Shown: one piece after another, positions 1 through 39,617 of the stretch | Layout of the letters: every line of letters begins with the position of its first letter | Position numbering within the stretch: position 1 is the first letter of the stretch | Assembly: GCA_944327405.1 (NCBI GenBank) | Contig: CALVHK010000001.1 | Span: 1 to 39,617, forward strand | Length of the DNA stretch: 39,617 nt | DNA from: an uncultured Bacilli bacterium | GTDB taxonomy: Bacteria > Bacillota_I > Bacilli_A > RF39 > UBA660 | Direction of reading: 5' to 3' | Translations under genes and position numbers: made by a program | Notes under the pieces: generated by a model | What the model was told of the DNA's origin: nothing | Databases searched by the model: none | What the model saw: only the letters and a program-made list of their open reading frames with translations

Positions 1-175
1 TTCTTTCATGCTTTCAACCTCGTTAATAATTTTAACATAAAATAGCTAAGAAAAAAAGAGAAAATAGCAAAGAAGCATTTAAAGAATACATAAACTGCTT
101 CTTTATATCATTCTCTTTTAGTGATAAACATTATTTTAATACTGCGCGGTCATACAAACTGCCAAATAATTCAAA

Positions 176-811
176 TTATGGTATGGACCTTTCACTTAAA
201 ATATAATCCTCTAAATTAGGAACAGTAGCTAAAAAATCTTTAAGCAAACTAGAGTCAAATCCTCGAGATTCTAAAACACTCACAAATGATTCTACGGATG
301 ATTGGTTATCTATTAAATACAGTTCTACTTCACCCTGTTTAGTAAGAACAAGTTCTTCATAATCTTCATAAGGAAGATCATCATTCCAAACAGATGTGAT
401 TAAACCCATGGCAAATAACTCGGATATAGCAGTTAGCTCTACCTCATTAAACATATATTTTAAATCTGCCATATTAATTAATGGTAAGTGTTTTATCTTT
501 CTTAAAACAAACATATTCATATCTAGGCTAGATAAATACTCTTTAACAATATCTCCTTGCTTTTGTTCTAAATGTTTTCTTAAAGAATAAGGGTTTTCTT
601 TAATTGGAGAAATATTGCTGTCTAATGTTAGATTGTCTTTTAAGGAAACAATATTTAAAAAATGCTGAATATATTTCGATAAATCACCAACTTCATCCAA
701 GACTACTCGATTCTTTAATCCTCCTGTTAAAAGAGTTATATCAAGGCTATCTACCCATTTAAATTTAAGGATTGCTCCTGCTAATAATTGCTCTAAAGTT
801 ATTTTTTCCAT
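176..811 (-). CDS. hypothetical protein (211 aa), no recognisable motif
   Basis: Long ORF with a GAGGTG RBS 5 nt upstream of the ATG. An imperfect long hairpin lies downstream (about 52-119). I recognise no catalytic or family motifs. Confidence 0.55.
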   Translation of the reverse strand: MEKITLEQLLAGAILKFKWVDSLDITLLTGGLKNRVVLDEVGDLSKYIQHFLNIVSLKDNLTLDSNISPIKENPYSLRKHLEQKQGDIVKEYLSSLDMNMFVLRKIKHLPLINMADLKYMFNEVELTAISELFAMGLITSVWNDDLPYEDYEELVLTKQGEVELYLIDNQSSVESFVSVLESRGFDSSLLKDFLATVPNLEDYILSERSIP

Positions 812-961
812 TTTAACACCTCATAAAATGAGTATAATACTAAACTTAGAAAAAATCTATACTCTTTACGTAAATTATACAATAAAAGAAAAAGCCATAT
901 TGAACCGAATAAAGCCTTTAATCATTCAAGAGTGACTAATATGTACTATATTTTTTTAAAT

Positions 962-1348
962 TCATTTTAGTTCTTTCAACATTTTTTCTTTATTTTTTAA
1001 ATTATCAGCAACTCTAACTGGCGATCCATTAACTGTATGTACGTGATCGATATATTTTTCTAATGTTGGAAAGGCATTTTGTAATAATATTACTGATTTT
1101 TTATTAGCAATTTCGCCTATCATTATGGATCGACAATCACCATATTTTTTAATCTTCTTATCTATTATAGGCTGATATTTCTCCACTTTACTACTTAAAG
1201 GAATAAACCATAAGATATCTTTATCTTTGATTGTAAAATAAGTAGGTCTTTTTTTACCACGTTCATGATTAGTCATAAGATTTTCGTCATTAACTACATC
1301 AAAAAATTCATCTTTTATGTGATATAAATATCCTGTTTGTACTTTCAT
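962..1348 (-). CDS. type III toxin-antitoxin system toxin, ToxN/AbiQ/CptN-like endoribonuclease (128 aa)
   Basis: The N-terminal layout 'YLYHIKDEFF..KKRPTYF..WFIPLSSKVEKY' matches the RP / hydrophobic-PLSS-K-x-x-K pattern of ToxN/AbiQ-type toxins. A GAAGGGGGG RBS sits 7 nt upstream. The gene lies directly downstream of a tandem-repeat array and a terminator, which is the diagnostic type III TA architecture. Confidence 0.6.
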   Translation of the reverse strand: MKVQTGYLYHIKDEFFDVVNDENLMTNHERGKKRPTYFTIKDKDILWFIPLSSKVEKYQPIIDKKIKKYGDCRSIMIGEIANKKSVILLQNAFPTLEKYIDHVHTVNGSPVRVADNLKNKEKMLKELK

Positions 1349-1383
1349 ATTGTTGCCCCCCTTCTAAAAAATATTATACCATA

Positions 1384-1421
1384 AACCAAAAGAAAACTCT
1401 ATTCAAAAGAATAAAGTTTTC
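1384..1421 (-). terminator. rho-independent terminator between the antitoxin repeats and the toxin gene
   Basis: On the minus strand: GAAAACU-u-UAUUC-uuuu-GAAUA-g-AGUUUUC, followed by UUUUGGUUUAU. That is 7+5 bp of stem with one internal mismatch. Confidence 0.55.
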
Positions 1422-1526
1422 AAACATTTTCCTTCGGAATAATTTATTACTCGCGCCATCCGTAAGCGAGAAACATTGTCGACCGGAATCATTTATTACT
1501 CGCACCATCCGTAAGCGAGAAACATT
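1422..1526 (-). ncRNA. candidate type III antitoxin RNA array: 2 full 49-nt direct repeats plus a 7-nt partial copy
   Basis: Units 1429-1477 and 1478-1526 are 43/49 identical. AAACATT recurs at 1422, 1471 and 1520, a period of 49. Each unit contains the hairpin CTCGC-N11-GCGAG on the transcribed strand. There is no ORF. Confidence 0.6.
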
Positions 1527-1558
1527 TTCAAGTTATTGCACTTCATCAATGCAATATA

Positions 1559-1587
1559 AATATACTATATTTTTATCCAAATGTCAA
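1559..1587 (-). promoter_or_regulatory. sigma-A type promoter for the repeat-toxin operon
   Basis: Minus strand has TTGACA (1587-1582), a 17-nt spacer and TATATT (1564-1559), about 30 nt upstream of the first repeat. Confidence 0.5.
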
Positions 1588-1650
1588 TTAGTATATTCAT
1601 TTTAATATACGCAATAATCTTGAATTAAATACAACTTTTACATCACTTTT

Positions 1651-4278
1651 TTATTTTCCAGATTTAATTTTTGCTTGAGCTGCCGCAAGTCTAGCAATTG
1701 GAACACGGAATGGACTGCACGATACATAATCAAGGCCTACGCTTTCACAGAATTCAATACTAGCAGGATCACCACCATGTTCTCCACATACACCTAAGTG
1801 AATATCCGGTCTAGTTTTTCTTCCTTTTTCTACAGCAATCTTAATAAGTTCGCCTACACCTTCAGTATCTAACTTAGCAAATGGATCAGACTCAAAGATT
1901 TGATTTTTATAGTAATCATTTAAGAATTTACCAGCATCATCTCTTGAGAATCCATAGGTCATTTGAGTTAAGTCGTTGGTTCCAAATGAGAAGAATTCAG
2001 CATATTCAGCAATTTTATCAGCAGTTAAGGCTGCTCTAGGTATTTCGATCATGGTTCCTACATGGTAAATTAAATCGACACCTGCTTCTTTGATTAACTT
2101 GTCTGCTTCTTCGCAAACAATATCACGCACAAATTTAAGTTCTTTAACATCTCCAACTAGTGGAATCATAATCTCTGGAGTGACTTGAATACCTTCCTTA
2201 CCTACATTAATGGCTGCTTCAATAACTGCTCTTGTTTGCATTCTGGCAATCTCTGGATAAGTAACAGCAAGACGGCAACCTCTGTGTCCCATCATTGGGT
2301 TAAATTCTTTTAAGGATTCAACACGTTTCTTTAGTACTTCAAAACTCATGCCTAAGCTTTCAGCTAAAGGTTTAATTTCTTCATCCGTATGTGGTAAAAA
2401 TTCATGAAGTGGTGGGTCTAAGAAACGAATGGTAACACTATATGGTGCCATGGCTTTAAATAATTCTTCAAAGTCACCTCTTTGATAAGGTAAAATATCT
2501 TCTAAGGCTGCCTCTCTTTGCTCAAGTGTTTCTGCCGTAATCATCTTTCTAAAATTAAATATTCTATCACTTTCAAAGAACATATGCTCTGTACGGCAAA
2601 GGCCAATTCCTTCAGCCCCAAACTTACGAGCTTGAATGGCATCTCTTGGAGTATCGGCATTGGTACGAACACGCATTCTTCTAGCCTCATCAGCCCAATT
2701 CATAAATGTTTCGAAATCACCACTAATACTTGGTTCTTCCGTTTTAATTAAGCCATCGTAAACTCTTCCAGTAGAACCGTCTAAACTTATTTCGTCTCCT
2801 TCATGATAAACATGACCCTCTTTTGTCGTAAGGGTTTTAGCCTCTTCATCAATAGAAAGTTCGCCACAACCAGATACACAACAACGTCCCATACCACGAG
2901 CAACAACAGCAGCATGGCTAGTCATTCCACCACGAATAGTTAAAATTCCTTCAGCATGATTCATACCTTCAATATCTTCTGGAGAAGTTTCTAGTCTTAC
3001 TAAAATTGTTTTTTCACCCATATTAGAATGTTCGGTTACATCTTCAGCAGTAAAATAGATTTTACCAGCTCCTGCTCCAGGTGATGCAGCAAGTCCACTG
3101 GCTATCACTTTACCATTTTTTAACGCATCAGCGTTGAATGTTGGATGCAGTAAGCTATCAAGTTGTTTAGGTTCAACTTTAAGTAATGCTTCTTCTTTGG
3201 TAATTAAGCCTTCTGATACTAAATCTACAGCAATTTTTAAGGCAGCTGTAGCAGTTCTCTTACCATTTCTTGTTTGAAGCATGAAAAGTTTGCCATTTTC
3301 AATCGTAAATTCCATATCTTGCATGTCTTTGTAATGATTTTCTAGAGTTTTAGCGATTCTTGCAAACTCCTTATATACTTCTGGCATCGTGTCTTCAAGC
3401 TTACTAATTGGCTCTGGTGTACGAATACCGGCTACAACATCTTCCCCTTGCGCATTAATTAAATACTCACCATAAAGTTTAGCCTCACCTGTTGCTGGAT
3501 TTCTTGTAAATGCAACACCGGTACCGGAAGTTTCTCCGCGGTTTCCGTAAACCATTTCTTGAACGTTTACAGCAGTTCCCCAACTGGATGGAATATCATT
3601 CATTCTTCTATAATAAATTGCCCGTTCATTATTCCAACTTCTAAATACAGCGGTTACTGCTTCAATTAGTTGTACTTTAGGGTCTTGAGGAAAATCTTCC
3701 CCTGCTATATCCTTGTAGATATTTTTAAATTCATTGGTTACCTCAACCATATCTTCATCCGTTAGATCCGTATCAAATTTAGCGCCTTTAGCTTCCTTTA
3801 TCTCATCTAAGCGTCTTTCAAAACTTGATTTTGGATAACCTTTTACTACATCTGCAAACATTTGAATAAATCTACGATAAGAATCGTATACAAATCTTTT
3901 GTTACCAGTTGTGTTGGCAAAGCCTTCTGCTACTTCATCATTCAAACCTAAGTTTAGGACTGTATCCATCATACCTGGCATACTTGCACGAGCTCCACTA
4001 CGAACACTTACTAGTAATGGATTTTCCCTGTCTCCTAATGTTTTTCCCGTAATTTGTTCTAGTTCAGCTAATTTAGCATAAATTTCTTCCTTAATGCCTT
4101 CGTCTATAACTTCCTTATCCTCATAATACTTATTACAAGCTTCGGTTGTAACAGTAAAACCTCTTGGAACAGGTAGTCCAATGGAAGTCATTTCTGCTAA
4201 ATTGGCTCCTTTACCACCTAGTAATTCTTTCATGTCTTTATTACCTTCTGAAAAAAGGTAAACGTATTTTTTTTCCAT
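1651..4278 (-). CDS. ppdK: pyruvate, phosphate dikinase
   Basis: 875 aa. The N-terminus is 'LLGGKGANLAEM', the phospho-histidine loop is 'GGMTSHAAVVARGMG', and a PEP-utilising C-terminal domain is present ('GLCRTEHMF'). Confidence 0.95.
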   Translation of the reverse strand: MEKKYVYLFSEGNKDMKELLGGKGANLAEMTSIGLPVPRGFTVTTEACNKYYEDKEVIDEGIKEEIYAKLAELEQITGKTLGDRENPLLVSVRSGARASMPGMMDTVLNLGLNDEVAEGFANTTGNKRFVYDSYRRFIQMFADVVKGYPKSSFERRLDEIKEAKGAKFDTDLTDEDMVEVTNEFKNIYKDIAGEDFPQDPKVQLIEAVTAVFRSWNNERAIYYRRMNDIPSSWGTAVNVQEMVYGNRGETSGTGVAFTRNPATGEAKLYGEYLINAQGEDVVAGIRTPEPISKLEDTMPEVYKEFARIAKTLENHYKDMQDMEFTIENGKLFMLQTRNGKRTATAALKIAVDLVSEGLITKEEALLKVEPKQLDSLLHPTFNADALKNGKVIASGLAASPGAGAGKIYFTAEDVTEHSNMGEKTILVRLETSPEDIEGMNHAEGILTIRGGMTSHAAVVARGMGRCCVSGCGELSIDEEAKTLTTKEGHVYHEGDEISLDGSTGRVYDGLIKTEEPSISGDFETFMNWADEARRMRVRTNADTPRDAIQARKFGAEGIGLCRTEHMFFESDRIFNFRKMITAETLEQREAALEDILPYQRGDFEELFKAMAPYSVTIRFLDPPLHEFLPHTDEEIKPLAESLGMSFEVLKKRVESLKEFNPMMGHRGCRLAVTYPEIARMQTRAVIEAAINVGKEGIQVTPEIMIPLVGDVKELKFVRDIVCEEADKLIKEAGVDLIYHVGTMIEIPRAALTADKIAEYAEFFSFGTNDLTQMTYGFSRDDAGKFLNDYYKNQIFESDPFAKLDTEGVGELIKIAVEKGRKTRPDIHLGVCGEHGGDPASIEFCESVGLDYVSCSPFRVPIARLAAAQAKIKSGK

Positions 4279-4308
4279 ATTGCCTCCTTAATTTTATGGT
4301 ACGAAAAT

Positions 4309-4337
4309 ATTATAGCACGCATCAAGTAGTAGTACAA
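4309..4337 (-). promoter_or_regulatory. ppdK promoter
   Basis: Minus strand has TTGTAC (4337-4332), a 17-nt spacer and TATAAT (4314-4309). An AAGGAGG RBS precedes the ATG. Confidence 0.45.
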
Positions 4338-4390
4338 TAAAGAGGCAAAAGTTTGACAAAAAATATACAATTTTTTGTCTACTTTCTTAT

Positions 4391-4417
4391 AAAAAAAACT
4401 CATTATCATAATGAGTT
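4391..4417 (-). terminator. rho-independent terminator after nrnA
   Basis: Minus strand: AACTCATT-ATGAT-AATGAGTT (8-bp stem) followed by a T run. The hairpin overlaps the stop codon. Confidence 0.6.
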
Positions 4418-5399
4418 AAATGTTGCTAATACTTGCTCGTTTATACTCTTCACATAAATTGTCTAAGTCTTTTAAAAAAGCATCAATTTCGCTTTCTTTA
4501 GTAATACGAGCACCACTAGCATATTTATGGCCTCCTCCATTGTAGAGACTTGCTACTTTATTAATGATTGGCCCATGGGAACGAATACTTACTTTATAGA
4601 CATTATTTTTTACGTCTTCCGTAATAAAGGTCCAGACTATTACTTCCCGAATAAAATTAAAATTATTAATAAGATTGGCTGGTGTTGCTAAATCTACATG
4701 ATATTCTTTAATGATCTCGCTTGGAATGATAATATAACCTAGGCCATGTTCCGTAACTGTCATATTCATGGCAATATAGCCTTGAAATCTTGCTTCATCT
4801 AGGCTACGTTCATACAAATAGTTGTATAAAGCTGGAAAATCTATTTTACTTGCTTTGATTAAATCGTGAACAATTTGAAATGTTTTGTTTGTCGTATAAG
4901 GTAGCAAGAAACGATCACTATCAGAGACAATTCCTAGATAAAGATTACCAGCGATTTTGGTATCTAATTTTAATGGTGTTTTAAGTATTAATTCACTAAT
5001 CATTTGACAGGTAGAGCAGCTTGTCTCATCCGTCCAATCTACTGGCCCTTTAATATCTTCGGCAGGATGATGGTCTATTTTCATTATTTCTTTATAGTTT
5101 AGTCCATCAATTCCATCTACTCGAGATAAATTCGGAACATCTAAAACAATTAATAAACATCCCGTTAAAGTTTCATTATCTACTTTATCTAAAATACCAT
5201 AATATTTAAATTTAGATACGCCAAGACCTACCGCATATACTTCTTTTTCAGGAAATGTAAGCCTGATAGAATCCCTTAAGGCTGTAGTTGAGGCAATGGC
5301 ATCAGGATCGGGCCCTACATGTCTTGCTATTACAATTTTTTGATATTCTTTTATCTTTTTATATACTTTTTTGATAATACTATTATTAATGGGAACCAC
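4416..5399 (-). CDS. nrnA: DHH/DHHA1 phosphoesterase, NrnA-like oligoribonuclease / pAp phosphatase
   Basis: 'ARHVGPDPDAIAS', 'DHH' and the C-terminal 'GGGHKYASG' motif are present. The ORF-track start is a GTG abutting its putative RBS, so the exact start is uncertain. Confidence 0.8.
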   Translation of the reverse strand: MVPINNSIIKKVYKKIKEYQKIVIARHVGPDPDAIASTTALRDSIRLTFPEKEVYAVGLGVSKFKYYGILDKVDNETLTGCLLIVLDVPNLSRVDGIDGLNYKEIMKIDHHPAEDIKGPVDWTDETSCSTCQMISELILKTPLKLDTKIAGNLYLGIVSDSDRFLLPYTTNKTFQIVHDLIKASKIDFPALYNYLYERSLDEARFQGYIAMNMTVTEHGLGYIIIPSEIIKEYHVDLATPANLINNFNFIREVIVWTFITEDVKNNVYKVSIRSHGPIINKVASLYNGGGHKYASGARITKESEIDAFLKDLDNLCEEYKRASISNI

Positions 5400-5404
5400 C
5401 CCTT

Positions 5405-6601
5405 CTATTTAATTAAATCATACGTATCAAGTGCAATCATTAATTCTTCATTCGTCGGAATAACATAAACTGCTACATTGGAATCTTCACTAGAAATAAG
5501 CCCTTCTGATTCATCTAGGTAGCCTGCTATCTTGTTGTTCTTTTCTGAATCAATTTTGATACCTAAGCAGCTAAGTTTCTCTATAATTGCTTCTCTAAAT
5601 TCTCTGGCATTTTCACCAAGACCGGCAGTAAAGACTAAAGCATCCACCTTACCCTCTAGTAAAACATAATATTTAGCAATATATTCAACAATACGATTGA
5701 TATACATATTATTAGCTAGAATAGCATCGTGCTCGCCTTTTTTCATCGCTGACTCTATATCTCTGTGATCGCTATATTTCCCACTAAGACCAAGTAAACC
5801 ACTTTTTTTGTTTAAAATAGTATCAACCTCATTTAATGTAGCACCAGTTTGTTCCATATAATAAGGAATTACAGAATAGTCAATATCACCAGAACGTGTT
5901 CCCATGATTAAACCGGCATTGGGAGTAAAGCCCATAGTAGTATCAAAGCTTTTAGAATCTTTAATTGCACAAATAGATGCTCCACTACCAATGTGACAAC
6001 TAATTAAGTTTACACTTTCTTTGCCTAAACGTTCTTTCATCACTCTGGTAATATATTTATGGCTAGTTCCATGAAAACCATATTTACGAATTTTGTAATC
6101 TTTATACCAAGATAATGGTACTGAATACAAATATTGTTCTTCATTCATCGTTTGATGGAAAGCTGTATCAAAAACTCCTACCATTGGAGTATTTGGTAAT
6201 GCTTCCCTAAATGCTTTTACTCCTAAAATATTTGCTGGGTTATGAAGAGGCGCTAAGTTTGATAATTCACTTACTGTGTTAATGACATCATCATCAATTA
6301 AAACACTTGATGCATATTTGTCCCCTCCATGAACTAAACGATGACCGATACCGTCAATTTCATCTAATGATGTGATAATGTTGTTATCAAATAATTCTTT
6401 AATTAATAATTCAATAGCAACTTTGTGGTCTTTCATGACTGCTTCTTTTTTTGTTTTTTCGCCATTTATTTTGATACTATAGATTCCATCATCTAAACCT
6501 ATTTTCTCAAAATTACCACTAATTAATTCTACTTGTTCTGGTAATTCAATCATATTAAACTTCAAAGACGAACTACCAGCATTTACTGTTAATATTTTCA
6601 T
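5405..6601 (-). CDS. ackA: acetate kinase
   Basis: 'MKILTVNAGSSSLKF' is the canonical start. I set the start at the ATG at 6601, which has a GAGGAG RBS. The 5-codon extension in the ORF track is rejected. Confidence 0.95.
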   Translation of the reverse strand: MKILTVNAGSSSLKFNMIELPEQVELISGNFEKIGLDDGIYSIKINGEKTKKEAVMKDHKVAIELLIKELFDNNIITSLDEIDGIGHRLVHGGDKYASSVLIDDDVINTVSELSNLAPLHNPANILGVKAFREALPNTPMVGVFDTAFHQTMNEEQYLYSVPLSWYKDYKIRKYGFHGTSHKYITRVMKERLGKESVNLISCHIGSGASICAIKDSKSFDTTMGFTPNAGLIMGTRSGDIDYSVIPYYMEQTGATLNEVDTILNKKSGLLGLSGKYSDHRDIESAMKKGEHDAILANNMYINRIVEYIAKYYVLLEGKVDALVFTAGLGENAREFREAIIEKLSCLGIKIDSEKNNKIAGYLDESEGLISSEDSNVAVYVIPTNEELMIALDTYDLIK

Positions 6602-6621
6602 AATATCTCTCCTCAAATACC

Positions 6622-6631
6622 ATTATACACA
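6622..6631 (-). promoter_or_regulatory. extended -10 element upstream of ackA
   Basis: Minus strand TGTGTATAAT lies about 20 nt upstream of the ackA RBS. Confidence 0.4.
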
Positions 6632-6654
6632 AAAAAAGAGAATATTTCTATCCT
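6631..6654 (-). terminator. weak terminator after the B-repeat protein gene
   Basis: Minus strand AGGAUA-GAAA-UAUUCU (includes one G.U pair), then C and U7. Confidence 0.4.
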
Positions 6655-6659
6655 TTTTC

Positions 6660-7382
6660 TTAACTTTTCTTCCATTTGGCAACCAAAGTTATGTCCTCAT
6701 TAACTGGCTCTAAAAAGTTAAATTCTGTATCATTTAGGTACCAGCCAATAAATTCAAAGCCTTCTTTTGTAGGGGCCTTTGGCATTTTTGCGAGTTTTCC
6801 TTTTTCAATTGTCTCAGCATCAACACTAGATCCACCACTTGAATCAAAAGTAATTGTAACTTTTGTTTTTTCACTACTTTCTTCTACTTTTTTATATTTG
6901 GCTACTAAAACCATGTTTTTATCAATGAGTGTTTCGCTATCAAATTCTTTATTATGATAATACCAGCTGATAAATTCGAAACCTTCTTTTGTTGGTGTAG
7001 GAAGAGTTGGTAAAGTATGATTTTCTTCCACTTCCACGCTTTCTAAGTTTGTTCCACCAAGTGTTTCAAAAGAAATAAGAAATGTTTTGGCGCTAAGACT
7101 CTCCCAATGGGCTGTTAGAGTAATATTTTCTTCAATCGTACTATCAAAATCAAACTTTTCGCCATCAAGATACCATCCGGCAAATTCAAAGCCACTCTTT
7201 ACCGGTTCTTCAGGACTCTCTACTTTCTTTTTTAGTCCTGTTTTCATTGGAGCAACGATACTACCTCCATTAGAATTAAATGTTACTTGATAGCCGTCTT
7301 TCATTAAATAAAAATAAAGACAACCGGATACTACAACAATTAATAAAATAATCATAACACTATATTTAATAACTTTACTCAT
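6660..7382 (-). CDS. membrane-anchored InlB B-repeat (Listeria-Bacteroides repeat) protein
   Basis: An N-terminal TM segment is followed by three units of about 70 aa, each with 'P.KEGFEF.GWY....F.F......ditL.A.W'. Confidence 0.8.
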   Translation of the reverse strand: MSKVIKYSVMIILLIVVVSGCLYFYLMKDGYQVTFNSNGGSIVAPMKTGLKKKVESPEEPVKSGFEFAGWYLDGEKFDFDSTIEENITLTAHWESLSAKTFLISFETLGGTNLESVEVEENHTLPTLPTPTKEGFEFISWYYHNKEFDSETLIDKNMVLVAKYKKVEESSEKTKVTITFDSSGGSSVDAETIEKGKLAKMPKAPTKEGFEFIGWYLNDTEFNFLEPVNEDITLVAKWKKS

Positions 7383-7428
7383 CTAGAATACACCTTTTAT
7401 TATTATAGATTATTCTTGATAATTCATA

Positions 7429-8514
7429 CTAATTCTTACTTACATTTAATACTAATCCTACACTAATCATGCTTATTAGTAAACTTGATCCTCCATAAGA
7501 AAAGAATGGTAATGTCACCCCGGTTACAGGAATTAGACCTACTACGACAGCTAGATTTAATGCTGCTTGAATAAATATGCCAAAAGCAAGACCAAAAGCT
7601 AAATACTTCTTAAATAAATCATTTGCTTTTAAAGCTATTTTTAGCATACGATAAAAAATAAAAAAGAAGAAACCACAGACAATTAAAACTCCTAAAAAGC
7701 CAAACTCTTCACTAATGATAGAAAAGATGAAATCTGTTTGAGGCTCTGGTAAATAAAAGTGCTTTTGCCTAGAATTTAGGAATCCTTGACCGAGTAGGCC
7801 ACCAGGACCAATAGCATACAAACTTTGAATAATTTGATAACCACTTCCTAGGGGATCACTCCAGGGGTTTAGGAAAGATACAATTCGAGCCATCCGGTAA
7901 GGAGCGGCAATAATTAAAGCAACTATGCCTGCTAGACCTAAAACACCTAGTTTAACAAAGAAAGATATTTTTAAACCCGAAATAAAAATCAGGGCTATTA
8001 AAGTAAGGGCTATTACCATGGAGGTTCCAAAATCCGGTTCTAGCATAATGAGTAAGAAAAACACGCCAATAACAAGAAAAATAGGCAATGCTCCTTTTTT
8101 CACATCACTCATGTTTTTTTGATTGTTTGCTAAGTATTTGGCTGTAAAAATAATGAGTCCTAATTTGGCAAATTCACTGGGTTGAATACCAAATCCACCT
8201 ATCCCAAACCAACTTCTACTTCCATTTCTTACAGTACCGATTCCGGGTATTAAAACAAGTACTAATAAAATAAAACATATCCCTAAAATTAGATTGGATT
8301 TCTTACGAACAAAATCTAAATTTATTTTGCTTGCTAATAGCATAATCCCTATTCCAGCAACAAAAAATATACTTTGTTGTCTAACATATTTAAAAGCATC
8401 CTGGTATTTAAACTCCGACCAAATGCTACTAGCTGAATAAATCATAATGATTCCAAAAATACAGATGATAATTACGCTTATAAAAAGAAAATAATCATTA
8501 TGTTTCTTTTTCAT
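7429..8514 (-). CDS. ftsW: FtsW/RodA/SpoVE (SEDS) family peptidoglycan polymerase
   Basis: Polytopic membrane protein with 'LPEPQTDFIFS' and 'PFFSYGGSS' SEDS motifs. It lies next to mraY. The start is taken at 'MKKKHNDY'. Confidence 0.88.
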   Translation of the reverse strand: MKKKHNDYFLFISVIIICIFGIIMIYSASSIWSEFKYQDAFKYVRQQSIFFVAGIGIMLLASKINLDFVRKKSNLILGICFILLVLVLIPGIGTVRNGSRSWFGIGGFGIQPSEFAKLGLIIFTAKYLANNQKNMSDVKKGALPIFLVIGVFFLLIMLEPDFGTSMVIALTLIALIFISGLKISFFVKLGVLGLAGIVALIIAAPYRMARIVSFLNPWSDPLGSGYQIIQSLYAIGPGGLLGQGFLNSRQKHFYLPEPQTDFIFSIISEEFGFLGVLIVCGFFFFIFYRMLKIALKANDLFKKYLAFGLAFGIFIQAALNLAVVVGLIPVTGVTLPFFSYGGSSLLISMISVGLVLNVSKN

Positions 8515-8566
8515 ACACCCACCTAACAAATTTTATGTCAAGAAAAAAAATGTAGAACTTCTACAT

Positions 8567-9559
8567 TTATAACCAAACCCCGTATGTAATGGCAATCATG
8601 GCAAGTATTAATCCTGCAACCCAGAAATACCTTACAATGTCTTGCTCGTTCATACCTAGCACTTCAAAATGATGATGGAGAGGTGCTCTTTTAAATACTT
8701 TTTTATTAAATTTACGGATGGCAATAATTTGGATGAAACTACTAAGAGTTTCAACAACAAATACTCCACCGATTAAAGCTAGTGATAATTCATGTCTCGT
8801 AATAATCGCAATGGTTGCTAGAGCTGCTCCTAGTGATAACGATCCTAAATCGCCCATGAATAATTTGGCTGGATGTGAATTAAATACTAAGAATCCTAGT
8901 AAAGATCCAACTAAGAGAAAACAGAAAATGGCTACTTCTTGATACCCTTCCATCCATCCGGCATTCCAGGAAATAAGACCGAAGGCAAAAAATGCTATAG
9001 CAGAAAGTCCTCCAGCTAAGCCATCAAGTCCATCTGTAATATTTACTGCATTTGAGGTACCTACCAGTAAGAATAAAATAAATAAGCCAAACGTCCAACC
9101 AAGAGGAATGGTAATACCAAGACTTGATATGACTAAATCAGATTCTCCTCCGTTACTCATAAATATATAGAAGAAAATCAAAGCTATTACCATCTGAATT
9201 AATAGTTTAGAAACAATACTTAAGCCTTTATTATTATGAAATTTTATTTTTAAGAAATCATCTAAGAATCCTAAGGCGGCATATGCTAAAAAGACAAATA
9301 CTAATATAATTAAATTATGTGATATTTCAATACTATCATTAAAATATAAAAGTATTAAAGACACTATTACAGGTATTATAAATATCAACCCGCCCATAGT
9401 AGGTGTTCCTTCTTTTTTTAAATGCCTTTCTCCTATATAATGAGATACATATTGACCGATGTGAAATCGTTTTAAGATTGGTATTAATATTACTCCTGTA
9501 ATAATTGCTAAAATAAAACCTAAAAGAAGCGCCATCGCTGCTTTAGCAAGTATTAACAT
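8567..9559 (-). CDS. mraY: phospho-N-acetylmuramoyl-pentapeptide transferase
   Basis: 'GTPTMGG', 'NAVNITDGLDGLA' and 'APLHHHFE' motifs are present. Confidence 0.95.
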   Translation of the reverse strand: MLILAKAAMALLLGFILAIITGVILIPILKRFHIGQYVSHYIGERHLKKEGTPTMGGLIFIIPVIVSLILLYFNDSIEISHNLIILVFVFLAYAALGFLDDFLKIKFHNNKGLSIVSKLLIQMVIALIFFYIFMSNGGESDLVISSLGITIPLGWTFGLFILFLLVGTSNAVNITDGLDGLAGGLSAIAFFAFGLISWNAGWMEGYQEVAIFCFLLVGSLLGFLVFNSHPAKLFMGDLGSLSLGAALATIAIITRHELSLALIGGVFVVETLSSFIQIIAIRKFNKKVFKRAPLHHHFEVLGMNEQDIVRYFWVAGLILAMIAITYGVWL

Positions 9560-9645
9560 AACCCACCTCTTTCTTTAGAATTATTATACTACGAATATCT
9601 AAAAATATCTTTATTTAACTATTCATTTTACATTATATTTGACGA

Positions 9646-11550
9646 TTAACCTAAAAGAAGCATAATTGTTTCGCCTTCTGCCACATAATAGCCAGCACTA
9701 GGACTCATATAGATTACGGTATCCCCTGTTCCAGAATATTCAATTTTATAATTCTTTAAGGCTTTGGTTGCTTCTTCTTTCGTCAAGCCTACTACATTTG
9801 GTAGAATACTATATTTTTTGTCTAACCATGTGTATTCTTTGGCCATGCCATCTGTTCGGGGTTCAATATCCAAAATATCAATTGCCGATAATAATACATT
9901 TCGAGCTATTGGGGCTGATACTACTCCTCCATATTGGGTTACTCCCTTTGGATTGTCGATTGCTACATACACCACGATTTCGGGATCATCAGCAGGCATA
10001 AAGCCCATAAATGATAAAATATAATTTCCATCTAAATAAGATCCATTTTCCACTTTTTGAGCTGTTCCTGTTTTTCCTCCAACCCGAAAGTTTTCAATAT
10101 ATGCATTTTTTCCACTGCCGTTTGCTACGACACTTTCTAGAGCATACCTAACTAAGCTGCTCGTTTCTTCACTAATTACTTGCCTTGTTGCAACCGGTTC
10201 TATTTTTTCAATTAAACTATTTGTTTCGCTTTCTAGAAATGCCCCTACTATGTAAGGAGTGTAGAGTTTGCCACCATTAATGGAGGCAGATACAGCACGC
10301 ACTTGTTGGAGTGGTGTTACTGATATTCCTTGACCGAAACTGGTGGTAGCAAGTTCTACTGGCCCCATAGAGTCGATATCAAATAAAATACCTGAAGATT
10401 CCCCATTTAAATCAATACCTGTTTTAGAGCCAAAACCGTATGCTTCAATATAGCTCATAAGAGTTTCTACACCTAAAGTTTGGCCGATTTTAACGAATCC
10501 GGGATTACAGGAATTTTCTACTACTTCCAGCATTGTTTGGGTTCCATGGCCTCCTGATTTCCAGCAATGAATGGTGGATCCGTCCACATTAATGGAACCT
10601 GTATCTGTAAAAGTGTCTTCAAATAAATTGATTGTCTGTTCCTCTAGCGCTGCTGATAAAGTAATGATCTTAAAAGTTGAACCGGGTTCGTAAGTCATCC
10701 AAATTGGTAAATTACGATTAATTACTTCGGTAGCATAATCCCCATAACTGTTGCTGTTAAAATCAGGACGACTTGCCATGGCTAAAATCTCACCAGTGTC
10801 AGGATCCATAGCAATAATCAGTGCTTGTTCGGGATCATATTTGGCAACCGCATTATCCAGTTCATTTTCTATGGCTAATTGCAGTTCAATGTCTATGGTA
10901 AGCTCTAAAGTAATGCCACTGGTTGGAGCTTCGTAAACTTCTGTCAACTCTAGTTTATTCCCTTTTCCATCAGAAAAATACTTGATGGCACCATCCGCAC
11001 CGGTCAAATACTCATCATAATACAGCTCAATTCCCGACAATCCTTGATTATCAATACCAACATAACCCAAAACGTGTGATAAAACAGTTTCATAGGGATA
11101 ATATCTTTTGCTTTCCTTTAGTAAATACACTCCATCGTATCCTAAAGCATCGATTTTTTCTGCCACTTCATAATCAAGGCCTCTACCTTCGGGATGCACT
11201 CTTTCAATTGAGGTTGACTTGGTAACATGTTTCAGCATATCTTGATAATCAGACCCTAAAATGTCTGATAAATCTTTGGCAACAGCTTCGGGATCATCAA
11301 TTTGACCGGGAACAACAACTAAAGATACGGTTGTGATGTTCGTTGCTAAGATGACGCCGTTACGATCAACGATTTCCCCACGGTCTGCCTTTATAGGTAA
11401 CTCTCTACTCCAAAGGCTTTCCGCTAAATTGGATAATTTATCATAAGCAAATACTTGAATATAAAACACTTTTATAATAACTGCTATTAAAATAATAACG
11501 CTAAGCAAAAAGACAAACCTGATTCTTTCATGAATATTTGAAAAAAACAT
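9646..11550 (-). CDS. class B penicillin-binding protein (PBP2B/FtsI-like) with a C-terminal PASTA domain
   Basis: The STFK, SCN and KTGTA active-site triad is present, with a PASTA-like tail 'LPNVVGLTKEEA'. I chose the ATG at 11550 ('MFFSNIHERIRF', AAGGGTGA RBS) over the longer ORF-track start. Confidence 0.88.
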   Translation of the reverse strand: MFFSNIHERIRFVFLLSVIILIAVIIKVFYIQVFAYDKLSNLAESLWSRELPIKADRGEIVDRNGVILATNITTVSLVVVPGQIDDPEAVAKDLSDILGSDYQDMLKHVTKSTSIERVHPEGRGLDYEVAEKIDALGYDGVYLLKESKRYYPYETVLSHVLGYVGIDNQGLSGIELYYDEYLTGADGAIKYFSDGKGNKLELTEVYEAPTSGITLELTIDIELQLAIENELDNAVAKYDPEQALIIAMDPDTGEILAMASRPDFNSNSYGDYATEVINRNLPIWMTYEPGSTFKIITLSAALEEQTINLFEDTFTDTGSINVDGSTIHCWKSGGHGTQTMLEVVENSCNPGFVKIGQTLGVETLMSYIEAYGFGSKTGIDLNGESSGILFDIDSMGPVELATTSFGQGISVTPLQQVRAVSASINGGKLYTPYIVGAFLESETNSLIEKIEPVATRQVISEETSSLVRYALESVVANGSGKNAYIENFRVGGKTGTAQKVENGSYLDGNYILSFMGFMPADDPEIVVYVAIDNPKGVTQYGGVVSAPIARNVLLSAIDILDIEPRTDGMAKEYTWLDKKYSILPNVVGLTKEEATKALKNYKIEYSGTGDTVIYMSPSAGYYVAEGETIMLLLG

Positions 11551-11607
11551 AAGCTTCACCCTTAAAATTATATGCCAAAGCAAAAATGCTAGAAGCAAGT
11601 TCTAACA

Positions 11608-12912
11608 TTATTTATGAATGCAAAATACTGCATATAAAGGAACAGATTTAATATTATTTTCAAAGCCAAAGTTTTTAGAAGATATTCTAATACTATAAAC
11701 TGGATGATATTTGTTTATGTATTCATTAAGGCTTTTTGAATTTGTTCTTCTTCCACTTTTTACTTCTACAGGAATAATATTTCCATTAATTTTGATTAAA
11801 AAATCAATTTCATACCGTTCAAATTGATAATAATACAATTCTCTAAATTTAGTATAAAACTCGCAAGCAACATAGTTTTCGGTAAGAATACCTTTATACA
11901 TTTCATTTTTATCAAGAAGTATCTCACTATAATCTAAATTAGAAAGTGATCTTAAAAGTCCAACATCACTTAAATATAGTTTAAATTTATCTGGAGACGC
12001 AAAAGCTTTCAGCGGAGATTCACACTTTTCAGCTAGATCACATTTCAATATCATATTGCTTGCTAAAAGCCAATCTAGACTTGTTTCATATCTAATCTTT
12101 CTAGCATCTTTATCTACTATACTATACTTAAAAGTATTGTTTGGACGTGCAAGTTCTCTTGGAATAGCATTATAAATTTGGCTATTTTTAATTCCTTCGC
12201 TATTTAGAGTATACTTATTCATGTCTGCTAAATAGGCGGTAATAATTTGCTCTTGTAAAGAGAAATCAACATGAGATATATTACAATCATTACTAATAAA
12301 ATTGTTTACCAATGCTGGCATTCCCCCTAAAACAAGATATTTTTTGTATAAGTCTAGAGCTAATTCATGAATAGACTCAATTAGCTTTTCGTTTGTTTGA
12401 TAATGTTTTTTGATTTCCTCAATTAACATGTTTTTATTTAACGCCATTAAATATTCTTCAAAATCCATAGGATATAAATATTTAATGTTTACTTTACCTA
12501 CTGGAAATGAGGATTTAAATCGGTTTATCTTCACCCCTAATAAAGATCCTGCACATACTATCTTAAATGGTTTATCACTTTCACAAAAATATTTTAAAGA
12601 AGTAATTGCTCTTTCACTAACTTGTATCTCATCAAAAAATATAATCGTGTTTTCGGGATCAATAACGACATTTTTAATAATCTCTATTTTTTCAATAATA
12701 GAATCGGGATTGATTGTTTCTTCAAAAATGCTAGCGATTTCTTCTTCTTTATCTAAATTAAAATATAAATAATGTTCGAAATTGTTTTTACAAAATTCTT
12801 CCAATATATAAGTTTTTCCTGTTTGTCTTGCCCCTATTAACATCAGGGGCATCTTGAAGTTTTCTTTCCATAATTTTAAATCTTCTTCAATTTTTCTATA
12901 CATAGTAATCAC
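11608..12912 (-). CDS. AAA ATPase of the DUF4143 type with a PD-(D/E)xK-like C-terminal module
   Basis: Walker A is 'GARQTGKT' and Walker B is 'IIFFDEIQ'. The C-terminus 'YEIDFLIK...IPVEVKSGRR' looks like a D...E-x-K nuclease-fold motif. Confidence 0.75.
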   Translation of the reverse strand: MITMYRKIEEDLKLWKENFKMPLMLIGARQTGKTYILEEFCKNNFEHYLYFNLDKEEEIASIFEETINPDSIIEKIEIIKNVVIDPENTIIFFDEIQVSERAITSLKYFCESDKPFKIVCAGSLLGVKINRFKSSFPVGKVNIKYLYPMDFEEYLMALNKNMLIEEIKKHYQTNEKLIESIHELALDLYKKYLVLGGMPALVNNFISNDCNISHVDFSLQEQIITAYLADMNKYTLNSEGIKNSQIYNAIPRELARPNNTFKYSIVDKDARKIRYETSLDWLLASNMILKCDLAEKCESPLKAFASPDKFKLYLSDVGLLRSLSNLDYSEILLDKNEMYKGILTENYVACEFYTKFRELYYYQFERYEIDFLIKINGNIIPVEVKSGRRTNSKSLNEYINKYHPVYSIRISSKNFGFENNIKSVPLYAVFCIHK

Positions 12913-12933
12913 CCTTTAGAATATTTTAACACA

Positions 12934-12989
12934 TTTTCGTACAAAACGCACGTATTTTTTTTGATTTTTTCGTGCAATTTGTACGAAAA
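12934..12989 (-). promoter_or_regulatory. long inverted repeat (19-nt arms, 2 mismatches, 18-nt A/T loop) upstream of the ATPase gene
   Basis: TTTTCGTACAAAACGCACG (12934-12952) pairs with CGTGCAATTTGTACGAAAA (12971-12989). A TGtTAAAAT extended -10-like element follows on the minus strand. Confidence 0.4.
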
Positions 12990-13022
12990 AAGTTTTTTTA
13001 AGAAAAGCATTAGAAACAAATT

Positions 13023-13592
13023 CTAACGTTGATAAGTATCTTCAAAAACTAATAATGCTTTTTTTACAAAATAATTATCTGATCTAATTGGTAAATCCAA
13101 GCTTTTCAGTTCCTTAATCATTTCGTTTATATCTTTGTTACTATGGCATTCATACTCGATAAAAATATATTTATCATTTACGAGTTGAATGCATAATTCC
13201 ATATGATTATTGGTATAAATGATACATGAATCGTGGATATTTATTAATTCTTTATAGTGAATGAATGTCATAAAAAGGTATGCATCTTTTTCGTTTTCTA
13301 TTTTACACTGTACTTTCCCCTGCTCTAGAATATCGCCATTAGATGCAAACTTTTTATATTTATATACAAGTTTTCTTTCTACATGATTTTCTTCTGTAAC
13401 TTTTCTAATTAGTACACAATTTTGCAATAATTCTAACTCAGGAGTTGCGAAAATATCTATACTGGTGGGTATCATGTAAATATCGTCAATATTATATTTT
13501 TCCTTTACTAAAAAGCCTTTTTCTAATAGGATTTGATGTAATTTGGGGTAAGTAGTATCTACTAAAACGCTAAGCTCTTTTTCTAGCTTCAT
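13023..13592 (-). CDS. CYTH-like (class IV adenylate cyclase / triphosphate tunnel) domain protein, possibly degenerate
   Basis: 189 aa. The strand motifs occur in CYTH order: 'LEKEL', 'IDDIY', 'VLIRKV', 'LVYKYKK', 'CKIENE', 'IFIEYE'. The canonical ExExK lysine is not conserved. The assignment rests on pattern only. Confidence 0.45.
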   Translation of the reverse strand: MKLEKELSVLVDTTYPKLHQILLEKGFLVKEKYNIDDIYMIPTSIDIFATPELELLQNCVLIRKVTEENHVERKLVYKYKKFASNGDILEQGKVQCKIENEKDAYLFMTFIHYKELINIHDSCIIYTNNHMELCIQLVNDKYIFIEYECHSNKDINEMIKELKSLDLPIRSDNYFVKKALLVFEDTYQR

Positions 13593-13593
13593 A

Positions 13594-13989
13594 TTAACTG
13601 ATTTTCGCTTTCATCATAGTTTTATAAACTTTTTTCAATACTTCTTTTTTATCATGATTCATATCAATGAAGTTGACATGCAATTGGTAGCCACTGTCAA
13701 AGCTAAATAACAACTCTACTTTGCCGGGCTTAAAGTTAATCGCGCTAGTAGAAATGGATACATATGGGATTATATGAATCTTTTTGTAGTAGACTGCTAG
13801 AGTATCTCGATCAAACAAAATCATTTTCTTATCCGTAAATACGACATAATCTTTACTATTTTTATAACCAATTAAAATAGTCTCGTTATCTTCAACATAC
13901 TCTTTTGTATAATCCGGTAGTTTGTCTTCATAAACTTCAGTCTTAAAATCAAAATATTTTGATAGTTCTTTAAACTTAATATACGCCAT
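13594..13989 (-). CDS. small bacterial PH (bPH) domain protein
   Basis: 131 aa. 'DYVVFTDKKMILFD...IHIIPYVSIS' matches the FTxKRxIxxD...IPYxSI signature of soluble bPH proteins. An AGGAAG RBS is present. The stop is 1 nt from the next ATG. Confidence 0.65.
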   Translation of the reverse strand: MAYIKFKELSKYFDFKTEVYEDKLPDYTKEYVEDNETILIGYKNSKDYVVFTDKKMILFDRDTLAVYYKKIHIIPYVSISTSAINFKPGKVELLFSFDSGYQLHVNFIDMNHDKKEVLKKVYKTMMKAKIS

Positions 13990-14013
13990 AATAACACTTC
14001 CTAACTTAATTAC

Positions 14014-14022
14014 AGTATATCA
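14014..14022 (-). promoter_or_regulatory. extended -10 promoter element for the bPH-CYTH pair
   Basis: Minus strand TGaTATACT lies about 25 nt upstream of the bPH start. Confidence 0.4.
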
Positions 14023-14035
14023 TACTTTAGAAAAG

Positions 14036-14070
14036 AAAAAAAGAATATATTTCAATTCTTTTTTAAAATC
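14036..14070 (-). repeat. direct-repeat copy B (A/T hairpin terminator) immediately after abiEii
   Basis: AAAAAAAGAATATATTTCAATTCTTTTTTAAAATC is near-identical to 15609-15642. It forms the hairpin AAAAAGAAT/ATTCTTTTT followed by a T run on the minus strand. Confidence 0.7.
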
Positions 14071-14905
14071 AATTTATTAAGATATTTAGAACTTCTTTTA
14101 TAGCACAAATAACATCTTCGTAATTAATATCTTTTGCATAAGCATTTTTCGTTCGATAGACTATCCATCTTTCTTTCATATTAAGATCTAATTCAAGCTC
14201 TCTTATTACTATGCTAAATTCATTTAAATCAAGATTTGTTTTACGAATGTTAAAAGTATTGTATACTGCTCGCTTTAGTTTGCGTTTATCTAGCTCTTTT
14301 ATTTTTCGATTCATTAAAATATATATATCATAATAGTCTTTTAACCTTGTATTCAAAGTTCCATTACATATAATGGCATGGATTTTTTCTGCTAAAATGC
14401 TTTCTATATTATATGCCATAATAAGTGTCTTGCTATCATCAAAAATGGATTTATAATAGTATTTTATTTCTCTTGGTGTAATTATATCTCCTGCTGTGAT
14501 GTCTATAGAAAGATAGGTTTTATTGTTTTCTAATTTAGCTAAAATATTTACTTTAAAGCCTTGATATTCTTTAGTTAAAGCGATCTTTTTAACTGATATA
14601 ACTTCAAATACAACTCCATCTTTTATATCTATACTTAATATTTCAGCAAATATTTTTTGCACTACTCTTTGCGTTAGAGGAATACCCTTTAATGTCACAT
14701 CCATATCTTTAGTAGTTCTTTCATCATCACCAATGATAGAAGTAAGCAATAATCCTCCTTTTAAAATAATTTGTCCCTGATATTTACTTTTGGATATTCT
14801 ATCTAAAATACGTTCAAAATAAAATAACTGAAAATAATGTTGCGATTTATCACTATTTCCTAATGATTTTTTAGAAACTAAACTTTTTAATTTAGTATAA
14901 TTCAC
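14069..14905 (-). CDS. abiEii: AbiEii/AbiGii family nucleotidyltransferase toxin (type IV TA)
   Basis: 'ILKGGLLL...ERTTKDMDV' is an NTase motif typical of AbiEii. A GTG start directly abuts the abiEi stop codon. Confidence 0.85.
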   Translation of the reverse strand: MNYTKLKSLVSKKSLGNSDKSQHYFQLFYFERILDRISKSKYQGQIILKGGLLLTSIIGDDERTTKDMDVTLKGIPLTQRVVQKIFAEILSIDIKDGVVFEVISVKKIALTKEYQGFKVNILAKLENNKTYLSIDITAGDIITPREIKYYYKSIFDDSKTLIMAYNIESILAEKIHAIICNGTLNTRLKDYYDIYILMNRKIKELDKRKLKRAVYNTFNIRKTNLDLNEFSIVIRELELDLNMKERWIVYRTKNAYAKDINYEDVICAIKEVLNILIN

Positions 14906-15496
14906 TTATAATAAAATCTCCATATATTCTCTCACTTTTTTATCAACTCCTAACTTTTTTGCATATTTCATTAATTTATGTAAGTCTTTAGAATTCATTT
15001 TTGCATATTCTTGTAATGCTTTTGTAAAAATTTCTATATCTATCTTATTTTTATTTTTAATAATATCACAAATAGTTCTTTCAATATCATAAACTTTTAA
15101 CTTCATTCCAAAAGGTGATTCTAGTTCGATTACACCTAAATTAATATATTCCATTTTACTATAATGCAAATCTACATTTTCTTTGTTTTTATAGCAATTA
15201 CCATACCCATATGGTACAGTAACATCATAAATAAGGGGTGTTCTATCACTTAAGTTATGTAGATACAAAGCTGTAGCATGAGAAAAAACTGCTTTTTTAC
15301 ATTTTGATAAAACAACATAAAAATTATCAACATAGCCATTTGGTAATATATAATATCCACTCGATACTCGATATATTTTTTTTTCTTTTACTAGCGTACT
15401 AACATAATAATAATTAATTTGATTCTTTTTTAATTCCTTAGATGTTATGTAGCCTTTTTCTTGAACTAAATTTAATAACTGCTCTTTTTTAGTCAT
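14906..15496 (-). CDS. abiEi: AbiEi family antitoxin / transcriptional autorepressor
   Basis: The N-terminal winged-helix region 'GYITSKELKK...YRVSSGYYIL' is present. I chose the ATG at 15496 (GAGG RBS 8 nt upstream) over 15502. Confidence 0.85.
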   Translation of the reverse strand: MTKKEQLLNLVQEKGYITSKELKKNQINYYYVSTLVKEKKIYRVSSGYYILPNGYVDNFYVVLSKCKKAVFSHATALYLHNLSDRTPLIYDVTVPYGYGNCYKNKENVDLHYSKMEYINLGVIELESPFGMKLKVYDIERTICDIIKNKNKIDIEIFTKALQEYAKMNSKDLHKLMKYAKKLGVDKKVREYMEILL

Positions 15497-15550
15497 TCCC
15501 ATTACCTCAATAAAATACTATCATACATTTCATGATTAGTAAATACTTTT

Positions 15551-15596
15551 CTAATTATTATGCACAAAATTAATTAAAAATGTGCATAATAATTAG
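15551..15596 (-). promoter_or_regulatory. perfect 16-bp inverted repeat, candidate AbiEi operator
   Basis: CTAATTATTATGCACA (15551-15566), a 14-nt spacer and TGTGCATAATAATTAG (15581-15596). It lies 55-100 nt upstream of abiEi. Confidence 0.55.
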
Positions 15597-15608
15597 AGTT
15601 AAGCAAAT

Positions 15609-15642
15609 AAAAAAAGAATATATTTCAATTCCTTTTTTAATC
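15609..15642 (-). repeat. direct-repeat copy A (A/T hairpin terminator) immediately after the surface-protein gene
   Basis: AAAAAAAGAATATATTTCAATTCCTTTTTTAATC shares a 23-nt perfect core with 14036-14070. Confidence 0.7.
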
Positions 15643-15645
15643 GTA

Positions 15646-18600
15646 TTATTCAGCTCTAGTATAGGCTTTATAATCTCCAGATGTTGTTGCTTCCCAAGTT
15701 GCACCATCATTAAATACATAGTCATTACCTACAGTATAATAATTAACTTCGACTTTACCACCTATCGTATTACCATTTGCAATTGTAACAGTTGCAGGTG
15801 CAGGGTATGATATATTATTTGCTTTGTATTCAATTGTAATAGCGTAACCCCATCCTGCTATAGGAACAATAGAGTTGCTAACTGTAATATTTGAACTAGC
15901 AACAGAGATTGATTTTCCACTAGCATTGCTTATTTCAACTCCATCTATTGTAGCATTAGTTACACCATGAATATTAATTCCACTTTTTCCACCTACTACT
16001 TTAATATTACTTACTTTATAATCATTAATACTTCCATAAGTATTTCCTGATACCTTTAGGGCATCTAGTGCTTTCTCATTTGTAGAATTATCCATATTAA
16101 TTGTTAAATTGCTAATAGAGCCATTGGCTTTAACATATACACCAGCTTGACCTGAAATAGGATCACTATTAACATTTAGAATTGTATTTTCTGATGTACC
16201 TTTTAAATTAATTTCATTATTAACTTCTAAATGACCTAATTCATAAGTACCATCATCTAATATTAAAGTTGTTCCTGCTGGTAATGAAGCAATCATTTCA
16301 GACATCTCACTTGTCATAGCAGATGATGCAGTAACAGTAAAGTTTGTTGCTTCTACTTTTGCATTATTAGGATTCCAGAAAGCCCAAAGTGCTAATTCAT
16401 CTCTACTTCCTGCAAAGTCTGCAGTTACATTATTTAATACTAATGTGCTTTCAGAATTAGCTCCTGATAATGATATTCTGCCCTTATTTAATTCTACATT
16501 ATTTAAGGTAGTAGTAGTTCCTGCTACACTTACGTATATAGTTCCGCCAAAATCATTTTCAGCAGTTGTGTTAGGGTTTACAATAATATCTGTTAATACG
16601 GCATCTTTTCCTAGAATTTCTACAACTTTATTAGGATTATCCTTTCCTTGTTGAGCTACTAAAGTAACATTAGATATTTCTACATTGTCACCCCAGATAG
16701 TTACAAAGTTTTGAGTTGGTAAATTTCCATTATCTACTGAAACACCAGCTTTAAGAGTTACATCTCCTTTACCAACAATTCTAAGGTTATCAGCTGTAAT
16801 TGGTAGGAACCAACCAGTTTGACCGCCAGCTCCTTCTTCATTAATTGCTAATGTTCCTTGTGGTAAAAGATATGTTCCTTCATTTATAATCCAATATTGA
16901 TTATCAGCTTGATTATTGATAGCTGCAGTCAATTCTTCAATGTTGTTAATTTCAATTATATTTGAAATTGTTCTGTCAAGTGTAAACTTAATAGTTGAAG
17001 TATTACCAGCAATGTCTGTTGCAGTTACTTCATAATTTCCATCAGCTAAATAGTCTATTCCAAACCAATATGAAGTAGCATTTTGTTCTGTTCTTACATT
17101 CTCGCCATTTAATTTAACAACTAAGTCAAATATATTAGCATCTGATCCATGAACTTGTGGATTTTGTGTGTTAGAAATGCCATCTACAATTGTGTCTACA
17201 TAGATTTCTGGAGCTGTTTTATCTAAAATAACGTAGTAATTACCATCTCCAGTAGATGTAGTTTCTTCGGCAACATTTCCAGCAGCATCGGCAACATTTT
17301 TAATAGTAATTTCTACTTTTTCATTATCTGCTAGCACCATGTCTTCTGTTAATGTAACATAAACTACATATTTATTGTATTGTGGTTCTAATACTGGAAC
17401 AGTAAATGTTTCTCCACCAATTGTAATTGTTGGATCTTCAACTAATAATTCTGTTGTATTAATTACAATAGCAATTTTATCTCCTATTTTAGCATAATTC
17501 TTGTTACCATTAACATTATAATAATTTTCAATTCTTACTTCTCTGATTCCAGGTCTAGTTTTATCAGCGACTACTTTATCTGTTGTATCATCATTTGTGA
17601 TAGTAGTCTCTAATTTATTTCCAGCCTTATCAATAACATTTGTAACTTCAAAAGTTATTTCACCTTCTGTTACATCTTCTGGTACTACATATTCAAATAC
17701 ATATTTTTCCCAGTCTTGATCCCGGTTATCACCGTTTTCATATTGAACGCGATTTGCTGTTTCTCCATTAATAGTTACAGTTGGATCTTGAGCTAATCTT
17801 TCATCAAATGTTAAATATAGCCATACTCTATTTCCAACTTTAGCATATTCAGCATTGCCATCAATATTTTTAAATACTATAGCAGTATTTACAGGAGCAA
17901 TAGTATCAAGTACTACTCCATCATATAATGAATGGTTAATTTCACTTTGTGATACTCCTGTACCTTCATTACCTGCTGCATCTGCGTAACCACTAATTGT
18001 AAATGGTATTTCTCCATCAGATAAATCCATATCTTTTGTAATTGTTACATCAGCCCAGTAATAGTAATCTTCCCATGCAGTATCAAGATGCATTTTCTTA
18101 CTTACTCCACCTATTGTTACTGTAGGTGCTGTAAATAATTCTTCATCAAAACGAACCATTACTCTTAATGTATCACCAATATTAGCTACACCAAGTTCTT
18201 CTTCAGCATCATTATCATCATTTTCAATGTAATGAGTAATATTTGTAATACCGATTTCTTGGGCAACTGGTGCTTCATTATCATAAACTACTTCACCATA
18301 AGTACCATTATCAGTAATACCTTCATTTGTTACTGTAGTCTCATTTTTAGCTTCATCAATAATGTTAGTGATACTAATTGGAATTGCTGAATCATTAGTT
18401 AAACCAAATGCTTCACCATCAATAGTGATTCTAGCATCACATTTGTAGTATTTTCTTTCTGTTTCCCATTCAGTCCATGCACAAGACATGTTTACAGCTT
18501 CAGCCTCACCAACAGTAATTGCTGGAGTACTATCAAAATCTTCAGTAAATACTAATTCAATATACAAGTCTTGACCATCACCAATTACTTTGTAATGTTT

Positions 18601-19509
18601 ATCAGCAAGATCAGTACCATGATATGTAGCATTTAGAGTATATAGCCATTCTACTTCGATAGCTTCTGTATCATAAGTAAATGATAATTCACTTCTATTG
18701 TTTAATGAATCTGTAGCGATAATAGTATTTGTGCCTTGTACTAAATGATTCGTAATTTGATCTAAATCAATCGCCGTACCATTTAATAAAACTGTAACTT
18801 CATTAACATCATCTACGGTAATAGTACCAACATTATTAGTAATAGTGCCATCCTCAATTCCGCTAATTACTGGAGCAGTCTTATCAATACCAAATTCAAC
18901 TACTGTTTTATTTTCAGATTCATCAACCACTGTTAAAACATAGTTCCCATCACTAGATAGGGTCATACCAGCTTCAAAAGTTAGTGTTTCTCCATCTTTT
19001 TCAATAGTTACTGTTAAGTTGTCTTCAGCTAATGTTAATACTACAACAGTATTAATGTAACCAATTGAATTCTCAGGTCCTTCTCCTTGATATGTTTTAT
19101 CAAGAATTGTTACTACAGGTGCAGTTGTATCTGCTGGCTCTGATGGCTCATCTTCTGGTGTATCTTCTCCACTATCTTCACTTGGATTTGATGGAGTATC
19201 ATCACCACCAATTACAACATCTGTTGAATCTTCCTCATCATCGTTTTGAGCTACATTATTATTTGAACCGTTTCCGTTAGAATTATTTCTATCGTCATCG
19301 GTTGGTGTGTTTCCTTCTTCACCTTCTTCCCCACTACCATTCGTATTCTCGCCGTCTTGACTTCCATTGTTTTCTTCGACATCACTTGGATTATTATTGT
19401 CATTACCATTCTCGTCTAGACGTTCACTTGGATTAGCGAATACGAAAGTACCTAATCCGATTAAAAGAATAATAACGACAGCTAATATGATGCCCTTTCT
19501 TTTATCCAT
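15646..19509 (-). CDS. large cell-surface protein: N-terminal membrane anchor, acidic/Asn-rich linker, repeated Ig-like modules, C-terminal parallel beta-helix-like region
   Basis: The start is set at 'MDKRKGIILAVVIILLIG' (GGGAGG RBS 6 nt upstream), because a promoter lies inside the longer ORF-track version. 'DKTAPV' and 'LDTIAPV' boundaries recur. The C-terminal part is rich in short N/G/V/T repeats typical of beta-helix proteins. Confidence 0.8.
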   Translation of the reverse strand: MDKRKGIILAVVIILLIGLGTFVFANPSERLDENGNDNNNPSDVEENNGSQDGENTNGSGEEGEEGNTPTDDDRNNSNGNGSNNNVAQNDDEEDSTDVVIGGDDTPSNPSEDSGEDTPEDEPSEPADTTAPVVTILDKTYQGEGPENSIGYINTVVVLTLAEDNLTVTIEKDGETLTFEAGMTLSSDGNYVLTVVDESENKTVVEFGIDKTAPVISGIEDGTITNNVGTITVDDVNEVTVLLNGTAIDLDQITNHLVQGTNTIIATDSLNNRSELSFTYDTEAIEVEWLYTLNATYHGTDLADKHYKVIGDGQDLYIELVFTEDFDSTPAITVGEAEAVNMSCAWTEWETERKYYKCDARITIDGEAFGLTNDSAIPISITNIIDEAKNETTVTNEGITDNGTYGEVVYDNEAPVAQEIGITNITHYIENDDNDAEEELGVANIGDTLRVMVRFDEELFTAPTVTIGGVSKKMHLDTAWEDYYYWADVTITKDMDLSDGEIPFTISGYADAAGNEGTGVSQSEINHSLYDGVVLDTIAPVNTAIVFKNIDGNAEYAKVGNRVWLYLTFDERLAQDPTVTINGETANRVQYENGDNRDQDWEKYVFEYVVPEDVTEGEITFEVTNVIDKAGNKLETTITNDDTTDKVVADKTRPGIREVRIENYYNVNGNKNYAKIGDKIAIVINTTELLVEDPTITIGGETFTVPVLEPQYNKYVVYVTLTEDMVLADNEKVEITIKNVADAAGNVAEETTSTGDGNYYVILDKTAPEIYVDTIVDGISNTQNPQVHGSDANIFDLVVKLNGENVRTEQNATSYWFGIDYLADGNYEVTATDIAGNTSTIKFTLDRTISNIIEINNIEELTAAINNQADNQYWIINEGTYLLPQGTLAINEEGAGGQTGWFLPITADNLRIVGKGDVTLKAGVSVDNGNLPTQNFVTIWGDNVEISNVTLVAQQGKDNPNKVVEILGKDAVLTDIIVNPNTTAENDFGGTIYVSVAGTTTTLNNVELNKGRISLSGANSESTLVLNNVTADFAGSRDELALWAFWNPNNAKVEATNFTVTASSAMTSEMSEMIASLPAGTTLILDDGTYELGHLEVNNEINLKGTSENTILNVNSDPISGQAGVYVKANGSISNLTINMDNSTNEKALDALKVSGNTYGSINDYKVSNIKVVGGKSGINIHGVTNATIDGVEISNASGKSISVASSNITVSNSIVPIAGWGYAITIEYKANNISYPAPATVTIANGNTIGGKVEVNYYTVGNDYVFNDGATWEATTSGDYKAYTRAE

Positions 19510-19534
19510 GAAAAACCTCCCGTCCTTCGACACT

Positions 19535-19562
19535 ATTATACCATTTTTACAACTAAAATCAA
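19535..19562 (-). promoter_or_regulatory. promoter of the surface-protein gene
   Basis: Minus strand has TTGATT (19562-19557), a 16-nt spacer and TGgTATAAT (19543-19535). Confidence 0.5.
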
Positions 19563-19616
19563 CTTTTCTATACATAAAATATGTATAATTCGTGAAATTT
19601 TGACAAATTTTGCAAG

Positions 19617-19645
19617 AAAAAATAAACTAGAAAGCTGCTAGTTTA
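19617..19645 (-). terminator. rho-independent terminator after lepB
   Basis: Minus strand TAAACTAG-cagcttt-CTAGTTTA followed by TTTTTT. The hairpin includes the last codons of lepB. Confidence 0.6.
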
Positions 19646-20154
19646 TTTAAAGGCCATATTCTAAATGATACTTTTCCGATGATTTCATCTTTGCTTATCA
19701 ATCCTATCTCCCTACTATCTAAGGAATCTTCTCGGTTATCTCCTAAAACCAAATACATATCTTCCGGAATCCGGTTAAAGCCCAGGCTACTTAATTCAAA
19801 GTCATCATAAACCAGACCTTCATCTAAATAGTTTTCAATATATATTTCTCCATTAATATAAAGAGTGTTGTCTTTAATAGAAACTGTATCTCCAGGCATA
19901 CCAATTACCCGTTTTATCAAGTATTTGGTGTCAGCGTATTCCAAAGAGATGATGTCACCTCTTTCTACATCCATAAAGCGATACTTGAATTTATTTAGAA
20001 TTAAGACATCGCCACTTTCTAGAGTACTTGACATCGAACTTCCTACTACTTGTGTAACAGATACTACATAAATCATTAAAAATAAAATTACGATGATAAC
20101 AACGATTAATTTCACAAAATCAATAATAAACTCACGGATACTTAACCAGTCCAT
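19627..20154 (-). CDS. lepB: signal peptidase I
   Basis: 'GSSMSSTL' carries the catalytic Ser, 'KRVIGMPGD' carries the Lys, and the 'GDNREDSLDSR' box is present. Confidence 0.9.
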   Translation of the reverse strand: MDWLSIREFIIDFVKLIVVIIVILFLMIYVVSVTQVVGSSMSSTLESGDVLILNKFKYRFMDVERGDIISLEYADTKYLIKRVIGMPGDTVSIKDNTLYINGEIYIENYLDEGLVYDDFELSSLGFNRIPEDMYLVLGDNREDSLDSREIGLISKDEIIGKVSFRIWPLNKLAAF

Positions 20155-20163
20155 AATCCACCT

Positions 20164-21165
20164 CTATTTAAATAATTTTTCGCAGCAATTTTTAAATTTC
20201 TTGCCACTGCCACATATACATGACTCATTTTTATTTGGTAATATAATGTTTTCTTTTAAAGTATGCAAATTGTTCCCATTATAGATCCAGGCAGGTAACA
20301 GAGGAATTACTTTTAAGGTTTCATTAAATAATTCTTTGATTCCGTCACATATTTGTAATAATAAATTTTCACTATTAATGTCAAATCCAGCATAAAAAAT
20401 TAAATCATTTAAAAATAGATCTATGCTTTCGGGATTTAGATGTATTTCTAGAAAGTTTAGAAATTGAAATAGTTCTTCTTGAAATAAGTTTATCTTATAT
20501 TTACCAATACTAATTACACTTTCTAAAGTGTACTCTTTTTGCTTGAAATTTTTATGTAACTCTAACACGTCTTTATAATATGGAGACTCTAAAGATGTAA
20601 TATATTCCTTTTTCTTATAACGAATTATTTTTAATTTATTATTTAGTTTAGGATTGTTTTCTATATAGTCTTTTAAATTGGGTATTTCATAATTGATATA
20701 ATAGTTCTTTAACGTTTCAATAAAAATGCTTGTCTCTAAACAATTATAAATTCTACTTAAACCAAGAATTACACTATCGGTGACATCTGTTATAGAAAAC
20801 GTTTTTTCATCTAGTAAGTTTAAAGCCATTTTAATGTAATTTAAAAGATCATCCGGTATAGAATATTCGTTATTTTCTAGAACAATTAAATAGTTATCTT
20901 TTAAATCTTGAAATAATAGGTAATCAATATAACCATTTTCTTGTTTCTTGATACTACCATCTAGTAATTTGCGTAATATATTTATTTCTTCAATCGTACA
21001 AAGTCTCGTAATAATCTCGGGATCACGCTTATAAAGAGAAATGATATTGTGATAAATATCATTTCTAGTTATTTTATCATAAGGCTCTCTTTTTTTATTG
21101 ATTCTTTGATAGAAGGCATAAACTTGTTCTTTCTTTTCATTCAAAATACGACTTTTAAAACTCAT
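20164..21165 (-). CDS. hypothetical protein with a C-terminal SEC-C metal-binding motif
   Basis: 333 aa ending in 'CICGSGKKFKNCC'. Its start overlaps the ezrA stop (ATGA), and its stop is 9 nt before lepB. Confidence 0.6.
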   Translation of the reverse strand: MSFKSRILNEKKEQVYAFYQRINKKREPYDKITRNDIYHNIISLYKRDPEIITRLCTIEEINILRKLLDGSIKKQENGYIDYLLFQDLKDNYLIVLENNEYSIPDDLLNYIKMALNLLDEKTFSITDVTDSVILGLSRIYNCLETSIFIETLKNYYINYEIPNLKDYIENNPKLNNKLKIIRYKKKEYITSLESPYYKDVLELHKNFKQKEYTLESVISIGKYKINLFQEELFQFLNFLEIHLNPESIDLFLNDLIFYAGFDINSENLLLQICDGIKELFNETLKVIPLLPAWIYNGNNLHTLKENIILPNKNESCICGSGKKFKNCCEKLFK

Positions 21166-22880
21166 GATTGATACTCCTCTAAAAGTTTCTTGTGAATTCC
21201 TGGTTCAACAATGTTAATTGCGTTGATTGCTTGTTCCAAACTTGTTTTAAAGTTACCTTTGTAAAAAGCATTTTCAGCTTTGATAAGCCCCAGTTCAACA
21301 TCTTTATGCATGACTCTATATCTGTTACCATATACAATAGCAGCTTCCGCCATTTTAGCAGTTTTAACCGCTTCTTTGGTTGTATTATAAACCTTTAGGG
21401 TTAAGTCTCTAGCTGTATCAACGCGCGTGTTTAAAGTTTTAATTGAAATTGGTCTTTTATCTAATTCGCGTACCATTTCATTAATTGCTTCAGCAGCTTC
21501 TCCAAGTTCGACATAGAAGTTTTTAGGTGTTACTGGTAATTTGTAAGAATGCATATTGCTTTTAGCTTGATTTAATATACGTTTAATTTCATCTAGCTGT
21601 TCTCTTGCTCTTTTTTCATCTTCTTTTAGACTGCCTAAACTTCTTAGAGTTTGTTCCAATTTTTCTTCTGTTTTTAATAGCTTGGCATTTAATATTTCCA
21701 TTTCCTTAGAAAGACGAGAAAAAGCAAAAACGTGACGTCTATGCATATCAATGATGCGGTCATAATCACTCTTGATTTCGGCAATTTCTTTTGATATTTC
21801 GACTAGAACTGATAAGTCTTCATCATTTAAATCATAGCTGTATTTTAAATCGTCTATCTTTTTATTTAAATCATTGCTGATTTTTTCTAATTTCGTTGCT
21901 TTTATCAAAATGCTTCTTTGATAATCTTCAAATATTCTTTTAGATAAACGTTCTTTGTCAAAATTATGATACAAAGAATCAAAATAATCTAATATTGTTT
22001 TGAGTTCAAAAACACTATCTTCTAAATTAAGTACATTAAGACGGCCAAAAACATCATTAATTTTTTTGGTTGATTCTGTAATATTATATTCTATATTTAA
22101 ATAATCTAGGTTGTAGCCTTCATTTTCCATTTTGGCAGAAATTTTTTTGATGTCTTCGATTTTATCTGGAATAAGTCTTTTTCCCATGATAATAATCGAT
22201 GGAGCTTCTTCTACTACTACTTTTAAATTTCCTACAGTGTCATCGATTGCTTTCACAATTTTACCAACTTCAGTATATTCATTTTTTTCCATTGCAACTT
22301 CAAAGGCACTAAATAGTTTGTCAACGTTTTCAAATTGTAACTCAATCGGTGTTTCAATCTCACTGTACTCCATTTTATTGTTGTGATATTTTGTTAAAAT
22401 AGATCGATATTCACTTTTTAGTTTCGTAATCGTTTCTCGGTTTTTTTCCTCACTTAATGTAATTTCTTTGATTTCGTCAAGCAAAAAGTTAGATTTTGTT
22501 TTGACGTAAGCTATTTGGAGTTCTAGCGCGGCAATTTTTGGTTTCAATGATTTATAATCTTTATCTTCAAAAGCGTTTTCTATTTCAATTAAAGCATCGG
22601 TAATTTTGGGAATTTCTTCTTCTTTGATTTCTTTTAACCGAGCTTGCCAATTGTCATATTTTTTTTGCATCACATCATTGTTAATTAAAGCTCCTACTTT
22701 GTTTAACTCGGAAAGAATAGATGCTCCAACAATTAAGTTTTTGTCTCGCTCTAAACTGGCAATCTCTTCTTTATATTTGTTTTTTTCTTTTTTATTAATT
22801 AAATTTAAGACAACTATAATTAATATTACCGTAAAGATATAATAAAGAATACCAATAAAAATAAAAGTAGTTCTTGACAT
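21162..22880 (-). CDS. ezrA: septation ring formation regulator EzrA
   Basis: 572 aa with a single N-terminal TM helix followed by an all coiled-coil, spectrin-like sequence. The size and topology are typical of EzrA. Confidence 0.8.
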   Translation of the reverse strand: MSRTTFIFIGILYYIFTVILIIVVLNLINKKEKNKYKEEIASLERDKNLIVGASILSELNKVGALINNDVMQKKYDNWQARLKEIKEEEIPKITDALIEIENAFEDKDYKSLKPKIAALELQIAYVKTKSNFLLDEIKEITLSEEKNRETITKLKSEYRSILTKYHNNKMEYSEIETPIELQFENVDKLFSAFEVAMEKNEYTEVGKIVKAIDDTVGNLKVVVEEAPSIIIMGKRLIPDKIEDIKKISAKMENEGYNLDYLNIEYNITESTKKINDVFGRLNVLNLEDSVFELKTILDYFDSLYHNFDKERLSKRIFEDYQRSILIKATKLEKISNDLNKKIDDLKYSYDLNDEDLSVLVEISKEIAEIKSDYDRIIDMHRRHVFAFSRLSKEMEILNAKLLKTEEKLEQTLRSLGSLKEDEKRAREQLDEIKRILNQAKSNMHSYKLPVTPKNFYVELGEAAEAINEMVRELDKRPISIKTLNTRVDTARDLTLKVYNTTKEAVKTAKMAEAAIVYGNRYRVMHKDVELGLIKAENAFYKGNFKTSLEQAINAINIVEPGIHKKLLEEYQS

Positions 22881-22964
22881 ACCATTTCACTTCCTATCAT
22901 AATTGTATCACAATGTGGGGTTATTTGTCGAGATACAGTCGCACAAAAAATGAATATTTCACAC

Positions 22965-22992
22965 AAAAAGAAAAGCTGCTCTGTAAGCAACT
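22965..22992 (-). terminator. terminator after dnaJ
   Basis: Minus strand AGUUGCU-UACAG-AGCAGCU (one G.U pair) followed by UUUCUUUUUG. Confidence 0.55.
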
Positions 22993-24131
22993 TATAAATA
23001 TTTTTTGAATTCCTTAAATTCTTCCGCATCATCTAGGTTTGTTTTGGATAATTCTTTAATTAAACGCTTCCCTTCCATTGACAATTTACTTGGCATAACA
23101 ACTTTATAAACAACATACATATTTCCTTTACCAAAAGCATTGATTTTCTTAACCCCTTTGCCTTTTAATTTTACTTTATCTCCACTATTGGTTCCTGGTT
23201 TAACCTCTAATATTACATTGCCAGATAAAGTTGGTATTTCTTTTTTACAACCTAAAATTGCCTCTGTAATGGTTAAAGGAACAGTTAGATAAATATCTTC
23301 ATCTTCTCTTTCAAATAATGGATGTGGTTTTACTTTAAACTCGATGTAAATATCACCATTTGGGCCTCCGTTCGTTCCGGCAGAACCTTTACCACTAATC
23401 CTTAGTTGATATCCAGTATCGACTCCTTCGGGAATTGTTACTTCAATTTCTTTTCTTTTCTTAACGTTACCTACACCATTACATTCATTACATACTCTTT
23501 TGAATACATGCCCTGAGCCACCACACTCGTTACAAGTTGTTTGAGTTTGGAAAACCCCAAATAAACTTCTTTGCTCGCTGATGATGCGGCCAGAGCCTCC
23601 ACAAGTGGGACAAGTTTTCTCATCAAAACCACCGGCACCACCACATGAAGAACATTTTTCATTTAAATCAAGAGTAATTGTTTTTTTACAGCCATTGATT
23701 GCTTCTTCAAAATCAAGGTTCACTTGTACTAGGCTATCAGCACCTTTTCTTGGCCTTTTGCTACTACTTCTTGTACTAGTTCTTCCGCCAAAAGAGCCAA
23801 AGCCACTAAATCCACCGAAACCACCACCAAAGATTTCATTAAATATATCACCAAGATCAATATCATCAGCACTAAAGCCACTATAACTTGCATTTCCGTT
23901 ATTGGTGAATGCTTGATGACCGAATTGATCGTATTGACGTCTTTTAGTAGGATCAGATAAAATGGCATAAGCCTCTCCTACTTCCTTAAACTTAGCTTCA
24001 TCTCCCGTTTGTTTGTTATCAGGGTGATATTGTTTGGCAAGACGCCGGAAAGCACGTTTAATTTCTTCGTCCGTAGCTGTTTTACTGACTCCTAAAACCT
24101 CATAATAATCTTTTTTATTCATTTTATTCAC
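22992..24131 (-). CDS. dnaJ: molecular chaperone DnaJ
   Basis: A J domain with 'HPD', a G/F-rich linker and four CxxCxGxG zinc motifs. Confidence 0.96.
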   Translation of the reverse strand: MNKMNKKDYYEVLGVSKTATDEEIKRAFRRLAKQYHPDNKQTGDEAKFKEVGEAYAILSDPTKRRQYDQFGHQAFTNNGNASYSGFSADDIDLGDIFNEIFGGGFGGFSGFGSFGGRTSTRSSSKRPRKGADSLVQVNLDFEEAINGCKKTITLDLNEKCSSCGGAGGFDEKTCPTCGGSGRIISEQRSLFGVFQTQTTCNECGGSGHVFKRVCNECNGVGNVKKRKEIEVTIPEGVDTGYQLRISGKGSAGTNGGPNGDIYIEFKVKPHPLFEREDEDIYLTVPLTITEAILGCKKEIPTLSGNVILEVKPGTNSGDKVKLKGKGVKKINAFGKGNMYVVYKVVMPSKLSMEGKRLIKELSKTNLDDAEEFKEFKKYL

Positions 24132-24133
24132 CT

Positions 24134-25927
24134 CTAGTTCTTATATAATGCTTCTAATTCGTTAACTAAATCTTTGAAATAGGAAAAAGCATCATTGAGT
24201 GGTTCGGGACTATTCATATCTACACCTGCTACACGTAAAGAATCGATTGGATTTTTCGTACAGCCAAGCGTTAAGAATTCCAAATATTTTTCCCGAGCAC
24301 CCGGTTTATTGGCTAATATATCCATGGCAATTTTGATCGCTGCTGCATAAGCAGTGGCATATTGATAAACATAGAAGTTCATGTAGAAATGGGGAATACG
24401 TTCCCATTCGTATTTAACAAGATCATCAACAACAACATTCTTACCCATATATTCTTTATTTAACTCGTAATACGTATTACATAAATATTCATGAGTTAAT
24501 ACTTCCCCACTCGCTTCTGCTTCATGTATCTTGTATTCAAACTCGGCAAACATCGTTTGACGATAGATCGTAGCTTTAAAGTCTTTGATTAAATCATCAA
24601 TTAAATATTTCTTTTCTTCTAAATCACTCGTGTGTTCGATTAGATATTTACTAAGTATTATTTGATTGACTTGACTAGCTACTTCCGCAACAAATATTGA
24701 ATAGCCATAATCTTGATAAGATTGATTTTTGATTGCGTAATAATAATGCATAGCATGACCTAGTTCGTGAGCTAGTGTAGAAACATTATTTAAAGATCCA
24801 TCATAGCTTAACAATACATAAGGATGAACCTCATAACAAGCCGTACAATAAGCCCCGTTTCTCTTACCATCATTCGGACAGAAATCAACCCATCGCTCTT
24901 GGAATGCTTTTTTTAAGTCCGTAATATACTCTTCTCCCAAAACACTTAATGCTTGATAAAGAAGTTCCTCAGCATCACTCTCAGTATATTTCTTGGTTGA
25001 TTCTGCTATCGTTGGGGCATATGTATCATATAAATGAAGAGTGGAAACACCTAAAATTTGTCTTTTTAACTTCCAGTATTTGGATAAAGGATCAACATTC
25101 TTTTTTACCGTTTCAATCAAGTTATCATAAACACTTTCCGGTATTTCATTTCGATAAAGGGATGCCTCCCTAGCACTATTATATCCTCTAATTTTAGCTA
25201 TCCGGTTATTATTTTTAACCTCTCCTGCTAAAAGAGCAGCATAAGTATTTTTAAATTCTCCATATCTAGTAAATAACTTCGTAAAAGCTTGTTTCCTTTC
25301 CCTTCGATAACTTGATTCAATAAATTTACGATAATTTTTTTCATCCAGTCTTTCTTTTTCCCCTTCTCTATTAATAATCGTACCAAAAGTCATATCCGCA
25401 TCCGTTAGATAAGAATAAACATCATCAGGAGTGCTAAAAGCGGGAGATAAAGAAGAAAGAATCTTTTCTTCTTTATCACTTAAGATATATTTTTTCTTCC
25501 GGAATATTTCTTTTAAGGAACGAGCATATTCTTCCAATTTGCTATTTAAAGTGATGTATTCTTCAATTTTTGTATAATCACTTTTTAGTATTTCTGGAAT
25601 AATAAAGGAAGTTTTCATACTATAAGTTTCAAATAGCTTATGGATACGTCCAAACATACTTTGATATTCTACACTCTTTGTATCAGCATCATGATTAATA
25701 TGGGCATAAATATAAAGTCGTTCTAGTTTTTTACTAACTAACGTATCAAAATCTAGAAGTTCATATAATGTATCAGCACTATTTAGTATATGTCCTTCGA
25801 ATTTAGTATACTCTTGTATTTTTTCGGATATTTCTTTATAATCACGTTCAAAATCCTCTATAGATGCATATAAATCGGTTACATTCCACTTCAATTCTTC
25901 ATTATAACTATCTCTTTTCTTTGCCAT
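24134..25927 (-). CDS. pepF: oligoendopeptidase F (M3B metallopeptidase)
   Basis: 597 aa with the 'HELGHAMH' zinc motif. The length and layout match PepF. Confidence 0.9.
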   Translation of the reverse strand: MAKKRDSYNEELKWNVTDLYASIEDFERDYKEISEKIQEYTKFEGHILNSADTLYELLDFDTLVSKKLERLYIYAHINHDADTKSVEYQSMFGRIHKLFETYSMKTSFIIPEILKSDYTKIEEYITLNSKLEEYARSLKEIFRKKKYILSDKEEKILSSLSPAFSTPDDVYSYLTDADMTFGTIINREGEKERLDEKNYRKFIESSYRRERKQAFTKLFTRYGEFKNTYAALLAGEVKNNNRIAKIRGYNSAREASLYRNEIPESVYDNLIETVKKNVDPLSKYWKLKRQILGVSTLHLYDTYAPTIAESTKKYTESDAEELLYQALSVLGEEYITDLKKAFQERWVDFCPNDGKRNGAYCTACYEVHPYVLLSYDGSLNNVSTLAHELGHAMHYYYAIKNQSYQDYGYSIFVAEVASQVNQIILSKYLIEHTSDLEEKKYLIDDLIKDFKATIYRQTMFAEFEYKIHEAEASGEVLTHEYLCNTYYELNKEYMGKNVVVDDLVKYEWERIPHFYMNFYVYQYATAYAAAIKIAMDILANKPGAREKYLEFLTLGCTKNPIDSLRVAGVDMNSPEPLNDAFSYFKDLVNELEALYKN

Positions 25928-25948
25928 AGTATTCCTTTCTCTAAAGAA

Positions 25949-25968
25949 AGTTCTAGTTTCCTAGAACT
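25949..25968 (-). other. intercistronic stem-loop between dnaK and pepF
   Basis: Perfect 8-bp stem AGTTCTAG-tttc-CTAGAACT abutting the dnaK stop, followed by TTCTTT only. It could be a partial terminator or an mRNA-stability element. Confidence 0.4.
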
Positions 25969-27803
25969 TATTTTTCTTCGTAATTAGCTTCTTCTACATC
26001 ATCATTTTTAGAATCATTACTTGAAGCTTCTTCTTTAGTATCAGTTGTAGCTTCTGCTTGATTATTTTTAGCAGCTTCTTCATAAACCTTAGTTGCAAGA
26101 CGCATTGCTACTTCATTTAAGCTTTCTGTTTTCTTTTTAATATCATCAGTATCATTAGCTTCCATAGCTTTCTTTAATTCTTCTAATTTTTCTTCAGCTT
26201 CTTTTTTATCTTTCTTATCTACTTTGTCACCTAAATCTTTCAAAGCTTTTTCCGTAGCAAAGATCATAGATTCAGCATCATTTTTAACATCAGCTTCTGC
26301 TTTACGTTTTTCGTCTGCTTCTTTATTAGCTTCTGCTTCTTTAACCATCTTATCGATTTCGTCATCGCTTAAATTTGTAGATGAAGTAATCGTAATTGAT
26401 TGTTCTTTATTAGTTCCTAAATCCTTTGCTGTAACATTAACAATACCATTGGCATCAATATCGAATTTAACTTCAATTTGTGGAATTCCTCTTGGAGCTG
26501 GTGGAATATTAGTTAACTGGAAGTTACCTAAAGTTTTATTATCAGCAGCCATTGGTCTTTCACCTTGAAGTACATGGATATCTACAGCAGGTTGATTATC
26601 TGCAGCAGTTGAGAATACTTGGCTCTTACTTGTTGGAATTGTTGTATTTCTTGGAATTAAGACTGTCATAACTCCACCTAAAGTTTCAAGTCCAAGTGAT
26701 AACGGTGTAACATCAAGTAACACGATATCTTCCACTTCACCAGTTAAGACACCACCTTGAATAGCTGCACCCATAGCAACAACTTCATCAGGGTTTACAC
26801 TCTTATTAGGTTCTTGGCCTAATTCTTTCTTAACTAATTCTTGGATATATGGAATACGTGTAGATCCACCAACTAATATTACTTTATCAATATCTTTAGC
26901 AGTTAGTTTAGCATCTTTCAAAGCTTTATGAACTGGTTCAAGTGTTGAATCAAATAAGTCACGACATAAATCTTCGAATTTAGCTTTTGATAAAGTGGTT
27001 TCAAAATGTAGAGGTCCTTCATCATTTTGCGCTATGAATGGTAAACTAATTTGTGCCGTAGTCATACCAGACAAATCTTTTTTAGCTTTTTCAGCAGCAT
27101 CTTTAATACGTTGCATAGCCATTTTATCTTTTGATAAGTCAATACCATTCTCTTTTTTGAATTCATCAACTAAATAATCCATAATTCTCTCATCGAAGTC
27201 ATCTCCACCAAGTTTATTATTACCAGCAGTAGCTTTAACTTCAAATACACCATCACCTAGTTCAAGGATAGATACATCGAATGTACCTCCACCTAAGTCA
27301 TAAACTAAGATAGTTTGTAATTGATCTTGTTTATCAAGACCGTAAGCTAAAGCGGCAGCAGTTGGTTCGTTAATAATTCTTTCTACCTCTAAACCTGCAA
27401 TTTTACCAGCATTCTTTGTAGCTTGACGCTCTGCATCGTTGAAGTATGCTGGAACAGTAATAACTGCTTTTGTTACTTTTTCACCTAAATAAGCCTCTGC
27501 ATCTTTTTTTAGTTTAGCGAGTATTTTTGCACTAATTTCTTCTGGTGTATATTTCTTACCATTAGCTTCTACTTTTTCACTTGTACCCATTTTTCTTTTA
27601 ATAGATGAAATGGTATTTTTAGCATTAGTAACTGCTTGGTTTCTTGCAATTTGACCTACCATTTCTTCATCACCTTTAAAGGCTACTACAGAAGGTGTAG
27701 TACGTGCCCCTTCAGCATTAGGGATAACTTTTGGAACACCTGCCTCTAAAACTGCAACACAACTATTAGTTGTACCTAAATCTATACCTATAATTTTACT
27801 CAT
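25968..27803 (-). CDS. dnaK: molecular chaperone DnaK (Hsp70)
   Basis: '[14 protein letters not shown]', '[10 protein letters not shown]' and the rest of the canonical Hsp70 sequence. Confidence 0.98.
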
Positions 27804-28426
27804 TATTCATCATTCCTTTCATCGTTTTCTTGAGTAACATTTCTTTCATTTACTTTAACCATTGCCGGTCTAAGTATTTTATCCTGATACATATAGCCCT
27901 TTTGCAAACAATCTAAAACGATATTATTCGCAAAATCATTATTGGTATCTGTCATAACAGCATTCATCGTATTTGGATCAAACTCTTTATGCAGGCATTC
28001 AATTTCCGTAACGCCTTTACTTAACAAAATACTTTGCAAGTTATCATAAATCATTTTAAATCCTGCTAAGAACTTTTCTGTTCCTTCTTGCTTAATGCTT
28101 AAGGCTCTTTCAAAATTATCAAGAATAGGCAAAATACTCACCATTAAATCAAAGCCATCATATTTATAAGCGTTGGCAAGATCAATTTCACTTCGTCTTT
28201 TAATATTTTGCATTTCAGCGGTAATACGAAGCACTTTTTCTTTTAAATCAAGATTTGCTTTGATAAGCTCATCTTTTTCTTTGTCGATTTTCTTCCGACG
28301 CTCTTTGATCTTTTTTTTAGGTGGCGCCTCTTCTTTTACCTCTTCCGTCGTTTCTACAGATTCTTCTACGGTCTCTTCATTTGGTGAAGAATTCGTAGCC
28401 TCTGTATTCTTAATCTCTTCTTCCAT
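27803..28426 (-). CDS. grpE: nucleotide exchange factor GrpE
   Basis: An acidic N-terminus, a coiled coil and a C-terminal beta domain ('[14 protein letters not shown]'). It sits between hrcA and dnaK. Confidence 0.92.
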
Positions 28427-29428
28427 TTAATCACCTACTCCCTCTAACCATTTATTTAAAATGTTAAGAACGGCTACAACCCGATCATATTCCATTCGCT
28501 TAGGTCCAATAATGGCTATGGTGCCTTCTTCTCCACCTAAGGAATAATTCGTTTTAACAACCGTAACATTGTCGTCAAAATTAGACTCACTACCAATATA
28601 AATGCTTATATCTCGATTATCATGCTTTACAATTTTTCGTACTTCACTTTCATCTTCCAGTTTCGAAATAAGTCGTTTAATCTCGGCCGTGTCACTATAT
28701 TCGGGTTGATTTAACATTTTCGATTTACCGACAACGTGGATGTTTTCATTATTGCTGATAAAATCATGGAAAGCATCATAAAATATGCCATAAACTGCTT
28801 CATACTGCTCGACTTGTTTGGATATAATTGGTTTAATATCAAATTCAAGTCTCTCAGCCACTACTGATAAAGGTGTACCTACCAGCATTTTATTAACAAT
28901 CTCGCTAATTTTTACAACTTCCATCATGTTAATATCAGGTGGTATGCTAAACTGTTTATTTTTGACAATTCCCTTATCCGTACATACTAGCGCTACGAGC
29001 TTCGTTTCATCTAAAGGGATAATGTTAATTTGTCTTAAAACATTTTCATCACTATATTCTCCTAAAGAAATACTCGTATAGTTTGTGATGTCGCTAATAA
29101 TCTCTAAGCATTTTTCGATGGCATCACTAACCGTTAAGTTCTTATTGGAAAATAGAGTTTGAAGTTTTAGCATATCTTCGCCACTCAGTTCTTTTGGTTC
29201 CATTAAGTTTTCAACATAATATCGGTATCCAGCTTCACTTGGAACACGTCCACTTGATATATGATTCTTTTCGATATATCCCAGATGTTCTAAGACCGCC
29301 ATTTCATTTCTGATTGTGGCACTAGAACAATGAATTTTATCACATAAGTGTTTCGAACCAATTGGCTTGACTTCTTTGATGTAGGATTCCACAATTTCTT
29401 TTAGTAAATTCTTTTGTCTTTCATCCAC
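28427..29428 (-). CDS. hrcA: heat-inducible transcription repressor HrcA
   Basis: 'DERQKNLLKEIVESYIKEVKPIGSK' is the typical HrcA N-terminus. The ORF-track start (GTG at 29449) lies inside the CIRCE arm, so I place the start at the GTG at 29428. The start is uncertain by a few codons. Confidence 0.9.
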   Translation of the reverse strand: MDERQKNLLKEIVESYIKEVKPIGSKHLCDKIHCSSATIRNEMAVLEHLGYIEKNHISSGRVPSEAGYRYYVENLMEPKELSGEDMLKLQTLFSNKNLTVSDAIEKCLEIISDITNYTSISLGEYSDENVLRQINIIPLDETKLVALVCTDKGIVKNKQFSIPPDINMMEVVKISEIVNKMLVGTPLSVVAERLEFDIKPIISKQVEQYEAVYGIFYDAFHDFISNNENIHVVGKSKMLNQPEYSDTAEIKRLISKLEDESEVRKIVKHDNRDISIYIGSESNFDDNVTVVKTNYSLGGEEGTIAIIGPKRMEYDRVVAVLNILNKWLEGVGD

Positions 29429-29442
29429 TTCAATCACAACCT

Positions 29443-29469
29443 TTAGCACCCATTAGCCTTAAGTGCTAA
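29443..29469 (-). promoter_or_regulatory. CIRCE operator (HrcA binding site)
   Basis: TTAGCACCC-N9-AAGTGCTAA compared with the consensus TTAGCACTC-N9-GAGTGCTAA. It lies immediately downstream of the -10 box. Confidence 0.85.
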
Positions 29470-29473
29470 TACT

Positions 29474-29502
29474 ATTATAATATTATGCTTAGCACTTGTC
29501 AA
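29474..29502 (-). promoter_or_regulatory. consensus sigma-A promoter of the hrcA operon
   Basis: Minus strand has TTGACA (29502-29497), a 17-nt spacer and TATAAT (29479-29474). Confidence 0.7.
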
Positions 29503-29516
29503 TATATAACTGCTAA
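29489..29516 (-). promoter_or_regulatory. second, imperfect CIRCE-like inverted repeat overlapping the -35 box
   Basis: TTAGCACTT-N10-AACTGCTAA. It has one arm mismatch and a 10-nt rather than 9-nt spacer. Confidence 0.45.
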
Positions 29517-29541
29517 TTTTTTAAAATTTTTTACATAAGTC

Positions 29542-29562
29542 AAAAAAGACTATTGCTAGTCT
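29542..29562 (-). terminator. terminator after mutS
   Basis: Minus strand AGACTA-gcaa-TAGTCT followed by TTTTTT. The hairpin contains the TAG stop. Confidence 0.55.
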
Positions 29563-32087
29563 AATTCTTTAAGCTCAAAAAGAATATTTAAAGCTTCCAT
29601 TGGTGTTACATGTAATGGATCAACAGTCTTTAATTTTTCTCTTAAAGCATCGGTTTTTGTCTCTTCAAAGATTAGAGAAAGCTGCTTATTGTCTTGCTTT
29701 TTCGTCTCTTTTTCACCTTGCTCATAGCTATCCAAAATTTCCTGAGCCCGTTCAAGTAAGTCTTCGGGCATTTTAGCTAGTCTTGCTACATGGATACCGT
29801 AACTCTTATCGGCCGGACCATTTTGAACTTTATGCAAGAAAGTAATCATATTTCCTTCTTCTTTAGCTGCTACATGCACGTTTTTAATGTTTAAAAATTC
29901 CCGATCTAAGCTCGTTAGTTCATGGTAGTGAGTAGAAAACAGCGTTTTACATTTAATATTTTTAGCAACATACTCAAGTATTGCTTGAGCTAGACTCATG
30001 CCATCAAATGTTGCTGTACCACGACCTAATTCATCAAATAAGATAAGACTATTTTTGGTAGCATTCACAATCGCATTTCTAGCTTCTTTCATTTCCACCA
30101 TAAATGTTGATTCGCCACTTACTAAATCATCACTAGCACCAATTCTTGTAAATATTTTATCAAAAATTCCCAAATTAGCAGATTTTGCCGGGACAAAAGA
30201 TCCCATCTGAGCCATAATAATAATGATGGCTAATTCTCGCATATAAGTAGATTTACCACTCATATTAGGACCTGTAATGAGTAAGATGTCCGTTGATGAA
30301 TCCATAATAATGTCATTTGGCACATAAGCTTCTTTACTGACACTTTCAATAACCGGATGTCTTCCTTCAATAATTTCGACTTTCCCCTCATCATTTAAAG
30401 TAGGTTTCACTAAATGGTATTCATCACTACATACGGCAAGTGAGACAATCGCATCAATTTCACTAATGACATCCGCGGTCTTTTTAAGTTCTAGCACTTC
30501 GGTCTTTACTCGATTTCTAATATTGCAGAAAAGTTCATATTCTAACTCAAATATTTTTTCTTCGGCATTTAAAATCAAAGCTTCTTTTTCTTTTAATTCA
30601 GGTGAAATGTAACGTTCGTAATTGGTTAGTGTTTGCCTGCGTTCCCAACCCCAAGAATCACTTACATTTTCCACTTGTCCTTTCGATACTTCAATGTAGT
30701 AACCAAATACTTTATTGAACCCTACTTTTAAATTTTTAATTCCCGTAGATTCTTTTAATTTATTTTCAAACTCAGCAATAAAGTCTTTGCCACCGGAACG
30801 AATACTTTTTAGTTCATCTAGTTCCTTGTTATACCCGTCCTTAATTAGAAAGCCTTCTTTTACACCCATAGGGGGATTTTCATAAATGCTTTGTTCAAGT
30901 AATTCATATAACTCATCATGAGTATTAATTTGATAGTCTAAGCCAAGCTCTTTAATAATATTTTTTATTCCAGGTAGAACACTTAAAGAGTTTTTTATTT
31001 GCAGTAAATCACGGGCATTTAAATTCCCGCAGATTACTTTGGCGCACAATCTTTCTAAATCGTAAATTTCATACAATAAATTTCTAAGTTCATCCGTTTC
31101 GATAAAACCATTATTAAACACTTCAATTTTATGGTACCTATCTATTATAGCATCTTTATTACGAAGAGGGTTTGTAAGCCAACTTTTGATTTTTCTTGAA
31201 CCCATTGCAGTTTTCGTTTTATCAAGAAGCCATAATAACGAATACGTACGCTCCTTTAATCTCAATGTTTCGGTTAATTCCAAATTACGGATCGTATGAA
31301 TATCCATTTCCAAGTAGTCATTCTTATTAACGATTTCTACCCGACTGATATGATGAAGGTCTTTGAGTTCTTTAACAACAAGATAGTAAAGCAAATGCCG
31401 AATTCCTTGTTTTACTCGGGCATCACTAACTGAATTAATTAAGGCATCATAACCATCTGTTAAGTATTCATTACTTATTGATACTTCCATTCCATACGTA
31501 TTTTTAAGTAAATGAATAAGTTCGGCATCACTATTATTTTCCAGAATTACCTCTTTCATATTTAAATGCAGAAGTTCATTAATTAAAGCATCTTTATGAT
31601 GGCTAATACTTAAACTTTTAAGTTCTCCAGTTGAAATATCAGCATAGGTAATTAAATATAGATAGTTTAAATCTAGGACACTAGCAATGTAATTATTATC
31701 ATGTTCGTTCAAAGATTCTAGGTTTACTACTGTACCTTTAGAAATAACTTCTACGACACCTCTTTTTACTGTCCCTTTTGTTGTCTTAGGGTCTTCTAAC
31801 TGTTCGCACATTGCTACCTTATATCCTTTGTCAATTAATTTTTCAATATAGGGATTGACACTGTGAAAGGGTACTCCACACATGGGAACCCGCTCTTTTA
31901 ATCCGGCATTCTTACCAGTTAATGTTAATTCTAACTCACGAGATGCTGTGATGCCATCTTCAAAAAAAAGCTCATAAAAGTCCCCTAAACGGTAAAATAA
32001 TAATTCATCCGGATATTGATCCTTAATTTCCATGTATTGTTTCATCATTGGACTTAATTCGTCTCTATTTACTTCGTCTCTTTTCAT
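29556..32087 (-). CDS. mutS: DNA mismatch repair protein MutS
   Basis: 843 aa. The N-terminus is 'TPMMKQYMEIKDQYPD..LFYRLGDFYELF' and Walker A is 'GPNMSGKST'. Confidence 0.96.
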   Translation of the reverse strand: MKRDEVNRDELSPMMKQYMEIKDQYPDELLFYRLGDFYELFFEDGITASRELELTLTGKNAGLKERVPMCGVPFHSVNPYIEKLIDKGYKVAMCEQLEDPKTTKGTVKRGVVEVISKGTVVNLESLNEHDNNYIASVLDLNYLYLITYADISTGELKSLSISHHKDALINELLHLNMKEVILENNSDAELIHLLKNTYGMEVSISNEYLTDGYDALINSVSDARVKQGIRHLLYYLVVKELKDLHHISRVEIVNKNDYLEMDIHTIRNLELTETLRLKERTYSLLWLLDKTKTAMGSRKIKSWLTNPLRNKDAIIDRYHKIEVFNNGFIETDELRNLLYEIYDLERLCAKVICGNLNARDLLQIKNSLSVLPGIKNIIKELGLDYQINTHDELYELLEQSIYENPPMGVKEGFLIKDGYNKELDELKSIRSGGKDFIAEFENKLKESTGIKNLKVGFNKVFGYYIEVSKGQVENVSDSWGWERRQTLTNYERYISPELKEKEALILNAEEKIFELEYELFCNIRNRVKTEVLELKKTADVISEIDAIVSLAVCSDEYHLVKPTLNDEGKVEIIEGRHPVIESVSKEAYVPNDIIMDSSTDILLITGPNMSGKSTYMRELAIIIIMAQMGSFVPAKSANLGIFDKIFTRIGASDDLVSGESTFMVEMKEARNAIVNATKNSLILFDELGRGTATFDGMSLAQAILEYVAKNIKCKTLFSTHYHELTSLDREFLNIKNVHVAAKEEGNMITFLHKVQNGPADKSYGIHVARLAKMPEDLLERAQEILDSYEQGEKETKKQDNKQLSLIFEETKTDALREKLKTVDPLHVTPMEALNILFELKELD

Positions 32088-32113
32088 GTTACTCCTCTTT
32101 TACTACATTGTCT

Positions 32114-32141
32114 ATTATACCATTCCTAAATTTTTTTGCAA
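32114..32141 (-). promoter_or_regulatory. mutS promoter
   Basis: Minus strand has TTGCAA (32141-32136), a 16-nt spacer and TGgTATAAT (32122-32114). Confidence 0.5.
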
Positions 32142-32156
32142 AGAAAAAATGCAAGT

Positions 32157-32627
32157 TTATCTTCTTAAACTTACATTCGCTTCATTTTCTAAGTAACGTT
32201 CAGCTTTATCGGTCAGCCAAACTTCGCTATCTTTTCCTGTAACATTACCATATACAAAATAACCACCACGACCATCTTGTACTCTTAATGCTTCAATGTA
32301 CTTTTCGACATTGACTCCAGGATTTTCGATATTCGCTTTGATATAATCAATAATCTCATTTACTGAGTAGCCATCTTTCGCTTGCGTTAAAAATTCATGC
32401 TTTACTTTCTTTTTAAACACACTAGCTTCATAAGGATCGTTTGTACTTGGATAACGGCCAATTTCTTTTTTGGCGGCCTCTAGTTTTTTATCTACCTTTT
32501 TTAGACGACTTAGAACCATCGTAATTTGCTCTTCTTTTTCAAGCTCAGGAATAGAGTAATCGCTAATAATTAATTTTAGTATTCCTACTAATTCATGTCG
32601 ATATGCTTTTAATTGATCGTAATACAT
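32157..32627 (-). CDS. hypothetical protein (156 aa)
   Basis: ORF with a GAGGA RBS. I recognise no family. Confidence 0.55.
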   Translation of the reverse strand: MYYDQLKAYRHELVGILKLIISDYSIPELEKEEQITMVLSRLKKVDKKLEAAKKEIGRYPSTNDPYEASVFKKKVKHEFLTQAKDGYSVNEIIDYIKANIENPGVNVEKYIEALRVQDGRGGYFVYGNVTGKDSEVWLTDKAERYLENEANVSLRR

Positions 32628-32652
32628 TTTAAATTCCTCTTTTCGTATATCT

Positions 32653-32681
32653 AGTCTATCATCTAGTTAATGTTTTGTCAA
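32653..32681 (-). promoter_or_regulatory. candidate promoter of the 156-aa ORF
   Basis: Minus strand has TTGACA (32681-32676), a 17-nt spacer and TAGACT (32658-32653). The -35 box overlaps the T run of the upstream terminator. Confidence 0.4.
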
Positions 32682-32711
32682 AAAAAATGTGGGAATTTAA
32701 AGGAATCCCAC
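32680..32711 (-). terminator. rho-independent terminator downstream of rpe and the candidate sRNA
   Basis: Minus strand GUGGGA-(11-nt loop)-UCCCAC, then A and U8. Confidence 0.6.
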
Positions 32712-32786
32712 TAATGAAATTTGAAACATTCCCGCCCATATATAAAAGAAATAAAAGCTATATAGGCAGGATGTAACTACTTGATA
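32680..32786 (-). ncRNA. candidate small RNA or 5' leader (about 105 nt) with its own promoter
   Basis: It is bounded by a near-consensus promoter and a terminator. It contains a 12-bp stem (CCUGCCUAUAUA / UAUAUGGGCGGG) whose two G.U pairs exist only on the minus-strand transcript. There is no RBS-preceded ORF. Confidence 0.4.
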
Positions 32787-32791
32787 TATTC

Positions 32792-32819
32792 ATTATAACA
32801 TAAATAGGCACTATGTCAA
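32792..32819 (-). promoter_or_regulatory. orphan near-consensus sigma-A promoter
   Basis: Minus strand has TTGACA (32819-32814), a 16-nt spacer and TGtTATAAT (32800-32792), about 30 nt downstream of the rpe stop. Confidence 0.55.
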
Positions 32820-32847
32820 TACATTTTGTTCCTATTACCAGCATTTT

Positions 32848-33486
32848 TTATTTAAAGTTTTTTAATTCATCTATTTTTTCTTGGTAATCATCGGATTTGC
32901 AAATAAAAGAACCACTTACAGCAATATCTAGGTCTGGTACTAACTTTATAGTATCAGCATTAATGCCTCCATCCATCTCAATTTGAAAGGACAAGTTATT
33001 TTGAAAGCGAAACTCTATTAGTTCCTTTAGCCTATCTGTTGATGAAGGAATAAACTCTTGTCCTCCAGCACCTGGTTCTACACTCATAATAAGTACTAAA
33101 TCTATTAAAGATAAATAAGGCATTAGTTCATATAAATCAGTGTTGGGTTTGATCGATAATCCAACTCCTATATTATACTTTCTAATCTTTTCAATTGTTT
33201 TTACAATATCTTTTGTTGCCTCTACATGAAAAGTAATATATTTAGGTTCTAGCTTCGCAAGATCATCAATATAAATGATAGGATCAAACACCATCAAATG
33301 AATATCCAAAGGCTTCTTGTGATTTTCAAGTAAGTCTAATACTTCCGGGATGGTAAAGTTTTTGGTAGGAACGAATCCTCCATCCATTAAATCAACATGT
33401 AGGTAATCAGCACTTGTTTTTTCAATTAATTTTATTGTTGCTTCTTTAGCATATTTACTACTTAGATATGACACTGATATTTTCAT
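32848..33486 (-). CDS. rpe: ribulose-phosphate 3-epimerase
   Basis: 'HVDLMDG.FVP', 'HLMV' and 'MSVEPGAGGQ.F' motifs are present. Confidence 0.93.
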   Translation of the reverse strand: MKISVSYLSSKYAKEATIKLIEKTSADYLHVDLMDGGFVPTKNFTIPEVLDLLENHKKPLDIHLMVFDPIIYIDDLAKLEPKYITFHVEATKDIVKTIEKIRKYNIGVGLSIKPNTDLYELMPYLSLIDLVLIMSVEPGAGGQEFIPSSTDRLKELIEFRFQNNLSFQIEMDGGINADTIKLVPDLDIAVSGSFICKSDDYQEKIDELKNFK

Positions 33487-33496
33487 AAAAAACCAC

Positions 33497-34321
33497 CTAC
33501 TTTATAAAATTACAATAATTTTCATACCGAGAAGGTAGGATACTACCCTTTTTTACTTGTATTTTAATCTCACAATTATTTTCTTTTACATGCATACAAT
33601 TTTTAAATTCACAAGAATACTTTGAAAATTCCACGAAAGAATCTCTAATCTCAACTTTTTCATACTTATCTAGATCTAGGGCTGAAAAACCTGGAGTATC
33701 GGCGATAAGCATATTTTTTACTAAAAAGAATTCGGTGTGTCTTGTGGTATGACGACCTCTTCCTAAGGCATCACTAATTTCACCAGTCTTAAGATTTAGT
33801 TTATCATCTATCTTGTTTAATAAACTGGATTTGCCGGCGCCGGTTTGACCGGTTAGCACTACTGTCTTATTTTTAAGATACTTTATTAAAGGCTTTAGTT
33901 TTTGGTTGGTAAATACTTGATAGCCCAATTTTTTATAATATTTCATTATTTTTTGTAATTCTTTTTTCTCTTCTTTGTTTAGCATATCTAACTTCGTAAA
34001 GCAGATCACTGGTTCTATGTGTTCCAAAAGAATACTTGTTATTTCTTTATCTAATAAATATAGAGATAAATCAGGTTTTTTCACACTTGTAATAATGAGT
34101 GCTATATCAACATTACTAATGCTAGGACGAGTAAGTTCGTTCTTTCTGCTATTTATCGTGATAATATAAAGATTTTCTGGGTCAAATTCTACTATATCAC
34201 CAACAAGAGGAGTAAGCCCGGTGTTGCGGAACTTACCCCTTGCTTTGCAATCATAAAGTTTATTACCTGCTTTTACCGTGTATGTATCACTAATATTTTT
34301 TATAATCATTCCGGTTAACAT
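33497..34321 (-). CDS. rsgA: ribosome small-subunit-dependent GTPase A
   Basis: Circularly permuted GTPase with 'TKLD' placed before 'GQTGAGKSSLLN'. The C-terminal zinc knuckle is 'C.F..C.H....C'. Confidence 0.9.
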   Translation of the reverse strand: MLTGMIIKNISDTYTVKAGNKLYDCKARGKFRNTGLTPLVGDIVEFDPENLYIITINSRKNELTRPSISNVDIALIITSVKKPDLSLYLLDKEITSILLEHIEPVICFTKLDMLNKEEKKELQKIMKYYKKLGYQVFTNQKLKPLIKYLKNKTVVLTGQTGAGKSSLLNKIDDKLNLKTGEISDALGRGRHTTRHTEFFLVKNMLIADTPGFSALDLDKYEKVEIRDSFVEFSKYSCEFKNCMHVKENNCEIKIQVKKGSILPSRYENYCNFIK

Positions 34322-36069
34322 AAACCGTTCTCACATTCTTCGCCGCTTTCTTGTGGAGCTTCCGCGATTGTTATTGTAAATGATTGGCCGGCTACTACTC
34401 TTTGGGTAGTTGGTCTTGATTGACGAATAATCGTTCCTGGAGTTGCTTCACTTGTTTCTTCATAAGTGATTTCAACATTTAATTCATAGGTGTCTGCAAA
34501 ATCTTCAACATCATCAACTGTGTAACTTCCATCTGTAAAATCAGGATAATAAGTAACAATATTTGGAATATAAAGAGTAATATTAGTACCTGCTGATACT
34601 CTTTCACCTGCTTCAATAGATTGATCGATTATTTCACCATCTTCATAAGTATCCTCTTCTGTGTCCTCAACATCTCGACGTTCAATTAAAACATATAATC
34701 CTAAGGCTTCTAATCTTCCTTTTACCTCTAAATAACTTGACCCGGTATAATCTTCGATTTCAATTTGGGTGTCACCAATAGAGACATATAAAGTAATTGT
34801 TGTACCTTCTTTTCGCTCGCTTCCAACCGCTGGGCTCGTTCTAACCACTCTTCCTTCTTCAATCTCTGTTGAATCAATTTCACGAGTTTCGTCAGATACG
34901 GTAAATCCGGCATCTTGCAATGTATCAATTGCTTCACTTACAGTCATATTGGTTACATCAGGTACTTCTATAGATCCCCCTCCCGTTAAAAGAGGAATAA
35001 ATACGATTAATGCAGTGATTCCTACAACTAAACCAGTAAATATAAATGCTAATATGATTAATAATTTGTTTTGCTTTTTCAAATCGTCACCTGTTATTTT
35101 CTTGGCAATAACCTCACCTTTCTCTTCCTTTTCTTCATTTTTTTCCGTAGATTCTTTTTTACTTTCTTTTACCATTTTCATTATTTTGGCATCATCTGTA
35201 TCAGTTTCTGGATACTTGAAAGTAATTATTGGTTCATCACGTCTGGCATCATCTAAGCAGGTAAGTAAATCATCATGCATAACTCTCGCATCATTGTACC
35301 TGTTTTTCGGATTTTTAGCTGTTGACTTTTTGATGATATTAACAATGCTGTTAGGTACATTCGGCACTTTTTCTCTGATGTCAGGAATAGGTTCTTTTAA
35401 GTGTTTCAAAGCTATTTCAACCGCATTATCTCCCTTAAAGGGAAGTTCTCCAGTAATGAGTTCATACATCACAATTCCCATGGAATAAATATCACTTTGA
35501 AGAGTTGATCCTTGACCGCTTGCTTGTTCTGGTGGTAAATAATGAACGCTTCCCATTACTGAGTTGGTTTGTGTTAACTGAGTAGCATTCATAGCCATCG
35601 CAATTCCAAAGTCCGTAATTTTAACAAGTCCGTTTTCTAAAATCATGATATTTTGAGGTTTGATATCACGATGGATGATATAGGAGTCATGTGCGGAGGC
35701 CATACCATCGGTTATTTGCAGCATGATGTCGACAGCTTCACTGAGTGTTAGTTTTCCACGTTTCTTGAGTAAATTCTTTAAGTGTTTGCCTTCGATATAC
35801 TCCATAACAATATAGTATTCGCCATTATCTTCACCAACATCGTAAACTTCAACGATATTAGGATGAGAAAGACTAGAAGCTGATAGCGCTTCTCTTTGGA
35901 AACGACGCACGAATTTTTCATCATTAGATAAATCTCCACGCAGCACCTTTACTGCTACATTACGATCTAATATGGTGTCATAAGCTAGATAAACATTCGC
36001 CATTCCACCTTCACCAATTGACTTGATAATTTGGTAACGATCACTAATCTTTTGCCCTTTCATTATCAT
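34315..36069 (-). CDS. prkC: Ser/Thr protein kinase with extracellular PASTA repeats
   Basis: 'HRDIKPQN' and 'DFGIA' are present, then a TM segment and three PASTA-like units. The start overlaps the stp stop (ATGA). Confidence 0.93.
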   Translation of the reverse strand: MIMKGQKISDRYQIIKSIGEGGMANVYLAYDTILDRNVAVKVLRGDLSNDEKFVRRFQREALSASSLSHPNIVEVYDVGEDNGEYYIVMEYIEGKHLKNLLKKRGKLTLSEAVDIMLQITDGMASAHDSYIIHRDIKPQNIMILENGLVKITDFGIAMAMNATQLTQTNSVMGSVHYLPPEQASGQGSTLQSDIYSMGIVMYELITGELPFKGDNAVEIALKHLKEPIPDIREKVPNVPNSIVNIIKKSTAKNPKNRYNDARVMHDDLLTCLDDARRDEPIITFKYPETDTDDAKIMKMVKESKKESTEKNEEKEEKGEVIAKKITGDDLKKQNKLLIILAFIFTGLVVGITALIVFIPLLTGGGSIEVPDVTNMTVSEAIDTLQDAGFTVSDETREIDSTEIEEGRVVRTSPAVGSERKEGTTITLYVSIGDTQIEIEDYTGSSYLEVKGRLEALGLYVLIERRDVEDTEEDTYEDGEIIDQSIEAGERVSAGTNITLYIPNIVTYYPDFTDGSYTVDDVEDFADTYELNVEITYEETSEATPGTIIRQSRPTTQRVVAGQSFTITIAEAPQESGEECENGLC

Positions 36070-36821
36070 GAGGCATTACTCCCTTCATTAATTTGTAAAT
36101 ATGCAATAGATATATTATCTGTACCCCCTCTAGCATTACATTTTCTGATTAATTTGCTTACTTTCTCTTCTATTTCTAGCTCTTCATCATTTAATACCTT
36201 TTCAATCTGTTCGCATGAAAGCATGTTGGTTAGGCCATCACTGCAAAGCAAGATACCATCAATATTCGAGTAATCAACAACATCGAAAATATCTAACTCT
36301 ACAGTACTCGCAGCCCCTAAAGCTTTCATTAATACATTTTTTTTGGGATGAAATTTAGCTTCTTCTTCTGTTAAGTTTCCGGCTTGAACAAGTAAGTTTA
36401 CTAAAGTGTGATCTTTTGTTACTTTGTGTAATTTTCCTTTTTTCATCACAAAGCCTGAAGAATCACCAATATTGCCGAAAATAAGATAATCATGCGTAAG
36501 GAGTGCTACTACAATCGTTGTTCCCATACCAACAGAATCAGGATTATTATTAGCGTATTCTAAAATGCTCTTGTTAATTTCATTCACTGTATCATTAAGC
36601 CAGTTAACTGCATCTAATTTAGAGCCAATACTAGATATTTTGTTAAACCTACTTCCTAAGGCTGTAATAGCCATGGAACTGGCAACTTCGCCCTTACGAT
36701 GTCCTCCCATTCCATCACAGACAATCATCAAATATTCATTACTCGCATTTTTCAAAATTGTAACAGAATCTTCGTTGTGAGTTCTGATTTTTCCTGTATC
36801 TGTTAAATAAAATGATTTCAT
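36066..36821 (-). CDS. stp: PP2C-family Ser/Thr phosphatase
   Basis: 'CDGMGGH', 'GDS' and 'SDGL' motifs are present. It is paired with prkC. Confidence 0.9.
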   Translation of the reverse strand: MKSFYLTDTGKIRTHNEDSVTILKNASNEYLMIVCDGMGGHRKGEVASSMAITALGSRFNKISSIGSKLDAVNWLNDTVNEINKSILEYANNNPDSVGMGTTIVVALLTHDYLIFGNIGDSSGFVMKKGKLHKVTKDHTLVNLLVQAGNLTEEEAKFHPKKNVLMKALGAASTVELDIFDVVDYSNIDGILLCSDGLTNMLSCEQIEKVLNDEELEIEEKVSKLIRKCNARGGTDNISIAYLQINEGSNAS

Positions 36822-37837
36822 TCGCTTCGTCTCCCTCTTAATTGACCACAGGCAGCATCAATGTTTCGTCCAAATTCTTTCCTGATTGTCACATTAATCC
36901 CTTCTTTTTTAAGTGTATCATAAAATGCTTTTATTCTATTTTTACTGCTTCTTTTAAATTCTAAATGATTTGTTTCGTTATAAGGAATTAAATTTACATA
37001 AATATTCATTCCTTTAAACAGATGAGCTAATTCTTTAGCGTCATCGATACTATCATTTACATTATTAAGCATAACATATTCTATCGTTACTCGTCTACTT
37101 GTAACTTGTAAAAAATCGCGAATTGCCTTAATTAATGCATCAATACTATACACTTTATTTACAGGCATGAGCTTACTCCTTAGTTCATCAGTGGGAGCAT
37201 GAAAGGAAATGGCTAAATTAATAGGTATTCCTATGTGAGATAAGTCGTAAATCTTGGGTACTAAGCCACAAGTGGAAACAGTGATATGTCTAGCACCAAT
37301 TTTAAGTCCTTTGGCATCGTTGATAATCTTGATGAAATTAACGATATTATCATAGTTATCTAGGGGCTCTCCGATTCCCATGATGACAACACTGTTAATT
37401 TTTAAACCCAAATCTTTTTCAATCGCTAGTATTTGCTCGACCATTTCATAAGTATCTAGATTGCGAACCTTTTTTAGACGTCCGGATTCACAAAAACGAC
37501 ATCCCATATTGCAGCCTACTTGACTAGATACACAAATGCTTACTCCATAATCATGATGCATTACAACAGCTTCAATAAATTCGTTGTCATGAAGACGAAA
37601 TAAATACTTTTCGGTTAGATCGGCGACTTGTTTTTTCTCAATCTGAATAAAGTCAGTTGTAAAATCATTTTTTAGCTTATCTCGTACTTCTTTTTTAATA
37701 TTACTGAATTCATCGATATTAAAAACTCTTTGCTCGTATAACCATTCATATACTTGTAAGGCTTTATATTTTTTCTCACCAATACTTAAAAAGTATTTTT
37801 CTAAATCATCTCTTGTTATACCAAATAAATTAGGCAT
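36818..37837 (-). CDS. rlmN: 23S rRNA/tRNA (adenine-C2)-methyltransferase RlmN (radical SAM)
   Basis: The 'GCNMGCRFCESG' CxxxCxxC cluster and the C-terminal 'DAACGQL' are present. Confidence 0.93.
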   Translation of the reverse strand: MPNLFGITRDDLEKYFLSIGEKKYKALQVYEWLYEQRVFNIDEFSNIKKEVRDKLKNDFTTDFIQIEKKQVADLTEKYLFRLHDNEFIEAVVMHHDYGVSICVSSQVGCNMGCRFCESGRLKKVRNLDTYEMVEQILAIEKDLGLKINSVVIMGIGEPLDNYDNIVNFIKIINDAKGLKIGARHITVSTCGLVPKIYDLSHIGIPINLAISFHAPTDELRSKLMPVNKVYSIDALIKAIRDFLQVTSRRVTIEYVMLNNVNDSIDDAKELAHLFKGMNIYVNLIPYNETNHLEFKRSSKNRIKAFYDTLKKEGINVTIRKEFGRNIDAACGQLRGRRSE

Positions 37838-38522
37838 TACGATTCACCTCAAAGTTTAATTCATAACGAATGGTTCCTAAAGTGTTTTCAATGATTATAC
37901 TTGTAATAGCTTCATTTAGAGCATTTACAGTATAAGTATATGTAGTATCATTGGTGGTATAACCATTTGAGGTTTTATTAAAACCTAAGGCATTCATCGT
38001 ATTAAATAGGTTTTCTAAATCGAGGAGACTCGAGTCTAGGCCGAGGTAGAAGTCTGCTTGTGGTAGGCGTTCCTCTCCGTTTACTTGGTATGTTCCGGTC
38101 TCATCAATGTAATAACGTATAATACTATCCCCTTCTGTTTTATATCCTTCTTCATAAGTGTCATATTTGGTACCATCAAATAGGAAGCGGGTGTTATCAA
38201 CAGTAATATTATATTCATAATCATAATTTGCCGTCAATAGATCTTGGAATAATTCCTCAACTGTTTTTTCTTCTACTACATCTTGAGGAGTTTCTAAAGT
38301 ATTTTCTCCTTCTTCTTCATTTGATGGAGAGTTTGTATCTCTTAAATTATTATTGTTTATCATTGATGCAATAAAGAGGAAAATGAATAGAATGCCAAAA
38401 AAGATGGCCCAATAAATAAGTTTTAGGTAAGCTCTACCTTTAGAAGTAGACTTCATCTTCTCACGCCATAATTTAAATTTGCTTGGTGTTTTTTTTGACT
38501 CAACTTTTTTCATGCAACTCAT
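37830..38522 (-). CDS. hypothetical membrane-anchored protein (230 aa)
   Basis: A basic N-terminus and one TM helix ('YWAIFFGILFIFLFIASM') are followed by an acidic linker and an extracytoplasmic domain rich in Y, T and N. It is translationally coupled on both sides: an ATGA overlap with fmt and an 8-nt overlap with rlmN. Confidence 0.6.
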   Translation of the reverse strand: MSCMKKVESKKTPSKFKLWREKMKSTSKGRAYLKLIYWAIFFGILFIFLFIASMINNNNLRDTNSPSNEEEGENTLETPQDVVEEKTVEELFQDLLTANYDYEYNITVDNTRFLFDGTKYDTYEEGYKTEGDSIIRYYIDETGTYQVNGEERLPQADFYLGLDSSLLDLENLFNTMNALGFNKTSNGYTTNDTTYTYTVNALNEAITSIIIENTLGTIRYELNFEVNRNA

Positions 38523-39436
38523 CCTATCTTACTATTTAATAATTTTTCATGACTGATTCCATTTAGATAATCTTTGGCTGTCATTTCTTTTTTGCCAAAT
38601 GGTTTTAATTTCGTTATATAATAAATTTTATCACTACAAGCAATGCCAATGGCATCTTTTTTCAAACTAATACTTCCTATATTCATATTCGTATTTTCAC
38701 CAACATAGCCATCCAGTACTTTAATCTCTTCATTATTTAAGAGGAAATAAGTTCGTGGATATAATGCTCTTACTTGATTAAATACTTCTATTCCTGTTTG
38801 GTGAAAATCTATATGTTCTTCTTCTCTTTTAATTGTTGGGGCATAAGTTGCTTGAGTATTATCCTGCTTTATTCTTGGATTCGTTTCATTTATGATACTA
38901 GGCAAAACACTTTCAAGCAGGCTTGCACCAAGATGACTTAACTTTTCATGCATCGTTATAATATTATCACTACTTTCAATAGGAATTTTTTGGGATAAAA
39001 TTATATCTCCTGTATCCATTGCCTCATCCATATACATAATAGTTATGCCTGTTTCTTCTTCTCCATTCATGATCGCATGCTCAATTGGAGCTCCACCACG
39101 ATATTTAGGCAGTAAGGATGCATGAATATTAATACAGCCAAGACGAGGAATATCTAGTACTTCTTTCGGTAAGATTTGACCGTAAGCACAGGTTACAATT
39201 AAATCAGGATCAGCATCTTTAACTCTTTCATAATCCAGTCTAATCTTAGAAGGTTGAAAAACTGGTATTCCATTTCCCATTGCTTTCACCTTTACTGGGG
39301 ATGGGGTTAGTATTTTCTTTCTCCCCACATATTTATCAGGCTGGGTTACAACTAGAGCCACCTCTGTATTTTTTATTAATACTTCAAGGGGAGCAACGGC
39401 AAACTCAGGAGTCCCCATAAACACAGTTTTAATCAC
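38519..39436 (-). CDS. fmt: methionyl-tRNA formyltransferase
   Basis: 'FMGTPEFA' and 'HASLLPKYRGGAPI' are present. I chose the GTG at 39436 (GGTGA RBS), which gives 'MIKTVFMGTPEF'. The ORF-track TTG start at 39448 is less likely. Confidence 0.9.
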   Translation of the reverse strand: MIKTVFMGTPEFAVAPLEVLIKNTEVALVVTQPDKYVGRKKILTPSPVKVKAMGNGIPVFQPSKIRLDYERVKDADPDLIVTCAYGQILPKEVLDIPRLGCINIHASLLPKYRGGAPIEHAIMNGEEETGITIMYMDEAMDTGDIILSQKIPIESSDNIITMHEKLSHLGASLLESVLPSIINETNPRIKQDNTQATYAPTIKREEEHIDFHQTGIEVFNQVRALYPRTYFLLNNEEIKVLDGYVGENTNMNIGSISLKKDAIGIACSDKIYYITKLKPFGKKEMTAKDYLNGISHEKLLNSKIG

Positions 39437-39507
39437 AATAATCACCAATATTATTCTATCAAAAAAAGTGAGTTTCGTCTATACCCACTAGTTAAGAAAA
39501 TTGTAAG

Positions 39508-39617
39508 TGAACGGTAGTGAACAGCACTGAACAGCACTGAACTGAACTGAACTGAACTGAACTGAACTGAACTGAACTGAACTGAACTGAACTGAACTGA
39601 ACTGAACTGAACTGAAC
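39508..39617. repeat. pentanucleotide tandem array: (TGAAC)16 preceded by degenerate 10-nt units, running off the window end
   Basis: TGAAC-GGTAG-TGAAC-AGCAC-TGAAC-AGCAC, then 16 perfect TGAAC units (39538-39617). The window ends inside the array. Confidence 0.9.

Follow-up and report, generated by a model that had tools for sequence, protein, structure and literature searches.

A chromosomal CptIN toxin-antitoxin locus with a natural internal deletion in its toxin, from uncultured gut Bacilli

On the minus strand of a 39,617-nucleotide stretch of DNA from an uncultured member of the Bacilli, the whole of which is here called the window, a promoter, 2.1 copies of a 49-nt repeat, a Rho-independent terminator, a Shine-Dalgarno sequence and an open reading frame of 128 aa follow one another. 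This arrangement raises the questions of whether it is a type III toxin-antitoxin locus, to which of the three type III families, defined by toxin sequence, it would belong, and whether so short a toxin can function. The original prediction answered with a complete type III locus, its RNA closer to CptI than to ToxI and its toxin perhaps representing a divergent or unclassified subfamily. As set out below, the locus is no new kind of system: it is a CptIN locus with a natural internal deletion in the toxin and with a promoter-like motif that is found clade-wide.

Layout of the locus and family of the toxin

The promoter, the repeats with their CTCGC-N11-GCGAG hairpin, the terminator, the ribosome binding site and the 128-aa ORF had all been described accurately to the base. 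All features given here lie on the minus strand. The toxin gene, cptN, occupies positions 962..1348 and the Shine-Dalgarno sequence GAAGGGGGG, found by direct reading, lies 7 nt 5' of its ATG at 1356..1364. A 44-aa ORF that overlaps the repeats (1374..1508) was set aside as spurious, since conservation in this region is that of an RNA structure. The window is low in GC and carries almost every long ORF on the minus strand. The locus is chromosomal, flanked by ppdK (4278..1651) and by a gene of 211 aa (811..176) for which Pfam yields no match.

The toxin scores 140.2 bits (E = 4.4e-41) against the CptIN equivalog NF047359.1 of NCBIfam, for which the cut-off is 90, in an alignment spanning positions 1-120 of the 150 in the profile. 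Among solved structures, the only significant match is CptN of Eubacterium rectale (PDB 4RMO, chain A; E = 2.4e-16), and a profile of full-length relatives matches the same chain over residues 8-150, nearly its entire length, with an E-value of 2.2e-23. No ToxN or AbiQ chain was found in the PDB at E-values up to 10, either with the single sequence or with the family profile, and at the same limit Pfam contained no family for the 128-aa toxin, ToxN_toxin included. PADLOC gave only a weak match to NsnC (E = 8e-4). There was no match to TenpN in NCBIfam, Pfam or PADLOC, libraries that may hold no TenpN model. Because of the NF047359 score, the 4RMO match and the lack of any matching ToxN/AbiQ chain, the toxin is assigned as CptN, neither ToxN/AbiQ nor a new subfamily. 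The profile comparison that the original prediction had suggested thus upholds both the type III assignment and the preference for CptI over ToxI, and the pseudoknot architecture of the RNA, described below, agrees with the latter.

Alignment to 4RMO shows the predicted active-site residues S52, S53, K54, N82, S85 and H104 to be present. The Ser-Ser-Arg of CptN corresponds to S52, S53 and K54, with Arg replaced by Lys, and its Ser85 to S85. The pattern RP...PLSS-K noted earlier in the ORF is therefore real, since its PLSSK holds the catalytic Ser-Ser-Arg/Lys triad. Compared with the E. rectale protein, the entire clade has Asn (N82) for Asp81 and His (H104) for Tyr104, both substitutions being invariant.

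Our sample comprised 80 related genomic loci along with the contigs that carry 128-aa alleles. The same layout, with units of 48-52 nt, recurs in about 80 genomes of related, uncultured Bacilli from the gut; these are metagenome-assembled genomes whose labels vary between Bacilli, Tenericutes, Erysipelotrichaceae and Clostridium sp. CAG:628. In about 40 of the 80 loci ppdK is found no more than 3 kb upstream, and several of the genomes contain two cptIN loci. Distant relatives (35-38% identity) are carried by 17 plasmids, and a search of a phage collection found none.

The antitoxin RNA and the region before the toxin gene

The antitoxin (operon) promoter P1 (1559..1587) consists of TTGACA (1587-1582), a 17-nt spacer and TATATT (1564-1559), matching the consensus at 11 of 12 positions. 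The precursor is predicted to start with a 5' leader hairpin, GCAUU-GAUGA-AGUGC (1538..1552), on which minimum free energy and centroid folds agree; inspection by eye shows relatives to share its position with a different sequence. Then come two tandem 49-nt units, identical at 43 of 49 positions (88%), and a partial third copy of 7-10 nt. The units were originally placed at 1526..1478 and 1477..1429; if the unit begins with AUGUUU, unit 1 is at 1477..1525 and unit 2 at 1428..1476, and the third copy, AUGUUUG (1421..1427), supplies the 3' junction of unit 2 and continues into the terminator stem. Direct reading and the repeat search agree on the units, and CTCGC-N11-GCGAG can be read in both. 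Unit 1 is made up of an AUGUUU tail, stem S1 (CUCGC/GCGAG), stem S2 (CGGA/UCCG), the A-rich loop UAAUAAAUGAU and the 3' tail GUCGACA; the S1 and S2 pairings of unit 2 are the same.

Tandem Repeats Finder, run with a minimum score of 30, did not report the array, which was recovered by a direct-repeat search and by our own period scan. A pipeline dependent on that program would therefore miss the locus. The array is no chance match, for 81 of the loci with enough upstream sequence have units of about 48-52 nt, as a rule two and rarely four, at a constant distance from the toxin gene. In nearly all of the loci sampled the units end some 70-90 nt upstream of the toxin start and are followed by a terminator.

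The pairing of the unit was assessed by covariation in 102 distinct aligned units, with pairs counted for a pseudoknot. S1, the hairpin already noted in the original prediction, pairs alignment columns 8-12 with 26-30, and S2 pairs columns 14-19, which lie within the S1 loop, with 42-47. Standard pairs fill 85.7% of the cells, compared with no more than 52.8% once the 3' partners have been shifted by 1-3 columns. Double-sided changes are seen in 155 cells against 55 ± 5.5 after shuffling, a number reached in none of 500 shuffles, and compensatory changes affect all six S2 pairs (for example CGGA/UCCG, UGGA/UCCA, CGAG/CUCG and CCAGG/CCUGG). S2 thus has a core of 4-5 bp, its outermost pair being mostly left open. 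The repeat unit covaries as an H-type pseudoknot of the type seen in CptI of E. rectale, and the check for a pseudoknot in the 49-nt unit that had been suggested comes out positive. Folding of the single precursor sequence gives z = -1.7, a value that is uninformative for a pseudoknot.

The E. rectale CptI sequence, which we reconstructed from a published primer and residue numbers (PMC4627078), is built in the same way. A U-rich 5' tail of 6 nt (AAGUUU, with AUGUUU in the window) precedes a 5-bp S1, the loop of S1 pairs with a strand further downstream to make S2, and the 3' tail has A as its last base. The A-rich loops, AUAUAAAUG in E. rectale and UAAUAAAUGAU in the window, have AUAAAU in common. 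The unit is 49 nt long in the window and 45 nt in E. rectale, the A-rich loop and the 3' tail of the former each being about 2 nt longer. At gathering scores the repeat RNA matches no Rfam family. Matches of the terminator to Yfr10 and SmY, seen at permissive E-values only, were set aside as due to chance. The units of the window are the same, or nearly the same, as units found beside full-length toxins (L001_r2 and L029_r2) and, judged by their sequence, they are not degenerate.

The locus is a chromosomal CptIN-family type III toxin-antitoxin module in which P1, a strong promoter, would drive a short precursor composed of the 5' hairpin, the two CptI units and the partial third, and ending at the intrinsic terminator. 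By analogy with E. rectale CptIN, each unit would fold into an H-type pseudoknot with a 5-bp S1, a 4-5-bp S2 between the S1 loop and the downstream UCCG, and the A-rich loop. The CptN endoribonuclease would then cleave the precursor at its A-rich junctions, probably as A^AUGUU at each of the three, and would be kept inactive inside a closed protein-RNA ring; both the processing and the inhibition are what we infer for this locus from its E. rectale counterpart. The A that precedes AUG at the cut is not constant among relatives. Transcription of the toxin gene would come from read-through of the terminator, possibly also from an extended -10 promoter of its own.

The terminator (1382..1421) has a 13-bp stem (1421-1392) and then UUUUGGUUU. 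With the T-run that directly follows the stem (TTTTGGTTT), it is the sole terminator-like site within 700..1900, a region for which shuffles yield 0.2. Its position is constant among relatives and its stem sequences differ. Between it and the Shine-Dalgarno sequence of the toxin lies an extended -10 promoter-like element, TGGTATAAT (1373..1381). Of 77 distinct relatives, 63 carry the corresponding motif, TGnTAnnnT, at -50..-22 from the start codon, compared with 9.6 ± 2.9 (maximum 21) in shuffles, and 22 of the 63 have it at exactly -28. The element is a candidate toxin promoter, P2, and its conservation past the terminator sets the clade apart from E. rectale CptIN. Reviews treat type III loci as single-promoter bicistronic operons (PMC5086642); a conserved second promoter, if real, would mean that the toxin does not rely on terminator read-through alone. 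The promoter-coupled terminators of a recent preprint (Fletcher et al. 2026, 10.64898/2026.08.19.745784) likewise place a -10 element just past the T-tract of a terminator that separates two tandem units of related function. Their termination-to-start distance has a mode of 10 nt; in the window the -10 element begins 9 nt past the T-run and the distance is therefore predicted to be about 20 nt. Several of the loci with longer spacers also show, by eye, a -35-like hexamer (TTGACG or TTGCAA) 5' of the motif.

The internal deletion and the state of the locus

When protein collections were searched with the toxin, four near-identical 128-aa variants were retrieved, followed by a continuous series of relatives. 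These are 85-89% identical over the first 120 residues and mostly 155-158 aa long; for the nearest relatives the identity is 85-90%. Aligned with them, the window protein runs to ...DNLKNK, misses 27 residues (ILENFNSLLALKKQGINLFFADIDKIK in the relatives) and resumes at EKMLKELK. At the DNA level there is one 81-nt gap, flanked by A-rich near-repeats, and its in-frame junction (986..991) joins codon 120 (AAA) to codon 121 (GAA). Among 80 species-representative loci, the toxin has 152-165 aa in 76 and the 128-aa form is represented in none. The nearest species representative, locus L001, has a full-length toxin gene at the same ppdK-adjacent site, the toxin being 90% identical to that of the window and the C-terminal 300 aa of ppdK 94% identical. 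Because this nearest relative is full-length in the same place, the deletion arose within the window's own lineage, and the shortness of the toxin, which had suggested a divergent subfamily, is no sign of one. Neither a second cptIN copy nor the missing 27 residues were found elsewhere in the window. Other shortened toxin alleles are common in the clade, such as a 142-aa form present on 65 contigs.

In the full-length relatives, 8 positions of the removed segment are invariant and a further 10 nearly so, and ten of its residues are hydrophobic. It aligns to residues 122-148, approximately, of 4RMO, which the window toxin therefore lacks in comparison with E. rectale CptN. In its crystal structure a base of the 5' tail of the RNA, flipped out, sits in a hydrophobic pocket within the larger protein-RNA interface (PMC4627078); the pocket is built from Val129, Met132 and Phe139 along with Ile73. 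The counterparts of the first three, L128, L131 and L138, are kept by the full-length relatives and all fall within the deleted part, leaving the window toxin without three of the four base-pocket residues. The deletion also takes most of the C-terminal helix and the sequence beyond it, sparing the last 8 residues. The AlphaFold2 models, one for a full-length relative and one for the window protein, predict C-terminal helices; with pLDDT values of 43 and 42, respectively, and shallow alignments of about 30 close sequences each, they are not models from which the foldability of the short protein can be judged.

How far such a toxin still works can be approached through variation among the 128-aa alleles, a set of 19 sequences made up of the window and 18 contigs. 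The toxin gene shows three nonsynonymous polymorphisms (D17V, P50H and L96S) and no synonymous one. All three hit residues that are invariant in full-length relatives, and P50H adjoins the catalytic serines. On the same contigs ppdK shows 3 nonsynonymous and 25 synonymous polymorphisms, a difference with a one-sided Fisher p of 0.0044 that compares small numbers, with three toxin variants only. The antitoxin promoter is reached by five sequences, all the P1 deletions coming from metagenome assemblies: L094 has lost the whole of P1 to a deletion of 59 nt bounded by TATTGC repeats, and in L090 the P1 spacer is 11 nt instead of 17. If P2 is active, a strain could afford such losses of P1 only if its toxin were harmless, which fits a locus in decay.

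We consider it fairly probable that this is a CptIN locus whose antitoxin is intact and whose toxin is attenuated or dead, a toxin-antitoxin locus in early decay. With similar, moderate confidence, we would place a recent deletion first, attenuating or killing the toxin, and a relaxation of constraint on the locus after it; the loss of toxicity is itself something we infer. The description of the locus as complete is accordingly doubtful, given that a conserved RNA-pocket segment is deleted and that the population data suggest decay. In the window itself the antitoxin array, promoter, terminator and Shine-Dalgarno sequence are intact. Comparison of the window gene with full-length relatives over codons 1-120 gives dN/dS of 0.08-0.11, no higher than between full-length pairs, and thus no relaxed selection over the long term. 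This leaves two possibilities, a recent deletion or continuing constraint on the short protein.

The second of these possibilities would correspond to a fully functional CptIN, in which the 128-residue toxin folds, cuts RNA and is inhibited by the 49-nt pseudoknot, perhaps with an altered protein-RNA interface or assembly. An in-frame deletion that retains S52, S53, K54, N82, S85 and H104, the low dN/dS, and the intact promoter, repeats and terminator of the antitoxin in the window would all suit it, as would the recurrence of the allele across many samples, from several studies, and the existence of the related Kid fold without the long ToxN-type helix (PMC4627078). Against it, the 27 missing residues, counterparts of V129, M132 and F139 included, are among the best conserved of the family; the 5' tail of the RNA has no compensating change and full-length toxins pair with the same units; the three polymorphisms, all at invariant residues, are nonsynonymous without exception; and the loss of or damage to P1 in two strains would be intolerable with an active toxin under its own promoter. 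On balance we find a functional short toxin possible, yet doubtful.

Rather unlikely, in our estimation, is a bolder proposal in two parts. The CptIN loci of the clade would not be single-promoter operons, having instead two promoters that set the toxin:antitoxin ratio in the manner of a promoter-coupled terminator; separately, the 128-aa protein would be a minimised, RNA-cutting CptN that dispenses with the C-terminal helix and the base pocket.

Very improbable is a toxin of a divergent or unclassified type III subfamily, or a ToxN/AbiQ, in place of CptN. A protein of 128 aa is shorter than typical type III toxins, it has no Pfam match, and a 49-nt unit is 1 nt over the 40-48-nt range of the cptIN loci known in 2012 (PMC3401426). 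The score for the CptIN equivalog nevertheless exceeds the curated cut-off, CptN provides the only significant PDB match while ToxN/AbiQ chains provide none, and one deletion relative to the 155-158-aa relatives accounts for the shortness, so that these identities are refuted at the level of the sequence. That there is no toxin-antitoxin module at all, the repeats having arisen as a duplication by chance or serving some unrelated small protein as its cis-regulatory leader or attenuator, as the mere two copies, the silence of Tandem Repeats Finder and the lack of an Rfam match might hint, is very unlikely, given a protein homologous to an experimentally validated toxin, a repeat/terminator/gene layout kept in about 80 genomes and covariation that backs the pseudoknot of the CptIN crystal structure.

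Relation to known systems and implications

The closest known systems are the CptIN of E. rectale (4RMO; Rao et al. 2015, PMC4627078), with a homologous toxin that has the Ser-Ser-Arg/Lys triad and Ser85 in common with that of the window, and those of Coprococcus catus and Ruminococcus torques (Blower et al. 2012, PMC3401426). They are likewise chromosomal and share the order of promoter, about two tandem repeats, terminator and toxin. The survey of 2012 gave cptIN repeats of 40-48 nt in 1.9-3.4 copies (PMC3401426), compared with 2.1 copies of 49 nt in the window and 2 to 4 copies of 48-52 nt in its relatives. That survey already recorded truncated cptN genes behind full repeat arrays, among them those of Bryantella formatexigens (66 + 45 aa) and Lachnospiraceae 9_1_43BFAA (54 aa) (Blower et al. 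2012, PMC3401426). Like the window allele, these are shortened toxin genes behind an intact array and terminator; they are, however, shorter and partial versions, whereas the window shows an internal in-frame loss with the catalytic residues and the native C-terminus kept.

ToxIN of Pectobacterium and Bacillus thuringiensis and AbiQ of Lactococcus are also of the type III class, with a terminator between RNA and toxin gene and an endoribonuclease as toxin, which processes a repeated pseudoknot RNA and is in turn inhibited by it. Their toxins have no detectable sequence similarity to that of the window, ToxI units are about 36 nt long and present in more copies, and the complexes are heterohexameric. 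Abortion of phage infection has been shown for ToxIN and AbiQ and for no CptIN. Two CptIN loci have been tested experimentally, with plasmid stabilisation or toxin-antitoxin activity as the outcome and no phage resistance in E. coli (PMC3401426, PMC4627078). A role in defence is therefore speculative here, and the allusion to phage abortion in the original prediction carries little weight for a CptIN locus.

The locus adds a well-supported CptIN subclade, with units of 48-52 nt, in uncultured gut Bacilli of small genome size. The stems of the CptI pseudoknot, until now known from one crystal structure, are both confirmed by natural covariation. The allele in the window, in which a conserved toxin segment has been lost naturally, might be used as a structure-function probe. 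It also illustrates a possible course of decay for chromosomal type III loci, in which the toxin is the first to go and the antitoxin is kept. Finally, the motif past the terminator, if active, would change the view of how toxin dosage is set in these systems.

The antitoxin promoter and a possible toxin promoter

Between the antitoxin terminator and the Shine-Dalgarno sequence of the toxin gene lies an extended -10 motif of the form TGnTAnnnT, which in the window reads TGGTATAAT (1373-1381, minus strand). Of 77 distinct relatives among the related gut Bacilli loci (L001-L080), 63 carry the motif at a distance of 22-50 nt upstream of the toxin start, compared with 9.6 +/- 2.9 in shuffles. This extended -10 sequence suggests that the toxin gene may possess a separate promoter of its own, a reading of the sequence that runs counter to the description of type III operons in reviews as single-promoter units (PMC5086642).

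The antitoxin promoter itself is damaged in two strains of the lineage sharing the 128-residue toxin allele. In one (L094, 660-690) both hexamers have been lost through a 59-nt deletion between TATTGC repeats, while in the other (L090, 790-815) a 6-nt deletion leaves the promoter with a spacer of 11 nt instead of 17. In the window, a small hairpin, GCAUU-GAUGA-AGUGC (1538-1552, minus strand), is located where the antitoxin precursor is predicted to begin. Inspection of the relatives by eye reveals a hairpin of differing sequence at the equivalent position, and the structure may serve as a 5' stabiliser of the precursor.

Repeat arrays in related loci

Locus L021 contains four CptI units among which the second pseudoknot stem, S2, differs, each S2 being complementary within its own unit. 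In L051 part of a third unit, which is of another length class, can be seen directly upstream of the two counted units. Locus L057 bears a tandem array with a 44-nt period and around 3.8 copies, some 212-378 nt before the toxin start and upstream of the cptIN promoter, composed of roughly 22-nt GATATTGATTTGATATAGGTTT sub-units.

Toxin variants and distribution

CptN alleles that are apparently shortened at the C-terminus recur in the clade, both among proteins and among loci. The proteins are P0032 (142 residues, in 65 contigs), P0034 (145 residues), P0011, P0012, P0054, P0066 and P0067, and the loci are L026, L028 and L079, whose toxins have 145, 133 and 72 residues, respectively. The window toxin (962-1348, minus strand) also gave a weak PADLOC match to NsnC (E = 7.8e-4, 17 bits, profile positions 35-141 of 312), which may reflect a common toxin-like domain or chance.

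A 2012 survey placed cptIN on chromosomes only (PMC3401426). We find CptN relatives, at 35-38% identity, encoded on 17 plasmids (records H1-H10 among them), including NZ_CP048628.1 of Megamonas funiformis and several from Clostridium perfringens; a search for relatives in a phage collection produced no match.

Genomic setting

The window (1-39617) contains 34 ORFs that reach 120 residues or more; 32 of them are on the minus strand, and both plus-strand examples are nested within longer ORFs on the minus strand. Over the same 1-39617 interval GC skew stays negative and GC content is 26-38%. This strand bias and composition agree with the window lying in one replichore of a low-GC genome with strong strand bias.

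Several small-genome gut Bacilli harbour two cptIN loci (the same-genome pairs L026 and L044, L008 and L043, L012 and L077, and L014 and L052). The gene downstream of cptN (176-811, minus strand), which has no Pfam match, shows a stop-codon polymorphism among strains, encoding 211 or 226 residues (window; L084-L087, L089, L091, L095), and its remaining variants are mostly nonsynonymous. In contig L082 (681-3458) an identical gene for the 128-residue toxin is followed by phage-integrase and KdgM-family porin genes, the usual neighbours being absent; either a chimeric assembly or relocation of the copy may explain the arrangement. Upstream of cptIN, ppdK is present within 3 kb in approximately 40 of the 80 loci, and the region downstream of ppdK therefore looks like a site that is shared or has been held for a long time.

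Follow-up and report, generated by a model that had tools for sequence, protein, structure and literature searches.

The abiE cassette and its neighbourhood

The window analysed here is a stretch of 39,617 nucleotides from an uncultured Bacilli bacterium, in which a two-gene abiE cassette lies between a surface-protein gene and a bPH-domain gene, with the cassette and its neighbours all on the minus strand. The features of the locus are the following:

13594..13989, minus strand: bPH-domain gene, right neighbour and locus anchor (Pfam PF08000)
14036..14068, minus strand: putative terminator hairpin, copy A (stem 14037-14046 / 14055-14064, loop 14047-14054)
14069..14905, minus strand: abiEii, DUF1814 nucleotidyltransferase toxin, 278 aa (Pfam and PADLOC)
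14906..15502, minus strand: abiEi, predicted antitoxin and transcriptional autorepressor, 198 aa (PADLOC)
15503..15549, minus strand: probable abiE promoter and leader with ribosome-binding site (read from the sequence)
15550..15597, no strand assigned: candidate palindromic abiE operator with 24-nt arms (inverted repeat, 88% complementary)
15609..15641, minus strand: putative terminator hairpin, copy B (stem 15610-15619 / 15628-15638, loop 15620-15627)
15646..19575, minus strand: hypervariable surface-protein gene, left neighbour (sequence comparison)

The abiEi gene is located directly upstream of abiEii, and the two open reading frames are contiguous. The abiEii product matched the Pfam profile PF08843 (2.2e-34, 214/238 profile positions covered) and, over its full length, the PADLOC AbiEii model (1.9e-84); a GG...RTTKDMD motif is also seen in its translation. 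For abiEi, the PADLOC AbiEi match was full length as well (2.2e-69, residues 3-197), and the Pfam AbiEi_4 score was 23.3 bits, slightly below the cut-off of 25. On the basis of PADLOC and Pfam, the predicted AbiE identity of the gene pair is firm, and the pair itself appears to be an ordinary, standard AbiE system, a kind of type IV toxin-antitoxin and abortive-infection operon. As in the AbiE systems of Lactococcus lactis and Streptococcus agalactiae, abiEi is directly followed by abiEii in a bicistronic arrangement, with the same DUF1814 nucleotidyltransferase toxin, a two-domain antitoxin (winged helix-turn-helix at the N-terminus, then a C-terminal domain) and an inverted repeat in the promoter, the latter being here a candidate operator. 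In the known systems, AbiEi binds the promoter inverted repeat and autorepresses (Dy et al. 2014, PMC3985639; Beck et al. 2020, PMC7319586). The host is what differs, a gut Bacilli lineage that is uncultured and has a small genome of 31% GC.

The candidate operator lies 48-95 nt upstream of abiEi and is conserved in L083, L084 and L173. The palindrome also persists as a relic in G009, L089 and L093-L095, all of which lack the abiE genes. Within the promoter, TGTATGATA at about 15519-15527 could represent an extended -10-like box.

The gene order at the locus is lepB, the surface-protein gene, AbiE, bPH, a CYTH-like gene, PDC-S01, pbp, mraY and ftsW. Among these, lepB and bPH/pbp are conserved, and each of the others (surface-protein gene, AbiE, CYTH-like gene, PDC-S01) is present in some relatives and absent from others. 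The surface protein shows 25-55% amino acid identity between species and no similarity among strains of the sister species; the bPH gene is present in 80 species representatives, with 74-98% amino acid identity.

A locus-specific repeat on both sides of the cassette

The initial annotation had described a 34-bp terminator sequence with a 23-nt core, duplicated around the cassette. The exact core, AAAAAAAGAATATATTTCAATTC, is indeed found twice in the window, on the plus strand at 14036-14058 and 15609-15631, 1573 nt apart. Beyond the core, the similarity reaches a length of about 31-32 nt, interrupted by a single C/T difference or indel, so that 34 bp was slightly generous, and continues more weakly to 49 nt (84%). 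The two copies bracket the cassette and, as had been described, the segment between them corresponds exactly to the abiE operator/promoter (the palindrome and the promoter region), abiEi and abiEii.

Allowing up to three mismatches, the core still gives two matches in the window, compared to none in 100 dinucleotide-preserving shuffles. In the whole 1.08-Mb assembly, at up to two mismatches, there are two copies, both at the abiE bracket. The repeat is thus locus-specific. With these counts, and with one copy per genome elsewhere in the genus, chance and a common genome-wide motif (a possibility already raised in the initial annotation) were both rejected. More precisely, about 11/44 species representatives carry a recognisable hairpin copy (up to three mismatches), one per genome, which lies at the bPH locus in those that were checked, and among the 44 the hairpin is doubled only in G000 and G009, which correspond to this species and its sister species. 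A double match to the repeat in G054 is a coding repeat within paralogous proteins and not a doubled hairpin. An assembly artefact was rejected as well, since the two-copy layout is present in 8 independent assemblies obtained with different assemblers.

Each copy has a 10-11-bp A/T-rich stem and an 8-nt loop, followed by a T run on the transcribed strand. Copy B is located 5 nt past the stop codon of the surface-protein gene (15646-15648), upstream of the abiE operator, and folds at −10.9 kcal/mol (z −4.0 versus shuffles). Copy A, which directly adjoins the stop codon of abiEii (14069-14071) and lies upstream of the bPH promoter, is a weak hairpin, folding at −6.8 kcal/mol (z −0.4), no better than shuffles. 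Compared to the ancestral GGAAT..ATTCC stem, both arms of copy A changed together (GAAT..ATTC), and this paired change, common to the sister species, suggests that the stem was kept. The repeat appears to be the AT-rich hairpin terminator native to the locus, and a terminator function is predicted for both copies. A consensus terminator scan called neither hairpin, because it requires three G-C pairs, and the Rfam search found no family at the hairpins or at the operator palindrome.

Empty sites and age of the two-copy arrangement

In at least five sister species (G019, G024, G010, G007 and G020) the site is empty, and a single hairpin is all that separates the surface-protein gene from bPH; this single-terminator flank and the left flank of copy B are orthologous. 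The initial annotation had proposed that the AbiE module was inserted at the surface-protein terminator and that relatives should include an empty site; these single-hairpin species bear this out, the module being an accessory insertion.

Within the same species, all 14 distinct contigs, from independent assemblies, carry the module, and the 8 contigs reaching both copies are letter-identical there. The sister-species strains L084, L085, L173, L178 and L179 have the same two-copy layout, with diverged copies. The situation that had been named as contrary to the insertion, with two diverged copies in all relatives, holds for the sister species and fails for the five single-hairpin species. The AbiE DNA identity between lineages (82-84%) is comparable to that of the flanking core genes (80-86%). 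The two-copy arrangement is old and fixed, not recent.

A different arrangement is found in L083, a third lineage, where an orthologous AbiE has an identical right junction (TGA-TTT-hairpin) and a different terminator on the left; operator relics of the L083 type are present in four species (L089 and L093-L095). The terminator was duplicated, as the initial annotation had stated, but given the L083-type left junction it may not have happened when AbiE first arrived, the event to which it had been tied. In the species tree, the 11 ingroup lineages form a star without resolved branching order, so that either state, two GGAAT hairpins or another terminator plus one GGAAT hairpin, could be the older one.

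Losses of the cassette and mobility genes

Recombination between the two copies had been expected to excise the module precisely. No such excision was found in 26 contigs of the two two-copy species. The losses that we observed were of three kinds: an internal segment of 1.48 kb was deleted at an AATA microhomology, abiEii was replaced, or the toxin gene became a pseudogene. Both hairpins are retained in all of these, as far as the contigs extend to them. Among the sister-species contigs, 6/12 have a lost or broken toxin gene and keep abiEi, an indirect hint that the pair may act like other AbiE systems, in which the toxin stops growth, the antitoxin counteracts it and phage infection is aborted.

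In agreement with the initial annotation, no integrase or transposase lies nearby: abiEi and abiEii are the only genes between the repeats, and the three tyrosine recombinases (PF00589) of the genome are encoded on contigs C7, C119 and C9, with none on the contig of the window (C1). No terminal inverted repeats were seen in the sequence at the inner ends of the cassette. A transposon or insertion sequence with target-site duplication was thus rejected, on the basis of the missing transposase and terminal inverted repeats and of bracket lengths ranging from 20 to 95 nt. The cassette does not behave as an integrative element either, with no tyrosine recombinase in or beside it and no single-copy product in the 26 contigs. 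It is now an immobile resident, not a still-moving element.

Similar brackets elsewhere in the genus

A second bracket is present in the window itself, around the PDC-S01 gene (PADLOC, 6.5e-148):

11590..11609, minus strand: downstream TTAGAA..TTCTAA hairpin, after the PDC-S01 gene (11608-12912), 85% identical to 13011-13030
13011..13030, minus strand: upstream TTAGAA..TTCTAA hairpin, after the CYTH-like gene (repeat family)

This bracket measures 20 nt at 85% identity, and relatives without the cassette have one hairpin copy. Furthermore, a second AbiE module, found in G019 and G010, has a 28-nt bracket with single-copy empty sites in G044, G011 and G005; a decayed AbiE module in G041 has a bracket of about 57 nt; and a TPR gene on C76 has one of about 95 nt, with at least five empty sites.

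Of the 20 AbiE modules of the genus that were scanned, most have no significant flanking repeat; the module of the window and one other, represented by two orthologues, are the only ones that clearly exceed the shuffle maximum. Such repeats are thus not characteristic of AbiE in general, a possibility that was also rejected because a large group of homologues from another taxon (about 61% identity) has no such repeats.

Origin of the doubled terminator

Taking the evidence as a whole, we consider it probable that AbiE occupies a hypervariable hotspot in which the native terminator was doubled by one insertion-duplication, and that the cassette is now immobile. For the route, we infer that an AbiE segment already ending in the hairpin, for which L083 represents a possible donor arrangement, may have recombined with the hairpin of an unoccupied locus; this Campbell-type, short-homology insertion-duplication would leave one hairpin on each side. 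The doubled state would go back to a single event in an ancestor shared by this species and its sister species. In the resulting arrangement, copy B could end the surface-protein transcript and shield the presumably autoregulated abiE promoter from read-through, and copy A could stop transcription of abiE before the bPH promoter. The cassette would spread and disappear through homologous recombination in the conserved flanks and ordinary deletions, and not through the repeats.

Campbell-type insertion-duplications and CIMEs (cis-mobilisable elements with att sites at their ends but no integrase) leave target-derived direct repeats on the two sides of an inserted segment that lacks its own recombinase. 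The abiE locus shows the same direct repeats of the target and the same lack of an own recombinase, with the difference that the homology is here only about 30 nt; no pairing of att sites with an integrase is evident and no excision was seen. A homology of 30 nt is short for a RecA-dependent crossover, and this counts against the Campbell-type route, as does the fact that no circular or donor form was seen. The weak hairpin of copy A, the negative consensus terminator scan for both copies, the star tree and the lack of generality of the AbiE bracket also speak against the preferred reading.

A target-site duplication, which we judge rather unlikely, would produce the same layout in one step, by insertion into a staggered break across the hairpin or by replication template-switching, in which synthesis would move off the template, copy the cassette and come back at a point further upstream; in a variant of the staggered break, an extruded cruciform would be cleaved at its base and the fill-in would duplicate the whole palindrome. 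The limits of the repeat are indeed nearly those of the extended palindrome (A run to T run), clean single-copy empty sites exist, and the other cassettes of the genus with duplications of 28, about 57 and about 95 nt have verified empty sites, their variable lengths fitting template switching. However, the L083-type lineages share the right junction without the left copy, and an extra replacement event would be needed to explain them; cruciform cleavage cannot be general, because the other duplicated targets are not palindromes. It is also conceivable, although very unlikely, that the left copy came later, when a swapped surface-protein gene with its GGAAT terminator arrived from an unoccupied strain, took the place of the resident gene and its different terminator, and was joined illegitimately at the T run before the abiE operator. 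The surface-protein gene is freely exchanged, even within the sister species, with the terminator-operator segment kept; the left flank of copy B is orthologous to that of the empty sites; and the two arrangements cease to be homologous at the T run. Such an event would nevertheless need an illegitimate right crossover, even though a long homology (bPH) lies just beyond, where a crossover would delete AbiE, and it leaves the similar brackets at other loci unexplained.

The tight ends of the cassette, its direct repeats and the lack of an own recombinase would also suit an integrase-less site-specific element (CIME-like, or similar to an integron cassette or a dif module) with the repeats as attL and attR, mobilisable in trans. 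The repeat forms an imperfect palindrome (11-8-11) of about the length of an Xer/dif site, and three tyrosine recombinases are encoded elsewhere in the genome. We regard this origin as highly improbable: the repeats enclose no junk and no remains of a larger element, empty genomes already have the hairpin as their native terminator, the repeats around other bracketed cassettes are unrelated and differ in length, and the 26 contigs include no excision product, all the observed losses having occurred at other junctions. The likeness to integron cassettes and to the pdif modules of Acinetobacter, which are also small cassettes, often toxin-antitoxin pairs, bounded by imperfect palindromes of about 30 nt, stops at this point: the palindrome is here the terminator of the locus, preceding the insertion, no integron integrase context is evident, and the other bracketed cassettes use non-palindromic repeats.

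Comparison with minimal mobile elements and wider meaning

The minimal mobile elements of Neisseria are cassettes located between conserved flanking genes and exchanged by homologous recombination (PMC1797815, PMC3787668). The AbiE hotspot is similar, as relatives carry differing cassettes or none between the same conserved flanking genes (lepB on one side, bPH/pbp on the other), without mobility genes, and in both cases the distribution of the cassettes departs from the species tree. The AbiE cassette is additionally bracketed by a duplicated piece of the target, a trait outside the definition of minimal mobile elements.

The locus preserves the natural history of a defence cassette in one hotspot: empty sites, occupied sites, two left junctions, operator-only relics and a toxin-first decay. 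The AbiE system being ordinary, the mildly interesting part is the recurring bracket pattern (AbiE twice or three times, PDC-S01 and the TPR gene), which hints at how small-genome bacteria poor in mobile elements shuffle their defence genes. Tentatively, small-genome gut Bacilli might gain single genes and defence cassettes by a route free of mobility genes (insertion-duplication or template switching) that duplicates 20-95 nt of the target, the AbiE bracket being one footprint of it; repeat-bracketed units could then pass between strains, with the short repeats as homology arms. If this route is general, surveying it systematically would be worthwhile.

On contig C64, a direct repeat of 35 nt was set aside: it has no empty sites, and the final 76 nt of the contig are 100% identical to sequences of another species, which may represent a repeat or a chimera.

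Gene map and identity of the AbiE module

Between 9 and 21 kb of the window every gene lies on the minus strand, and the genes considered here are the following.

15646-19575, minus strand: surface-protein gene, 1309 aa
14906-15502, minus strand: abiEi (PADLOC AbiEi, 2.2e-69, full length)
14069-14905, minus strand: abiEii (Pfam PF08843, 2.2e-34; PADLOC AbiEii, 1.9e-84)
13594-13989, minus strand: bPH-domain gene
13023-13592, minus strand: 189-aa gene (CYTH-like)
11608-12912, minus strand: AAA_14/DUF4143 gene, the PADLOC candidate defence gene PDC-S01 (6.5e-148)
ending at 11598, minus strand: pbp

Against the Pfam profile AbiEi_4, AbiEi scored slightly below the cut-off. Published AbiE systems are bicistronic operons in which the antitoxin represses its own expression via inverted repeats, and the layout in the window agrees with theirs (PMC3985639, PMC7319586). 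The system is an ordinary AbiE, with an activity predicted from its sequence and from knowledge of the family. On one contig of the same species with a coverage of 2.7x (L023), five clustered base differences split abiEi (850-1440) into ORFs of 30 and 120 aa, which may reflect a broken antitoxin allele or a sequencing error.

A duplicated hairpin brackets the module

The initial annotation had described a duplicated sequence around the AbiE module, and this observation was confirmed. The only two copies of the 23-mer AAAAAAAGAATATATTTCAATTC in the whole 1.08-Mb assembly (138 contigs, 31% GC, 77% complete) start at 14036 and 15609, with a spacing of 1573 nt. Allowing up to three mismatches, we found no further match in the window and none in 100 shuffles. 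Copy A (14036-14068, abutting the abiEii stop codon) and copy B (15609-15641, beyond the surface-protein stop codon) match over 31-32 nt apart from a single difference, with a weaker similarity reaching 49 nt (84%). On the transcribed strand, both form a hairpin with a stem of 10-11 bp and a loop of 8 nt, followed by a T run. The predicted fold of copy B has an energy of −10.9 kcal/mol (z −4.0) and that of copy A −6.8 kcal/mol, a value equalled by shuffled sequences. A consensus terminator scan requiring three G-C pairs called neither copy, and we infer a putative terminator role from the hairpin sequences and the family. Between the two copies there is nothing but a palindrome with 24-nt arms (15550-15597), the promoter region, abiEi and abiEii.

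Empty sites and variability of the locus

In five genomes of the genus (G019, G024, G010, G007, and G020), only one hairpin, AAAAAAGGAATTGAAATATATTCCTTTTTT or a close variant, lies between the surface-protein stop codon and the bPH gene. With up to three mismatches, the hairpin is recognisable in about 11 of 44 genomes of the genus, as one copy per genome (at the bPH locus where checked) and as two copies in the window's genome (G000) and in G009, from a sister species. A double match in G054 sits in a coding repeat and was rejected as a third two-copy case. The empty sites that the initial annotation proposed to look for were found, and since such relatives exist and the hairpin is not a genome-wide motif, the duplication is informative.

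Among GTDB species representatives, the bPH homologues belong to MAGs of uncultured gut Bacilli, including 'Mycoplasma sp. CAG:776', Candidatus Caccenecus, and 'uncultured Tenericutes'. Conserved genes frame the locus, lepB at one end and bPH/pbp/mraY/ftsW at the other. Between them, the surface-protein gene is hypervariable (25-55% amino acid identity between species), and the genes found in this position upstream of bPH are unrelated among strains of the G009 species (L173-L182). Also the presence of AbiE, of the CYTH-like gene and of PDC-S01 varies among relatives. These comparisons agree with a reading of bPH and the CYTH-like gene as residents next to which two defence cassettes were acquired. 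The AbiE of the window sits in a defence hotspot, and the locus resembles the hotspot type of the Neisseria minimal mobile elements (PMC1797815, PMC3787668).

Age, fixation and decay of the module

Look-ups of the identical bPH protein and of the identical AbiEii protein returned AbiE-bearing contigs only. Combined, they gave 14 different contigs, drawn from independent assemblies, and all eight that reach both hairpins are letter-identical at both copies. In a collection of 5.8 billion proteins, the nearest AbiEii homologues are 76-79% identical, and two of them (L084 and L085) belong to the G009 species. Both loci have an intact module and both hairpins (copy B GGAATTGAAATATATTCC, copy A GAATTGCAATATATTC), and L084 is 100% identical to G009 across 265 nt spanning copy A and bPH. 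Since the G009 species also has both hairpins, the duplication is older than its split from the window's species, with a local DNA identity of ~84-86% between the two. In both species, copy A carries a paired change from the ancestral stem (GG..CC to G..C on both arms), which leaves the stem perfect.

Four AbiE alleles were found in 12 contigs of the G009 species.

AbiE alleles in the G009 species
Intact module: L173, L178, L179, L084, L085
abiEii pseudogene: L176
~50 nt in place of abiEii, abiEi retained: L174, L175, L180, L181, L182
abiEi and abiEii deleted: G009 (= L177)

The deletion in G009 joins GCATAATAAATA to AGTTAATTT at an AATA microhomology; the operator palindrome and both hairpins remain, as do the 9 nt at the 3' end of abiEii. 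Across the two species that carry the doubled hairpin, 26 contigs were compared, and no single-hairpin product appeared among them. The interpretation originally proposed is supported in part. The insertion scar it described is genuine; the cassette itself is both old and fixed, and precise excision was not seen in these 26 contigs.

As a side observation, the toxin gene of the G009 species ranges from intact through broken and replaced to deleted, with the antitoxin gene mostly retained, a pattern of toxin-first decay.

Similar brackets elsewhere in the genus

In the window, PDC-S01 is flanked by two diverged native TTAGAA..TTCTAA hairpins (11590-11609 and 13011-13030; 85% identity across 20 nt), and relatives without this cassette have a single one. 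A stretch of ~35 nt in the bPH-pbp spacer of G009 (L092) matches the 3' end of PDC-S01 exactly or closely and looks like a relic of a lost cassette. PDC-S01 and pbp are alike around the ribosome-binding site and start, with 72% identity over 25 nt (within 11547-11609 and 12900-13030).

A second AbiE module (proteins 43%/37% identical), present in G019:C27 (L040, 2505-3937, minus strand) and G010:C79 (L041), has a 28-nt direct repeat, TTTGTCGAACACTTTTGCTTGC(A/T)TTTTTA, on either side, and the upstream copy begins right after the preceding gene's stop codon; the site is empty, with one repeat copy, in G044:C12, G011:C22, and G005:C1. G041:C37 (L183) has two AbiE modules in tandem, the first decayed to abiEi and just 38 codons of abiEii, with a direct repeat of ~57 nt on each side (606-662 and 1606-1664). 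In the window's genome, a TPR/zinc-ribbon gene on contig C76 (L185; 492 aa, 852-2330) lies between direct repeats of ~95 nt (609-710 and 2415-2516) consisting of the 3'-terminal part of a LiaF-like gene, and empty sites with a single copy occur in five or more genus members (G024, G045, G049, G009, and G051). Most AbiE modules in the genus have no flanking repeat of this kind. The recurrence of target-duplication brackets is a modestly interesting lead.

At the C76 locus, the entire 3.3 kb is also present in G050 at 98% identity, which suggests a recent exchange or a binning problem. On contig C64 of the window's genome (L184), an exact 35-nt direct repeat (4426-4460 and 6066-6100) surrounds a 438-aa zinc-ribbon gene; the contig's terminal 76 nt recur at 100% identity in two contigs from G007, a different species, so this candidate bracket may reflect an assembly chimera or a repeat element.

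A second left junction and a proposed origin of the duplication

The lineage L083 carries an orthologous AbiE, with AbiEii at 79% identity and with flanks that share 85% identity with G019. Its right junction is the same as in the window, i.e., stop codon, TTT, hairpin and native GTACAATTATATT flank. On the upstream side of its operator lies another terminator, AGAGTAAGAGGAATCTTGCTCTTTTTT. Four species representatives (L089, L093, L094, and L095) lack abiE genes and retain the AGAGTAAGAGGAATCTTGCTCTTTTTT terminator, the GGAAT hairpin and, in degenerate form, the operator palindrome. Overall, AbiE or its relic occurs in five of ~11 ingroup lineages, and AbiE DNA identity among lineages (82-84%) is close to that of the core flanks. 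The tree built on bPH and pbp is a star and favours neither of the two left junctions (GGAAT hairpin or other terminator) as the older one.

The simplest route accounting for both left junctions would be a Campbell-type insertion-duplication: an AbiE segment with the GGAAT hairpin at its end, similar to that of L083, would have recombined with an unoccupied locus via the ~30-nt hairpin, yielding the order hairpin, operator, abiE, hairpin. A target duplication in one step, through a staggered or cruciform break or template switching, is a possible but rather unlikely origin. That the left copy arrived later, with a swap of the surface-protein gene, appears very improbable, and so does a reading of the hairpins as att sites from an integrative element that has degraded. 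A search with PF00589 for tyrosine recombinases found nothing on the window's contig, the three matches of the genome being on C7, C119, and C9, and no terminal inverted repeats were seen at the module. The variable repeat lengths among brackets speak against an enzyme with a fixed stagger.

On C9, a 23-nt direct repeat (TTTTAGGTAGCATTTAGGTAGCA) at 9976-9998 and ~18762 spans 8.8 kb and adjoins a 395-aa tyrosine recombinase gene (integrase at 10160-10690). This unit is a conventional integrase-borne island and contrasts with the AbiE bracket.
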